In this document: positions 1-64,000 of the stretch, in pieces
Position numbering within the stretch: position 1 is the stretch's first letter
How the letters are laid out: every line of letters starts with the position of its first letter
DNA from: Acidimicrobiia bacterium
GTDB taxonomy: Bacteria; Actinomycetota; Acidimicrobiia; Acidimicrobiales; Bin134
DNA length: 64,000 bases
Reading direction: 5' to 3'
NCBI GenBank assembly: GCA_009843865.1
Contig: VYCQ01000023.1
Coordinates: 64,320-128,319, forward strand
Program-made: the position numbers and the translations under genes
The notes under the pieces: model-generated
Databases searched by the model: none
Told to the model about the DNA's origin: nothing
The model's input: only the letters and a program-made list of their open reading frames with translations

Positions 1-4
1 CGAA

Positions 5-889
5 TCATTGCTTTGCTAGGTGTTTTTGATCTGTTAAGGATGCTTGAGGTACTCCTAAATGATCTAGTGCGCTGTTCATGCAATCCCAAAAGCTAGCGGA
101 ATCCGTGACCACCGAAGAGTGCCCGCCTTGGTAAGAGAACACGGCTATGTTAGGAACTGTTAGCGACAGTTCTTCTTGGAGGTAGTCGGGCACCACGCTG
201 TCGCCTTTAGTACATATTTGAGCGAAGGGCATGGATAGTTCTGCGATCCACGGTGATGAGTTGAACCTGAACAGCTCGGTTCCCGCGTCCAGCATGGCTT
301 GCGGATCACCTTTGAGCACTTCGGCTTGAGCCCAACGACTAAAGCCGTTGGCGATCACCTTACACACGACTTTTTGCCAACTCCATTGTCGTAAGTTTCT
401 TGGAATCTTGCGGGAGATTCCAGCTACAACTGGCATGAGCGAGAAGCGTGCTGACCTAAAACCTTGCCCACGAAAGCTAGTTGAGGTAGCTCCTAAAACT
501 ATTCCCGTGATTCGTTCCGGGGCTTGGCGGGCCGCTAGCTGCGCTATCGCTCCGCCCATGGAATAGCCCACGCATATGAACTGCTCTAACGTTAAGGCAT
601 CGGCAATGGCAAGCACATCGCTAGCGCAGTCGGCAAGGGTGAAGCGCTTGGTTGCAATGCCTGTGCCGTGGCCTCTGTGGTCAAATGCCACCACCGAAGC
701 TCGTTGAGCTAAAGGAGTGTAGATCAGATACCAGTTTAAATCTGCGGTTACAGTCCAACCGTGCAACAGCATCACCGTTGGCGAGCCAGCAGGCCCCTTT
801 ACGTGGCGTACAAACACTCGCCCTGTTGGCAGGGTGATCCATTCACCCGGTGGCAGCACTGGCCCTATTGGTCCACCATTATTGCTCAA
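5..889 (-). CDS. alpha/beta-fold hydrolase
   Basis: 294-aa ORF with an LLHGWT oxyanion-type motif and the nucleophile elbow GYSMGG. Its start overlaps the 3' end of greA by 11 nt. Confidence 0.75.
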   Translation of the reverse strand: MSNNGGPIGPVLPPGEWITLPTGRVFVRHVKGPAGSPTVMLLHGWTVTADLNWYLIYTPLAQRASVVAFDHRGHGTGIATKRFTLADCASDVLAIADALTLEQFICVGYSMGGAIAQLAARQAPERITGIVLGATSTSFRGQGFRSARFSLMPVVAGISRKIPRNLRQWSWQKVVCKVIANGFSRWAQAEVLKGDPQAMLDAGTELFRFNSSPWIAELSMPFAQICTKGDSVVPDYLQEELSLTVPNIAVFSYQGGHSSVVTDSASFWDCMNSALDHLGVPQASLTDQKHLAKQ

Positions 890-1352
890 GGGCTAAGATG
901 CGAACGCTTAGGTTCTGGCCAGAGGGGCTCTCATACGATACCGTGTCGCCCACTTGAGCGCCGATTATGGCAGAGCCTAAGGGTGAGGCAGGCGACATGA
1001 CATCTAAGCCGTCGTGACGTTCCTCAATGGAGCCCACCAAGTAGGTTTCGTTGTTTTCTAGGTCGCCTTCGTAGGCTATTGTCACCACTGATCCCACCGA
1101 AACCGTGTCGGTATTGTCTGCTTTTACGATGCGAGAGTGTCTCAGCAACGCACCTAGCTGAGCGATGCGGGTCTCCATTTTGCCTTGTTCGTCTTTAGCG
1201 GCGTGGTAGTCGCCGTTCTCGCTGAGGTCGCCTAGCTCCCGAGCTGCTTCAATCTTACGGGCGATCTCCACGCGTCCTACGGTGGTGAGATGTTCGAACT
1301 CGGCTTGCAGGCGATCATGGGCCGCTTGCGATAGCTCATGAACTTCAGACAT
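879..1352 (-). CDS. greA: transcription elongation factor GreA
   Basis: N-terminal coiled-coil (ARELGDLSENGDYHAAKDEQ) plus a C-terminal FKBP-like domain. I chose the internal ATG at 1352 (MSEVHELS...) over the ORF-track start at 1376. Confidence 0.9.
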   Translation of the reverse strand: MSEVHELSQAAHDRLQAEFEHLTTVGRVEIARKIEAARELGDLSENGDYHAAKDEQGKMETRIAQLGALLRHSRIVKADNTDTVSVGSVVTIAYEGDLENNETYLVGSIEERHDGLDVMSPASPLGSAIIGAQVGDTVSYESPSGQNLSVRILALEQ

Positions 1353-1408
1353 AAGGTTCAAGCTTAGCGTTCGCATTGCGGGGTTCGGTATTCGTATCCT
1401 GAAGGGCT

Positions 1409-2419
1409 ATGGCCTACATAATTGGAGTTATAGGCGGAGATGGAATCGGTCCCGAAGTGGTAGCCGAGGGTCTAAAGGTGCTGAACGCAGCAGGCGTAGA
1501 GATCGACATCGTTGCCTACGATTTGGGAGGAGATCGTTATCTGCGCGACGGCACCGTGTTGAGCGATGAAATTTTGGAAGAGTGGCGTGGGTTGGATGCA
1601 CTCTATTTGGGTGCGGTGGGTACCCCTGAGGTGCCGCCCGGGGTGATTGAGCGTGGGTTGTTGCTGCGCATGCGTTTTGAGTTGGATCTGTATGTGAATC
1701 GGCGACCTTTTCAAGGTCACATGGCTTTAAGCGAAGAGATTGCAGCCGACCAAGAAGCGTTTACCTTTGAGGTCATCCGCGAGAACACCGAGGGTACTTA
1801 TACAGGCGAAGGGGGGTTTCTACGTCGCTACACTCCAAAGGAGGTAGCCACCCAGGGTTCGGTGAACACTCGTTATGGTGTGGAGCGTTGCGTGCGTTAT
1901 GCCTTTGAGTTGGCCCGTAGTCGACCTAAGCGGCACCTCACCTTGGTGCATAAGACGAATGTGTTGACCTTTGCGGGTGATCTGTGGGAGCGCACTTTCA
2001 ACGAGGTGGCCGAAGAGTATCCTGACGTGGCTACCGCTTATAACCATGTTGATGCTGCCTGCATCTATTTTGTGCAGGATCCAAAGAGCTACGACGTGAT
2101 CGTTACAGACAACCTGTTTGGGGACATCCTTACCGATTTAGCTGGAGCAGTGTCGGGCGGAATTGGCCTAGCAGCTTCGGCTAACTTGAACCCAGATCGT
2201 ACCGGTCCTTCTATGTTTGAACCCGTACACGGATCGGCACCCGATATTGTGGGCACTGGTAAAGCTAATCCCACCGCGGCGATCTTGTCGGCTGCCATGA
2301 TGGTCGAGTTCTTGGGCGAGGCTTCTGCTGCCACGCGAATACGGGCAGCTTGCGCTGTTCCAGAAATTCAACATGGCACCACTACTGAAATAGGCGATGC
2401 TATAGCTGAGCGAGTTTGA
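1409..2419 (+). CDS. leuB: 3-isopropylmalate dehydrogenase (short actinobacterial type)
   Basis: 336 aa with an isocitrate/isopropylmalate dehydrogenase family signature (NLFGDILTDLAGAVSGGIGLAASAN). Sits next to ilvE and a LeuA-family gene. Confidence 0.88.
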   Translation: MAYIIGVIGGDGIGPEVVAEGLKVLNAAGVEIDIVAYDLGGDRYLRDGTVLSDEILEEWRGLDALYLGAVGTPEVPPGVIERGLLLRMRFELDLYVNRRPFQGHMALSEEIAADQEAFTFEVIRENTEGTYTGEGGFLRRYTPKEVATQGSVNTRYGVERCVRYAFELARSRPKRHLTLVHKTNVLTFAGDLWERTFNEVAEEYPDVATAYNHVDAACIYFVQDPKSYDVIVTDNLFGDILTDLAGAVSGGIGLAASANLNPDRTGPSMFEPVHGSAPDIVGTGKANPTAAILSAAMMVEFLGEASAATRIRAACAVPEIQHGTTTEIGDAIAERV

Positions 2420-2480
2420 GCTTGCTGGGCAAACCAGATGTCGTGAGACCAAAATTCGTTAGAAGGGAGAATTGAGCAAT

Positions 2481-3401
2481 ATGCCAATCAAGACCACAGA
2501 CAAAGTGTGGATGGATGGGCAGCTCGTGGATTGGGCGGATGCTACCGTGCATGTGCTCACCCACACCTTGCATTACGGCAATGGTGTTTTTGAGGGCATT
2601 CGTGCTTATGAAACCGATCGTGGCACTGCGGTTTTTCGGCTCACACCTCACATCAAGCGTTTGTTTGCTAGCGCTAAGATCTTGCAGATTGACATCCCTT
2701 ACAGTCCAGAAGAACTTATCGCAGCCACTATGGAAACGGTGCGTGTCAATAAAATGAGCAGCTGCTATGTGCGGCCAATAGCTTATTTAGGTTATGGCGA
2801 GATGGGACTCAACCCGTTGCCTTGCAAGGTGAACGTGGCGATTGCGGTTTGGCCATGGGGTGCCTATCTAGGTGATGATGGCATCGAGCGAGGTGTGCGC
2901 TTGATGGTCAGTTCTTGGCAGCGTCACGATCCCAACTCCATGCCCACAGCAGCCAAAGGTTGCGGTCACTACATCAACAGCCAGCTAGCCAAGGTGCAGG
3001 CAGTAAAGGCGGGGTATGACGAGGCGGTTTTGCTCTCCCCGCAAGGCTTCGTAAGCGAATGCACCGGTGAGAACTTGTTTGTGGTGCGGGATGGAACCAT
3101 CATTACTCCTCCCACCGCAGTTGGGGCGCTAGCTGGTATAACCCAAGATGCCATTTGTCAGATGGCTGGCGATCTAGGTATTCCCTATGTGACAGATAAT
3201 CTGTTGCGCAGCGATCTTTACTTGGCTGATGAAGCCTTTTTGTCAGGCACCGCAGCGGAGGTTGTTCCCATTAAAGAAGTGGATGACCGCGAAATTGGTG
3301 ACCCTGGCCCTGTCACTCGCAAGATTCAAGAGGTATTTCAAGACGCTGTAAGGGGACGATGTGCTCAGTACAGTCATTGGAATGAATATGTCGACTGCTG
3401 A
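2481..3401 (+). CDS. ilvE: branched-chain amino acid aminotransferase (class IV)
   Basis: Full-length class IV aminotransferase-like sequence (HYGNGVFEGIRAY, ECTGENLF). ATG 2481 is better spaced from the GAAGGGAGA RBS-like run than TTG 2472. Confidence 0.88.
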   Translation: MPIKTTDKVWMDGQLVDWADATVHVLTHTLHYGNGVFEGIRAYETDRGTAVFRLTPHIKRLFASAKILQIDIPYSPEELIAATMETVRVNKMSSCYVRPIAYLGYGEMGLNPLPCKVNVAIAVWPWGAYLGDDGIERGVRLMVSSWQRHDPNSMPTAAKGCGHYINSQLAKVQAVKAGYDEAVLLSPQGFVSECTGENLFVVRDGTIITPPTAVGALAGITQDAICQMAGDLGIPYVTDNLLRSDLYLADEAFLSGTAAEVVPIKEVDDREIGDPGPVTRKIQEVFQDAVRGRCAQYSHWNEYVDC

Positions 3402-5145
3402 GACCCAATCGGTGGACCAAGCCCGCTCATCGTCACGAGCTATGCCTTTGGCAGTTGAGATCTATGACACCACGCTGCGTGATGGCAGTCAGCTTCGCGG
3501 CATATCGCTTACCGTACAAGACAAGCTGCGTATAGCCGTTCAGCTAGATGATTTAGGGGTTCACTACATTGAGGGTGGTTGGCCTGGTTCTAACCCCAAA
3601 GATGATGAGTTTTTTGCACGGGTCGGCAACGAGTTGAGCCTACAAATCAGCACTCTGGTGGCTTTTGGGTCTACTCGCCGCGTGAAAGGTCGAACCGATG
3701 AAGATCTAACATTGTCCAACCTAGTGCAATCAGGCACGAAAGTGGCCTGCATTGTAGGCAAATGTTGGGATTATCATGTTCTAGAAGCATTGCGTACCAC
3801 TTTGGATGAGGGCGTGGCGATGGTGGCCGATTCGGTGCAGTTCCTCGTCAAGCAGGGCATGAGGGTGTTTTTTGATGCTGAGCACTTTTTTGACGGTTAT
3901 CGAGATAACCCTGAATATAGCTTGGCTGTGCTAGAGGCTGCCGCTGTAGCTGGTGCTGATCGTTTGGTGTTATGTGATACCAACGGGGGATCACTGCCTA
4001 ACGACGTGGAAAAGGCGGTAGGAGAGGTGGTGGATTATTTAGACACTCCGGTGGGGGTACATCTACATAATGACACCGGCTGTGGGGTGGCCAATGCTTT
4101 GGCGGGGGTGCGTGCTGGAGCTACTCAGGTGCAGGGCACCATCAACGGTTACGGAGAACGCACCGGTAACTGCAACTTAGTGCCCATCATCGCTAACCTC
4201 AGCTTGAAACTGGGTGTGCAGACGGTGCCTGCTGATCGGTTGAAGCGGCTGACTTCGGTATCGCATCATGTGGCCGAGTTGGTGAACTTCACACCTGACC
4301 CTCAGCAGCCCTACGTGGGATCTTCTGCGTTTGCGCATAAGGCTGGTCTGCACACCAGTGCTATAAGCCGTCGACCTGATGCTTATGAGCACATTGATCC
4401 TTCAGATGTGGGTAACGGCACTCGTTTTGTGGTGTCGGAGATGGCGGGGCGCTCAACTGTAGAGCTTAAAGCCGCAGAGCTAGGCTTGGAGTTAGACGGT
4501 GCTGCTGTGGGCGAAATTGTGGACACTCTAAAGAATCTAGAGCACGCTGGCTACCATTTTGAGGTGGCTGATGCTTCGTTAGAGCTTTTGATGAGGGCAG
4601 CTGCGGGTTGGACGCAGCCGTATTTTGAGTTGGAATCTTTTCGAGTATCTACCGAGCATCGCTCAGGTACAGGGGCTAGAGCTTGGAATGAGGTAGCGGT
4701 GGATATGGACACCGAAGCCACCGTAAAGCTGCATGTGCAAGGCGAGCGTATTGTGGCTACTGGTGAGGGCAACGGCCCCGTAGATGCTTTGCACGCGGCA
4801 TTGACTGTGGCGCTAGCTGAACGGTATCCAGAGTTCCGGTCAATCTTGCTTATTGATTACAAGGTGCGGGTATTGGACACCGCGTCTGGTACTGCCGCAG
4901 TTACCCGGGTTATCGTTGACTCTTCAATGGGAGATCAGGTGTGGACCACCATCGGGGTTTCCGCAAACATCGTGGAAGCAAGTTGGCAAGCTCTCGTAGA
5001 CAGCCTTGTGTATGGGTTGTTGCACGCCGGTGTGTCCCCGCAGTCTTCTAAGCAGCAGTTTGCTGGGGAGCGATCTGTCGGCTCGCGATCTACCAGCGCG
5101 TCAATCCAAAGCTCCCTATCTCAGAGCTCACACGCAAAGGGCTAA
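3382..5145 (+). CDS. cimA: citramalate synthase / 2-isopropylmalate synthase family enzyme
   Basis: HMGL-like N-terminus (IYDTTLRDGSQ, EGGWPGSNPKDDEFF) and a LeuA-type C-terminal regulatory domain. Has a Ser-rich tail of about 40 aa. The start is ambiguous (3361/3382/3388) and overlaps the ilvE end. Confidence 0.72.
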   Translation: MNMSTAETQSVDQARSSSRAMPLAVEIYDTTLRDGSQLRGISLTVQDKLRIAVQLDDLGVHYIEGGWPGSNPKDDEFFARVGNELSLQISTLVAFGSTRRVKGRTDEDLTLSNLVQSGTKVACIVGKCWDYHVLEALRTTLDEGVAMVADSVQFLVKQGMRVFFDAEHFFDGYRDNPEYSLAVLEAAAVAGADRLVLCDTNGGSLPNDVEKAVGEVVDYLDTPVGVHLHNDTGCGVANALAGVRAGATQVQGTINGYGERTGNCNLVPIIANLSLKLGVQTVPADRLKRLTSVSHHVAELVNFTPDPQQPYVGSSAFAHKAGLHTSAISRRPDAYEHIDPSDVGNGTRFVVSEMAGRSTVELKAAELGLELDGAAVGEIVDTLKNLEHAGYHFEVADASLELLMRAAAGWTQPYFELESFRVSTEHRSGTGARAWNEVAVDMDTEATVKLHVQGERIVATGEGNGPVDALHAALTVALAERYPEFRSILLIDYKVRVLDTASGTAAVTRVIVDSSMGDQVWTTIGVSANIVEASWQALVDSLVYGLLHAGVSPQSSKQQFAGERSVGSRSTSASIQSSLSQSSHAKG

Positions 5146-5152
5146 CCCAGCT

Positions 5153-5686
5153 ATGGCAGCGCCTAACTATGTGCCAACCGAAACTCCTGCGGCTCAGCGT
5201 CATTATGTTTCTCCACCTCGGCTGCCACAATCTTGGTTTGCTGACCGACCAGGCGATCTGAAGGGATCGCAACCCTCAGGCAACGGTCTAGGCGTGCCTG
5301 GGCCAGATCAGGGATATGCTTGGGCCTTAGCTCGTCGACTGCAAGATGCGATGTTTTTATCTTCCGGCGAACATGCTGACGATGCTGTTGCTGGATGTGT
5401 GGGGGTGGCTCTTAAGCGGGCAGCCTGCTTTGGTCGTGCCCCGATCTTGGTTGATGTGGAAATAGCCTTCAGGCTGTTTGGTTACCTGCCTCCATCTCCC
5501 GATGGGCGGCTGCTTCGGTGGCGCAAGAAGGCTTTTGCAGGTTTGCGTCATCAGCATCACTATGGTGAAGCGCGACATTTGGTGGACATGGTGAGTGAAG
5601 AAGTGTTGCGCATGACATCTGCTGCAATTACGGCAGCTTGTGAGGCAGATCGTTTTGGGCTGTTGGATTTTTCTGTTACCAGGTGA
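5153..5686 (+). CDS. hypothetical protein
   Basis: ORF-track 5006..5686 trimmed to ATG 5153 (MAAPNYV...), just after the cimA stop. Its stop overlaps the gltX GTG start (GTGA). No motif recognised. Confidence 0.5.
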   Translation: MAAPNYVPTETPAAQRHYVSPPRLPQSWFADRPGDLKGSQPSGNGLGVPGPDQGYAWALARRLQDAMFLSSGEHADDAVAGCVGVALKRAACFGRAPILVDVEIAFRLFGYLPPSPDGRLLRWRKKAFAGLRHQHHYGEARHLVDMVSEEVLRMTSAAITAACEADRFGLLDFSVTR

Positions 5687-7035
5687 GCGCTGTTCAAAAT
5701 TCAAGAGTTAGGTTCGCACCCTCACCTACAGGGTATTTGCATGTTGGTTCGGCTCGTACCGCTTTGTTTAACTGGCTGTTTGCGCGTGCCACGGGGGGAA
5801 CCATGGTACTGCGGATTGAAGACACCGACGAGAACCGCAATCGTCCTGAGCTGACCGCTGCCATTTTTGAGTACCTTAAGTGGCTGGGTATTGATTACGA
5901 CGAGGGACCTTTCTATCAATCCGAACGCCGCCAACAACATCGCCAAGCAATTCAGCAGCTTCTTTGTGACGGCAAGGCTTATCTATGCGATGCTAACGAT
6001 AATGAGCAGCCTGGTACTGAGTTGGTTGAAGGCTGTGCGGTGCGGTTTCGCACCCCAGAGGGCAGCACCACAATTTCTGATGTGATCCGCGGCGAGGTAA
6101 CCGTGGAGCACAGTCAGCTTGGAGATTTTGTGATCTGGCGATCGGATGGGTCGCCTACTTTTGTGCTGGCCAATGCTGTGGATGACCAGGATATGGCAAT
6201 AACCCATGCAATCCGCGGGGAGGACTTGTTGTCTAGTGCGCCTCGTTCGGTGTTGTTAATGCAAGCTTTAGGCCACACTCCGCCGGTTTATGCTCATTTA
6301 CCTTTGCTGGTGAATGAGCAGCGCAAGAAATTGTCTAAGCGCCGTGATGATGTGTCATTGGAGAGCTATCGAAAGCAGGGCTACTTGGCTAAAGCAATGG
6401 CCAACTATTTGGCGCTGCTAGGTTGGGGGCCGCGCGATGAAGTTGAGATCAGACCCATGGCTGAGGTTATAGCTCAGTTTCAGTTAGAAGACGTGAATCG
6501 CTCAGCGGCGTTTTTTGATTTAGCTAAGCTACAGCACTTCAACGGTGTTTATATCCGTCAGCTAGATACCGCTGAGCTACTAGATGTGCTGACCCCGTTT
6601 TTGGAGTCAGAAGAGGTACCGTGGTCCAAGGCGTGTTACCGCCCTGAGGTCGTTGTGGCTATGGTGCCGTTGGTTCAAGAAAAGCTTCGTACCCTGGCTG
6701 ATATTGTGCCTCAGGTGGACTGGCTCTTTTGCGGTGAGCCGGTTGTAGATCAAACCTCATGGCAAAAGGTGCTGGTTGATAACAAAATCTCTGCAGAGGT
6801 TCTAGATGGAGTGATTGCTGTGCTAACAGATTGTGCTTGGGAGCCAGAAATCGTCAAAGAAGCTGTGTTTCGCATTGGTGAGGCTAGTGGTTTGAACCGT
6901 TCTAAATCGCAGGCCCCGGTGCGGGTAGCTGTGACGGGACGTTCTGTGGGTCCCCCGTTGTTTGAGCCTATGGTACTGCACCTCAGCCGTCAAGAGGTTC
7001 TGCGCCGTCTACGCCGGGCGCGTTGCTGTCTCTAG
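5683..7035 (+). CDS. gltX: glutamate--tRNA ligase
   Basis: Class I aaRS HIGH region (PSPTGYLHVGSA) and KLSKR motif; 450 aa. Confidence 0.92.
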   Translation: MSAVQNSRVRFAPSPTGYLHVGSARTALFNWLFARATGGTMVLRIEDTDENRNRPELTAAIFEYLKWLGIDYDEGPFYQSERRQQHRQAIQQLLCDGKAYLCDANDNEQPGTELVEGCAVRFRTPEGSTTISDVIRGEVTVEHSQLGDFVIWRSDGSPTFVLANAVDDQDMAITHAIRGEDLLSSAPRSVLLMQALGHTPPVYAHLPLLVNEQRKKLSKRRDDVSLESYRKQGYLAKAMANYLALLGWGPRDEVEIRPMAEVIAQFQLEDVNRSAAFFDLAKLQHFNGVYIRQLDTAELLDVLTPFLESEEVPWSKACYRPEVVVAMVPLVQEKLRTLADIVPQVDWLFCGEPVVDQTSWQKVLVDNKISAEVLDGVIAVLTDCAWEPEIVKEAVFRIGEASGLNRSKSQAPVRVAVTGRSVGPPLFEPMVLHLSRQEVLRRLRRARCCL

Positions 7036-7079
7036 CACATAGGCCCATCTTTGGCGGGTTTATCTGCGGCCAGCCTGTT

Positions 7080-7535
7080 TTATTGGTTGGATACAGAGAT
7101 TGCCACTTGTAAGTCACTGAAGCTGGGATCGTCTAGGCCGTCGCTGCAATGCAAGGTGAGGTGCTGTTCTGCGGATTCGGTGATGATCCCTGAGTTTCCC
7201 AGCCAGGCTGTCTCCAAGCCGCCGATATCCCAGGCGTTCCAAACCTCTAGCCAGCGCACCCGAGGTCCGTTGACTAGTAACTCCACTGTTTTAGGACTCG
7301 TATCTGCCCATAGTGAGACGATCTCAGCACTAGCCCCTGCCAATTCCAAAGTGCCGTTACTAGCAGCTAGCTTGAGGGCTTGGCGGCGGTCTGAGCGGGC
7401 CGCGATTCGTTGCACCCTAATTTTGCTGTGATGATTCACCGCCAGCAGCAGCATAGGGCGTACCTGTTGGTTTTGATGGATGAGGCTGCTAGTACCGTCG
7501 GCGAAGCGCTCGCTGAAGCTGGGTTCCGTGTTCAT
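7080..7535 (-). CDS. hypothetical cytoplasmic protein, translationally coupled to the upstream membrane protein
   Basis: 151-aa ORF whose ATG overlaps the upstream gene's TGA (ATGA at 7532-7535). The opposite-strand ORF 7051..7431 looks like low-complexity shadow sequence. Confidence 0.5.
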   Translation of the reverse strand: MNTEPSFSERFADGTSSLIHQNQQVRPMLLLAVNHHSKIRVQRIAARSDRRQALKLAASNGTLELAGASAEIVSLWADTSPKTVELLVNGPRVRWLEVWNAWDIGGLETAWLGNSGIITESAEQHLTLHCSDGLDDPSFSDLQVAISVSNQ

Positions 7536-8056
7536 GGTTGGGCGTAGGGGTTAAGACCTTGGTCGCCCCAGGTGGGGGTTGGGCGATGTTTGGTGATTCG
7601 GCAGTAGCGCAGCATCTCTTCGGGTAGTTGCATCTCTTCTAGCGAATTAGTGCGTGGGTTGAAGCGCTGCGGGGCTTGTCCAATAGCCATGCGCGCTTGG
7701 TTGCGTTCGCCGAACATAACAGCAGAAGGCTGTTCTGAAAGGTTTTTCCAGTAGCGCCGCCGTATAGCAGCCATAGATGGGGGAGTGCCTTTGGGCGTTG
7801 GCTTGAAGATGGATTCCCCTGCTTGCCAAGGTTGCGGCGTAGCGGGCTTTGTTGATGTAAGGGCTGTTTTTATGAGGGATATCTTTGGCGATGAAGATGA
7901 AGATGTTTGATTGGTTGTAAGCCAACCCGGAGTGCCTGCGGTGCGGGGGCGGAAGCTGCGGCGGATGGGTTTACCCATCCAATCCAAGATGATGCCCAAT
8001 GTCGCTAATGCCAACATGATTAATAAGAAAACAAAAAAGGCGACAAAGATAGACAT
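7532..8056 (-). CDS. N-terminally membrane-anchored protein with Ser/Thr/Pro linker and a C-terminal domain of about 80 aa (function unknown)
   Basis: The hydrophobic segment MSIFVAFFVFLLIMLALATLGIIL is followed by basic residues and an S/T/P-rich linker. The C-terminal part carries RRRYW ... NQARMAIGQAP ... MQLPEE. Confidence 0.55.
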   Translation of the reverse strand: MSIFVAFFVFLLIMLALATLGIILDWMGKPIRRSFRPRTAGTPGWLTTNQTSSSSSPKISLIKTALTSTKPATPQPWQAGESIFKPTPKGTPPSMAAIRRRYWKNLSEQPSAVMFGERNQARMAIGQAPQRFNPRTNSLEEMQLPEEMLRYCRITKHRPTPTWGDQGLNPYAQP

Positions 8057-8065
8057 GAGCTTTTC

Positions 8066-9085
8066 TTAGGGTAGGCGGGCTAAAAGTTCCAAAAGCAGAT
8101 TGTAAAAGCCATCTGCATCTACTTCTGTAATGTAGTAGCAGTTAACAGGTCGATCTGTTACCCCCCACCAGTCAACTACGGTCATCCCCGTAGTAAGCGG
8201 CGAGATGGTCTCTATTTCCACATTACAGTAGCGGCCTTTGTACATCTCTGGGTGCAGTAGGTAGGCGATCACGTTGGGATCGTGTAATGGGCCACCACTA
8301 GTGCCATATTTTTCCATGTCAAAACGTTCGTAAAACTCCAGCATGTTCGCTGCGGCAATTCCGCAATGAGTACCCAAGGTTCGCACTTTGGATATCCAGT
8401 GGTGGGCCATCAACGCCTTGTGGGTGACATCTAGCGGCAACATGGTGACTGGTGCGCCGCTATGTAAGACGATTTGAGCAGCTTCGGGGTCAACCAAAAC
8501 GTTGAACTCAGCGGTGGGGGTGGTGTTGCCACCTACAAAAAAACCTCCGCCCATACAGACGATCTCGCGAATCTTGCTGCTCAAGGTGGGGTAAGCCTCT
8601 AACACCGTAGCTATGTTGGACATTGGCCCCACCGGGCAGATGGTGATTTCTTGTTCGTTGGCTTTTGTTAGCTGTTCGGTTATCCAATCAACTGCGTTTT
8701 GGGGTTGTAGAGAGGTTGTTGGTTCAGGCAGGTCCGCACCGTCAATGCCTGTTGTGCCGTGTACCTGTTCGGCTGTGATCAGATCGCGGCGCAGGGGACG
8801 ATCGCGGCCCGCAAACACCGGAATGTCTGGACGACCCGCTAGTTCGCAGATCTTCAAAGCGTTGTTGGCCGTTAGGTCTAAGGGAACGTTTCCGGCCACA
8901 GCAGTTATGCCCAGAATCTTCAGTTCAGGGGCTGCTATGGCAGCCAGTATTGCTAGCGCATCGTCTTGGCCCGGATCAGTATCGATGATGATTGGACGAG
9001 GGGTGATCGCTGGTGGTGTGCTGCTTGTTAGCTTATTCGGGTTTTGATGATTGCCCGTTGGCGGGCAATCGAGATCAAGGGTCAT
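8066..9085 (-). CDS. inosine/uridine-preferring nucleoside hydrolase family protein
   Basis: N-terminal IIIDTDPGQDDALAI (DxDxxxDD Ca-binding fingerprint of the IUNH family); 339 aa. Confidence 0.85.
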   Translation of the reverse strand: MTLDLDCPPTGNHQNPNKLTSSTPPAITPRPIIIDTDPGQDDALAILAAIAAPELKILGITAVAGNVPLDLTANNALKICELAGRPDIPVFAGRDRPLRRDLITAEQVHGTTGIDGADLPEPTTSLQPQNAVDWITEQLTKANEQEITICPVGPMSNIATVLEAYPTLSSKIREIVCMGGGFFVGGNTTPTAEFNVLVDPEAAQIVLHSGAPVTMLPLDVTHKALMAHHWISKVRTLGTHCGIAAANMLEFYERFDMEKYGTSGGPLHDPNVIAYLLHPEMYKGRYCNVEIETISPLTTGMTVVDWWGVTDRPVNCYYITEVDADGFYNLLLELLARLP

Positions 9086-9861
9086 TTTTTACGTCTGGTT
9101 CTGGTTTTGGCAACCTCATGGGCAGCGTTTTCAAGTTGATCGTTTAACGGCGTTAGTTTCACGGGGTTTCTTGCATGTTCAAGTGCCCAGGCCAACAAGG
9201 TATCGGCTAGCCAAGGGTTTTTGGGCAGCAAAGGGCCATGTAAGTAGGTTCCTAGCACCTTGCCAGACACTGCTCCTTCACCGCCATCATTGCTGTTGTT
9301 ACCGTGGCCCTGCTGTAGCAGTGCTAAGGGGGTGCAGCCGGGGCCTAGGTGGGTGCGTCCAGCGTGATTTTCGTAGCCCACCACAATCTGAGTTTTGCCG
9401 TTGAGGGTCACCTCGGCTACTACATCGCCCACTAGACGATTGGTGTCTGCGGTGGTTTCTAAGTCTAAGAGCCCGATACCAGCTATGAACTCCTTCGTGC
9501 TGGTGTAGCTGTGACCAAGGAGTTGGTAACCCCCACACACCCCTAGCACTACCGCGCCGTTTGCGGCGGCTTTTAACAGCGGTTCAGCCTTAGCCGTAAG
9601 ATCTTCTGATACGGCTAGCTGATCTCGGTCTTGGCCTCCGCCGAGGTAGTAAAGGTTGCAATCATCGGGGATTGGAGTAGTAAGGCCAATCTCGACAACC
9701 TCTGATTTCAACCCTCTTTCAGCCATGCGATGGCGCAGGACGGCAATGTTGCCTCTATCGGCGTAAATGTTCATAAGCTGCGGGTAAAGGTGGCAGATTT
9801 TTATCCCCGCGCCGATGGTTGTATCAGCACAGGTTGGTGAGCCAGCGGCAGTGGGGCTCAT
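9082..9861 (-). CDS. gatD: lipid II isoglutaminyl synthase, glutamine amidotransferase subunit (CobQ/CobB-like GATase)
   Basis: GATase nucleophile elbow VLGVCGGYQLLG and a position immediately after murT. ATG 9861 overlaps the murT stop (ATGA), so I preferred it over 9873. Confidence 0.8.
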   Translation of the reverse strand: MSPTAAGSPTCADTTIGAGIKICHLYPQLMNIYADRGNIAVLRHRMAERGLKSEVVEIGLTTPIPDDCNLYYLGGGQDRDQLAVSEDLTAKAEPLLKAAANGAVVLGVCGGYQLLGHSYTSTKEFIAGIGLLDLETTADTNRLVGDVVAEVTLNGKTQIVVGYENHAGRTHLGPGCTPLALLQQGHGNNSNDGGEGAVSGKVLGTYLHGPLLPKNPWLADTLLAWALEHARNPVKLTPLNDQLENAAHEVAKTRTRRKK

Positions 9862-11270
9862 GTGTCTTCCCAAAATGCGGTGGTTAGCCCTCGTTTGGTT
9901 AGCAATTCTTGCAATTCCAATAATGCGGTGTAGGTAGGTAGTACATACAGACCACCGTGGGTGTTAGCAGAATTGATCGCAGCATCAAAGGCCGCAGGTA
10001 TGGGCATTAGCACCTTGATGCGGCTGGTATCAAGACCTGCATAGCGAAAACGCAGTGCCATGTCATAGGCCCTGTCACCGCCTATGGTGAGCGAAGTCAA
10101 GCGATTGCAGTTCAGCAACAGTTCGTAGTCCACATCCCATATCCAAGACACATCTCGGCCATCGGCAGTGCGGTTGTTTAGTAGCAGTAATAGATGGATA
10201 TGGCCTTTTAAGTCTAAGTTGCTGTCTAGCAAAATGGTGTGGATATTCTCGTTTGCCCCTGCTGGATTTTTGGCTAATAGCGTGGTCACGCGAACGTTGG
10301 ACACTTTTATGTGTTCTGCTCGACCAAAAGCAGCCCGACGTTTAGCGATAGTGGTGCTTACATCGCTGAGGGTTAGCTCAAGCGCAGATGTGCAGGCGAT
10401 GGCGGCTAACGCGTTATAAGAGTTGTGTAGTCCAGGTAGACGCAGCGATATTTCGGTGGGTCCTTGCGGTGTGATCGCAGACAGACGCTGCCCGGCGAGG
10501 CCATGCAGATCCACCTTGGTAGCGGTAATGTCGGTTTTGGGGCGCTGACGTTGGCACTTGTTGCAAGACCAGCGTCCGAGATGCGCGATGGTTACCATGT
10601 CGTAGGTCAGGGGGGTGTCGCAGTAGCGACAGTGTGTGGAATCTGAAGCATGAGGCAGGCCACCTCGGTCTGTGCGGGGATCGTCTACTCCATAGGTCAG
10701 AGTTTGGGCGTGTTTTGATGCGATATAGGTGATGCCAGGATCATCAGCGTTGTAAACCACCGTGGTTGTTGTAGGTAGTTGCGCTATAGCGGTGTGCCAT
10801 CGATCAACTAGCAGTTCTAGCTCTCCGTAGCGATCTAGTTGATCTCTAAACAGGTTATGTAATACCACCACGCGGGGTTTGGTTTTCACCATGAGCCCAT
10901 CTAAAGCAGCCTCATCCACCTCAAAAAGAGCTATATTTGCTTTATCAGCATCTAAGAGCGCGTTGCTCACACCTCGTTCTAAATTGGAACCAGCAGTGTT
11001 GGCCACAACTCTGAAATCACAGGCATTTAGGGCAGCTCGGATGAGGCGCGCTGTGGTGGTTTTGCCGTTGGTGCCCGACACCAAAATTATTCCGTCAGAT
11101 ATAGCTTTTGACATCTCACTGGTGGCGGTGGGGCGCAAGCAGTTCAACACAAGCCCACCGATGGTGGTGCCACCACCTCGTTTGAGCTTTTGGGATAGGC
11201 GGTTTGCGCTCCTAGCGGCACCGATAGCTAAACCCTGAGGAACTGCTGGCAGCTTTATCTTTGTAATCAT
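9858..11270 (-). CDS. murT: lipid II isoglutaminyl synthase, Mur-ligase-like subunit
   Basis: Mur ligase P-loop GTNGKTTT, a four-Cys ribbon (CRYC...CNKC) and a DUF1727-like C-terminus. Paired with gatD. Confidence 0.85.
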   Translation of the reverse strand: MITKIKLPAVPQGLAIGAARSANRLSQKLKRGGGTTIGGLVLNCLRPTATSEMSKAISDGIILVSGTNGKTTTARLIRAALNACDFRVVANTAGSNLERGVSNALLDADKANIALFEVDEAALDGLMVKTKPRVVVLHNLFRDQLDRYGELELLVDRWHTAIAQLPTTTTVVYNADDPGITYIASKHAQTLTYGVDDPRTDRGGLPHASDSTHCRYCDTPLTYDMVTIAHLGRWSCNKCQRQRPKTDITATKVDLHGLAGQRLSAITPQGPTEISLRLPGLHNSYNALAAIACTSALELTLSDVSTTIAKRRAAFGRAEHIKVSNVRVTTLLAKNPAGANENIHTILLDSNLDLKGHIHLLLLLNNRTADGRDVSWIWDVDYELLLNCNRLTSLTIGGDRAYDMALRFRYAGLDTSRIKVLMPIPAAFDAAINSANTHGGLYVLPTYTALLELQELLTKRGLTTAFWEDT

Positions 11271-11298
11271 CGGTGGGTTACGGTTAACAGGTAGAGCA

Positions 11299-12303
11299 TT
11301 AGCCGTTGCTGTTGTTGTAGCTGTTGTTATGAAGTATTAAGCCCGCATTATCTTTGGCACGTTGCAAGGTGGCTGAGGCCACGACCCTAGCTTTGTCGGC
11401 ACCAATTGCTAGTAGGTGGGTTATTTCTGTGGGATCGCTCATAAACTCTGCATAGCTCTGCCTGATGGGTGCCAACAGGTCAATCACCGCGTCGGCAGTG
11501 TCTGTTTTGAGCGCTCCGTATTGAGAGTAATCTTCTCCAACTGCTTCAGGAGTGCGGTTGGTGGCAGCAGCTAAAATGCCTAGCAAATTGGAGACCCCGG
11601 GCTTTGCGGCGGGGTCATAGCGAACTTCGCCGTCACTATCGGTGACAGCGCGTTTGAACTTTCGGGCAATGGAGGTGTTGTCTTCTGTAAGGCCGATGGT
11701 GCCTGGAGAATCAAGGGACTTAGACATCTTGTCTTGTGGGTTTTGTAAATCCATGATCCGCGCACCGGCTTTGGGGATCATATGGCTGGGTACTGCCAAG
11801 GTTTCGCCGTAACGGTTGTTGAAGCGCTCGGCAATATCCCTGCATAGCTCAATGTGTTGGCGTTGATCTTCACCTACGGGTACTAGCTCGGTGTCGTAAA
11901 GCAAAATATCGGAGGCTTGCAGAGCCGGATAGGTAAACAGTCCTGCTGATATAAACTCGGTCCGATCCGACTTATCTTTGAATTGCGTCATGCGCCGTAG
12001 TTCACCAAACCCCACTGTGCATTCCATCATCCAGGCCAGCTCAGCATGTTCTCCCACAGTGCTTTGTGCGAACAAGGTGGAGTCATTGGGCCTGATGCCT
12101 GCAGACATAAGTAGTCCAGCGGTGGTGAGGGTGTTGGCACGTAGATCTGCGGGATTAGGGGCGGTGGTTAAAGCGTGCAGGTCCACCACGCAATAAATGC
12201 ACTGGTGCTTATCTTGGAGGGCTACCCAGTTGCGGACTGCGCCCAAGTAGTTACCCAGATGCATGCCTCCGGAAGGTTGGATTCCCGAAAAAGTGCGAGC
12301 CAC
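11299..12303 (-). CDS. trpS: tryptophan--tRNA ligase
   Basis: Class Ic aaRS with a GGMHLGNYLG (HIGH-type) motif and KMSKS; 334 aa. Confidence 0.92.
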   Translation of the reverse strand: MARTFSGIQPSGGMHLGNYLGAVRNWVALQDKHQCIYCVVDLHALTTAPNPADLRANTLTTAGLLMSAGIRPNDSTLFAQSTVGEHAELAWMMECTVGFGELRRMTQFKDKSDRTEFISAGLFTYPALQASDILLYDTELVPVGEDQRQHIELCRDIAERFNNRYGETLAVPSHMIPKAGARIMDLQNPQDKMSKSLDSPGTIGLTEDNTSIARKFKRAVTDSDGEVRYDPAAKPGVSNLLGILAAATNRTPEAVGEDYSQYGALKTDTADAVIDLLAPIRQSYAEFMSDPTEITHLLAIGADKARVVASATLQRAKDNAGLILHNNSYNNSNG

Positions 12304-12435
12304 CTGCTCAAAATACCCTGAAAGAACTTAGATCACAGGGCAATTACAATGTATAGGCATGCTTATGTGGTATCTAAACCCCCCAACTGCGGCTAGATGC
12401 GTTATGGCTCCGCAGGCTGGTTCTACACTTGGGCG

Positions 12436-13245
12436 ATGATTTCATCTCTGCGTACCACAGCACCTGGTAAGCCTTTTGCGGTGCATACTCAGGTGTTTGA
12501 GGGGCCTTTAGATCTTTTGCTGCACCTTATTTTGCGTGAAGAGGTGGATCTGTATGAGGTGCAGGTGGGCGACATCGTAGATGCCTACTTGACAGAGTTG
12601 GAATGTATGGAACAGATCAACTTAGAGGTGGCCACCGAGTTTCTGTTGATTGCTGCCACGCTCGTGCAACTCAAGAGCAGCCGTTTGCTGCCTGAGTGCA
12701 CGGGGCTTGATCTAGACGATGAGCTAGCTCTGTGGTCAGAGCGTGACTTGCTGTTGGCTCGCCTGTTGGAATGCCATACTTTTAAAGCAGCAGCACAAGC
12801 TCTAGAGCAATTAGCAGTTGTTGCTGCTCGAAGCTTGCCGCGGTGCAGTGGACCCGATGAGCGTTATTTGAATCTGATGCCTGATTTTATGGAAGGGGTG
12901 GGGTCTGATGACATTCGGGCGGCGTTTTTACGCGCTACAGCAACTCCTCCTACTTCTAAGGTGGACATAGCTCACATTACCGATATTCCGATTAGCGTGA
13001 ATGAGGTGGCCGCAGAATTGATGCGGTGCCTGCCTAGTATGGGTGTTAGCAGTTTTCGCGAGTGTACCGATGACTTAGACACCACTATTGAAGTGGTGGT
13101 GTACTTCTTGGCTGTTTTGGAGCTTTATAAGCGGGGGTTAGTGGAGTTATCACAAGCTTCTACGTTTGGCGATATCACTATTTCTTGGCAAGATGGGGTT
13201 AATGTAGCCGACTCGCTAGCGGGGATAGACGCATATGACGGCTGA
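12436..13245 (+). CDS. scpA: segregation and condensation protein A
   Basis: Typical ScpA N-terminus FEGPLDLLLHLI, followed by scpB. Internal ATG 12436 is preferred to 12397; the start is uncertain. Confidence 0.85.
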   Translation: MISSLRTTAPGKPFAVHTQVFEGPLDLLLHLILREEVDLYEVQVGDIVDAYLTELECMEQINLEVATEFLLIAATLVQLKSSRLLPECTGLDLDDELALWSERDLLLARLLECHTFKAAAQALEQLAVVAARSLPRCSGPDERYLNLMPDFMEGVGSDDIRAAFLRATATPPTSKVDIAHITDIPISVNEVAAELMRCLPSMGVSSFRECTDDLDTTIEVVVYFLAVLELYKRGLVELSQASTFGDITISWQDGVNVADSLAGIDAYDG

Positions 13246-13885
13246 GTCCAACAAGGATGCTAGTAATAGCGTCAGCTCTAGCAACAACGCTTTTTTGAGT
13301 TTGGAGGTTCGTCAGGTGGTGGAAGCCATCGTGATGGTTGCCGATGAGCCGGTGCCCGCTGGCCTCATGGCGCAATTGTTGGAGATACCTATTCAACAGG
13401 TGGAGAGCATCTGCGCCCAATTAATTGCTGAGTACGATGCCCAGAGACGGGGTTTTGAGCTGGTGAAGGTAGCAGGTGGTTACCGTTATCGCAGTCACCC
13501 CGATGCTGAGTCTTATGTGAAGCGTTTTGTGCTGAGCGGTCAAAGTACACGCTTGTCATCGGCTGCATTAGAGACGCTAGCCATTGTTGCTTATAAACAG
13601 CCTTTGTCGCGAGCTCAAGTGTCGGCCATCCGTGGTGTTAATGCTGAAGGTGCCATGCGTACTTTGGAGCAGCGCGGGTTCTTGGAAGAGGTGGGTCGCG
13701 ATGTGGGCCCCGGTCAGGCTAGGTTGTTTTGCACAACACCAGCATTTTTGGAGCGGTTGGGTCTGAACTCGCTTGAAGAACTACCCCCTTTAGCTAACTT
13801 TGTGCCCGGCGAAGAGGTTATCGAAGCTTTAGAGATTAGCTTGATGGTCGATAACACACCGGCTGTTGAGCCGCCATCGCAGTGA
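13235..13885 (+). CDS. scpB: segregation and condensation protein B
   Basis: ScpB-like winged-helix repeats (LEAIVMVADEPV..., ETLAIVAYKQPLSRAQVSAIRGV). Overlaps the scpA end. Confidence 0.85.
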   Translation: MTAESNKDASNSVSSSNNAFLSLEVRQVVEAIVMVADEPVPAGLMAQLLEIPIQQVESICAQLIAEYDAQRRGFELVKVAGGYRYRSHPDAESYVKRFVLSGQSTRLSSAALETLAIVAYKQPLSRAQVSAIRGVNAEGAMRTLEQRGFLEEVGRDVGPGQARLFCTTPAFLERLGLNSLEELPPLANFVPGEEVIEALEISLMVDNTPAVEPPSQ

Positions 13886-14640
13886 GCGATCCTAAGTTAT
13901 CTGGCTCAGAACCAATTCCAGCGGGGCGGATACAAAAGGTGTTGGCCGCAGCAGGGGTGGCCAGCCGTCGTGCGGTGGAAGAGTTAGTAGAGCAGGGCCG
14001 TATTGACGTGAACGGTAAACCAGCTCGTTTAGGTCAGCGGGTGGATCCCAACACAGACACGGTAGCTGTGGATGATCAAATTGTCGGGCTACACAACGAC
14101 CTCGTGCATTATCTGCTCAACAAACCAGTAGGTGTAATCTCTTCGGCGGATGATCCCCAAGATCGTCTTACGGTGGTAGAGATGGTGCCTAGGCAGCCTC
14201 GGGTGTTTCCGGTTGGCCGTTTAGATGCTGATAGCGAGGGCTTGCTGATCCTTACTAATAATGGGGCGTTGGCTCAGAAGCTCACGCACCCCTCTTTTGG
14301 GGTAGCCAAGGAATATTGGGTACTTGTGAAGGGCAACCCTAGCCGAGGAGTTTTACGACAACTACGTGAGGGCGTGGAGTTAGAAGACGGGTTAGCTAGG
14401 GCAGTGGCGATATCGCTTCCACAAACCTCGACAATTCGCATCGTGGTCAATGAAGGCCGCAATCGGCTGGTACGACGTATGTGCGATGCGGTTGGCCATC
14501 CCGTGAAGCGTCTGGTGCGCACCCGCATAGGTCCCATAGCGGATCGTAAGCTGCATCCGGGGGCTTGGCGAGGGTTAGCCCAAGCAGAAGTGCGCCAATT
14601 AGAGGGTCTAGGCAAGCCTGATTGCAATAGTGGAACCTGA
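13882..14640 (+). CDS. rluB: pseudouridine synthase, RsuA/RluB family with S4 domain
   Basis: S4 domain (RIQKVLAAAGVASRR) plus the catalytic motif GRLDADSEGLLILTNNG. Confidence 0.85.
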   Translation: MSDPKLSGSEPIPAGRIQKVLAAAGVASRRAVEELVEQGRIDVNGKPARLGQRVDPNTDTVAVDDQIVGLHNDLVHYLLNKPVGVISSADDPQDRLTVVEMVPRQPRVFPVGRLDADSEGLLILTNNGALAQKLTHPSFGVAKEYWVLVKGNPSRGVLRQLREGVELEDGLARAVAISLPQTSTIRIVVNEGRNRLVRRMCDAVGHPVKRLVRTRIGPIADRKLHPGAWRGLAQAEVRQLEGLGKPDCNSGT

Positions 14641-14669
14641 AGAGGTTAAAGAATCAGTAAAATCTGGGC

Positions 14670-15038
14670 GTGGGTAGTACTGTGCGCGCTTTAAGGGGTG
14701 CCACCACCGTTGATATTGATACACCCGAGCAGATTCAAGAGCGCGTGATAGCGCTTTTGGCCGCTCTCATTGAGCGCAATGACCTCAACCATGATGATCT
14801 TATTAGCGTTCTTTTTACAGCCACCTCTGACATTCACGCTGCTTTTCCTGCCGCAGCGGCAAGGGTCTTTGGTTTAGGTGATGTCCCGCTGCTGTGTGCT
14901 CAAGAGTTGGATATCACGGGCGGTACATCAATGTGTGTGCGGGTGCTTCTCCATTTAAATACTGAGCGTGGACGTGAGGAACTGCATCATGTTTATCTTG
15001 AAGGTGCTAAAGGCTTGCGTGATGACCTGCCCGAATAG
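14670..15038 (+). CDS. aroH: chorismate mutase, AroH class
   Basis: 122 aa with the N-terminal RALRGATT motif characteristic of monofunctional AroH-type enzymes. Sits in an aromatic amino-acid gene context. Confidence 0.8.
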   Translation: MGSTVRALRGATTVDIDTPEQIQERVIALLAALIERNDLNHDDLISVLFTATSDIHAAFPAAAARVFGLGDVPLLCAQELDITGGTSMCVRVLLHLNTERGREELHHVYLEGAKGLRDDLPE

Positions 15039-16165
15039 TGGTCAGCTTCCCAGAGGCTAAAGAGATGGCTTGCCCAATGGCTAACACCAAACCTCAACGC
15101 CGAGCGGCCGTAGTGGGTACTGGCTTGATAGGTGGGTCTATAGGTCTTGCGCTACGCGAGCAGGGGTGGTGGGTAACCGGCTGCGATCAAGACGGCGACG
15201 TGGCTGCTCAAGCCCTTGCTCGTGGTGCTCTTAGCGAAATAGGTCTGCCCGTTGATGCGGAGATCACCTTTGTGTCCACGCCAGTGGCCTCAATTGTGGC
15301 CGAAGTCCGCAAGGCGTTAGCAGCTAATAGCGGGCTTGTCACCGATGTTGGTGGTGTCAAGACCTCAATCGTGGCTGATGTTGATGACCCGCGGTTTCTT
15401 GGTGGACATCCAATGGCTGGCAGTGAGCAAGAAGGCATTGCGGGTGCTCGAGCCGACCTTTTTCAAAACGCTGTGTGGGTGCTTACTCCTACTGATAAAA
15501 CCGACGACGACACCCTGGTGAAAACCCGCTCGGTGGTGGCTTCTTTAAACGCCGATGTGATGTCGCTGGCACCTGAGCGTCACGACGCGCTGGTGGCGGT
15601 TGTATCTCATGTGCCTCACCTCACTGCGGCGACCCTCATGGCCCTAGCCGACGATCGATCTGAAGAGCATCGGGCTATGCTGCGTTTAGCTGCTGGTGGT
15701 TTTCGTGATATGACCCGTATCGCTTCGGGGCATCCCGGCATTTGGCCCGACATTTGCAAGGAGAATGCCGAGGCCATTTGTATTACGCTAGATCGCTTTA
15801 TTGGTTCTCTCCAGCAGGTGCGTAGCTTGGTGGCTGAAGGGAACCACAACGGCTTATTGCAGTTTTTAGAGCAGGCCCGTCATGCTCGTTCGCATCTGCC
15901 GTATGGCCTAGAGCGTCATGTGGTGCTTGCTGAGGTGCGGATAGCGGTGTTTGACCGGCCAGGTGAGCTAGCACGTATCACTAGCCTTACCACTGAAATT
16001 GGCGTGAACATTTATGACCTAGAGATTGCTCACTCTGTGGAAGGAGGTCGGGGTGTGGCCATCATGGTCGTGGATAATGAGAAGGTCTCTAGCCTGCTAG
16101 AAGCTTTGCGTGAGCAAGGCTATGCACCGTCGGTAAGGTTGCTGGAAACTAGCTCTTTGTCATGA
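15038..16165 (+). CDS. tyrA: prephenate dehydrogenase with C-terminal ACT domain
   Basis: Rossmann motif GTGLIGGS and GGHPMAGSE, with an ACT-like C-terminus. The start could instead be ATG 15077. Confidence 0.85.
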   Translation: MVSFPEAKEMACPMANTKPQRRAAVVGTGLIGGSIGLALREQGWWVTGCDQDGDVAAQALARGALSEIGLPVDAEITFVSTPVASIVAEVRKALAANSGLVTDVGGVKTSIVADVDDPRFLGGHPMAGSEQEGIAGARADLFQNAVWVLTPTDKTDDDTLVKTRSVVASLNADVMSLAPERHDALVAVVSHVPHLTAATLMALADDRSEEHRAMLRLAAGGFRDMTRIASGHPGIWPDICKENAEAICITLDRFIGSLQQVRSLVAEGNHNGLLQFLEQARHARSHLPYGLERHVVLAEVRIAVFDRPGELARITSLTTEIGVNIYDLEIAHSVEGGRGVAIMVVDNEKVSSLLEALREQGYAPSVRLLETSSLS

Positions 16166-17502
16166 GCTCAACAACCACCGCTAGCACCCAGCCCGTCACC
16201 ATTGCAGGGGGTTACAGCTTCAATGGGCATCTAAAGGTGCCAGGGGACAAGTCGATTGCCCATCGGGCGCTGATGATCGCAGCTCTTGGGCAGCGGCCTT
16301 GTGAGATCTGGGGTCTTGCTGATGGCCAAGACGTTCATCACACTCGCCAAGCGGTGGAGGCTTTGGGCGCTCATGTAGAAGATCTAACAGACAACGCTGT
16401 GCGGGTCACCGGTGGATTGACTGGTACCTCAGAGCCTATTTTTCTCGGCAATTCTGGTACCAGTATTCGGTTGTTGGCAGGCATGGTTGCAGGCTTTGAT
16501 TTCAACACAATTTTGGACGGAGATGCTTCTATTCGCCGTCGCCCAATGGCCAGGGTTATTGAACCCCTTACAGCTATGGGTGGGTCTGTGCAAGGCAGCG
16601 GCCCTGAAGGTTCCTTAGCGCCGTTGAGCATTCATGGTCGTAGGCTACGCGGGGTGTACCACAGCTTGCCGGTGGCCTCGGCACAGGTGAAAAGTGCTTT
16701 GCTGCTTGCCGGATTGCAAGCTCAAGGGACTACCACGGTGCATGAAACACAGCTCACTCGCACCCATACTGAGGAGATGCTTGTAGCCGCAGGTGCCAAG
16801 CTTCAACGCAACGACTTGACGGTAACAATCTGGCCAGGGCCGCTGGATCCTTCTGACATCCATGTTCCAGGTGATCCCTCGCAAGCTGCGTTTTGGCTGG
16901 TGGGGGCTTGCATGACACCCGACAGCAACCTCACGGTGTCAAATGTTTACCTTGGCCCCGCTAGAGATGGCTTTTTAGAGGTGTTGCAAAGCATGGGGGC
17001 CGACATTGACGTGGATTCTTCGTCGGGCGATATCAGAGCTCGCAGTAGCGTGCTCACCGCTACTCGTGTAGCAGCTGATAAGTTGCCCCGCTGTATTGAT
17101 GAGGTTCCCATCTTGGCAGTTGCTGCCGCTGCTTCAGAAGGGGTGACGGTTTTTGAGGGTGTAGAAGAGCTGCGGGTCAAAGAAAGCGATAGGGTGGCCG
17201 CTATTGTTGATCTTCTGGTTGGTTTAGGAGTTGATTGTCAGGTTCTAATCCAAAACGGGCGCCAGTGCTTAGGTGTAAGCGGAATCGGCAATGGGCAAAA
17301 GTTTAAGAGTGCCATTGTGAATGCCCGCGCTGACCACCGCATAGCCATGGCTGCCGCGATAGCTGGGGCAGTGTGTGTGGGGTCGGTTACCGTAGAGGGC
17401 TTTGAGTCAACTGCCACTAGCTATCCTGGTTTTGCTCGAGATCTAACAGTGGTGTCTGGCACCGCAGTAGTTGGTGCTGATAGCAATGAGGCAATCTCAT
17501 GA
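16162..17502 (+). CDS. aroA: 3-phosphoshikimate 1-carboxyvinyltransferase (EPSP synthase)
   Basis: LGNSGTSIRLL motif in a full-length EPSP synthase-like protein of 446 aa. Confidence 0.9.
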   Translation: MSSTTTASTQPVTIAGGYSFNGHLKVPGDKSIAHRALMIAALGQRPCEIWGLADGQDVHHTRQAVEALGAHVEDLTDNAVRVTGGLTGTSEPIFLGNSGTSIRLLAGMVAGFDFNTILDGDASIRRRPMARVIEPLTAMGGSVQGSGPEGSLAPLSIHGRRLRGVYHSLPVASAQVKSALLLAGLQAQGTTTVHETQLTRTHTEEMLVAAGAKLQRNDLTVTIWPGPLDPSDIHVPGDPSQAAFWLVGACMTPDSNLTVSNVYLGPARDGFLEVLQSMGADIDVDSSSGDIRARSSVLTATRVAADKLPRCIDEVPILAVAAAASEGVTVFEGVEELRVKESDRVAAIVDLLVGLGVDCQVLIQNGRQCLGVSGIGNGQKFKSAIVNARADHRIAMAAAIAGAVCVGSVTVEGFESTATSYPGFARDLTVVSGTAVVGADSNEAIS

Positions 17503-18188
17503 GCCAAGAACCTCAACACCAGGCTTTTTGTGCAGGCGATCATTTGGCTAGCGAAGTTTTGGTAGTTGCAATTGATGGCCCAGCGGGATCGGGTAAGTCT
17601 ACTGTGGCTAAACGCTTAGCTCAACGACTTGGTTTGGAGTACTTAGACACCGGTGCTATGTACAGGTCGGTGGCATTTGCTGTGATGGCCCGCGTGATTG
17701 ATTTGGTGGATGCCGAGGCCGTTGTAGAAGTGGCTAAAAATAGCGTTATTGATATTCAAGACAGCACCGTCACGGTTGATGGTGTGGATGCCACTACTCA
17801 GATTAGAGGCCCCGAGGTGACCCGTTCGGTGAGCACTGTGGCAGCTATTCCGGGGGTGCGAGATGTGCTGCGGGTACGTCAAAGGGCTTGGGTAATAGAA
17901 CGCGGTGGGGGAGTGCTAGAGGGGCGTGATATTGGTACTGCGGTTTTTCCCGAAGCTCAGCTCAAGGTATACCTGAGCGCATCTTCACAGGTGCGAGCAG
18001 CTCGACGTGCAGGTGAGGTGAGCGCCTTGGATTATGAAACAGTGGCTGCTGATTTAGCTGCCCGTGATGCTGCCGATACCACCCGTCAGCACGACCCGCT
18101 TACCCAAGCTCCCGATGCCCTACACCTAGATACCACAGATATCAGCATTGAAGAGGTGGTAGAAACCCTCGTAGCTAGGCTTAGCTGA
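17499..18188 (+). CDS. cmk: cytidylate kinase
   Basis: P-loop GPAGSGKST with YLDTGAMYR; 229 aa. Confidence 0.9.
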   Translation: MSQEPQHQAFCAGDHLASEVLVVAIDGPAGSGKSTVAKRLAQRLGLEYLDTGAMYRSVAFAVMARVIDLVDAEAVVEVAKNSVIDIQDSTVTVDGVDATTQIRGPEVTRSVSTVAAIPGVRDVLRVRQRAWVIERGGGVLEGRDIGTAVFPEAQLKVYLSASSQVRAARRAGEVSALDYETVAADLAARDAADTTRQHDPLTQAPDALHLDTTDISIEEVVETLVARLS

Positions 18189-18192
18189 GGTC

Positions 18193-18912
18193 ATGTCTGA
18201 ACACGGCGAGCAGTTACATCCCCAAGTTTTGGAGGCCAAGGGACGAGTGGCTACTGTCGCGTTTCACTTTTGCGCTCAGCGTTTAGCGCGGTTCATCTTT
18301 GGTATTTATTTTCGCTGCTACACGCGAGGGCGACGCAACCTGCCTGCTACAGGAGGGGCGATCATCGCTCCAACTCATCGTTCTAACTTGGACACTCCGA
18401 TGTTAGGTGCCTCCGCAGGTAGACCGCTGCGATATTTTGCTAAAAGCGGGCTGTTTCGTGGACCCATCACCACCTGGATGCTTGTGACTATGGGGGCGTT
18501 TCCAGTGCGGCGTGACAAGATCGATCGCAGTGCTTTGAAGGCAGCGCTTGCTGTGTTAGAAGCAGGTCAGCCGCTGGTCGTGTTTCCTGAAGGCGAACGC
18601 AAGACAGGTACTCGTATCTTTCCGCTGATGGAAGGGGTGGTATGGCTTTCTGCTCGCGCTCAAGTGCCAGTTGTTCCGGTGGCTATAGGCGGCACTGAAC
18701 GCGCTATGGGTGTAGGGGTGCGTATACCTCGGCCCCATAAGGTTCGTTTTGTGTGGGGCAAGCCCATAGACCCTCCTCAAACCAACGATCAAGGGCGATT
18801 AAGCCGTGCAGCATTAGCCGCATACTCCGAACAGATGCGTAGCATACTTCAGGCCATGTTTGATGAAGTGCAAGGCGAGTTGGGGTTACCGATTTGGTTG
18901 CCAGAAAGCTGA
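18193..18912 (+). CDS. plsC: 1-acyl-sn-glycerol-3-phosphate acyltransferase family protein
   Basis: Acyltransferase blocks HRSNLD and FPEGER. Confidence 0.8.
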   Translation: MSEHGEQLHPQVLEAKGRVATVAFHFCAQRLARFIFGIYFRCYTRGRRNLPATGGAIIAPTHRSNLDTPMLGASAGRPLRYFAKSGLFRGPITTWMLVTMGAFPVRRDKIDRSALKAALAVLEAGQPLVVFPEGERKTGTRIFPLMEGVVWLSARAQVPVVPVAIGGTERAMGVGVRIPRPHKVRFVWGKPIDPPQTNDQGRLSRAALAAYSEQMRSILQAMFDEVQGELGLPIWLPES

Positions 18913-18920
18913 ATAGCAAG

Positions 18921-18937
18921 TCAGGCAGCCTGATTTT
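18921..18937 (+). terminator. weak hairpin plus T-run between convergent plsC and ispH
   Basis: tcagg-cag-cctga followed by tttt. The stem is short, so this is low confidence. Confidence 0.3.
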
Positions 18938-18958
18938 AGCATGCTTATAAGCAGTGCA

Positions 18959-19993
18959 TTAGCGCGCTGTGAGACCGTCTAGCACAGCGCTGGCAGACAC
19001 CTGACGATCCACAATCGGCTTAGTAGTAGGCGGGCCGCCTAAGCTAAAAGAAGCCATCGCTCCAGATGAGGCTATTAGGTCGCGCAGATTACGAGGGGGT
19101 GGGAAATATTCATCTTCATCTGTGATGGACACCTCTTCTACTCCTTTAATCGGCTTGAGGTATTCCAAGACCTCAGTTATCAGCTCTTCAGGTGCCGATG
19201 CGCCTGCGGTCAAACCCACCACACCGGACAGATCCTGAGGCAGTTCAGAAGCTTTGTTGACACGGTAGACGTTTGTGCAGCCCAGCTCGTTGGCTAGCTT
19301 CTCCAAAGCTTTGGTGTTAGAAGAATTGGCTGATCCTACGATTACAACTGTGTCGCAGTCGGCGGCGATCGCGGTGAGTGCCGCTTGGCGGTTGGTGGTT
19401 GCGAAACACAGATCGCTGCGACCCGGAGTCCACATATCGGGGTAGCGGTCGCTCGCTGCGTGCAGTACCTCTTCCCAATCTCTGTGAGACAAGGTGGTTT
19501 GTGCCAAAAGTGCCACATGCTCTTCAAAATTGGGTAAAGCCTGCACATCGGCCACGCTCTCTACCGGATGGATGGCTTGAGGTGCCACCGCCATCGTCCC
19601 AACTGCTTCTTCGTGGTCTTCATGGCCTACATACACAATGCGGTAGCCCTTGTCGGCTCGCACCTTCACCTCATGATGCACCTTAGTTACTAGTGGGCAC
19701 ACAGCATCTACCATGTAGCTAGCTTGCTTTTTAGCCGCGGCCACCACTTCGGGGGCCGATCCATGAGCTGAGAGCATTATTGGATGACCGGGAGGCACCT
19801 CGGCAATGTCGTCTACAAACACTACGCCCAGCTTCTCAAAGCGTCGCACTACCAACTTGTTATGGACGATCTCGTGATAGCAGTAAACCGGCCCATCGAA
19901 GGTACGCACCAGCCAGGCTAAAGCTTTGATGGCCATTTCCACTCCAGCACAAAACCCGCGTGGTGCAGCCAAGATCACCTTGTGTACGTTCAC
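18959..19993 (-). CDS. ispH: 4-hydroxy-3-methylbut-2-enyl diphosphate reductase
   Basis: LytB/IspH family (PRGFCAGVEMAI, HEIVHN), 344 aa including a C-terminal extension. Confidence 0.9.
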   Translation of the reverse strand: MNVHKVILAAPRGFCAGVEMAIKALAWLVRTFDGPVYCYHEIVHNKLVVRRFEKLGVVFVDDIAEVPPGHPIMLSAHGSAPEVVAAAKKQASYMVDAVCPLVTKVHHEVKVRADKGYRIVYVGHEDHEEAVGTMAVAPQAIHPVESVADVQALPNFEEHVALLAQTTLSHRDWEEVLHAASDRYPDMWTPGRSDLCFATTNRQAALTAIAADCDTVVIVGSANSSNTKALEKLANELGCTNVYRVNKASELPQDLSGVVGLTAGASAPEELITEVLEYLKPIKGVEEVSITDEDEYFPPPRNLRDLIASSGAMASFSLGGPPTTKPIVDRQVSASAVLDGLTAR

Positions 19994-20042
19994 ATCAACA
20001 ATCTAGCTAACAATCTAGCGCCGCACTCGTATCCTTAAAGGC

Positions 20043-21455
20043 ATGTTAACACCGCGTATCACAGCCGTGGTTGAACAATCGGTTGCAGCCGGAATAGGTC
20101 TTGAGGTAGGCGATGAGCTGTTAGCTGTGAACGGTTGCGTTCCTAAAGATGTAATTGAGTATCAGCAGCTTATAGATGAACCTGACCTAATCGTGGATGT
20201 GCGCCGCGACGGAATTGTGCTGGAGTTAGAGGTGTCTAAGCGTCCAGGCGAGCCGCTCGGAATTCAGGTGGACTCCGCGCTCTTTGACAGGGTACGCACC
20301 TGCGATAACCATTGTGAGTTTTGTTTTATTTATCAGCTTCCACCCGGATTGCGATCCAGTCTTTATCTTAAGGACGACGACTATCGCTTGTCGTTCCTCT
20401 ACGGCAACTTCACTACGCTTACTCGTTTCACCGAGGCTGATCTAGAGCGGGTGGTCAGCGAGCGGCTTTCTCCGTTAAACGTGAGTATTCATGCCGTTGA
20501 TCCTGAGATTCGGGCGACCATGTTACGCAACCGCCGTGGTGCTAGCAGCTTGCGTTGGCTGCGGGCGCTGCTAGATCACGGCATAGAGATACACGGGCAA
20601 GTGGTTGTTTGTCCTGGTGTGAATGATGCAAGTGTGCTGGAAGATACATTGGCTGGTATTACCGATGAATACCCTGAGATGGCCAGCGTGTGCGTAGTAC
20701 CTCTGGGTGTGTCGCGGTATTCCACAGAGGCGCGTTTGCGCGCTCATACTGTAAGCGAAGCAGCAGAAGTGGTTAACACAGTGCAGCAATGGCAAAACAT
20801 CAACCTAGCTATTTTGGGTCGCCGCTTGGTGTTCGCTGCTGATGAGTACTACTTGCTAGCAGGGTTGCAGTTTCCCGATCCGCACACATACGAAGGCTTC
20901 AGCATGCATGAGGATGGTGTTGGCATGGCAACTGCCTTTCGTATGGAGTTTCTAGGAGAAACTCAACAAGCCATAGGCGTTCGTCCGGGATTTTTTGCTT
21001 GGGTTGAAGGTAGTCCTGCTAGCAGTTACCGAGCCCCGCGCACTGCTTCCTCTATCGCAGCATCAGAAGTTTTCAGCAGCGCCTCAGAAGCCTTGCAAGA
21101 TGCAAAGCCCCTGCGCGTACACGCTGGCCGATCTGCTCCGGTTGGGTTGCTTACCGGAACCTACGGAGCTGAGGTGTTAGTGCCGCTAGTAGCACAGCTG
21201 AACCGCGACGATGTGCGGGTTATACCAGTACAGAATCGCTTTTTTGGCGGTACCACAGCTGTGGCAGGACTACTCGTTGGTGAGGATATTGCCCGTACCC
21301 TGGCAGACGAACCCAAGGGCCACCGCTACCTGCTGCCTGATGTTTGTTTATCACGGGGACTTTTTTTGGATGGCAGCAGTCCTGATGATCTACCTCGTCC
21401 AGTAGAGGTGGTGCCCACCGACGGCATAGCGCTAAGACGTGTACTAGATGGCTGA
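20043..21455 (+). CDS. PDZ / radical-SAM-like / DUF512 protein
   Basis: N-terminal PDZ-like segment, a CX3CX2C motif (CDNHCEFC) and a DUF512-like C-terminus. Positioned just upstream of der. Confidence 0.72.
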   Translation: MLTPRITAVVEQSVAAGIGLEVGDELLAVNGCVPKDVIEYQQLIDEPDLIVDVRRDGIVLELEVSKRPGEPLGIQVDSALFDRVRTCDNHCEFCFIYQLPPGLRSSLYLKDDDYRLSFLYGNFTTLTRFTEADLERVVSERLSPLNVSIHAVDPEIRATMLRNRRGASSLRWLRALLDHGIEIHGQVVVCPGVNDASVLEDTLAGITDEYPEMASVCVVPLGVSRYSTEARLRAHTVSEAAEVVNTVQQWQNINLAILGRRLVFAADEYYLLAGLQFPDPHTYEGFSMHEDGVGMATAFRMEFLGETQQAIGVRPGFFAWVEGSPASSYRAPRTASSIAASEVFSSASEALQDAKPLRVHAGRSAPVGLLTGTYGAEVLVPLVAQLNRDDVRVIPVQNRFFGGTTAVAGLLVGEDIARTLADEPKGHRYLLPDVCLSRGLFLDGSSPDDLPRPVEVVPTDGIALRRVLDG

Positions 21456-22857
21456 GGTAAAAGCTGCGGGTCAAACCTCAACAGCATCGTTGGCACCCGG
21501 CATGCCCATCGTGGCAATTGTGGGTCGTTCCAACGTGGGTAAGTCAACGCTTATGAACCGCATTCTGGGTCGTCGCGAGGCAATAGTGGCAGAGCATCCT
21601 GGCGTTACCCGTGATCGCAAAGAAATGGTGGCTAGTTGGCAAGGCCGACAATTCACGGTGGTGGACACGGGGGGGTGGCTACCTAAAGGTGGCAGCAGCA
21701 ACGACACCATGGACGACAAGGTGTCTGCTCAAAGCGAGAAGTCAATGGCTGATGCCGATGTTGTTGTGATGATGGTGGATTCTCAAATCGGCATTACCAG
21801 CGAAGACGAAGGAGTTGCTGCAAAGCTCAGACACCGTGGTGGGCCAGTGTTTGTTGTTGCCAACAAGGTGGATGACGAGATGCACAAAGCTGGTATTTGG
21901 GAGTTCACAGGGTTGGGTTTAGGCGATCCGTTTCCCGTAAGTGCTTTGCACGGCATCGGCATGGGCGACCTCTTAGATGCGGTGATGGCGGTGTTGCCTC
22001 TAGAGAATCTGTTTTTAGATAGTGATGCCACAGCAACTACATTTGGCTCAGATAACTTAGATGCTTCAGGTAGCTCAGATGAGCTAGTGATTTCAGTGGT
22101 CATAGCGGGTCGGCCTAATGCTGGTAAGTCCACTTTGTTTAATCGTTTGATTGGTGAGGATCGTTCGGTGGTTCACGATCAGCCCGGTACCACGCGCGAT
22201 GCCATTGATACTGTGGTTAAAACTGAGCTAGGTCTAATCCGGTTTGTGGATACCGCTGGAATGCGTCGACGTGCTCGCATTCATGAAGCCACTGAGTATT
22301 ATTCAGTGCTGCGCGCTTTAGAAGCAGTAGACCGTTCTGACATTGCTCTTTTGCTCATAGATGCCACTGTGGGTGTAACCCGTCAAGATCAACGTCTTGC
22401 CGAACGAATAGATGCAGCTGGCTGCCCGATAGTGGTGCTTTTGAACAAGTGGGATTTGCTGACAACACAAGCGCGTGAGGCCATGGTTGGTGAAATAGAG
22501 CGTGGTCTTTGTTTTTTAGGCAAGGTTACCGTGATGCGGGTGAGTGCCATGTATGGCAAGGGCATTAGCAGGTTGCTGCCGCAGCTTCAGGGGGTGATCA
22601 CTCAATACCGTAGGCGCGTACCTACTCAAGCCGTAAACAAGGTCTTACGGGATGCTCAAGCAGTGCATCGCGCTCCTGATGGTGCCAGGGTGCTTTATGC
22701 CATGCAAGGCGCAACCGATCCCCCCACATTTACATTGTTTGTCAACCGTACTTTGCCTCGTACCTACCTGCGTTACCTAGAACGTTGTCTGCGCGAGGCT
22801 TTTCATTTGGGTTCGGTTCCGCTGAAGCTACAGGTGCGCCGTCGTTCCTCAGAGTAA
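21448..22857 (+). CDS. der: ribosome-associated GTPase Der/EngA
   Basis: Two tandem GTPase domains (P-loops GRSNVGKST and GRPNAGKST) plus a KH-like C-terminus. Confidence 0.92.
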   Translation: MAEVKAAGQTSTASLAPGMPIVAIVGRSNVGKSTLMNRILGRREAIVAEHPGVTRDRKEMVASWQGRQFTVVDTGGWLPKGGSSNDTMDDKVSAQSEKSMADADVVVMMVDSQIGITSEDEGVAAKLRHRGGPVFVVANKVDDEMHKAGIWEFTGLGLGDPFPVSALHGIGMGDLLDAVMAVLPLENLFLDSDATATTFGSDNLDASGSSDELVISVVIAGRPNAGKSTLFNRLIGEDRSVVHDQPGTTRDAIDTVVKTELGLIRFVDTAGMRRRARIHEATEYYSVLRALEAVDRSDIALLLIDATVGVTRQDQRLAERIDAAGCPIVVLLNKWDLLTTQAREAMVGEIERGLCFLGKVTVMRVSAMYGKGISRLLPQLQGVITQYRRRVPTQAVNKVLRDAQAVHRAPDGARVLYAMQGATDPPTFTLFVNRTLPRTYLRYLERCLREAFHLGSVPLKLQVRRRSSE

Positions 22858-22866
22858 CCTAGAAAC

Positions 22867-23976
22867 GTGGAGTTGTTGTTCTTAATCATCACCGCAGGTG
22901 TTTGCATTTATGCCGGAGAGGTGTTCAGCCGGGCAGCACAGTATCGCTATCGCTTTTTGCGTCGCATTGAGCTAACTCACGCGGGCGAAGATTATGACGA
23001 AGAAGGCGAGAAGGCTTACGAGGCAGCGCGCACCTTGGCGCAGTCCAGCTTTCGTCGGGATGCCCATGCTGCGGTGTTGTATGCAGCGTTAACTGTGGTT
23101 GCGATAGTTACGGCATTTGTGGATTCTCGGGTTGTGGTTTCAATGTTGGCTTTGGTGGTGATCCCTGCCATGTTCCCGCTTTGGTGGGGTAGGCGAGCGG
23201 TCGCAGAGGCCCGCCTCACTCAGGAGCGTTTCGAGAGAGAACGTCGCGCTGAGCAAACCTTGAATCAAGGCGACCTAGCCCCGTTGGCGTGGGCCGATCG
23301 TCTAGCGCCTGATGATCTACCTGATTTTGCTGGCTACGAAATGGGCAGGGTGTATCAGGCTGGAGAGGGGGTGATGGCAGGTGACTTTTTTGATGTTTTT
23401 CGTATTAGCCCTACACGAGTGGCCGCGGTTATTGGGGATGTAGCTGGCAGAGGTATCGAGTCGTCCATAACAGCGTTTCAGGCTAAGTATTTGTTACGGG
23501 TGTTCTTGGGGCAGTTCCGCGACCCTGCTCAAGCCCTTGAAGAGCTGAACTCGCAAATGTCATCTATAGAACGCTCAGAGGAGTTCATCTCCGTCGTTAT
23601 CGTGGTGTTTGATACCGAAGCTCAAGCCATGCGTTACGCTTCAGCGGGGCACCCTGCGGCTTGGCTTTGGCATGAGAAAGAAGTGCAGCCGCTGCGCGCT
23701 ACAGGCCCGCTGTTGATGCTGGATTCTACAAGTACTTATTTCAGCCGCGAGATTCCCCTTGATTCGGGTGACATAGTGCTCATGTATACCGATGGCCTAG
23801 CTGAAGTTCGTTATGGAGATGCACAGTTTGGCGAGGATCGCATTGCCCAACATCTTCGTCGTGATCCCACAGTATCTCCTGAGGTGCTCTGTCAAACCTT
23901 GTTGGAGGGGGCCAGGGATTTCGCCGACGGCACCATTGCCGATGACGTGGCAATCCTTGCTGTCCGTCGGAACTAA
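22867..23976 (+). CDS. membrane-associated PP2C/SpoIIE-family serine phosphatase
   Basis: N-terminal hydrophobic segments, then a PPM/SpoIIE-type domain (GDFFDV, GDVAGRG, YTDGL, DDVAILAVRR). Confidence 0.75.
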   Translation: MELLFLIITAGVCIYAGEVFSRAAQYRYRFLRRIELTHAGEDYDEEGEKAYEAARTLAQSSFRRDAHAAVLYAALTVVAIVTAFVDSRVVVSMLALVVIPAMFPLWWGRRAVAEARLTQERFERERRAEQTLNQGDLAPLAWADRLAPDDLPDFAGYEMGRVYQAGEGVMAGDFFDVFRISPTRVAAVIGDVAGRGIESSITAFQAKYLLRVFLGQFRDPAQALEELNSQMSSIERSEEFISVVIVVFDTEAQAMRYASAGHPAAWLWHEKEVQPLRATGPLLMLDSTSTYFSREIPLDSGDIVLMYTDGLAEVRYGDAQFGEDRIAQHLRRDPTVSPEVLCQTLLEGARDFADGTIADDVAILAVRRN

Positions 23977-24009
23977 CCGCAGTAGCTTAACTGTTGGCAA
24001 GTTATTGGC

Positions 24010-24264
24010 ATGCCTTGGTGTGACCCTTGTGAGCGGTTCTGGAATTTTAACGCTCTCACCTTAGAAGGTAAGTGCCCCCGCTGTGGCATTGTCTTAGACA
24101 TGTCAGGGGTAAAACAGTCAGAGTCAGATAAATCAGAGTTAACAGGGCCATCTTCTAGCGATGCTCCTCGAGTTGGCGCTCCCTGGCACTTTTGGTTGTT
24201 TTTGGTTGCTGCGAGTGTTTATTTGGTTTGGCGTGCTATCCAAGGCATTGTGATGTTGTTTTGA
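24010..24264 (+). CDS. small zinc-ribbon protein with C-terminal transmembrane helix
   Basis: 84 aa with CDPC...CPRC (four Cys) at the N-terminus and a hydrophobic C-terminal helix (WHFWLFLVAASVYLVW). Confidence 0.5.
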   Translation: MPWCDPCERFWNFNALTLEGKCPRCGIVLDMSGVKQSESDKSELTGPSSSDAPRVGAPWHFWLFLVAASVYLVWRAIQGIVMLF

Positions 24265-24289
24265 GTGATGTTGTTCTGAACAGTTAGCT

Positions 24290-24367
24290 GGTCGGGCTGC
24301 CGGGATTTGAACCCGGGACCTTCGGTCCCCCAGACCGACGCGCTAACCAAGCTGCGCCACAGCCCGC
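24290..24367 (-). tRNA. tRNA-Pro (anticodon GGG)
   Basis: Folded by hand: acceptor CGGGCTG/CAGCCCG, anticodon arm TCGGT-CTGGGGG-ACCGA, T-arm CCGGG-TTCAAAT-CCCGG. CCA is encoded. Confidence 0.9.
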
Positions 24368-24465
24368 TGACGATAAACATATCTGAACCAAGAGCATAGT
24401 TGGATACTCAATGGGGTTTAGTAGTCTGTTGAACGTGTTAATCACGAGCAGCCGCTGGTCAGACA

Positions 24466-26016
24466 GTGGCTAATGAGACAGTGGCTCATGCCTGGAGCAT
24501 GACTACGTTTGTGCATCTGCGTCGACGATTAGAGATCTTTTCGTTGCGTTGGCAAGCCCGATTTGACACCAAGCTGATCAATCAGGCCATTCCGTGGGTG
24601 TTGGCCGCAGTGCTAGGGGGTCTACTGCTGAGTTTATCGCTAGCTCGCGCTCGCCAGCTTGATGCTGGTACTGAACTCTCCATTCATTTGCAAGGGCTCT
24701 GGCTTATCGGAGAGGGATTTGAGCCTCTCTCTAGTGTGGCGGGTCACAACCTTTTGTGGGAGCAAGCGGCGTTCATTTTGTATCCCATCGCGTTGCTGAC
24801 AACCTTGTTGCCGGATCAGGCCACGCTTTTAAGCTTGCAATCCGCGGCGCTGGGCTTCGCCGTAGTTCCCTTATGGCGATTAGCACGAGACGTGGGCCGT
24901 TTAAAAACGGGGGCTGCGGTGGCTGTGGTGTTTGCCTACTGCATGTATCCAGCGGTTCATACCCTCAACCTTGCCGATTTTCATCCCGAAGCCCTTGCCG
25001 TTCCCGCGTTGTTTGCCGCGTTGTTGTTAGTACTCAAGCAACGTTGGAAATGGTTCGTCCCGGTAGCTCTTTTGATAGTGATTTGTCGTTCTGATTTAGC
25101 ATTTGCGTTATCAGGGTTGGGTTTGTTGGTGGTTGCGCGAGGAGAACGCAGACAAGGCGCAGCGATATCGCTGGTTTCTGCTGTTTATGGATTGTTGTCG
25201 CTTACCGTTATACAGCCTCGCTTCAATGCTGGACGCTTCCCGCATATTGAGGCCTTCTCAGATTTTGGTACAGGCAGTTTTGGCTCGGTTCTTTGGGGGT
25301 TTATTTCTGCTCCTCATGCGGTGTTGGCTGAAGCCTTGTCGCAGGCCAACTTTGAGAAGATCGTGTTCTTGTTGGCCCCGGTGATGCTCTTGCCTTTGGT
25401 GGCAATTCGCTATGTGGTGCCGGTGATACCGCTGTTTGCCATTTACCTAGTAGCCGATGTGCCGGTTGGCCAAGCATCTGAAGCATCGCAAACCGTGCCG
25501 ATGATCTCGTTTGTGTTTGTCGCTACAGTGTTTGCATTAGCTAGGTCGGGTCGAGTTTTGGTTGAGCGGGTGAATGTTGATCGCCGTTTGCTGACAGCGT
25601 TGATGCTCACCGCGAGCTTGTTCTTTCTGCGAGATGCTCCTAGCTCGTTTTACGAGCGACCGTGGGATTGGGGTCGACAAGAAACCTTGGATGTGGTTAG
25701 ACAGTCAGCGGCTAATCAAATACCTGCCGATGCTTCGGTGCGAGCCTCAGAGCAGGTGCTGCCACTGTTGTCTAATCGAGCCAGACTGTATGAGCTGCAC
25801 GCTCTTGACGATCCCAATGCAGCCGCGCTAGCAGCTACTCTTCAGGTGGAGTGGATCGTATTTGATGTCGTATCTGTGCCCGACTGGAGCCCCTTGGATA
25901 TTGAAAGCTTTGACTTAGATATTCGCCGCAGTGGGTTTGAGCGCCTAGAAGTAGCGTCTGGGCAGGCGGGTAGGACAATTCGCTTGTATCGTCTGCGTAA
26001 CGTGGTGCAGAGCTAG
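24466..26016 (+). CDS. polytopic membrane protein (DUF2079 / GT-C-like, putative)
   Basis: 516 aa with many hydrophobic segments and a soluble C-terminal domain. The family assignment is from memory only. Confidence 0.55.
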   Translation: MANETVAHAWSMTTFVHLRRRLEIFSLRWQARFDTKLINQAIPWVLAAVLGGLLLSLSLARARQLDAGTELSIHLQGLWLIGEGFEPLSSVAGHNLLWEQAAFILYPIALLTTLLPDQATLLSLQSAALGFAVVPLWRLARDVGRLKTGAAVAVVFAYCMYPAVHTLNLADFHPEALAVPALFAALLLVLKQRWKWFVPVALLIVICRSDLAFALSGLGLLVVARGERRQGAAISLVSAVYGLLSLTVIQPRFNAGRFPHIEAFSDFGTGSFGSVLWGFISAPHAVLAEALSQANFEKIVFLLAPVMLLPLVAIRYVVPVIPLFAIYLVADVPVGQASEASQTVPMISFVFVATVFALARSGRVLVERVNVDRRLLTALMLTASLFFLRDAPSSFYERPWDWGRQETLDVVRQSAANQIPADASVRASEQVLPLLSNRARLYELHALDDPNAAALAATLQVEWIVFDVVSVPDWSPLDIESFDLDIRRSGFERLEVASGQAGRTIRLYRLRNVVQS

Positions 26017-27134
26017 CGTACATCTGCGCAAGCCTGTCCGTAGCTGATGCTCAGCATGCGGTTCAGCGCTACCCGAGCTTCATCTGCTATATCAGGTTCA
26101 ACTGTTATGCGATTGAACACCTTGCCTTGCGTTAGTCCTTCTAACGTCCAGGCTAGGTGGGCAGCATTAATACGGAACATGGTTGAACAAGGGCAAACCA
26201 GCGGATCTAATGAGATTACCGTCTTGTCGGGCGCTTCGTTGTTGAGACGATTTATCAGATGAATCTCGGTACCTACGCCAATTACTGAGCCTGCCGGAGC
26301 TTTGGCCACAGCTTTGATTATGTAGTCGGTGGAGCCAACTTGATCGGCTTGCGCGCAAACCTCTCTGCTGCATTCGGGGTGAACAATCACTATACCGTTG
26401 GGATGTTGGGCTCGGAACTCGGTTAGGTGCTCGGGTTGAAAGCGCTGATGTACTGAGCAATGTCCTTTCCATAACAACAGCACGGCCTCTTTGCACTGCG
26501 CCTCGCTGAGACCACCCAAGTCCATGCGGGGGTTCCACACTTGCATGTGCTGGTCGCTGTAGCCCAATCCAAAGCCGGTGTTGCGACCCAAGTGTTGGTC
26601 GGGGAAGAAAAGCACTTGTTCGCCTCGTTCTAGAGCCCAACTTAAAACCGCTTGAGCATTTGACGAGGTACAGACCGCGCCACCGTTGCGGGCTGTAAAG
26701 GCTTTAAGATCGGCAGCAGAGTTCATGTATGTGACGGGCACTACCCGTTGGATATCTGTATGCAGGGCCAACTCGTTCCAGGCTTGTTCCACCTGGTCAA
26801 TGTCGGCCATGTCTGCCATTGAGCAACCAGCGTTGAGGTCAGGAAGCAGAACTTGTTGGTGGTCGCCGGTCAAGATATCGGCTGATTCAGCCATGAAATG
26901 CACCCCACAAAACACGATGTATTTGGCCTCTGGATGCTGTTGGGCTAGCACGGATAGACGAAAGGAATCACCACGGGCATCAGCCCAGGCCATTACCTCA
27001 TCGCGCTGATAGTGGTGTCCAAGAATGAACACCTGGTTGCCTAGGATTTGTTTAGCCTTATCAATGTAGTGCGCCAATTGTTCAGACGATGCCTTGGTGT
27101 AGCGCTCAGGAAGAGCTCGTTGAACGCGCAGCAT
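26013..27134 (-). CDS. nadA: quinolinate synthase (Bacillus-type NadA)
   Basis: GHHYQRDEV, FCGVHFMAESADIL, CSMADMA and HPEC motifs. Trimmed to ATG 27134 (MLRVQRAL...) because the 61-aa upstream extension has no counterpart in NadA and collides with uvrC. Confidence 0.9.
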   Translation of the reverse strand: MLRVQRALPERYTKASSEQLAHYIDKAKQILGNQVFILGHHYQRDEVMAWADARGDSFRLSVLAQQHPEAKYIVFCGVHFMAESADILTGDHQQVLLPDLNAGCSMADMADIDQVEQAWNELALHTDIQRVVPVTYMNSAADLKAFTARNGGAVCTSSNAQAVLSWALERGEQVLFFPDQHLGRNTGFGLGYSDQHMQVWNPRMDLGGLSEAQCKEAVLLLWKGHCSVHQRFQPEHLTEFRAQHPNGIVIVHPECSREVCAQADQVGSTDYIIKAVAKAPAGSVIGVGTEIHLINRLNNEAPDKTVISLDPLVCPCSTMFRINAAHLAWTLEGLTQGKVFNRITVEPDIADEARVALNRMLSISYGQACADVR

Positions 27135-27291
27135 ATTGTGAGAACCTCCGTGAGGTACGGGAACTTCGATTAAAGGCCGGTGGGGACAGCCGGGTCGCCT
27201 CGCCACGGGGTTGTCGGCCTCGGTGTTCGATATGTCGCTGGCTACCCGGCCAGCGTGTAAAAAATCATATCCATCTAGGATAGGACTCACA

Positions 27292-29172
27292 ATGTTGCAA
27301 CGACCGCCTAACGGCATTATCCCCGAAACCGCAGGGTCGTATCAGTTCAAGGATCGTCACGGGCGGGTTATTTATGTGGGCAAAGCCAAGAACCTGCGCG
27401 CTCGGTTGGCGAACTATTTTCAGAATCCAACGCACATGCCAATACGCACGGCTCGGATGATGCAAGACGCTGAATCGCTGGAGTGGATTCAAGTTGATAA
27501 CGAAGTGGAAGCGCTGATGTTGGAATACAGCCTCATTCAGCGTCATCAACCGCGCTTCAATGTTCGTTACCGCGATGACAAGAGTTATCCGTTTTTGTGT
27601 GTGACGATGGTGGATGAGTGGCCTAGGGCCATGGTTATCAGGGGGCGCAAACGTAAAGGCAACCGTTATTTTGGTCCGTTTGGTCACGCCTATGCCATCA
27701 GAGAGACCTTGGATCAACTGTTGCGAACGTTTCCTATCCGTACTTGCAGCGACAACAAGTTCAAACATCACTTCCATTTAGGAAGGCCATGTTTGTTGTT
27801 TCACATCGAAAAGTGTGCTGGTCCATGTGTGGATGAGGTGAGCCCAGCCACCTATAGCGAAATGGTGCAAAAGCTGTTGGCTTTTTTGGGGGGTGACACC
27901 GATGAGGTTGTTGCGCAACTAGAACGAGACATGTCTGAGGCTTCTGCCGCATTGGAGTTTGAGCAAGCGGCTCGTTTACGAGACCGTCTCAATAATGTAC
28001 GTAAAGCCATTGAATCGCAGCAGATGGTTGGTTCCCGCTCTGAGGATTTTGATGTCGTGGGCTTAGTCGATGATGAGTTGGAGGCCGCTTGTCAGGTGTT
28101 TTACGTGCGCAAGGGCAGGGTGATGGGCCGTCGTGGTTTTATTGTTGATAAGGCGGGAGATTTGAATAGATCTGATCTGATCAGCAGGGTGCTAGATCGT
28201 CTTTATAGCGAGGAGAACCCCCTAGGCAGTCCTAAGCAAGTGTTGGTTCCTCATTTACCCGATAACCAAGAATTGTATGAGGATTGGTTACGCCAGCAGC
28301 GAGGTTCCAAAGTAATGATTGCTGTGCCCCAGCGTGGTGCTAAACGTAAGCTGTCTGACACGGTAACCCGTAACGCAATAGATGCTTTTACCAGACACCG
28401 CTTAAAACGGGCCGCCGATCACAATACTCGTGCTCACGCCCTCAACGATCTGCAAGCTTGTCTGGGTATGTCTGAGGCTCCGTTGCGTATTGAGTGCTAC
28501 GACATGAGCCACTTTCAGGGTTCCGATTACGTAGGTTCTATGGTGGTGATGGAAGATGGCCTACCGCGTAAGTCTGAGTACCGCAGGTTTAAGGTTCGTG
28601 CGGTTGAAGGTAACGATGATTACGCAGCTATGGAAGAGGTGCTCACCCGCCGCCTTAGTAGCTTGTTGTCGGAGCGGGACTTGCCAGCCGAACAAAAGGG
28701 CAAGTTTGCTTATCCGCCTCAGCTATTGGTTGTGGACGGGGGCAAGGGTCAACTGCGGGTGGCCGAACGGGTGCTAGCTGAACTCAGGCTAGATGGGGAG
28801 ATCTTTCCAGCCGGACTAGCCAAAGAGTTTGAGCAGGTGTATGTGCCTGGTCAGGCTGAACCGGTAGAAATACCTAGGCCATCAGAAAGCCTGTATTTGT
28901 TACAGCGGATACGTGATGAGAGCCACCGTTTCGCCAACGACTATCACCGTCAGCTGCGCAACAAAGCCATGACCCGTTCTGTGTTAGATGACATAGTTGG
29001 GTTGGGTCCGGTGCGCAAAGCTCGTGTGGTGAAAGAAATGGGGGGAGTGCGGGCAGTGCAGAGTGCTTCTTTAGAAGATTTGCAGACGCTGAGCTGGTTG
29101 CCCAATACAGTGGCCCAAGCAGTGTTTGATAAGTTGCATAAAGCTCACATTGACCAACCTGGCAACCACTAA
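27292..29172 (+). CDS. uvrC: excinuclease ABC subunit C
   Basis: GIY-YIG N-terminus (GSYQFKD..VIYVGKAKNLRARL), a UVR domain (EFEQAARLRDRL) and a C-terminal HhH. ATG 27292 chosen over TTG 27211. Confidence 0.92.
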   Translation: MLQRPPNGIIPETAGSYQFKDRHGRVIYVGKAKNLRARLANYFQNPTHMPIRTARMMQDAESLEWIQVDNEVEALMLEYSLIQRHQPRFNVRYRDDKSYPFLCVTMVDEWPRAMVIRGRKRKGNRYFGPFGHAYAIRETLDQLLRTFPIRTCSDNKFKHHFHLGRPCLLFHIEKCAGPCVDEVSPATYSEMVQKLLAFLGGDTDEVVAQLERDMSEASAALEFEQAARLRDRLNNVRKAIESQQMVGSRSEDFDVVGLVDDELEAACQVFYVRKGRVMGRRGFIVDKAGDLNRSDLISRVLDRLYSEENPLGSPKQVLVPHLPDNQELYEDWLRQQRGSKVMIAVPQRGAKRKLSDTVTRNAIDAFTRHRLKRAADHNTRAHALNDLQACLGMSEAPLRIECYDMSHFQGSDYVGSMVVMEDGLPRKSEYRRFKVRAVEGNDDYAAMEEVLTRRLSSLLSERDLPAEQKGKFAYPPQLLVVDGGKGQLRVAERVLAELRLDGEIFPAGLAKEFEQVYVPGQAEPVEIPRPSESLYLLQRIRDESHRFANDYHRQLRNKAMTRSVLDDIVGLGPVRKARVVKEMGGVRAVQSASLEDLQTLSWLPNTVAQAVFDKLHKAHIDQPGNH

Positions 29173-29181
29173 TCTAAAACC

Positions 29182-30054
29182 GTGGCTGAGTACGTGGTCA
29201 TTACCGGCATGTCGGGTGCGGGTCGTTCCCAAGCGGCTAATCATTTTGAAGACAAGGGTTGGTATGTTGTGGATAATCTACCGCCAGCACTGTTGCCTAA
29301 GGTGCGCGAGTTTGCCGATGCGCCCAACAGCGGCATTTGTCAGGTAGGGCTGGTCCTAGGTTTGAACCTGTTTCATGAAGAGGTGGCACCTGCTTTGGCC
29401 AACCTCAAAGCATCGGCAGCAGGGTCGGTTCGCATTTTGTTCTTGGATGCTTCTACGTCGGTGTTGGTTAAGCGGTTTGAGAGCACTAAACGTCGCCACC
29501 CGTTTGCGGGCTCTTCGCTTATGGGCTTATTAGACGCAATTCACGCAGAGCGAGAAGCTCTGAGCTTTTTGCGAGGCGAAGCCGATATTGTTGTGGATAC
29601 CTCTGAGGACAGTATCTATCAACTGAACCACCTACTAAATGAGGTGTTTGAGTTGAAGACTGGTCCGGAATCGGTCACAACCAGGGTTTTGTCGTTTGGT
29701 TTTAAGTACGGCATCCCATTAGATGCCGATCTGGTGTTGGACTGTAGGTTCTTGCCCAATCCCTATTGGGAAGAGGATTTGCGGGGTTTGTGTGGTAAAG
29801 ACGAGAAGGTGCAGGACTTCTTGTTGAACGGTCAACCCATGACTGCAACCTTTCTGAGTCAAACCGAGGATTTGTTGACCACGCTGGTGCCCGCCTATGC
29901 CCGTGAGGGGAAGTCCTATTTGACCATTGCTTTTGGCTGCACAGGGGGTCGTCACCGTTCTGTTTTCGTGGCTGAACATGTTCATCGCCGCCTCAGTGCT
30001 GCCACCGAGCTAGGGTCCCGCCCCTTTATTTCACACCGCGATTTGGAGCGCTAA
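29182..30054 (+). CDS. rapZ: RNase adapter / nucleotide-binding protein RapZ (YvcJ family)
   Basis: P-loop GMSGAGRS with a C-terminal GCTGGRHRSV; 290 aa. Confidence 0.88.
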   Translation: MAEYVVITGMSGAGRSQAANHFEDKGWYVVDNLPPALLPKVREFADAPNSGICQVGLVLGLNLFHEEVAPALANLKASAAGSVRILFLDASTSVLVKRFESTKRRHPFAGSSLMGLLDAIHAEREALSFLRGEADIVVDTSEDSIYQLNHLLNEVFELKTGPESVTTRVLSFGFKYGIPLDADLVLDCRFLPNPYWEEDLRGLCGKDEKVQDFLLNGQPMTATFLSQTEDLLTTLVPAYAREGKSYLTIAFGCTGGRHRSVFVAEHVHRRLSAATELGSRPFISHRDLER

Positions 30055-31613
30055 GGCTGTACCAGATGTTCTTTTAATGATGCTTTCTGTACTTTGCCAG
30101 CGCTAGTGCGGGGCAGGTTGTCCATAATGATGAACTCGTCGGGCACCTGAGGTTTGGCTAGACGACCAGAGCACCAACTGCGCAATTCCTCGGTAGTGTC
30201 ATTGAGCATCTGCTCAGATGAACTATCACAGCTACTGTCAGCGCAAAGCTCTACAAATGCCACAGGGCGCTCTCCCCATTCGCTATTAGCACGACCCACT
30301 ACGGCAGCATCAGTCACCTTGGGGTGATCACAGATGACAGCTTCAATTTGACTGGGGTGTATGTTCACCCCGCCGCTGATGAGCATTTCGGTTACTCGTC
30401 CCGTAATGTACAGGTAGCCCTCGCTATCTAGGTGGCCTAGATCGCCGGTGCGTAGCCACCCGTCAACCATTGTTTTTTGAGTGAGGCCGGGATTACGCCA
30501 GTAACCCGACATCGCTTTAGGAGTGCGTGCCCATACTTCTCCCACCTCTGCTGAGGGCACTTCCCTGCCTTGCGCATCGCGCACCTGGATGCGCACTCCG
30601 GGCACCGCTCGTCCGCAAGATTTCAGCAGCTCAGGACGCTCAGACAAGGCCAACTTATGATCTTGGGGCATTAGTCCGGTGAGATTGCTCACGCACTCTG
30701 TTATGCCATAAGCCTGATACAGGTTACACCCTAGGCGTTCTTGAGCTTCGCGAATCAGGGTGCTTGGGGTACTAGCAGCGCCGTAGGTGATTAATCGCAA
30801 GCTTGACAGATTCGCCTGAGCTAGGTTGGGATGATCTAGGATGCGGCGGAGTTGTGTGGGCACCAAGAGGGCGATGCTTACTTGGTATTGAGCTACAGCA
30901 GCAAAAAATGCCTCAGCAGAAAAGTGGCGCAACACAACATGGGTTTGTGCATCGGCCAGCATCGAGCACACCCTGCTGCCCGCAGCGGTGTGGTACATAG
31001 GTGTGGTGGACAAGAACACATCGTCGGGTTGGAAGCGCTGCACTAATGCCATGGTCAACCCGTTGAATGCTAAAGCGCCTTGTGAAAGGCAAACCCCTTT
31101 AGGTTGGCTGGTTGTACCGCTGGTGTACATGATGAGCGCAGTGTCGTCTGCTTGAGAGCGGTTCAAGTCATCTAGTGGCTCATAAGCCAGCAGATCAGCG
31201 TAGGCAGGTTCATCAGTTGAGATGAGCAGTCCGCTGTTGGTCACAGTCTTAGCCTGTTTTAGCTTAGAGATGTGTTTGTTGTCAGCCACGCTGATGGTTG
31301 GCTCGGCATCGCTCAGGATTGTGGTCAGCTCAGCATCAGTCCATCTAGTGCTAAGCGGAACAGCCGCCGCACCTAGGTAACAGGCCGCTAGATAGATATC
31401 AAAATGCAGCAGACCGTTGTCGGCCATCAGCGCAATTCGGTTGCCTGAGCGCACACCGCAAGATTGAAGCCCTGCGGCTAACCGCAACACACGATTCCGC
31501 AATGCCTCAAAGGTGACAGACTCAACAGCGTGTGCTAGTTCATCGGCCACCAACAGTGCTGTTTTTGCCTCAAACAGCAGTGCATCGCGTTCTAGTAGGT
31601 CAACGATCCTCAC
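30051..31613 (-). CDS. AMP-dependent acyl-CoA synthetase/ligase
   Basis: AMP-binding motif YTSGTTSQPKGV and a C-terminal GKVQK. Substrate unknown. Confidence 0.85.
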   Translation of the reverse strand: MRIVDLLERDALLFEAKTALLVADELAHAVESVTFEALRNRVLRLAAGLQSCGVRSGNRIALMADNGLLHFDIYLAACYLGAAAVPLSTRWTDAELTTILSDAEPTISVADNKHISKLKQAKTVTNSGLLISTDEPAYADLLAYEPLDDLNRSQADDTALIMYTSGTTSQPKGVCLSQGALAFNGLTMALVQRFQPDDVFLSTTPMYHTAAGSRVCSMLADAQTHVVLRHFSAEAFFAAVAQYQVSIALLVPTQLRRILDHPNLAQANLSSLRLITYGAASTPSTLIREAQERLGCNLYQAYGITECVSNLTGLMPQDHKLALSERPELLKSCGRAVPGVRIQVRDAQGREVPSAEVGEVWARTPKAMSGYWRNPGLTQKTMVDGWLRTGDLGHLDSEGYLYITGRVTEMLISGGVNIHPSQIEAVICDHPKVTDAAVVGRANSEWGERPVAFVELCADSSCDSSSEQMLNDTTEELRSWCSGRLAKPQVPDEFIIMDNLPRTSAGKVQKASLKEHLVQP

Positions 31614-31758
31614 TACTGCACTAGGCCGGTTTTCGAGATCAATCTTGAGATAAATGCTGTGTTAGTCGCTGCTGCAAATGCTGTTATAAGCATTTTTTTT
31701 GAGTCATCTTGGGTGCCGATGTTGTTACGGCTCATCTTGCTACTTTAGCCTCGTTATC

Positions 31759-32772
31759 ATGAGCATACGTGTGGGCATAAACGGCTTTGGCCGCATTGGC
31801 CGTAATTTTTTCAGGGCAGCACATCAGGTTGGGGCTGATTTAGAGTTTGTTGCTGTAAACGACCTAGGTAGTCGTGAGACAATGGCTCACCTACTTAAAC
31901 ACGATTCGATCATGGGTCAATTTGGTGAGCCTGTTGCTGTTGCGAATAACGGCTTGCAGATTGGTGGCAGTGTGCTGCGGGTGCTGTCTGAGCGCGACCC
32001 TAGCAATTTGCCGTGGAGCGACTTGGGAGTGGATGTGGTGGTGGAATCTACCGGGTTCTTCACTTCTAGGGACAAGGCCGCTGCCCACCTAGAGGCTGGC
32101 GCAGCTCGGGTAATTGTGTCGGCACCAGCATCGGGGGCAGATGCCACCTTTGTGGTGGGCGTGAATGATGCCGACTTCGATCCGCAGCATCACCTAGTGG
32201 TGTCTAACGCCTCTTGTACCACTAATTGCTTTGTGCCAATGGTGAAGGTGTTGGACGATGCCTTTGGTGTGGAGCGCGGTTTGATGACCACAGTCCATGC
32301 TTACACCGGAGATCAGGCCCTTGTGGACGGCCCCCATTCGGATTTGCGGCGCGCTCGGGCCGCTGCGGTGAACATTGTTCCCACCTCCACGGGAGCTGCT
32401 CGCGCAACGGGGTTGGTGCTGCAAGCCATGAACGGACTTTTAGATGGCATTGCCTTGCGAGTACCCATCCCGGTGGGCTCGCTTACCGACTTCACCGCTG
32501 TTTTAAAGGGAGAGCCCGATGCTGAAGAAATCAACGCAGCTTTTGTTGATGCTGCTGCTAGCGGTTCGTTGGCGGGGGTTTTGGACTACAGCGATGCCCC
32601 ATTGGTGTCTAGCGATATATGTGGTTCTGCGGCCTCATGTATCTTCGATTCGGGTTTGACCCTAGCGATGGGCAATCTAGCGAAAGTGTCAGGTTGGTAT
32701 GACAATGAGTGGGGTTATTCCAATCGGCTGGTGGATTTGGTTGGGATCGTAGGCGCTGCGGCGGGCGGCTGA
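31759..32772 (+). CDS. gap: glyceraldehyde-3-phosphate dehydrogenase
   Basis: NGFGRIGRN and the catalytic SNASCTTN. ATG 31759 (MSIRVGING...) preferred over 31699. Confidence 0.92.
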   Translation: MSIRVGINGFGRIGRNFFRAAHQVGADLEFVAVNDLGSRETMAHLLKHDSIMGQFGEPVAVANNGLQIGGSVLRVLSERDPSNLPWSDLGVDVVVESTGFFTSRDKAAAHLEAGAARVIVSAPASGADATFVVGVNDADFDPQHHLVVSNASCTTNCFVPMVKVLDDAFGVERGLMTTVHAYTGDQALVDGPHSDLRRARAAAVNIVPTSTGAARATGLVLQAMNGLLDGIALRVPIPVGSLTDFTAVLKGEPDAEEINAAFVDAAASGSLAGVLDYSDAPLVSSDICGSAASCIFDSGLTLAMGNLAKVSGWYDNEWGYSNRLVDLVGIVGAAAGG

Positions 32773-32780
32773 GCGCTGTA

Positions 32781-33911
32781 GTGCTTCCTACTCTTGAGAC
32801 ATTAGAAGCAGCTCTTGGAGGGCTAGCAGGCCGAATAATCTTGCTGAGAGCAGATTTCAACGTTCCCCTAGATGATGACGGGCAGATCACCGACGATTTT
32901 CGCATTCGCGCGGCATTGCCTACCATTTCTTGGCTCACAGAGCGCGAAGCCAGTGTGGTGGCGTGCAGCCACTTAGGTCGACCCCAAGGCAAAGTTGAGC
33001 GTCGCTATTCGCTGGCTCCGGTGCAGGCTAAGTTACGGGAGTTGGCACCGAGTGTGGATCTGTTGGAGAACTTGCGTTTTGATCCTGGTGAGACTGCTAA
33101 CGAGGCACGCTTTACTCAAACGTTGGTTGAGGGGTGCGACGGCTATGTGAACGATGCTTTTGGAGCTTCTCATCGGGCTCACGCCTCAATTGTGGGTCCG
33201 CCTGCGTTGCTGCCGAGTGGAGCTGGTCGATTACTGACTACAGAAGTTGAGGTTCTTAGTGGATTGCGTCATAAGCCCAAGCGTCCGTTTGTGGCGGTGC
33301 TGGGTGGGGCTAAGGTGAGTGACAAGCTGGGCGTAATTAAGGCTTTGGTGGAGGTTGCCGACGAGGTGGTGATCGGTGGGGGCATGTGCTTTACCTTTTT
33401 GGCTGCGCAAGGTCATGGTGTGGGAAAATCTTTGCTTCAACAAGATCAATTGGAAGCTTGCGCTGAGTTGTTGGATGCTGGGGCCCCCATTCGTCTGCCA
33501 ACCGATATCGCTGTGCTAGCGCCAGGAGATAGGGTTGTTCAAGCTGGTGTGGATTTGCGATCTGATTGGCAGGGTTTGGATATTGGCTCAGGTACCGCAG
33601 CTGAGTTCAGCGACCTTATCTTGCATGCTGGTACCGTGCTGTGGAATGGCCCCATGGGTTTGTTTGAGGATGCTCGTTTTGCCTCAGGCACCGTGACGGT
33701 GGCACAGGCTTTGGCCGATAGTGGGGCTTTTACTGTGGTGGGCGGAGGTGACAGTGCTGCTGCGGTTCAACAATTTGGCTTGAGTGCAGCGATGGATTAT
33801 GTATCCACCGGGGGAGGGGCTTCGTTGGAGTTGATTCAGCAGGGCGATCTTCCGGGCCTGCAAGCTCTTAGAGAGTCTGTTGCAAATCAACAAGCAAGTC
33901 GTCAAGGTTAG
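32781..33911 (+). CDS. pgk: phosphoglycerate kinase
   Basis: RADFNVPL, the CSHLGRP motif and a C-terminal STGGGASLE. The GTG 32781 start just after the gap stop is a guess. Confidence 0.88.
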   Translation: MLPTLETLEAALGGLAGRIILLRADFNVPLDDDGQITDDFRIRAALPTISWLTEREASVVACSHLGRPQGKVERRYSLAPVQAKLRELAPSVDLLENLRFDPGETANEARFTQTLVEGCDGYVNDAFGASHRAHASIVGPPALLPSGAGRLLTTEVEVLSGLRHKPKRPFVAVLGGAKVSDKLGVIKALVEVADEVVIGGGMCFTFLAAQGHGVGKSLLQQDQLEACAELLDAGAPIRLPTDIAVLAPGDRVVQAGVDLRSDWQGLDIGSGTAAEFSDLILHAGTVLWNGPMGLFEDARFASGTVTVAQALADSGAFTVVGGGDSAAAVQQFGLSAAMDYVSTGGGASLELIQQGDLPGLQALRESVANQQASRQG

Positions 33912-33931
33912 GTTATAAGGATTGAGGGGGC

Positions 33932-34711
33932 GTGGTAGTTGAACGCAAACCGCTTATAAGCGGCAATTGGAAAATGCACATGAATCATTTGGAGGCAATT
34001 CAATTAATCCAGAAGCTCTCTTACGCTCTAGAAGCGGCGGACTACGCCTCTACCGACGTGTCCATCCACCCGCCCTTCACTAATCTGCGCTCGGCTCAAA
34101 CAGTTTTAGATGCCGACAAGATACCCATCGCCTTGGGTGCGCAACATTGTCACTGGGAGGATAAAGGAGCCTTGACAGGCGAGGTGTCGGCATCAATGCT
34201 TGCCAAGTTAGCGGTAAGATATGTGATCGCTGGCCACTCAGAACGGCGCCAGTTGTTTGGTGATTCTGATGAGGATGTGAACAGCCGGCTCAAAGCTATT
34301 TTAATCGCAGGCATGACCCCTATCATGTGTTGCGGGGAGACTCTTGAAGAACGTCGCAATCAACAAGCTGAGGCTCGGATTGCTTTTCAAGTAGAACATG
34401 GGTTGGCCGGGATTAAGCGCGAGCAGGTAGCCAACATGGTGATTGCTTATGAGCCAGTATGGGCCATAGGCACTGGTCAAACAGCTACTCCAAGCGATGC
34501 ACAGGTTGGTTGTGCTGTTGTTCGCAATAAGGTGCGTGAGCTATTTGGAGCTTTGGCAGCCGATGGGGTTCGCATTCAATATGGTGGGTCGGTGAAACCG
34601 ATCAACATTGCCGAACTCATGGCACAACCTGATATTGATGGCGCTTTAGTGGGTGGTGCTTCCCTAGAAGCGGAGAGCTTCTCGCGCATAGTTCGTTTTC
34701 GCCTTCAGTAG
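33932..34711 (+). CDS. tpiA: triosephosphate isomerase
   Basis: GNWKMH, the catalytic AYEPVWAIGTG and a GGASL C-terminal motif. Confidence 0.92.
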   Translation: MVVERKPLISGNWKMHMNHLEAIQLIQKLSYALEAADYASTDVSIHPPFTNLRSAQTVLDADKIPIALGAQHCHWEDKGALTGEVSASMLAKLAVRYVIAGHSERRQLFGDSDEDVNSRLKAILIAGMTPIMCCGETLEERRNQQAEARIAFQVEHGLAGIKREQVANMVIAYEPVWAIGTGQTATPSDAQVGCAVVRNKVRELFGALAADGVRIQYGGSVKPINIAELMAQPDIDGALVGGASLEAESFSRIVRFRLQ

Positions 34712-34720
34712 CTTTGGTTT

Positions 34721-35629
34721 TTAGCGCATTGCCTCGGCGAACAATGTGGTATACACCTCACGGGTTTGTTGTGTGGATAGATCAGCACCCAAGTAAAGGT
34801 TGTTTAAGTGCAGTTCCCAGTGTAGGTGAACATTTTTTGAGACATCGCCTGCTGCGGATGCAGCGGTGCCTGAGTTGCCGATTTCTCCCACCCTCTCACC
34901 GGCGCTAATGGTTTGGCCTATGCGGATGTTGGAGTCTACCTCATGTAGATGGGCGTATATCGAAATGATGTGGCCAGCAAACGGTGTAATCCCATGATCT
35001 ATCACTACATAGTTTCCATAAAGGGACAACAAGGTAAAAGGAGGCGTGGCAGCTAGTTGTGCTGCAACTCCTAGAAGTTGCAATCTGTCATTGGGAGTTG
35101 GGTGTCGATAGTTGTCCATGATTTGCACTACCCGTCCGTCTAATGCCGCCACAGCGGAGCGTCCTAATGAAGGGCACACGAAATCAACCCCCTGATGGAT
35201 ACCAGAACGGTAGGAGCGTGGGGAGTTGGGCAACAGATCAGGCCGGGGCAATGGATTGCCGCAGTCGCTGGGCAAAATCATGTTTGCTGCCAGAGCTTGG
35301 GCTACTTCCAATGTCTCTTCAAACGCCAGTGGTTCTTGAGGTAACACTATTGCAATTGGTGTCGGGGCAGGCAGGGGAGGCGGTGGGCTGGTTGTGGCTG
35401 TTGGGGTTGCCGAAGCTGCTGTGGTTGGTGTGGGGTTGTTAACCCGAGGCTTGGCTTGATCGGCTAGTTTAGCGTTAAGCGTAGGTGGCGTTGCAGCTGA
35501 TGCTGTTGGACTGCCTTGAGCGGAGTCGGCATCGTCGCTGGTCTTGGAGTTAGCTTGCGAGCAGGCACCAGCTATCAACGAGCCCAGTGTGAGCGCAAGC
35601 GCCAAAGCCACAATGTGGCGTACCGTCAA
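34721..35629 (-). CDS. M23 family metallopeptidase, probable lipoprotein with Pro/Thr/Ala-rich linker
   Basis: HQGVDF and HLHWELH Zn motifs. The signal peptide ends in SLIAGAC. TTG 35629 sits behind AAGGGAGG and is preferred over 35704. Confidence 0.78.
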   Translation of the reverse strand: MTVRHIVALALALTLGSLIAGACSQANSKTSDDADSAQGSPTASAATPPTLNAKLADQAKPRVNNPTPTTAASATPTATTSPPPPLPAPTPIAIVLPQEPLAFEETLEVAQALAANMILPSDCGNPLPRPDLLPNSPRSYRSGIHQGVDFVCPSLGRSAVAALDGRVVQIMDNYRHPTPNDRLQLLGVAAQLAATPPFTLLSLYGNYVVIDHGITPFAGHIISIYAHLHEVDSNIRIGQTISAGERVGEIGNSGTAASAAGDVSKNVHLHWELHLNNLYLGADLSTQQTREVYTTLFAEAMR

Positions 35630-35716
35630 AATACCTCCCTTAACAGTAGGATGTGAGCAATGATTACAAACTAGTGGTGTGTTGGATAGCTCATTGGGGA
35701 TCACTGACGGGTAGCC

Positions 35717-35959
35717 TTGTTGATGGTGACCATTGCATTAGTAGTAATAGACGTTATTGCTGCCCTTGGGCTGTTGGCATTGGTGTTGTTACACAGCGGC
35801 CGAGGTGGTGGGCTTTCGGACATGTTTGGTGGGGGCTTTGGGACCCAAGCTGCTGGTTCAACCGTGATCGAGAAAAATTTGGATCGACTCACCATAGTGG
35901 CCGCGCTTATCTTCAGCTTCTGCACTTTGGCACTCGCCCTTCTGTTAGATGCCAGCTAA
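35717..35959 (+). CDS. secG: preprotein translocase subunit SecG
   Basis: 80 aa with two hydrophobic helices flanking GGGLSDMFGGG. Conserved position after tpiA. The start may be ATG 35723. Confidence 0.85.
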   Translation: MLMVTIALVVIDVIAALGLLALVLLHSGRGGGLSDMFGGGFGTQAAGSTVIEKNLDRLTIVAALIFSFCTLALALLLDAS

Positions 35960-36014
35960 ACAGTAGTAGGTGCGGGTGATAAAGGTCTTAGATGCTACTG
36001 TCTCAGGTGGTAAT

Positions 36015-36099
36015 GTCGGAGTGGCGGAATTGGCAGACGCGCTAGCTTGAGGGGCTAGTGCCCGTTATGGGCGTGGGGGTTCAAATCCCCCCTCCGACA
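36015..36099 (+). tRNA. tRNA-Leu (anticodon GAG), class II long variable arm
   Basis: Folded by hand: acceptor GTCGGAG/CTCCGAC, anticodon arm CTAGC-TTGAGGG-GCTAG, T-arm GGGGG-TTCAAAT-CCCCC. CCA is not encoded. Confidence 0.9.
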
Positions 36100-36159
36100 C
36101 CCTCTTTTTTGAAAAGGTCAAGGTACACTGCCCATAGCCACGGCTTCAAGGAGAGTTTC

Positions 36160-38343
36160 ATGACTGACACTGCTAAGCAGTGCCCCTTCACGGGTGCCAA
36201 CACTGTTAAAGGCACATCGGTAACCGAACAGTGGTGGCCTGAGCAGTTAAACCTAAAAATCTTGCATCAACATTCCGAGCAAGTTAACCCCATGGGGGAA
36301 AGCTTTGATTATGCTGTCGAGTTTGAGTCGCTGGATTTGGCGGCGGTGAAACAAGACATAGCGCATGCGTTGGTTGATTCTAAGGACTGGTGGCCAGCCG
36401 ATTATGGCCACTACGGCCCGTTGATGATTCGTCTTACCTGGCACGCCGCTGGCACTTATCGTATTGGTGATGGCCGCGGTGGAGGTGGCACCGGCGCGCA
36501 ACGCTTTGCTCCTCTCAACAGTTGGCCGGATAATGTCAGCTTGGATAAGGCCCGTCGGGTGCTATGGCCGATAAAGCAAAAGTATGGGTGCAAGCTTTCG
36601 TGGGCTGATTTGTTGATCTTGGCTGGCAATGTGGCCTTGGAGTCCATGGGTTTTAAAACCTTTGGTTTTGGTGGTGGCCGCCCTGACATCTGGGGTACTG
36701 AAGAAGACATCTACTGGGGTTCGGAGAACGAGTGGTTAGGCGACGAGCGTTACAGTGGTGAACGCAGTTTGGAGACACCGCTTGGAGCGGTGCAGATGGG
36801 CCTTATATATGTGAATCCTGAAGGGCCTAATGCCAATCCTGATCCTATTGCAGCTGGGATTGATATTCGCGAGACCTTTGCTCGGATGGCCATGAACGAC
36901 GAAGAAACTGTTGCACTGATTGCAGGCGGCCATACTTTTGGCAAAGCTCATGGGGCAGCTCCCGACACTTATGTTGGGGATGATCCCGAAGCTGCCGCTA
37001 TTGAAGATCAAGGTTTTGGTTGGCGCAATGCTTTTGGTACTGGTGTAGGTGGAGATGCAATTACTAGTGGCCTAGAAGGAGCATGGACAAGCAACCCCAT
37101 CGTGTGGGATAACGGCTATTTTGACAACCTATTTGGATATGAGTGGGAGCTTACGAAGAGTCCTGCGGGTGCTCAGCAATGGCGGCCTACAGATCGTGCT
37201 GCTGATGATTCGGTACCTGATGCTCACGATCCTAATAAACGGCACGCCCCGATAATGCTCACCACCGATCTGGCGTTGCGCTTTGATCCTATATACGAGC
37301 CTATTTCTCGTCGTTTCCATGAGCATCCCGAAGAGCTAGCTGATGCCTTTGCGCGTGCCTGGTTTAAGCTCACCCATCGTGATATGGGGCCTGTGTCACG
37401 CTATTTGGGTCCTGAGGTTCCCGCTGAGCAGTTGATCTGGCAAGATCCAGTGCCCGTAACTCAAGGTCGGCCCCTCGGCGATGGTGATATCGTCAGTCTC
37501 AAGCAGCGGGTGCTGAACTCTGGTCTATCGGTTTCACAGCTTGTTGCCACAGCTTGGGCATCCGCCTCAACTTTTCGGGGCACCGATAAGCGCGGTGGAG
37601 CTAACGGGGCTCGTATACGGTTGGCACCCCAAAATGGCTGGGATGTGAATATTGCTGCTGGGGTGTCTGAGGTGATTGCAGTCTTAGAACAGGTTCAGGC
37701 AGACTTTAACTCTCAAGGTGGCGCACAGGTTTCTTTGGCTGATCTAATTGTGTTGGGTGGATGTGCCGCAATTGAAAAGGCTGCCAACGACGCTGGGCAT
37801 AGCGTAGAGGTGCCATTTTCATCCGGGCGCACCGATGCCACGCCAGACCAAACCGATGTGGAGAGCTTTGCAGTGTTGGAACCCACCGCAGATGGTTTCC
37901 GCAATTATCAGGCTGATTTCCATAAGCGGCCTGCCGAGGAACTGCTGGTAGACAAGGCTTTTCTATTGAACTTAACCGCACCAGAGATGACGGTGCTGGT
38001 TGGTGGCATGCGTGCCTTAGATGCCAATGTTGGTCAATCTCCCCATGGGGTGCTAACAAATCGGCCCGGTGCGCTGAGCAACGATTTTTTCACCAACTTG
38101 TTGAGCATGGACACTGAGTGGAAGGTATCTGCCGACCGAGTGGGAATCTATGAAGGACGAGATCGCGCTAGCGGCGAGCTGCGTTATACGGCAACCGCTG
38201 CTGATCTGGTGTTCGGCTCTAACTCGCAGCTTCGAGCCATTGCTGAGGTCTACGGCTGTGACGACGGTGCTGCAAGGTTTGTGAACGATTTTGTGGCCGC
38301 TTGGCACAAGGTTATGAACTTAGACCGCTTCGATTTGCCTTAG
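36160..38343 (+). CDS. katG: catalase-peroxidase
   Basis: [11 protein letters not shown] (distal site), [10 protein letters not shown] (proximal His) and a duplicated peroxidase fold. ATG 36160 lies behind AAGGAGAG. The ORF-track start at 36058 lies inside tRNA-Leu. Confidence 0.95.
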
Positions 38344-38384
38344 TTTGTTGTTGCCTTGATGGTTGCTTTAGGCCGCTAGTCAGG

Positions 38385-39248
38385 CTACGGGAATCCAACT
38401 CCTGGTATTTCAACTGTAACCATCTCAATTCGGCCCTGGTATCGACCTGAGACCTCGTCGGGATGCAAGCCTGGTGCTGTAACCAAAAACAGCGTTTTAC
38501 GGTCTTCGCCGCCCAACATTACAGCGTAGCAGTTGAGTTCGGTGTTTACTCGGTGAGTTATCTCACCACCTTCAAGCACTCGCAGGGCAGCCTTGCCTAC
38601 TGCATCGGCAAACCAAATACCTCCTTCGGCATCCATGCAGCAGCCATCGGGGATCATGCCTGGCACAGCAGCCCAAAGACGACGATTTTTGAGGTGACCA
38701 TTGTCTCCCACATCAAAAGCGGTGAATTGGCAGCCAAAACTTTCACCCACGATGTAGGTGTTCCCGTCGGGCGTTATGACCGCACCATTGGGAAACTGAA
38801 GGTTGTCTGCTGCTGCTTCTACAGCACCGTCAGGATGTACTAAAGCAACAGTAGCGGGGGTTACATCTGCTCCGGCGTGGAGATCAAAGCCAAAGTTGCC
38901 CACATAGGCTCGACCCTGCAAATCGGTTGTCATGTCATTGCAATGAGACGTGGCGATTTCTGACAGATCAGCGTGGAGGTGTAGAGCAGAGCCATCAAAA
39001 CGCAGCACACGACGATCCAGCATTGAGACCGCCAGCAGATCACCGTTAGGCAGCCACCCTAAACCAGATGGTTGGCTGGGTACTTCTACGATCACCTCCT
39101 CGATGCCGTCTAAAGAGGCTGCTCTTACTTGATGCCTAAAGTAATCTGAATACCACAGACGGCCCTCATGCCAGCGTGGGCTCTCACCAAACGTGAGACC
39201 TTCTAGGAAAGATTGCGGAGTGGGTAGTAGTTCCATATGCAGGGACAA
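38385..39248 (-). CDS. SMP-30/gluconolactonase/LRE-like beta-propeller protein
   Basis: 287 aa with the repeated beta-propeller pattern typical of the SGL family (ESPRWHEGRLWYSD..., PNG/PDG blades). Confidence 0.72.
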   Translation of the reverse strand: MSLHMELLPTPQSFLEGLTFGESPRWHEGRLWYSDYFRHQVRAASLDGIEEVIVEVPSQPSGLGWLPNGDLLAVSMLDRRVLRFDGSALHLHADLSEIATSHCNDMTTDLQGRAYVGNFGFDLHAGADVTPATVALVHPDGAVEAAADNLQFPNGAVITPDGNTYIVGESFGCQFTAFDVGDNGHLKNRRLWAAVPGMIPDGCCMDAEGGIWFADAVGKAALRVLEGGEITHRVNTELNCYAVMLGGEDRKTLFLVTAPGLHPDEVSGRYQGRIEMVTVEIPGVGFP

Positions 39249-39285
39249 TAGCTAATTAACACCAACTTGGTGGCGATAATATAGA

Positions 39286-40179
39286 TTGTTCATGTTTCAT
39301 CACTTACGAACCAGGGTGATTAACTCAATTAGCGGCATGTTTGCTCATGCCGACATGCCCCTTTCTGGCACCAGCGAGTACCAAGGTGATCCAGGTTTGT
39401 GCGGGCCCGGCTCGGTTAGTTGGTGGGTCATTGGGGATGTGAGCGTGTTTGTGGGAGGCATCCGGGCGTTGCTCATCCAGGCTGCTCATCCTGAGGTAGC
39501 GGCGGGCGTGGACGACCACAGTCGCTATCGGGATGATCCGCTGGGACGACTGAGCCGTACATCGTTTTATGTGACCTCGGCTACTTATGGGGCTATGCCT
39601 GAGGTTGAGGAGGCCATTAGTCGGGTGAGGGCCGCTCATAGGGGAGTGAGCGGATCATCGCATCGTGGCCGAGACTATAGTGCTTCAACCTCAGAGTTCG
39701 CAGCATGGGTACATAACACCCTTACCGATTCTTTCTTAGAGGCATATCAGGGGTTTCGGGGCCGTTTGAGCGAGGCTGAAGCCGATCAGTTTGTGTCTGA
39801 GCAAACCAAGGCGGGGGAGATGTTGGGGGCTTCACCCATGCCCACAACAGCTCGGGGGTTACGTCGCTGGATTACCTCGCATCCAGATCTTGCCCCTAGC
39901 CCTGGGATGCACGCTGCGTTAGCGTTCTTGGGCAATCCGCCTCTGCCAGCATCTCAAAAGATCGGCTATCGGGTGTTGTTGAACGGAGCTGTTACCACCA
40001 TTCCCACAGAGGTAAACAGAGTGCTGGGGTTGCAGACTCCCCCCGCATCGCGTTTTAGTTGTGCTGGCTTAGTGTTGATCTTACGCCGCATTATGCAACA
40101 TAGCCCTGCTTGGCAAGCTGCTTTAAAGCGTTGCGATGTACCTTATGACCCTCGTTTGTTCCGCGATGTGGTTGGATAG
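39286..40179 (+). CDS. DUF2236 / MpaB-type oxygenase family protein
   Basis: LLIQAAHPEVAAGVDDHSRYRDDPLGRLSRT resembles the DUF2236 core. The assignment is from memory. Confidence 0.65.
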   Translation: MFMFHHLRTRVINSISGMFAHADMPLSGTSEYQGDPGLCGPGSVSWWVIGDVSVFVGGIRALLIQAAHPEVAAGVDDHSRYRDDPLGRLSRTSFYVTSATYGAMPEVEEAISRVRAAHRGVSGSSHRGRDYSASTSEFAAWVHNTLTDSFLEAYQGFRGRLSEAEADQFVSEQTKAGEMLGASPMPTTARGLRRWITSHPDLAPSPGMHAALAFLGNPPLPASQKIGYRVLLNGAVTTIPTEVNRVLGLQTPPASRFSCAGLVLILRRIMQHSPAWQAALKRCDVPYDPRLFRDVVG

Positions 40180-40223
40180 GTTACTACTGCGTGCTGCACA
40201 TAAACGATCCCGTAACTTTACAT

Positions 40224-40257
40224 AATCTGCATTCTCAACGTTTTGAGAATGCAGATT
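40224..40257. repeat. perfect 15-bp inverted repeat with 4-nt loop (34-bp palindrome)
   Basis: AATCTGCATTCTCAA-cgtt-TTGAGAATGCAGATT, with every base paired when folded by hand. No U-run follows on either strand. Confidence 0.85.
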
Positions 40258-40409
40258 GCTACACCTCCGCAGATGACGTGCCCCAATGTTGTGAACCTGA
40301 GCAACTAACGCGCTATCATTATAGGTAGCTTAGAAACTAGCTTTAGTTCGTTGGCATTGAGTTTGCCGTCTTGAGTGGTTTATGAACCTCAGGATTCAAA
40401 GAACTTCCC

Positions 40410-40847
40410 TTGATTATCTTGCATATCCGAAGATATCTTTTTGCATTTCTTGGTGTGTCCGCTGTGATGCTTGGCGCGCTTAGCTACATGAGCGCGTCTT
40501 CACAGAGCATCTACCCTGCTGAAGTAGAGCGTTGGCGTGCCTTGGTGTTAGAGGTCTTCCCTGAAGACGAGGTACACGATGTGTTGTCGGTGATGGAATG
40601 CGAATCATACGGTGATCCATCGGTGCGTTATATGGAGGAATGGGGACAAGAATCCGTTGGCTTGTTACAGATCAACGAAGGTTGGCTCACAGGTTGGGGA
40701 GATGAAGAATGGGCAGTGCGAGGCCATGACGGTCAGTCAGTGAATCTAGAAGACCCCTCTACCAACCTGCGTGCTGCGGCCTTTATTCGACATTACGAAA
40801 GGGTCAATGAAAAAGACGACTGGTCACAGTGGGCTTGTCAGCCTTAG
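40410..40847 (+). CDS. secreted lytic transglycosylase (SLT/lysozyme-like domain)
   Basis: Signal peptide (RRYLFAFLGVSAVMLGALSYMSASS) and the SLT pattern E-C-E-S-Y-x-D-P ... S-V-G-L-L-Q-I-N. TTG start. Confidence 0.65.
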   Translation: MIILHIRRYLFAFLGVSAVMLGALSYMSASSQSIYPAEVERWRALVLEVFPEDEVHDVLSVMECESYGDPSVRYMEEWGQESVGLLQINEGWLTGWGDEEWAVRGHDGQSVNLEDPSTNLRAAAFIRHYERVNEKDDWSQWACQP

Positions 40848-40868
40848 TTAACCGGAGATAATGGATAA

Positions 40869-41483
40869 ATGCGGTGGTACACATCTGATCATCACTTTGG
40901 ACATTTCAATATTATTGGGTACAGCAACCGGCCGTTCATTAGCACAGCCGAGATGGATCAAACCATGGTAGAGCGCTGGAACGACGTTGTTGGCGATGCG
41001 GATGAGGTCTGGATTTTGGGCGATTTGGTGATGGGTAAACGTAAGCGAGGGCTTGGTAAGTATGTTGCCAAGCTCAAGGGCCGCAAGATTTTTGTACCGG
41101 GAAATCATGATCGATGTTGGCAAGGACATAAAGGGTTCAAAACGAAGCGTGTGGACTTTTATGAGATCGGTTTGATTCACGAGATCATTGATAACCCCGA
41201 GGCTCATACTGTGGCAGGTCGTAGGGTGCTGCTCAGCCACTTTCCTTACAGGCAAGGTTTAACATATCAGGAGAAGTTTGCCGAGTGGCGACCCATTGAC
41301 ACTGGCGACTGGCTCTTGCATGGCCATGTCCACGCTTCATGGCAACAGCAAGGCCAGCAAATCAATGTTGGCGTGGATGCATGGAATTTTGCACCTGTGT
41401 CGGAGGACTCCATCGCCGCAATGATTCAAGCAGGAGCTGCTGAAGTCCCTTGCCTAAAACATGTGCTAGCGCATAAGACATAG
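40869..41483 (+). CDS. calcineurin-like metallophosphoesterase
   Basis: MPP motif series SDHHFGH, GDLV, GNHD and HGHVH; 204 aa. Confidence 0.8.
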   Translation: MRWYTSDHHFGHFNIIGYSNRPFISTAEMDQTMVERWNDVVGDADEVWILGDLVMGKRKRGLGKYVAKLKGRKIFVPGNHDRCWQGHKGFKTKRVDFYEIGLIHEIIDNPEAHTVAGRRVLLSHFPYRQGLTYQEKFAEWRPIDTGDWLLHGHVHASWQQQGQQINVGVDAWNFAPVSEDSIAAMIQAGAAEVPCLKHVLAHKT

Positions 41484-41515
41484 CTTATTAGATTTAAAGT
41501 AATCGAAAAAACTAT

Positions 41516-41544
41516 TTGATTACTGAAAATTATAGTTATATACT
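41516..41544 (+). promoter_or_regulatory. sigma-70-like promoter candidate
   Basis: TTGATT, a 17-nt spacer, then TATACT. Lies inside the most AT-rich spacer of the window and ends 90 nt upstream of ATG 41634. Confidence 0.4.
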
Positions 41545-41633
41545 GCTATTGCTGACTTGAGGACAGTTTGTTGCCTTGAGTGATGCCTATCGGTCGTTGG
41601 GCCCTTGTCGAGAATCACACAAGAGAGGGCCTT

Positions 41634-42638
41634 ATGGGCATCGCCCGCTTTGTTGTATACCCGTTTGCGTTGTTGGTCGTTTGTGCGGCGGGATGTGGTT
41701 CTGCTGAATCTTCTTCTGTGGCTCAAGATTCTGTTGAGATGGCGCTCCCCGCACTTTCGGCACCGCTTACTGGTGTGCCTGGCTTTACCGGTGTCTCCCA
41801 AATCAGCGCCGCGACAGCAGGGTCGCTTGGTAAAGAGCTAGCTAAAACCTCTGCACGGGTATCATCAACTCCTACTCCTAATGTTGTTGAGCTACAACGA
41901 TGGGCCCGCAACAGCGCTTTTTATGCGTTTGGCGATGATGTTTTGGGCTGGGATGAACAGGGTTGGCCGTTGGTGCGCAAGATCCCTGTTGATCACGAAG
42001 GATTGGAAGAGCTGCGCTATCGGCATGGTCACCAAGATGGCAGCATTCCAGACAATGTCGACACCCGCTTATGGCTGCAAGAGTGCCTCAGCGACCGTTT
42101 CAGTGCCGTCGCGGGGTCTTCCGAAGCTGTTCAAGGCACCTTTGCAGCTCAAGGTCTGTATCTTTGCCTTGGCGCTTTGGTTCATTTAGAGCATCTCCGA
42201 GCTAGATATTGGTGGAGTGAAGCGGGTTTGGCTTGTGTTGGCAGCGCAGCTATCAACTATGCCTTTCATGGGGAGGATGCTCCAAGACCTCTAGCAGTCT
42301 GCCCTTCTCAAGGATACAACCCCACCGCGCCACGCCCTTCGGGTTGGCTGCGCCAACAATGCCTTCGCGTTGTTGGCGATCATCTCAATCCTGCTTATCC
42401 CAGCGGCTCTGCTGATGGAGCCTTGGGGCAAGTGCTGCCATCTTGTTGGCAACCGCTGTTAGACACAGCGGAAGCTCATGCGAAAAACAACGCCGAGTTA
42501 GGGTTACCCGACAGTCCGCATGACTGCTTTCATGCGGTGCTCGGTTATGTGTGGGCACGTCAATCTGGATTGGATAGCCGAGCACCCAATGATCTCTATG
42601 TGGGATGTGGATATAGCGCTTCTGAGGCCTTGCGATGA
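41634..42638 (+). CDS. Cys-rich putative lipoprotein, function unknown (first gene of Tad-like operon)
   Basis: Signal peptide plus lipobox (LLVVCAAGC), followed by eight further Cys by my count. RBS-like AGAGAGGG lies upstream. The stop overlaps the next ATG (ATGA). Confidence 0.55.
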   Translation: MGIARFVVYPFALLVVCAAGCGSAESSSVAQDSVEMALPALSAPLTGVPGFTGVSQISAATAGSLGKELAKTSARVSSTPTPNVVELQRWARNSAFYAFGDDVLGWDEQGWPLVRKIPVDHEGLEELRYRHGHQDGSIPDNVDTRLWLQECLSDRFSAVAGSSEAVQGTFAAQGLYLCLGALVHLEHLRARYWWSEAGLACVGSAAINYAFHGEDAPRPLAVCPSQGYNPTAPRPSGWLRQQCLRVVGDHLNPAYPSGSADGALGQVLPSCWQPLLDTAEAHAKNNAELGLPDSPHDCFHAVLGYVWARQSGLDSRAPNDLYVGCGYSASEALR

Positions 42639-43933
42639 GCCCCAAATCGCGCTCAGATGCAACACGTCTGCTGATTGCCATGTTGCTGATGGTGTTTTTG
42701 TTTGTGGGGTTCGCTGCAATCAACCCTGAAGTGCGCGAGGTGTTTGCACATGAGCAGCATGAGTGGATTTCAGTTAGTGGCGTTGGCGCGACATGTCCTG
42801 TGGACGTGAGCAATTGCCGGGTTACTTGGACACATGTGAACTTTTGGACTCACTACGAAAGAGTGATCCCTAGTGTTTGTGCCTTGACAACCATTGGCAA
42901 TTGTCAACCGGTTGTCATAACGCGCAATGCAACAAGTTCTTGTCGTAATACCAGTAATTGTGGACATGGCCCTCACAGCAGCACGCCTAGAGTGACTGGT
43001 CCGGGCACTTGGACTGTTTGGAAAGGGCATACAGATGTTGATCATAAATGGAGTGGCCGGAGACATCAGAAGGTAGCTCACCAGCATCTTTCCCCAACTG
43101 AGCCCAATAATCCACCCCCCACAGCACTCCCCACACCTCAACCTGAGCCATCGGTAAATCCTCAACCTCATTGCATGACCGATGGCATCCCCAACAATTG
43201 TCCTAGGCAGAAAAAAGATGATGATAAAACCAACAAGCCAAACCCCAAGGTTGCTTGTAGCACCTCTTGGAGCAGCGCAACAGATAATCAGTTACGCAGC
43301 GCGTTGCGCTGGGAATCAATCGTACCCTATCCGAGTGGTTTTGCTACCCCGCATCATCTTGAGGTGCCCGGCGGACGTTGGTTTTTGACCGCAGCATCAA
43401 GCCCGCTTAGCGCAGCACGGCATTGGGTGGCGCTCAAATCTGGTGCAAACCTGAACGTGTCGGAGTCCTCTGCTAGTGGGTGTTTGTGGACTGCCACTCA
43501 TGTTGGGGTATTTCTGCGCGAGCTATTGGCCCATGACAGCGCTGATCTTGCTGTTCTGGTTTCCCCCGGTAATACGGCAGCAGCCACGCAGGCGCGTCAA
43601 GCAGCTTCGTTGTGGCAGAACCTGAGTTCGCAACGCAAGCAATGGTACACCGATGCCTTTACGAGAAACGACCCGGCCACTGTTTGGTGTTCTTCTGCTG
43701 ATCTCCCTACATGGACCAGCCCGCTTAATAAAGTGCTCTCGTTGTCCAGCACATGGAGTGCCAAACATGACCATTGTCGTTGGGTAATACCCCGTCAGGG
43801 TTTTTGGCAGTGGCAGCTTGTTATTAGGTACACCTCCAATCAGGGTGATTCCTATACCCATGTGGTGGCTGAGGATTTGTCATGGTTTCGTGAGCCCGAC
43901 GGATATCTCACCCAGCAGGTGACGTTGTGGTAG
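42635..43933 (+). CDS. membrane-anchored Cys/Trp/His-rich extracytoplasmic protein, function unknown
   Basis: N-terminal TM (LLIAMLLMVFLFVGFAAI) and four C-x5-8-N-C loops. A Pro-rich linker (PNNPPPTALPTPQPEPSVNPQP) precedes a Trp-rich C-terminal domain. Coupled on both sides. Confidence 0.55.
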   Translation: MSPKSRSDATRLLIAMLLMVFLFVGFAAINPEVREVFAHEQHEWISVSGVGATCPVDVSNCRVTWTHVNFWTHYERVIPSVCALTTIGNCQPVVITRNATSSCRNTSNCGHGPHSSTPRVTGPGTWTVWKGHTDVDHKWSGRRHQKVAHQHLSPTEPNNPPPTALPTPQPEPSVNPQPHCMTDGIPNNCPRQKKDDDKTNKPNPKVACSTSWSSATDNQLRSALRWESIVPYPSGFATPHHLEVPGGRWFLTAASSPLSAARHWVALKSGANLNVSESSASGCLWTATHVGVFLRELLAHDSADLAVLVSPGNTAAATQARQAASLWQNLSSQRKQWYTDAFTRNDPATVWCSSADLPTWTSPLNKVLSLSSTWSAKHDHCRWVIPRQGFWQWQLVIRYTSNQGDSYTHVVAEDLSWFREPDGYLTQQVTLW

Positions 43934-44565
43934 CTGAGACCAGCAAGGCTCTTAGATCTGTGACTGCTTGGCCTGTGAGCTTGCGCTGGCGTCTGCTGGC
44001 AGTATTGCTGGTGTTGGCAGCAACTACCGCGGCCATTTTTTTGCTGTCATTAGAACGAAATGGGCAAGCAGAAATTTTAGTAGTTGCTACCACTGAGCGC
44101 TGGCTGCAAGACCATCCGGTAGGCGAGCACACGTTGATTCCAGTGCCTGCTGGCTTGGCTTCATTGTTTGTACAGCCTGACGATTTAAAGAACAAGGCTG
44201 CTTCTGTAGATATACCAGAAGGCAGCCTTGTGGCAGCACAAATGCTGCGTTCTCACCGCAGCAGTGACAATGAGCGTGCTACTGCTTTGATGGCTTTTGT
44301 TGCAAGTGCCAGCATGTGGCCTAGCCCTGGCCCAGCCGCAGGTGACCCAGCCGTGTTTGCATCATCTCCGGGGGGCTGCGCTACCGCTATTCAAAGGCTT
44401 GTAGCAGTTGAGGATGAAGGGGCTGACATGAAGGTCACCTTAGAGGTTACGCCTGAGTTGGCCGAGGTGTTGGCCGATCGCGAGTGGTGGATATGGCAAT
44501 CCCCTCCCAGTGGTTGGCCTCAATGCGAAATCGTTTTAACTGACAGCGGCGAGGGTGAGCAGTAG
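43927..44565 (+). CDS. SAF-domain / CpaB(RcpC)-like pilus assembly protein (putative)
   Basis: N-terminal TM (WRLLAVLLVLAATTAAIFLL), then ILVVATTERWLQDHPVGEHTLIPVPAGL...IPEGSLVAAQML, which resembles the CpaB SAF region. Sits directly before the ATPase. Confidence 0.5.
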   Translation: MVAETSKALRSVTAWPVSLRWRLLAVLLVLAATTAAIFLLSLERNGQAEILVVATTERWLQDHPVGEHTLIPVPAGLASLFVQPDDLKNKAASVDIPEGSLVAAQMLRSHRSSDNERATALMAFVASASMWPSPGPAAGDPAVFASSPGGCATAIQRLVAVEDEGADMKVTLEVTPELAEVLADREWWIWQSPPSGWPQCEIVLTDSGEGEQ

Positions 44566-46133
44566 TGCTGTTGGTGGTTGCTGATCGCTGGCTGACAGAT
44601 AAATGCAAGGCGCACCTCATTGATGAGGTTATGGAAGGCATCGCTTCGGTGGCTTCAGGTGTAGTGTTGGCCCTCTCCCCCGCCGAGGTAGACAGTGCTT
44701 CTGCTACCGGCCATCCCACCGTGTTGGTAATGAAAGATGATCAACCGGAGTTTCGTTTGGAGTCCGCGGTGGCTTCAGCGGCTGCTGTGCTGCGAATAAC
44801 CACGGCCGAGAGCACCGACATACGTTCGCAGCTTCGCTTGGATTCTGGCAGCCGTCGTGCCACGCCCATCGTTTCGATAGTTGTGAGCGATGAACCAGTC
44901 GAATCGCAGCGTTTTCGTCGCCAAAAAGTGGTCACCTTGTGGGTGTCGACAGAGCTAGCTAGAACCGATCGTCGCCGCTTGCAACGGTTGGGGCGTCGTT
45001 TGTCTTGGACCGCTATAGCTCCTCGACGTCTTGATCCTTTAGATCGAGAGACGCACCTTTGGTCGGCCTCTCACGCTGCACAAAGCCGCTTGAACGATTT
45101 GTTGGAGGAATCAGGGGTAGAGGAGTTTCAGATCAGAGGTGGTGAGTGCATGATCGTGCATCGTGCTGAAGGGCAGCGCGAAAAACGTAAATCACCGTTT
45201 AACAGCAGTGAAGAGCTGATTGAAACTGCACGGCATCTAGCCAGCTTTTCGGGTGGACATCCGCAGCGCTTTGACATGTTAGATACCCGTTTAGATATTC
45301 GTCTAGGTAAGAGATGGCGGCTTCACGCCGAAGCGTTCATGTGTCAACCGCCCACCATGGTGTTGCGCTCGAACATGGCGGGAAAAACCACTTTGGCCGA
45401 TCTCAACGTGGCGAGTGCTCCGCTACAGCAAATCTTGGTGGGCGCGGTGTCGGGCAAAGTCCGAGCCAATGTGGTGGTGGCTGCGGCTATGGGGGGCGGG
45501 AAGACCACGTTATGTCAGGCCCTTTTGGCAAAGGTGGATGGATCAGAACGCATCGACACCATCGAAGATACTCCTGAGCTGCGCCTTGCGCAATACAACA
45601 TTCATTCCAATACCTACGAGCGACTTACACGAGATGCCAACAACGATGGTGTGGGCAAGCTCTCGATGAGCGACCACATTCGTGATGCCAAGCGGGCCAA
45701 TTCTTCCAAGCTTGTTATCGGCGAAACTAGAGGTGAGGGCACCTTAGCCCTGCTAGATGCTATGAGCAGCGGACTGAACGGCTGTTTGGTCACGCTGCAC
45801 AGCCAGCCTGGGCCAGGGGTTTTGGCCAAGCTGCTCTCATACGCATGCAGCGAGGGAGCCGATGCTCGTTTTGCTCGCCAACAAATCGCCATCGCCGTCC
45901 ACTTGTTGGTGTGGATGGGACGTAATGAGTTAGGCGAACGGGTGATCTCTGATGTGTCTCAGATTGTGAGCTACGACGACCGTAACGACTCCATCAATAC
46001 TCGCTGCTTGTGGGCATTACAGGCAGGACAGCGTTGGGCTTCACCGGTGGGCAGACCTCATGGTCTCATTGAGCGTTTGTATGAGTCGGTGGTAGATAAC
46101 TCGATGGCAACCACCGAAGCGATAGCCAAATGA
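44565..46133 (+). CDS. TadA/CpaF-type secretion ATPase (VirB11/T2SS-E superfamily) with long N-terminal region
   Basis: Walker A AMGGGKTTL, Asp box IDTIEDTPEL, Walker B KLVIGETRG and His box LVTLHS. About 185 aa precede the conserved N1 domain. Confidence 0.85.
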   Translation: MLLVVADRWLTDKCKAHLIDEVMEGIASVASGVVLALSPAEVDSASATGHPTVLVMKDDQPEFRLESAVASAAAVLRITTAESTDIRSQLRLDSGSRRATPIVSIVVSDEPVESQRFRRQKVVTLWVSTELARTDRRRLQRLGRRLSWTAIAPRRLDPLDRETHLWSASHAAQSRLNDLLEESGVEEFQIRGGECMIVHRAEGQREKRKSPFNSSEELIETARHLASFSGGHPQRFDMLDTRLDIRLGKRWRLHAEAFMCQPPTMVLRSNMAGKTTLADLNVASAPLQQILVGAVSGKVRANVVVAAAMGGGKTTLCQALLAKVDGSERIDTIEDTPELRLAQYNIHSNTYERLTRDANNDGVGKLSMSDHIRDAKRANSSKLVIGETRGEGTLALLDAMSSGLNGCLVTLHSQPGPGVLAKLLSYACSEGADARFARQQIAIAVHLLVWMGRNELGERVISDVSQIVSYDDRNDSINTRCLWALQAGQRWASPVGRPHGLIERLYESVVDNSMATTEAIAK

Positions 46134-46945
46134 CGGTGCAGTTGTTGATCGTAGTATTTGCCGGGTTGTTATTGATGGTGCCTATTTGGTGGCCCACAGG
46201 TAGCGAAAGCCCTTCAGAAATGCTGTGGCGAAGCGTGATGTTGGCACCGCAGCGCTCTGTGCCAGTTGGCAGCGTTGTGGCTGTGGTGGCTTTGTTGGTT
46301 GGTTTGTTAGCAGGACTGTTGTTGTATGGCCCGATCATCGGGCTTGCAACCTTGGTGCTTACCGGCATTTGTGTTGTGGCGATTGCGGTGCAGTTTCGTT
46401 CGAGGCGTAGTTTGCAAGAAGCTGAGCAGCTAGCTCAGCTAACCAACAGCTTGGCCAACCAAGCCTTGGTAGCTCCAACCGTTGTGCAAGCCATTCAACA
46501 TTCCGCTCATTTGGTTGAGGGGCGAGTGGGCATCGCTGTTAAGCAGCTAGCTGCTGAATGCGAAACAGGTGGTTTGGTGGAGGCCTCCAATCGTTTTGCC
46601 AGCACCATTCAGAGACCTATTGCTGAAATGCTCGCAACCGTGCTTATAGAGGCTTTCCGGGGAGGTGCTCAGTGGGTGGGGTTGGCTAGCGTGTTAGCCG
46701 AGGAAGCCGCTCAATTAGCCGATACTGCTCGCTACTTTCACCGTCATGTGGCTGTGATGATGCCGCAGATAGCGGTCACTGTGGTGCTAGCAATAGCTAT
46801 GATAGCCATAACCGGCTTTGCCGCTAAAGATGTGGGTGAATGGCTTGGTTCACCGGTTGGACAGCAAATGCTTTTGGTGTTGGCCTTGTTATCTAGCGCG
46901 ATTTGTGGACGCATTTTGGCACCTGCTTGGAAGACCAGCCAATGA
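46130..46945 (+). CDS. TadB/TadC-like platform protein (T2SS-F family)
   Basis: N- and C-terminal TM helices flank a helical cytoplasmic domain. ATGA-coupled to the ATPase gene. Confidence 0.62.
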   Translation: MTVQLLIVVFAGLLLMVPIWWPTGSESPSEMLWRSVMLAPQRSVPVGSVVAVVALLVGLLAGLLLYGPIIGLATLVLTGICVVAIAVQFRSRRSLQEAEQLAQLTNSLANQALVAPTVVQAIQHSAHLVEGRVGIAVKQLAAECETGGLVEASNRFASTIQRPIAEMLATVLIEAFRGGAQWVGLASVLAEEAAQLADTARYFHRHVAVMMPQIAVTVVLAIAMIAITGFAAKDVGEWLGSPVGQQMLLVLALLSSAICGRILAPAWKTSQ

Positions 46946-47652
46946 TGTTTTTGGTTGGATTTTCTGGCGTGGCAGCCATAGCGATGCTGTTGGCCACCCC
47001 AAAGCCAAGCCGCCATGTCGCCGTGCAGGCCGCTGCTATGGGGTGGACCCCTAATCGCATCGTGGTTGTAGCTTGGACGATAACTTGCGTTGGTGTGGTG
47101 GCGGGGCTTTTGACAGGCCGCTCTGTGGGGGGTTGGGGTGCCAGTTTAACGTTGGCCACGGTATCGGGAACATGGCTACCACACCTGCTGCCAGCAATCA
47201 TTCGTCGTTTGGTAGCTGAGGCTTATCGTCGTCAGCGAGATCAGAAAATATTAGAGTGGATGCGCAAGCTGCGCTTGTTGACATCTGCGGGTCAACCTAT
47301 CAACGCTGCGGCTGTCAACTCGGCATTGACGGTATCGGGCCGCGCTTTTACCGTGGCTCAAGGTGCTATCGGAGCAGCGCTGGAGGCTGGACGTGATCCT
47401 CTGCCTGCCGTTAGCGGGGCCATTGCAGGTTCGCCAGCAGAGCCTTTGCTGGCTTCTGTGGTGGCTGCGGAACGAGCGGGGGCAGCTTCTTCGGACTTGT
47501 TGGATAAATCGTTGGCTAGATCAGTACGTACCCTGGAATCGGAGTGTCGCTTAGCCATAGACAAGCTGAGCCGGGCCATTGGCACAACGGTGACCTTGGT
47601 ATCAGCAATTGCTGGCCTCGCGGTGATGGCATCGGTGATCTTCGTGTTGTGA
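46942..47652 (+). CDS. TadB/TadC-like platform protein (T2SS-F family), second copy
   Basis: Same architecture as the previous gene, with the T2SS-F-like segment LLTSAGQPINAAAV...AAERAGAASSDLLDKSL. ATG 46942 overlaps the previous stop (ATGA). Confidence 0.62.
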   Translation: MMFLVGFSGVAAIAMLLATPKPSRHVAVQAAAMGWTPNRIVVVAWTITCVGVVAGLLTGRSVGGWGASLTLATVSGTWLPHLLPAIIRRLVAEAYRRQRDQKILEWMRKLRLLTSAGQPINAAAVNSALTVSGRAFTVAQGAIGAALEAGRDPLPAVSGAIAGSPAEPLLASVVAAERAGAASSDLLDKSLARSVRTLESECRLAIDKLSRAIGTTVTLVSAIAGLAVMASVIFVL

Positions 47653-47734
47653 TTCACCGGTTGGTCATGCAAGCCGCTCTAGCTGTGCTTATGTCTGCAT
47701 CGCCTACAAACGTATCGCTTACAAGCTGAAACTC

Positions 47735-47759
47735 AATATCTCTTTGAAATATCTCTTTG
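47735..47759 (+). repeat. tandem direct repeat AATATCTCTTTG x2 (13-nt period) abutting the pilin RBS
   Basis: Copies at 47735-47746 and 47748-47759. GGAGGA begins at 47759. Confidence 0.8.
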
Positions 47760-54987: not shown

Positions 54988-55599
54988 TCACACAACTATG
55001 GTGAGAGTTGCTGGTTCTACTCGTAGTGAAATATTGCTGGCTTGACCCACGCTGATGCCGTCCAAGAACACCGGTGTGGGCTGTGCTAGCTCCACTTGCA
55101 TTGCGTTAGTACGCCGATAAGAGATGTCGGGATGTGGTAGGTGGTCGCCGGTACGCGCTCGTCTTCGGGCTTTCAACCGCTCGTTCACCGCCAGATTGCC
55201 AAGGGAGATGTCTAGCAAACCGTCGCCTGGGTGTGCCTTCGGCCCTAAGTTTAACTTGTTGAGCCAGGCGGCGTTCATGGCAACTAACACTTCACCGCTC
55301 CATGTTCCTCTTCGGGCCAGCAGATGAGAACAAAACCAGAAGAGCCGCCCATCTAGTAGCACTGCTCCTACATCTATTTTAAATCGCCAGGCTTTAGGTG
55401 AGTGGAGATTACGTTGTTGTGCGCCACCCCCGAGCGTGCGATACAGATCTCCTCCTAGTAAGCCCAATTCAGGCAGTGGCTGGTTTGCTCGTCGGGCCTT
55501 TTGAACTACTTCGTTAGCGGCAGCGTCGTTGTAAACGAGCACCCCGCTGGAAGCTAGCCCACCGGCCTCTCCCCAATCTTGCGCTCTATGTATCGGCAT
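54988..55599 (-). CDS. diacylglycerol-kinase-fold-like protein lacking the N-terminal GGDGT segment (putative)
   Basis: LGLLGGDLYRTLGG resembles the second DAGK_cat motif and HPGDGLLDISL resembles the accessory-domain motif. At 203 aa it is about 100 aa shorter than YegS/DagK proteins. Confidence 0.42.
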   Translation of the reverse strand: MPIHRAQDWGEAGGLASSGVLVYNDAAANEVVQKARRANQPLPELGLLGGDLYRTLGGGAQQRNLHSPKAWRFKIDVGAVLLDGRLFWFCSHLLARRGTWSGEVLVAMNAAWLNKLNLGPKAHPGDGLLDISLGNLAVNERLKARRRARTGDHLPHPDISYRRTNAMQVELAQPTPVFLDGISVGQASNISLRVEPATLTIVV

Positions 55600-56482
55600 C
55601 TAGCGCTAACTGGCGTTGCTCACTGCGCACCTGTAGCCAACCGATGAAGATAGCTATTTCATAGAAGATATACATGGGTACCGATAGCACTGCCAGGGTG
55701 AAGGGGTCGCCGCTAGGGGTGATAACAGCCACCAAAGCAACTATTCCCACGATGGCGAAGCGGCGGCTGTGGATGAGTTGGCGGTAGGTGATAATGCCTG
55801 CCATTTGCAAGAAGATCAACACAATAGGAAATTCAAAACCTATTCCGAAGGCCACCATCATCTTGATTACAAACGATAAGTACTTGGCTGGTGAAAAACC
55901 TGTCACCATGTCTTCTCCACCTATGTTGGCTAAAAAGCTCAGCGCACGGGGAATGCTCCAGTAAGCCAAACCCGCACCTAATAAGAACAACAAAGCCCCG
56001 ACTGCGGTGAAAGCCGTGGCTAACTTGCGTTCACGGCGAAACAAGCCCGGTTGCACAAAACGCCAGAGCTGCCAAAGCACCACCGGGATAGCTAGGGTCA
56101 ATCCTCCGTAACCAGCCACGGTTAACCGTACTGAGAAAGGCTCTAAGGGGTCCAGCACCAATAGCTCACAACCTCCAAATAGGTTTTGACGTTCGGCTTC
56201 TTCTGCCAATACCTTTGATGAGACAACCTCGCAGTAGGGATTCACCAAGAAGTCCAAGATTTGGGGATAGAAAATCCAGCAAGCTATAGCACTAACAAGC
56301 ACTGCTAAGGCGCATTTGATCAATCTAGCGCGCAGTTCTGCGAGATGATCCATCAAAGGCATGGTGCGGTTATCAGATTGGTTGCTGGCAGGTTTGTGGT
56401 CAGCATCTTTGTTCGAGGTCAAACCCTTTGAGGGTTTGCGAAACCTGCCAAAGCGTAAGCGGCTGAAGCTAGAGCCGCTCAC
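55586..56482 (-). CDS. tatC: twin-arginine translocase subunit TatC
   Basis: Six predicted TM segments with the N-terminal MPLMDHLAELRARL motif typical of TatC. Confidence 0.9.
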   Translation of the reverse strand: MSGSSFSRLRFGRFRKPSKGLTSNKDADHKPASNQSDNRTMPLMDHLAELRARLIKCALAVLVSAIACWIFYPQILDFLVNPYCEVVSSKVLAEEAERQNLFGGCELLVLDPLEPFSVRLTVAGYGGLTLAIPVVLWQLWRFVQPGLFRRERKLATAFTAVGALLFLLGAGLAYWSIPRALSFLANIGGEDMVTGFSPAKYLSFVIKMMVAFGIGFEFPIVLIFLQMAGIITYRQLIHSRRFAIVGIVALVAVITPSGDPFTLAVLSVPMYIFYEIAIFIGWLQVRSEQRQLALDADT

Positions 56483-56802
56483 GAGCTGTCGTTTGGCGGG
56501 GTGTTGCCATCTCGTTCTTTTGTGGTCGTGGTTGGTTCAGCTTGGCCTGCGATTGGTGTTGGCTTTGCTGATTGGGGTTGTTGGTTTTGGGCAACTGCTT
56601 CTGCGCCGCGTTGGCGGGCCTTAGCTTCTAAGGGTTCGTCTAAGGCATTTTGCAGCTCTTGGCGGAACCCTGTTGAGATCTTGCGGAACGCTCGAATCAT
56701 GCTGCCCAATTGCTGGGCTGCTTGGGGCAGCCTATCTGGGCCCAGCACCACTAGGGCTACCACTACAATCACTGTAATCTCAGGCCAACCGAGGTTACCC
56801 AC
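56479..56802 (-). CDS. tatA: twin-arginine translocase subunit TatA/E
   Basis: WPEITVIVVVALVVLGPDRLPQAAQQLG (TM plus hinge plus amphipathic helix). Coupled to tatC. Confidence 0.85.
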   Translation of the reverse strand: MGNLGWPEITVIVVVALVVLGPDRLPQAAQQLGSMIRAFRKISTGFRQELQNALDEPLEAKARQRGAEAVAQNQQPQSAKPTPIAGQAEPTTTTKERDGNTPPNDSS

Positions 56803-56837
56803 GGCTCAAAGGCTACAACCCTGTTTAGCTGCTGAGG

Positions 56838-57641
56838 TTGTCCAAGACAATCGCAACGGTCAAAGATACAGGGGTGAGCAAACAGCAGCGAACTCCTCGG
56901 ATTGAAGCTCTACGGCAACCACCTGTAGGTTTTGCCCATCGGGGAGCTAAGGCTCACGAGCGGGAGAACACTCTGGCCGCGTTTTCAAGAGCATTGGAAA
57001 TGGGTGCCACCGGGTTAGAAAGTGATGCTTGGGTAACGGTTGATGGTCAGGCCGTGCTTGACCACGATGGATGGGTAAAAGGCAGCCGTTGGTCTCGTCG
57101 TCGTTCGTTAGCCAAATGTTGTCGCGCGGAACTACCCGAGCACATTCCTACCTTAGATGATTTGTTTACAGCTTGCGGGCAAGACTTTGAACTTGCCTTA
57201 GATCTTAAAGATCCAAAGGCAGCACAGGCAGTGATGCAAAGCGTAGATAAAGCTGCCAACCGTCTGGGCTCATCGTTGCGCCAAAGGGTTTGGTTGTGCC
57301 ATCCCGACTTAGCAACGCTGCGATCTTTACGAACCTTTTGGCCCGATGTGCGCTTGTGCCATTCCACTCGTCTGAGCCGCATGGATAAAGGCTCAGAACG
57401 CCATGCTGCCGAGCTCGCAGAAGCTGGTGTTGAGTCCGTGAACCTGCACCAATCCGACTGGACCGGAGGTTTGGTTACTTTGTTTCATCGGTTTAGGTTG
57501 TTTTGTTTTGGTTGGGACGCTCAACAACCTAGAGTTCTCAACGAGCTGTTGAACTTGGGTATTGATGGGGTGTTCAGCGACCATACTGATCGCATGATGG
57601 ATGCCATAACAACCTGCTATCGCAGCAGCCATGTATCATGA
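56838..57641 (+). CDS. glycerophosphodiester phosphodiesterase family protein
   Basis: GFAHRGAKAHERENTLAAF (the HRG...EN(T/S) GDPD motif). Confidence 0.8.
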   Translation: MSKTIATVKDTGVSKQQRTPRIEALRQPPVGFAHRGAKAHERENTLAAFSRALEMGATGLESDAWVTVDGQAVLDHDGWVKGSRWSRRRSLAKCCRAELPEHIPTLDDLFTACGQDFELALDLKDPKAAQAVMQSVDKAANRLGSSLRQRVWLCHPDLATLRSLRTFWPDVRLCHSTRLSRMDKGSERHAAELAEAGVESVNLHQSDWTGGLVTLFHRFRLFCFGWDAQQPRVLNELLNLGIDGVFSDHTDRMMDAITTCYRSSHVS

Positions 57642-58444
57642 TCGAGATGAGCCAGGCCATCACATTTCAGGGTGTAACCGCAGGTTATAGGCGAGGCCAA
57701 GAAGCTCTTAACAATATCACCTGTGAGTTTAAGCCAGGCACCTCTACGGCCTTAATGGGGCCTAACGGTTCTGGCAAGACCACCCTTTTGTGTGTTTTGT
57801 GTGGGCTGCACCAACCTTGGCAAGGCACCATTAACCCGCAACCAGGCAGCCACACCGCAGCCCTAGTTTCTCAACAACATCGTCACCGCGTTTGGTTGCC
57901 GGTAACGGTTATCAACGTGTTGCGCATGTCTCGTTACCGTACTCGTGGCCTCATCAAACCATTGAACTCCACAGATATGAGCACAGTGCATGATGCTGCT
58001 CAGTGTTTGAAGGTGATGGATTTGTTGGGACGGCAATTTGGGGAGCTTTCTGGAGGTCAGCGCCAGCGAGTTTTGGTGGCCCAAGCTCTTGCCCAAGATG
58101 CGGATGTGCTGCTTTTGGATGAACCTATTACAGGTCTAGACCTACCCAGCCAAGAAATCATCTTGGAGGTCATCGAGAAGGAACGCAACCAAGGTCGAAT
58201 CGTGGTGATGTCCACTCATCATCTAGATGAAGCCGAGGTGTGTGATCGGGTGCTGTTGCTAGCAAACCGCTTGGTGGCTCAAGGCACACCGTGTGAGGTG
58301 TTGAGCAAAGCTAATCTGAGAGCGGCCTTCGGGATTAGGGCAATTTTAGGTGCCCCAGAAGATTGCGCCCTTCATGACACCAGCGAATCTAGCCAACTTC
58401 CGGCATTTTTTGATGCTCATCGATCCGAAAGTAGCTACCAGTAA
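57638..58444 (+). CDS. ABC transporter ATP-binding protein (metal/ZnuC-like)
   Basis: Walker A GPNGSGKTT, signature LSGGQRQR and Walker B LLLDEP. No permease or binding-protein gene is adjacent. Confidence 0.85.
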   Translation: MIEMSQAITFQGVTAGYRRGQEALNNITCEFKPGTSTALMGPNGSGKTTLLCVLCGLHQPWQGTINPQPGSHTAALVSQQHRHRVWLPVTVINVLRMSRYRTRGLIKPLNSTDMSTVHDAAQCLKVMDLLGRQFGELSGGQRQRVLVAQALAQDADVLLLDEPITGLDLPSQEIILEVIEKERNQGRIVVMSTHHLDEAEVCDRVLLLANRLVAQGTPCEVLSKANLRAAFGIRAILGAPEDCALHDTSESSQLPAFFDAHRSESSYQ

Positions 58445-58474
58445 CCAATATTGCTTTGGCGGGGCTTTGTTGCT

Positions 58475-59077
58475 TTAAATGCGTCCCAGTTCGTTAACCG
58501 GCCACAGCCTAATAATGGCTTGACCTACGATCAGATCTTCAGAGATAGGGCCAAAAGCTCTGCTGTCAGTGGAGTTGGTGCGGTTATCCCCCATCACAAA
58601 CACCTCTTCAGTACCTATTAAACAACCTTCTTGTTCAGCTGCTGTTCGGCAGGCTAGCTCTAGAGTGCCTGTGGTGATACCCGAGGTTGTTAGGTAAGGC
58701 TCATGCAGCCGCCGATCGTTGATGTAGACATCCCCATCTATTAGCTTGATGACCTCACCGGGCAAGGCGATGACGCGTTTGATGAGATCATCGTTTGGAT
58801 GTCCGCTGACACCGTTAGGACGCTCAAAAACTATTAAATCACCCCTGCTGAGGTTGTTGTGATGTTTGAGCACCAGCACTCTGTCTCCATTTTGCAAGGT
58901 TGGTTCCATTGAAGTGAAGCGAATGTAGTAGGCCTGAAACAGCACCGACCTTAATATCAGCGCTAGCATCAGGGCCGCAGTTAGTACTGTCATCCATTCC
59001 ACGATGACTCGCATGGTGGTCTTGGGTTGGTCTGCCTCTACCTCTTGATTTGATTCCTCGCTCGCTAAGTTGTTCAT
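58475..59077 (-). CDS. lepB: signal peptidase I
   Basis: Catalytic Ser box SMEPTL, GDRVLV, Lys box KRVIALPGE and GDNRTNSTDSR. Confidence 0.9.
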   Translation of the reverse strand: MNNLASEESNQEVEADQPKTTMRVIVEWMTVLTAALMLALILRSVLFQAYYIRFTSMEPTLQNGDRVLVLKHHNNLSRGDLIVFERPNGVSGHPNDDLIKRVIALPGEVIKLIDGDVYINDRRLHEPYLTTSGITTGTLELACRTAAEQEGCLIGTEEVFVMGDNRTNSTDSRAFGPISEDLIVGQAIIRLWPVNELGRI

Positions 59078-59087
59078 GATCTGACAG

Positions 59088-60098
59088 CTAGAGGTATTTG
59101 CGCAGCACCCGTTGAGCCGCTTTTTTGGGTAGATCCATCCGCAAGGCCCCCTCCACGCTTTGAAGCACTGCGTGTGTTCCTAGCTGCAACAGCAACACCT
59201 CTAGGCGCCTCACCTCAGAAACTGGCATTGTGAGCTGAATGTTGCCGTCGGAGTGCTGTTCATAGTGTTCAACAGGATATTTTTCAAGCACCCATGCGGC
59301 TTCGGGTGCTAGCTCTAGCACCACTCTTGGGTCCTCATCACGGGGTTGAAAAGCTGACGGAGGGTTGGTTTGGTCGGGTGGATCAAATCGCTCTGTCGTT
59401 ATGTGCAATTTCTTGATGCGATCAATCAAAAACACCCGAATCCCGTCAGCCCACTCGCAATGAGCACGGACATATAGGTTGCCCGTTTCTGAAAAGACGC
59501 GATGCGGTTGGATAATCCGATCAGTAATTTGGCCCCGACCATAGCTGAAGTATCTGATCTGTACCTTCAGGTGGTTTTGCACAGCTCTTAGCAAGGTTTG
59601 TATCCACTCTTGAGGGGCATCTCCTAAGTTCACTTTTAGATCCTCATCGCCGCTCATCTTCAGACCCGAAGCGAGCTTATCTAGTCCACGCGTTAGTGGG
59701 CTATCGCTATGTGTATCGGTTAGTAGCGCTTTGGCTGCTCCGATCAAGCTCAATGCTTGTGCAGGGGTTAGGCGTAGTGGTCTGGAGAAATACTCAGCGT
59801 TGCTGATGGCAATCCGGTCTACCTTAGCTTTCTGATGATTAGCCGATTGGATGTCGACGTTCTGGGTTTTATCGTTGTCATCGGAGGTATCTAGCTCGAT
59901 CACGTTTATCAGCTGATCGGGAGTGAATGGGTAAAGCCCTACCATAAACAGCACTCTTGAGAGGTCTTCGCGCAGCTCATCTGATGGGTAGTCGAATCGT
60001 CGTGCGATTTCATCAATTTCAGCGCCGCCTTGAGACATCACCCAAGGCACAAGTTCTAGCATCCTACCTAAGCGATCGCGCGCGCTTAACCTGCTCAT
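59088..60098 (-). CDS. pafC: proteasome accessory factor C (HTH/WYL-type regulator)
   Basis: Third gene of pafA-pafB-pafC with a WYL-like core (GNLYVRAHCEW). ATG 60098 overlaps the pafB stop (ATGA). Confidence 0.75.
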   Translation of the reverse strand: MSRLSARDRLGRMLELVPWVMSQGGAEIDEIARRFDYPSDELREDLSRVLFMVGLYPFTPDQLINVIELDTSDDNDKTQNVDIQSANHQKAKVDRIAISNAEYFSRPLRLTPAQALSLIGAAKALLTDTHSDSPLTRGLDKLASGLKMSGDEDLKVNLGDAPQEWIQTLLRAVQNHLKVQIRYFSYGRGQITDRIIQPHRVFSETGNLYVRAHCEWADGIRVFLIDRIKKLHITTERFDPPDQTNPPSAFQPRDEDPRVVLELAPEAAWVLEKYPVEHYEQHSDGNIQLTMPVSEVRRLEVLLLQLGTHAVLQSVEGALRMDLPKKAAQRVLRKYL

Positions 60099-61060
60099 TT
60101 GTTGATCTTCTCCAACCATCTTACAAAGTCGGTTCGTAGCTTGAGGGGTTTTAAAATTTCAGCCTGCTCCAAGAACTCCAGCACGACGGAGCGAAAAGCA
60201 TTCACATTGTTAACCTGCACCGTAAACACGGCTGATCCGTCGTCCTTTATGATTTCTGGTTCTTGACCAAGACGGCGGCTAGCCAATGAAACTTGCTCAG
60301 CATCCACCCATAGCTGAGCTGTTATTTCTGGCTGGTTTCCTAACCTCCATGGCTGAATGGATACCCATCTGGGAGCATCGGCAGGCTGTTTAAATCCGTT
60401 GGGCCTCCCCAGTTCTACTTGGCCGACCATTCGATCTACCCGGAATGTGCGCTTGTCCTGACGAGTGTGGTCAAACCCCATTAAGTACCAATGGCCCTGA
60501 TCAAAGGCTAATGTCCAGGGTTCCACTGAACGAGGCTGGCCTGAGTAGTCGAAACTTACCGTACGCTGTTCGGTGATTGCCCTGAACAGGTCAGCTAAGC
60601 AAGGGTACATGGGCACCGCAGCTAACTCGGTGTCGGTGCCCTCGCCTACCTGACCCCCTAACTTCCAAAGCGCTTCGGCACCTGATATCCCATGAAAGCG
60701 TACTGCGGTTGTGGCACGGTGTAGAGCAGCTAGCTCATCAGATGCAATGTCCATCTCTGGTAAGGAGTAGTCCTGCTTACGAATGCGATAACCCCAAGTG
60801 TCTTTTTCTGATACCTTTGCTCGCCCGCGTATTACAGGCACTCCTAATGCAGTTAGCTCGTTCATGTCACGATGAAAGGCCCGTCGCGCCGCTGTTAAAT
60901 CTGAGGGGTAGCCAGCCTCCCCCTGTCCTTTTGCCAAACCCACTTTGGTTTGCAACTCCTCGATGGACAAAAAACGCGGCGCGTTTATCAACGCTGCAAT
61001 CAGACGTAGCAGACGCTCTAGACGGACTTGTTCTGGCTTGAGCTTTGAGTGGATGATCAT
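60095..61060 (-). CDS. pafB: proteasome accessory factor B (HTH/WYL-type regulator)
   Basis: N-terminal wHTH and a literal WYL motif (GHWYLMGFDH). Sits directly downstream of pafA. Confidence 0.78.
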   Translation of the reverse strand: MIIHSKLKPEQVRLERLLRLIAALINAPRFLSIEELQTKVGLAKGQGEAGYPSDLTAARRAFHRDMNELTALGVPVIRGRAKVSEKDTWGYRIRKQDYSLPEMDIASDELAALHRATTAVRFHGISGAEALWKLGGQVGEGTDTELAAVPMYPCLADLFRAITEQRTVSFDYSGQPRSVEPWTLAFDQGHWYLMGFDHTRQDKRTFRVDRMVGQVELGRPNGFKQPADAPRWVSIQPWRLGNQPEITAQLWVDAEQVSLASRRLGQEPEIIKDDGSAVFTVQVNNVNAFRSVVLEFLEQAEILKPLKLRTDFVRWLEKINK

Positions 61061-61086
61061 AGACGCGTCTTGCCTGAGCTAGCTTT

Positions 61087-62445
61087 TCAAAGAGTTTCTA
61101 TAAGTTTTTCGACCCGTTCGTCGTAGGCTCGAAACGGATCCTTGCATAGCACAGTTCGTTGGGCTTGATCGTTTAATTTTAAATGCACCCAGTCTACGGT
61201 GTAATCACGCTTGCGTTCTTTAGCTCTTTTAATGAACTCGCCGCGTAGACGAGCTCGTGTGGTGGCCGGAGGATTTGTTACCGCATGGTGAATGTCATCA
61301 TCGAGACACATACGTTCAGCCATTCCACGATCTTGCATTAAGTAATACAAACTACGTGACTGGTTTACATCATGATATTGCAAGTCAACTAATGCTACGC
61401 GTGCATCGTTCAAGGTGAGATTATGGCGCTTGCGATAAGCTTCAATCACCTGATATTTCATCACCCAGTCGCATTCCCGATTTAAGGTGAGAGGGTTTTT
61501 AGCGATCTGAGTGAGACAGTGCTCCCACATTTGCAGTGCCTGCTTTTCTTGGGTGTCGAGTTCTCTGCTGTCGGCATAGTTTAGGGCTCGGTTAAGGTAT
61601 TCAGCCTGAATGTCCCAGGCACGAGCTTCGCGGCCACTGGCCAAACGAACGCGGCGCTGACAGGTGGGATCTTGGCTAATCTCGCGAATAGCACGTATCG
61701 GGTTGTCTAGGGTCATGTCTCGCAATGCCACAGAGGGGTCTTCCAGCATTCTTAACAAGATGGCGGTAGCGCCCACCTTCAAAAAGGTGGTGTATTCGCT
61801 CATATTGGAATCCCCGACAATCACATGTAAGCGTCGATAGCGCTCCGCGTCGGCGTGTGGTTCGTCGCGGGTGTTGATGATTGGACGAGATCGTGTAGTA
61901 GCGCTTGAAAGACCTTCCCAAATGTGTTCAGCTCGCTGGCTTAGGCAGAAGGTGGCCCCTCGTGTGGTTTGCAGGACCTTGCCCGCACCGGCATAGATTT
62001 GACGGCTAACCAAAAATGGGATCAAGACCGAGGCGTATTCCGCAACACTATCTTGTCGCCTAGTGAGGTAGTTCTCGTGACAACCGTAGCTGTTGCCTGC
62101 TGAATCGGTGTTGTTCTTGTAAAGAAATATGTCTCCTTGAATACCTTCTTCGCGCAGACGGTGTTCTGCTCCATTGACTAGGGTTTCTAGGATCTTCTCC
62201 CCTGCCTTGTTGTGAGCCACTAAGTCATACATTGAGTCGCATTCTGGTGTGGCGTATTCGGGATGAGAGCCAACGTCTAAGTAGAGGCGCGCACCGTTAG
62301 TTAAAAACACGTTGCTGCTGCGTCCCCAGGACACCACTCGCCTAAATAGGTAGCGGGCCACCTCGTCAGGGCTAAGACGGCGATGCCCGCGCAGCGCGCA
62401 AGTTACGCCGTATTCATTCTCAATGCCAAAGATGCGCTTATCCAC
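61087..62445 (-). CDS. pafA: Pup--protein ligase
   Basis: N-terminus IFGIENEYG and a full-length PafA/Dop-family sequence of 452 aa. PafA is chosen over Dop because of its position after prcBA and before pafBC. Confidence 0.9.
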
Positions 62446-63142
62446 GCAGGTAGGTGGCTAGCTCGTCGCCTTCGATTCTTTGGAAGGCCCGTCCCGTATG
62501 ATTTCTAGCTAGCAAGGCCACTTCAAGATCGGCTACACCCGACACCGCCATACTGTTTTCGTGAGCATCTTTTTCGTGATGTGACAATGCTTCTGCGGCT
62601 GCTTTAAGGGCATCGGATAGTTGCCAGTCTTGTTCGTAGGTTTGATCAAGCTTTTCGGCAACTGAATTGGCAGCTCCACCTAGCACGGTGAAGCCAGACT
62701 CGTCGTTAATCGTTCCATCATAGAGTACGTGAAACATTTGATCCTCAGCAGAGTTGGTAGCCACCTCCGCTATCAGGATCTCCACCTCCATGGGCTTTAA
62801 CTCGTGGGTGAAGGTTTGCCCCAAGAGCTGTGCATATTGGTTAGCCAAGCTGCGAGCGTCTACATCTTCTCGGCTATAGGTATAACCCTTCAGGTCGGCG
62901 TGGCGTACTCCCGCAATGCGCAGCTGATCAAACTCGTTGTAGCGCCCGACTCCAGCAAAGGCTACCCGATCGTAGATTTCGCTTATCTTTCGCAAGGTTC
63001 TGGAGTGATTCTCCGCACAGAGCAAGACACCGTCTTGGATACTTAACGCAGCTAGGGCTCGCCCGCGTGAGATGCCTTTACGGGCGAAATCTGCACGGTC
63101 TTTCATCATCTGCTCGGGAGCCACATAAAACGGCATGCTCAT
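62438..63142 (-). CDS. prcA: 20S proteasome alpha subunit
   Basis: [24 protein letters not shown] is a typical actinobacterial PrcA N-terminus. Confidence 0.9.
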
Positions 63143-63182
63143 CGCAGGCTCCCTTGAAGTTGATTAGCTGAGGATATGGCCG

Positions 63183-63983
63183 TCACCTTGTGTTGGCCTG
63201 TTCGTTGTTTAAGCTGACCAGCAAATCACGAAAGCGATGTTCTACTTCTGTGTCTTCAACACGTTGGAAGCCATCAACGCTCAGCACTGCCACAACCGGA
63301 TAAATCCCACGCACCAAGTCAGGACCACCAGTGGCGGCATCTTCTTCGGCGGTGCGATACAGGGCTGACACTGCTAGATCTATCATCGTGTCGGTGCTGG
63401 CATTGGGTTGATAGCCCAGCTTGATCACGGTTCCTGCATGCAAGCTGCCAGAGCCCATGACCGCATACTCTCGCTCTTCATAGCGTCCACCGGTAACATC
63501 GTATTGAAACAGTCGTCCTACATCGCGTGTTGTATCGTAACCAGCAAACAAGGGCACTACAGCAAAACCTTGGAGAGCTGCTGGCAAGTTGTTACGTACC
63601 ATCATGCCTAGCTGATTGGCCTTACCGTCTAAGCTCAGGGCCTTACCCTCAACTTTTTCGTAGTGTTCAAGCTGTAGTTGAAATAGCCGTACCATCTCCA
63701 TGGCAGGTCCAGCAGCACCAGCTATTGCTACACCGCTGTGACGATCGGCTGGAAACACTTTTTCGATAGAGCGATGGCTTATCAGGTTTCCCGCTGTTGC
63801 GCGCCTGTCACCAGCCATCACAACTCCTTCGGAGCAGCGAATGGCCACCACCGTCGTGGCATGAACAATGTTTAGCTGGTCGGTAGGAGATGCGGGCACT
63901 GGCGGTGTTAACCCAGCCACACTAAGCAAAGCGGCAAAGTTTGGGCCCGGATCACCCCCGGCTTCAAAAAGGGGCAATGTCAC
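63183..63983 (-). CDS. prcB: 20S proteasome beta subunit (with propeptide)
   Basis: A 42-aa propeptide followed by the catalytic Thr in HA/TTVVAI. Confidence 0.9.
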   Translation of the reverse strand: MTLPLFEAGGDPGPNFAALLSVAGLTPPVPASPTDQLNIVHATTVVAIRCSEGVVMAGDRRATAGNLISHRSIEKVFPADRHSGVAIAGAAGPAMEMVRLFQLQLEHYEKVEGKALSLDGKANQLGMMVRNNLPAALQGFAVVPLFAGYDTTRDVGRLFQYDVTGGRYEEREYAVMGSGSLHAGTVIKLGYQPNASTDTMIDLAVSALYRTAEEDAATGGPDLVRGIYPVVAVLSVDGFQRVEDTEVEHRFRDLLVSLNNEQANTR

Positions 63984-64000
63984 TGCTACCAGAATACTCC

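Follow-up and report, generated by a model that had tools for sequence, protein, structure and literature searches.

Genes A and B and the operon they open

The window, the whole stretch of DNA that was analysed, comprises 64,000 nucleotides from a genus of sponge-associated Actinobacteria (Acidimicrobiia). Within it, two genes, called A and B here, open a divergent pilus-like operon with a kept gene order: lipoprotein, B-like protein, CpaB-like protein, ATPase with an N-terminal extension, TadB, TadC, short pilin and three minor pilins. The features of the region are as follows.

41516..41544, + strand: promoter-like site TTGATT-17 nt-TATACT in the AT-rich spacer upstream of A (consensus match only)
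41634-42638, + strand: gene A, 334 aa
41634..41696, + strand: A signal peptide with lipobox, residues 1-21, lipidated Cys21 predicted (pattern match only)
41697..41870, + strand: A linker, residues 22-79, low-complexity and poorly conserved (alignment; AF2)
41871..42638, + strand: A head domain, residues 80-334, all-alpha, with 8 invariant Cys (alignment; AF2)
42635-43933, + strand: gene B, 432 aa, 12 Cys
42635..42748, + strand: B N-terminal signal-peptide-like segment, residues 1-38, ending VFA/HEQ (putative cleavage)
42749..43090, + strand: B variable Cys-loop beta domain, type N1, residues 39-152 (alignment; model)
43091..43246, + strand: B Pro-rich linker and fourth Cys loop, residues 153-204 (alignment; pLDDT below 50)
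43247..43933, + strand: B conserved C-terminal domain (C-domain), residues 205-432, with 4 invariant Cys and many invariant Trp
43927..44565, + strand: CpaB/RcpC-like protein with a TM helix, a weak SAF-like region and 2 invariant Cys
44565..46133, + strand: divergent TadA/CpaF-like ATPase with a clade-specific N-terminal extension of about 170 aa
46130..47652, + strand: TadB-like and TadC-like platform proteins (by position and richness in TM segments; orthologues in the same position)
47773..49228, + strand: short pilin-like protein (67 aa) and three minor-pilin-like proteins (order kept in all operons)

As originally predicted, open reading frames start at 41634 and 42635 and are coupled through an ATGA overlap, which we verified at 42635-42638. 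We also verified the overlap of B with the CpaB-like gene (7 nt, GTGGTAG, 43927-43933) and that of the CpaB-like gene with the ATPase gene (1 nt, TAGTG at 44565). A Shine-Dalgarno-like GAGAGGG lies upstream of the A start codon, ATG 41634. A promoter and terminator scan gave nothing above chance save the site at 41516, and promoter-like sites across the region were no commoner than in shuffled sequence. We found no publication on this Tad-like system in the literature, where the genus name itself occurs in only two papers.

The ATPase matched Pfam T2SSE above cut-off (3.3e-15), with a visible Walker A motif GGGKTT, and NCBIfam TIGR03819 at 1e-38 with 133 bits, far below the family cut-off of 373 bits. 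The CpaB-like protein of the window had no Pfam match, and two of seven orthologues matched SAF weakly (best E 4.8e-4). The second platform protein (249 aa) reached T2SSF at 2.8e-4 with 21.3 bits, below the cut-off of 25.2, and the 271-aa platform protein had no match. The 67-aa pilin-like protein starts MQSAIVQMILIVVAVAAAAIV; it has no leader or G/XXXXEY Flp motif and gave no Flp_Fap Pfam match even at E <= 5. One A24 peptidase gene lies elsewhere on the contig. No Pfam match to Secretin was found in A, B or any other protein of the operon.

The N-terminus of A, MGIARFVVYPFALLVVCAAGCGS, contains a lipobox, A-A-G-C at residues 18-21, which fits the pattern [LVI][ASTVI][GAS]C (by pattern only), and L-x-AGC-GS is kept in 19 of 20 aligned A homologues; A is thus predicted to be a lipoprotein. 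It has 9 Trp and 10 Cys, two of them in the signal/lipobox region and eight invariant in the alignment (C151, 178, 201, 223, 243, 271, 298 and 325), so that the lipobox and eight further Cys of the original prediction are borne out by translation and alignment. The linker varies among aligned homologues in both length and sequence, and AF2 gave residues 1-78 a pLDDT below 50. In contrast, the head of about 250 aa, which carries the motifs YWW, LPSCW and DSPHDCxHAxLGYVWARQ, was modelled confidently by AF2 (pLDDT about 90).

The A family is small, at only 26 clusters, and a profile search of a word-indexed protein database revealed no homologue beyond it even at E <= 1. Foldseek found no match to the A model in PDB and BFVD at E <= 0.001, and when PDB sequences were searched with profiles of A1, A2 and A7, only linker noise came back. 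Pfam gave no TPR match for A, and no TPR structure was among the Foldseek matches. A role as a lytic enzyme was rejected, its sole basis being a designed lysozyme (Foldseek E 1.6, TM 0.11-0.18). The A head has a Cys-rich helical fold that is modelled with confidence and is without a structural relative in these searches. A had no domain match in Pfam and NCBIfam, and B had none there save a sub-threshold Ams1 jelly-roll (E 0.007), in agreement with the original prediction, which recognised no domain in either protein.

B contains the four C-x5-8-N-C loops (CPVDVSNC, CALTTIGNC, CRNTSNC and CMTDGIPNNC) and the four further Cys that had been described, the latter being C208, 283, 352 and 381, invariant in the C-domain alignment. 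The Pro-rich linker had been placed after all four loops; it actually lies between loops 3 and 4. Behind the N-terminal TM helix proposed for B, a boundary of small-x-Ala and then His is conserved (VFA/HEQ in B; ALA/H, AQA/H and similar in homologues), and remote B relatives have classical signal peptides with AxA sites, so that a cleaved Sec signal peptide appears at least as likely as a membrane anchor. We set aside the idea of the mature N-terminal His as an LPMO-like copper 'histidine brace', because N3-type proteins lack this His and nothing else supports it.

For B as a whole, the AF2 model reached only moderate confidence (mean pLDDT 66), with long beta hairpins in the N1 domain at a pLDDT of about 80. 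The C-domain (~230 aa) has a mean column identity of 74% and ends in a conserved, strand-predicted segment, ...WFREPxGYLxQQVTLW. This motif is kept in remote homologues, but 8-50 more residues follow it there, so the conserved strand is not always the extreme C-terminus. Foldseek gave nothing below E 0.03 for the B model against PDB, and weak matches to jelly-roll capsids (probability <= 0.2) were rejected.

The even Cys counts of both proteins had been taken as a sign of disulfide-stabilised extracellular folds. This is supported by the invariant Cys and by a genome-wide bias: exported-like proteins have even Cys counts in 91 cases versus 31 odd (75% even, against 47% of cytoplasmic-like proteins; Fisher p = 6e-9). 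We infer that A and B are disulfide-stabilised. The proposed check for DsbA/VKOR homologues came out negative: no VKOR was found in this genome or in 40 genomes of the genus, and searches for Thioredoxin_4 and DSBA homologues found none. The lineage clearly forms exported disulfides without a recognisable VKOR or DsbA.

Distribution of the B C-domain and its link to the operon

The C-domain of B is a rare new domain, with 37 clusters among 1.84 billion proteins. Of 40 genomes of the genus, 39 encode it (35/35 of the high-quality ones), and it occurs in 2 of the 178 genera sampled from the class. In 31 fetched loci it stands directly upstream of the CpaB-like gene and the divergent TadA-like ATPase, behind a lipoprotein gene. 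Since the whole neighbourhood is syntenic within the genus, co-occurrence there is partly inherited. The same position was, however, found in four of five remote lineages with unrelated chromosomal flanks (L050, L051/G518, L089 and L090), where the C-domain homologues were detected at E 1e-7 to 1e-13 with about 26% identity. A lipoprotein gene precedes B in all loci, and in nearly all of them the CpaB-like reading frame begins before the B stop. In genome G279 (L049), a second, paralogous operon carries a 1009-aa B-like gene in the B position.

The ATPase follows a similarly narrow path. Its orthologues in L050 and L051 are 55% identical over the full length, and in 120 genomes of the class no orthologue outside the genus was closer than 33-37% identity, which covers the C-terminal part only. 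Lipoprotein and B-like genes also occur as orphan pairs in genomic islands, with abutting or overlapping reading frames and no Tad gene within 9 kb. The length of B-like proteins runs from 230 to 1526 aa, and in some of them Cadherin-like or Calx-beta domains or Cys/His repeats precede the C-domain; none of these payloads showed an enzymatic or toxin domain.

The co-occurrence check proposed with the original prediction, thus, finds the C-domain hardly anywhere but immediately upstream of the CpaB-like gene and an ATPase of this clade, the four remote lineages included. As set out beforehand, we looked for homologues lying mostly outside Tad-like loci and for membership of a known enzyme family, and found neither. 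The comparative data indicate that the A and B pair is a real, lineage-restricted part of the filament operon.

A variable cassette of A and the N-terminal part of B

Gene A and the N-terminal part of B form a sharply bounded variable cassette of at least four types. The A position is occupied by at least four lipoprotein heads that are mutually unrecognisable or barely related, with lipobox forms VAC, TAC, SAGC, AASC or AAGC in the other A-position proteins, and the N1 domain of B is replaced in other species by N2, N3 or N4. The type of A matched the type of the B N-domain in 32 of 32 loci: A with N1 (17/17), A' with N2 (6/6), A'' with N3 (8/8) and a PASTA-domain lipoprotein with N4 (1/1). 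On the ATPase tree the cassette types need five changes, with strongly supported switches between sister genomes.

In three pairs, DNA homology ends at the A start and returns at the start of the B C-domain, 210-264 codons before the B stop, which puts the right-hand boundary near the 3' end of the B linker segment (43091..43246). The genes differ in mean pairwise identity within the genus (ATPase 84%, B C-domain 66%, CpaB-like protein 62-64%, A 50%), and even between near-identical strains, with ATPases 99.8% identical, B was 93% and A 81% identical. These patterns indicate that A and the N-terminal part of B are exchanged together, as one cassette, within the genus, while the motor genes stay constant.

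Role of the pair and relation to known systems

Our best reading of these comparisons is that A and B make up a two-protein extracytoplasmic module of a Tad-like (type IV filament) system of Acidimicrobiia, one that is distinct and confined to few lineages. The locus comparisons show the B C-domain as the constant element tied to the machine genes, and the lipoprotein head and the N-terminal and middle parts of B as hypervariable. The swapping of the cassette points to a role in surface recognition. We give about an even chance to A and B being a polymorphic surface module that docks, via the C-domain of B, on the filament or the machine and is comparable with PilY1 or the interchangeable Tad tips.

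B would be a Sec substrate whose signal peptide is probably cleaved, and its C-domain, possibly via the last beta-strand (...YLxQQVTLW), would dock on the filament tip (minor pilins) or on the CpaB-like part. The A head would be held away from the membrane on a disordered, wall-spanning tether and, together with the variable region of B, would make up the exposed surface that sets the specificity of adhesion or recognition. As A type and N type always travel together, the A head and the B N-domain probably bind each other; the same association could reflect only the physical linkage of adjacent DNA. A may be a parking or loading partner for B, or its cognate receptor. It is also possible that the orphan pairs act without any filament.

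The original prediction regarded both proteins as stoichiometric extracytoplasmic parts of the machine. Their membership of the operon stands, but A, with at least four different heads in its place, is not a conserved part. Among the roles proposed, a variable surface or adhesin module fits better than a stoichiometric conduit or a secretin/TadD replacement, because of the swappable cassette and the orphan pairs elsewhere.

A and B could alternatively be structural parts of the envelope, the B C-domain and the lipoprotein forming, with a CpaB-like ring, a fixed wall-spanning collar or conduit, which in a single-membrane cell would stand in for the secretin RcpA, RcpB and TadD of double-membrane Tad systems. 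Classical tad loci have the order rcpC-rcpA-rcpB, which the position beside the CpaB-like gene mirrors; the near-universal overlap of the B stop with the CpaB-like start, the similar evolutionary rates of the two products (66% versus 62-64% identity), linkers in A and B long enough to cross the wall, and a peptidoglycan-binding PASTA domain in one A-position lipoprotein all suit such a structure. We nevertheless consider it unlikely, as unrelated replacement heads, a length anywhere between 230 and 1526 aa with inserts of cadherin-like or Calx-beta type, and orphan paralogue pairs in islands would not be expected of a fixed part, and neither Pfam nor Foldseek found a secretin, TPR or other known envelope fold. 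A substitute for secretin/TadD is, thus, less likely than a polymorphic surface module. That B-like proteins already have Sec signal peptides, and that a single-membrane cell has no second membrane to cross, makes it distinctly improbable that they are cargo, that is, substrates of a type II-secretion-like piston, with the C-domain as recognition or export tag and the lipoprotein as cognate chaperone or release factor. The variable N-terminal payloads, the single substrate-like gene in the operon with further C-domain paralogues elsewhere, and a C-domain as narrowly distributed as the ATPase clade would be expected of cargo, but these payloads lack enzymatic or toxin domains and 230 aa is large for a sorting signal.

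The least probable reading, in our judgement, is that A and B are hitch-hikers, an independent surface pair (for example, wall-associated adhesins) that has only the promoter in common with the filament genes. The orphan pairs without a Tad gene within 9 kb would agree with this, as would the partly inherited co-occurrence in a syntenic genus. Against it, four remote lineages with unrelated flanks share the gene order, as does a second, paralogous operon, the overlaps with the CpaB-like gene are conserved, and the C-domain is almost absent from genomes without this ATPase clade. A bolder reading, to which we assign only a slim chance, is lock-and-key self-recognition by the cassette: the variable N-domain of B, brought out on the filament through the constant C-domain, would bind the matching A head, tethered on neighbouring cells of the same type. 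If so, adhesion, or pairing for mating or exchange, would be limited to cells that have a cassette type in common, which would explain discrete co-switching types among many co-resident species of one symbiont genus.

How single-membrane bacteria customise the surface of their type IV filaments is poorly known, and for uncultured host-associated Actinobacteria there are essentially no data. The locus described here has the signature of a distinct Tad-like system (lipoprotein, B-type protein with its new C-terminal domain, CpaB-like protein and extended ATPase), the exposed part of which would be a sharply bounded cassette exchanged among close relatives. The C-domain can be used to find modules of the system in metagenomes, and the A/B cassette is a testable candidate for recognition of host, surface or kin by sponge symbionts.

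The best NCBIfam match of the ATPase, TIGR03819, we take to be the ATPase of the actinobacterial 'helicase/secretion neighbourhood' Tad-like cluster, Rv3654c-Rv3660c in M. tuberculosis. That cluster likewise has an ATPase, TadB, TadC, a short pilin and small TadE-like proteins in order. In contrast to it, the present operon has no CpaE/TadZ-like gene, but has the CpaB-like gene, the ATPase extension and the lipoprotein and B pair, which to our knowledge are undescribed for the TIGR03819 cluster. The secretin RcpA, RcpB and the pilotin TadD of classical Tad systems resemble A and B in being extracytoplasmic and encoded next to an rcpC/cpaB-like gene, and TadD, like A, is a lipoprotein with an all-alpha domain. 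However, A and B have no secretin domain and no TPR, the A heads are unrelated in sister species, and the host, an actinobacterium, has no outer membrane for secretin piloting.

Tad pili can bear interchangeable tip complexes (PMC12075869). In the Kil system of Myxococcus (Tip1-4) and in TadE/TadF/TadG and CpaL (PMC12075869, PMC13533445), alternative modules with variable exposed domains customise a Tad-type machine, with extra modules at other loci and differences between relatives, as for A and B. These tips are, however, pilin-like, with a TadE/G-type N-terminal helix processed by prepilin peptidase, behind which the large minor pilins TadG/CpaL usually have a vWA-type domain, whereas A is a predicted lipoprotein and B has an ordinary signal peptide; neither matched the TadE, TadG, Tad or vWA models of Pfam and NCBIfam. 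PilC/PilY1 and CpaL/TadG attach to tip minor pilins via a C-terminal beta-strand, and the extreme C-terminal strand of PilC/PilY1 completes the sheet of a PilK-like minor pilin (PMC13533445). The invariant, strand-predicted ...QQVTLW of B can be likened to that strand, its attachment to a minor pilin being putative. Similarly to B, PilC/PilY1 (and MshQ; PMC13533445) are large and Sec-exported, variable in their N-terminal part and conserved in the C-terminal domain, and more than one PilC/PilY1 paralogue may serve one machine. B differs from them in having no sequence or fold similarity (its model shows no beta-propeller, and B has no Pfam match), in always being accompanied by a cognate lipoprotein and in its single-membrane host, and its gene lies at the operon's head, next to the CpaB-like gene, whereas pilY1 and tadG lie among minor pilin genes.

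Two cysteine-rich proteins at the head of the operon

The operon opens with two overlapping genes:

41634-42638, forward strand: gene A, lipoprotein of 334 aa, N-terminus MGIARFVVYPFALLVVCAAGCGS; a GAGAGGG ribosome-binding stretch lies ahead of the start
42635-43933, forward strand: gene B, exported protein of 432 aa; start within the A stop (gcgATGAgc)

The original prediction described both ORFs correctly as to length, cysteine counts, loops and ATGA coupling, and searches of Pfam and NCBIfam likewise recognised no domain in either. A has two Cys within the signal/lipobox region and eight further ones; B has eight in four C-x5-8-N-C loops and four in its C-terminal part. The Pro-rich linker of B, thought to follow all the loops, sits between loops 3 and 4.

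Homologues of A form just 26 clusters among 5.8 billion proteins, every match being strong, and a profile search found none more distant. Those with names belong to 'Candidatus Poriferisocius', a genus within Acidimicrobiia, and the remainder to unclassified MAGs; the habitat of these relatives was deduced solely from source names. In the alignment the lipobox (L-x-AGC-GS) is conserved, a linker varies in length and sequence, and a head of ~250 aa carries eight invariant Cys and the motifs YWW, LPSCW and DSPHDCxHAxLGYVWARQ. AlphaFold2 modelled the head as all-alpha (pLDDT about 90), and a Foldseek search of PDB (best E 1.4) and BFVD with this model found no relative.

B has 38 homologous clusters. 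Their alignment runs from a signal-like N-terminus through a Cys-loop beta domain, swapped for something different in one subgroup, and the Pro-rich linker to a highly conserved C-terminal part of 230 aa (the C-domain). Invariant in the latter are four Cys, about 12 Trp and the end ...WFREPxGYLxQQVTLW. The AlphaFold2 model was only moderate (mean pLDDT 66) and gave no significant structural match in Foldseek. The N-terminal segment is hydrophobic, as expected of the transmembrane helix first proposed; since a conserved boundary between small-x-Ala and His follows it, it may be cut off as a signal peptide instead of anchoring the protein.

Every cysteine of the A head and the B domains was invariant in the alignments. 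We also analysed Cys parity in crudely called genes genome-wide, divided by a simple signal-peptide rule: in the window's genome, exported-like proteins had even counts in 91 cases versus odd in 31 (75% even), compared with 47% even among cytoplasmic-like proteins (Fisher p = 6e-9). Such a bias is a signature of organisms that form structural disulfides outside the cytoplasm. The invariant cysteines and this bias back the suggestion that the even counts reflect disulfide-stabilised folds, and at the level of sequence A and B are identified as exported, Cys-stabilised proteins. The accompanying check for disulfide-forming enzymes came out negative: VKOR was found neither in the window's genome nor in 40 genomes of the genus (0/40), and Thioredoxin_4 and DSBA had no match in the window's genome, with control genomes positive as expected.

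The operon and the distribution of the C-domain

The CpaB-like gene starts 7 nt ahead of the B stop (GTGGTAG), and the last base of the CpaB-like stop codon is the first base of the ATPase gene. The order 3' of B is CpaB-like, TadA-like ATPase, TadB-like, TadC-like, a 67-aa pilin-like and three small minor-pilin-like genes; the machine counts as a variant type IV filament. The CpaB-like protein (43927-44565) has a transmembrane helix and a weak SAF match in 2 of 7 orthologues; aligned with its orthologues, it has two invariant Cys (C151 and C200), an invariant WP-x-PGP-x-x-G and the end W-x-SPP-x-GWP-x-C. The ATPase has an N-terminal extension of ~170 aa and matches T2SSE (3e-15) and TIGR03819 (1e-38, under its cut-off). 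It is very divergent, the best match outside the genus among 120 class genomes reaching 33% identity, confined to the C-terminal 300 residues. The 67-aa pilin-like protein has no Flp leader.

Within the genus, gene order was identical in all 31 loci fetched, and in most the end of B overlaps the beginning of the CpaB-like gene. This synteny alone is weak evidence of a link, because the flanking genes are syntenic too. An exhaustive profile search of 1.84 billion proteins found the C-domain in only 37 clusters; remote members (E 1e-14 to 1e-4) carry it C-terminally in proteins of 230-1526 aa. We placed five of these on contigs (L050, L051, L088, L089 and L090). L088 is an orphan pair; in the other four the B-like gene lies directly ahead of a CpaB-like gene (about 205 aa; the L090 gene call gives 133 aa) and an ATPase with 55% identity to the window's along its entire length, followed by TadB, TadC, a 66-81-aa pilin and three minor pilins. 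All four have a lipoprotein gene ahead of the B-like gene, and their chromosomal surroundings are wholly unrelated. The L051 type also occurs in G518, a genome of another family of the class, and one Poriferisocius genome has a second, paralogous operon (L049; G279:C1:3205500-3225400) whose ATPase shares 50% identity with the window's and whose B-position gene encodes 1009 aa with 43 Cys. Overall, 39 of the 40 genus genomes carried the C-domain, but it turned up in just 2 of the 178 genera sampled across the class. Homologues lying mostly outside Tad-like loci had been set beforehand as speaking against the assignment of A and B to the operon; the search instead found remote homologues at the same operon position amid unrelated flanks. 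Judged by homology and gene order, this marks the C-domain as a signature component of the Tad-like system.

Several neighbouring genes were compared likewise. Between an mpaB-like gene and A (40410-41483) lie a small lysozyme-like gene (SLT_3, E 5.5e-5, under cut-off) and a metallophosphoesterase gene; both are missing at this place in five loci (L008, L009, L041, L042 and L043) and are thus no conserved part of the system. After the minor pilin genes, 49253-50491 encodes a highly charged, apparently cytoplasmic protein of 412 aa. It has a counterpart in every Poriferisocius locus (294-474 aa; no Pfam match) and is missing from the four remote operons, so it probably lies outside the system. 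In the L051/G518 operon, four extra genes precede the lipoprotein gene (L051 5553-7928), three with TadE-like hydrophobic N-termini. Elsewhere in the window's genome, another contig carries two more T2SSE-type ATPase genes (C35:15637-16533 and C35:87856-88707), and the single A24 prepilin peptidase gene (C11:13954-14295) lies ~50 kb upstream of the window, which spans C11:64320-128319. This genome (1.79 Mb, 98% complete, 53% GC) is a reduced, low-GC member of the genus; its congeners mostly measure 3-4 Mb and have 62-70% GC at the corresponding locus (L052-L082 compared). GC is also lower in its nearest relatives, G295 and G112 (48-55% at this locus).

A co-switching cassette and orphan pairs

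In locus L009 the ATPase is 81% and the CpaB-like protein 53% identical to the window's. The A position is occupied by an unrelated 422-aa lipoprotein with ~15 Cys and a DUF2510-like motif, and the N-domain of B is likewise different. We typed 32 loci of the genus by lipoprotein and B N-domain: A came with N1 in 17/17, A' with N2 in 6/6 and A'' with N3 in 8/8, and one locus combined a PASTA-domain lipoprotein (E 1e-8) with a fourth N type. By hhalign, A'' is a distant relative of A (probability 90%). Pairs within the genus had on average 84% identity in the ATPase, 66% in the C-domain, 62-64% in the CpaB-like protein and 50% in A; two near-identical strains were 99.8% identical in the ATPase, 93% in B and 81% in A. 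On the ATPase tree the four types require 5 changes, the minimum being 3, and well-supported switches separate the sister genomes of L063/L067 and L065/L066 (support 100/97 each). In three switch pairs, DNA homology is lost at the A start codon or a few codons from there and returns 210-264 codons ahead of the B stop, roughly where the C-domain begins. What varies as a unit is thus gene A together with the 5' portion of B, with conserved sequence on both sides. These comparisons identify the lipoprotein head and the N-terminal and middle parts of B as a co-switching, fast-evolving cassette. The association between A type and N type could be due to physical linkage alone.

Some congeners have extra C-domain copies, ~30-36% identical to the operon copy and with no Tad gene within 9 kb. 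These orphans, too, are lipoprotein plus B-like pairs. In L044 an A-family lipoprotein gene overlaps (ATGA) an N1-type B-like gene; in L046, L047 and L048 a 480-aa Cys-rich lipoprotein abuts a B-like protein of 795-857 aa with five Cys/His-rich repeats of ~55 aa each. The window's own genome has no orphan pair. The pairs lie in island-like regions, adjoining IS256-type transposase (recognised by eye) and nucleotidyltransferase-like genes, and in L044-L048 a conserved ~230-aa protein (…SPTEAATYAAQAPRSGWRIWKNAAGETLEELRWRL…) precedes each pair; together these neighbours suggest a recurrent mobile island. Orphan lipoproteins and their partners (L046:12006-13448 and L046:9432-12005; also L044, L045, L047 and L048) share a short Cys-bracketed, His/Asp-rich motif, C-x-P-x-x-VHG-x-PH-x-T-x-P-x-D-x-(D/N)G-x-G-…-C-x-Y-x-G-…-HTH, reminiscent of a calcium-binding DxDxDG loop. 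Cadherin-like and Calx-beta domains occur in remote B-like proteins.

Possible role of the A/B module

The C-domain might tether a variable and exposed module for recognition or adhesion to the filament or the machine, with the lipoprotein head as cognate partner of the B N-domain, a reading we consider evenly poised between right and wrong. The original prediction named a wall-spanning conduit first among its candidate roles, possibly as a stand-in for secretin/TadD-type parts. The position of B beside the CpaB-like gene, with its conserved overlap, still fits such a fixed part, but the replaceable parts, the wide size range and the existence of orphan pairs make it unlikely. Weaker still are a cargo model, which we regard as improbable, and mere co-transcription of A and B with the filament genes, which appears more improbable yet.

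In the literature searched we found no description of the lipoprotein plus B module, the C-domain or the A fold. The closest known logic to the coupling of a variable module to the filament is that of PilC/PilY1 and CpaL/TadG, where a C-terminal beta-strand attaches to tip minor pilins (PMC13533445), and of the Myxococcus Kil Tad pilus with its interchangeable tips (PMC12075869). B fails the membership tests of the PilC/PilY1, CpaL/TadG and Kil tip families, and the likeness is therefore one of analogy, not homology.
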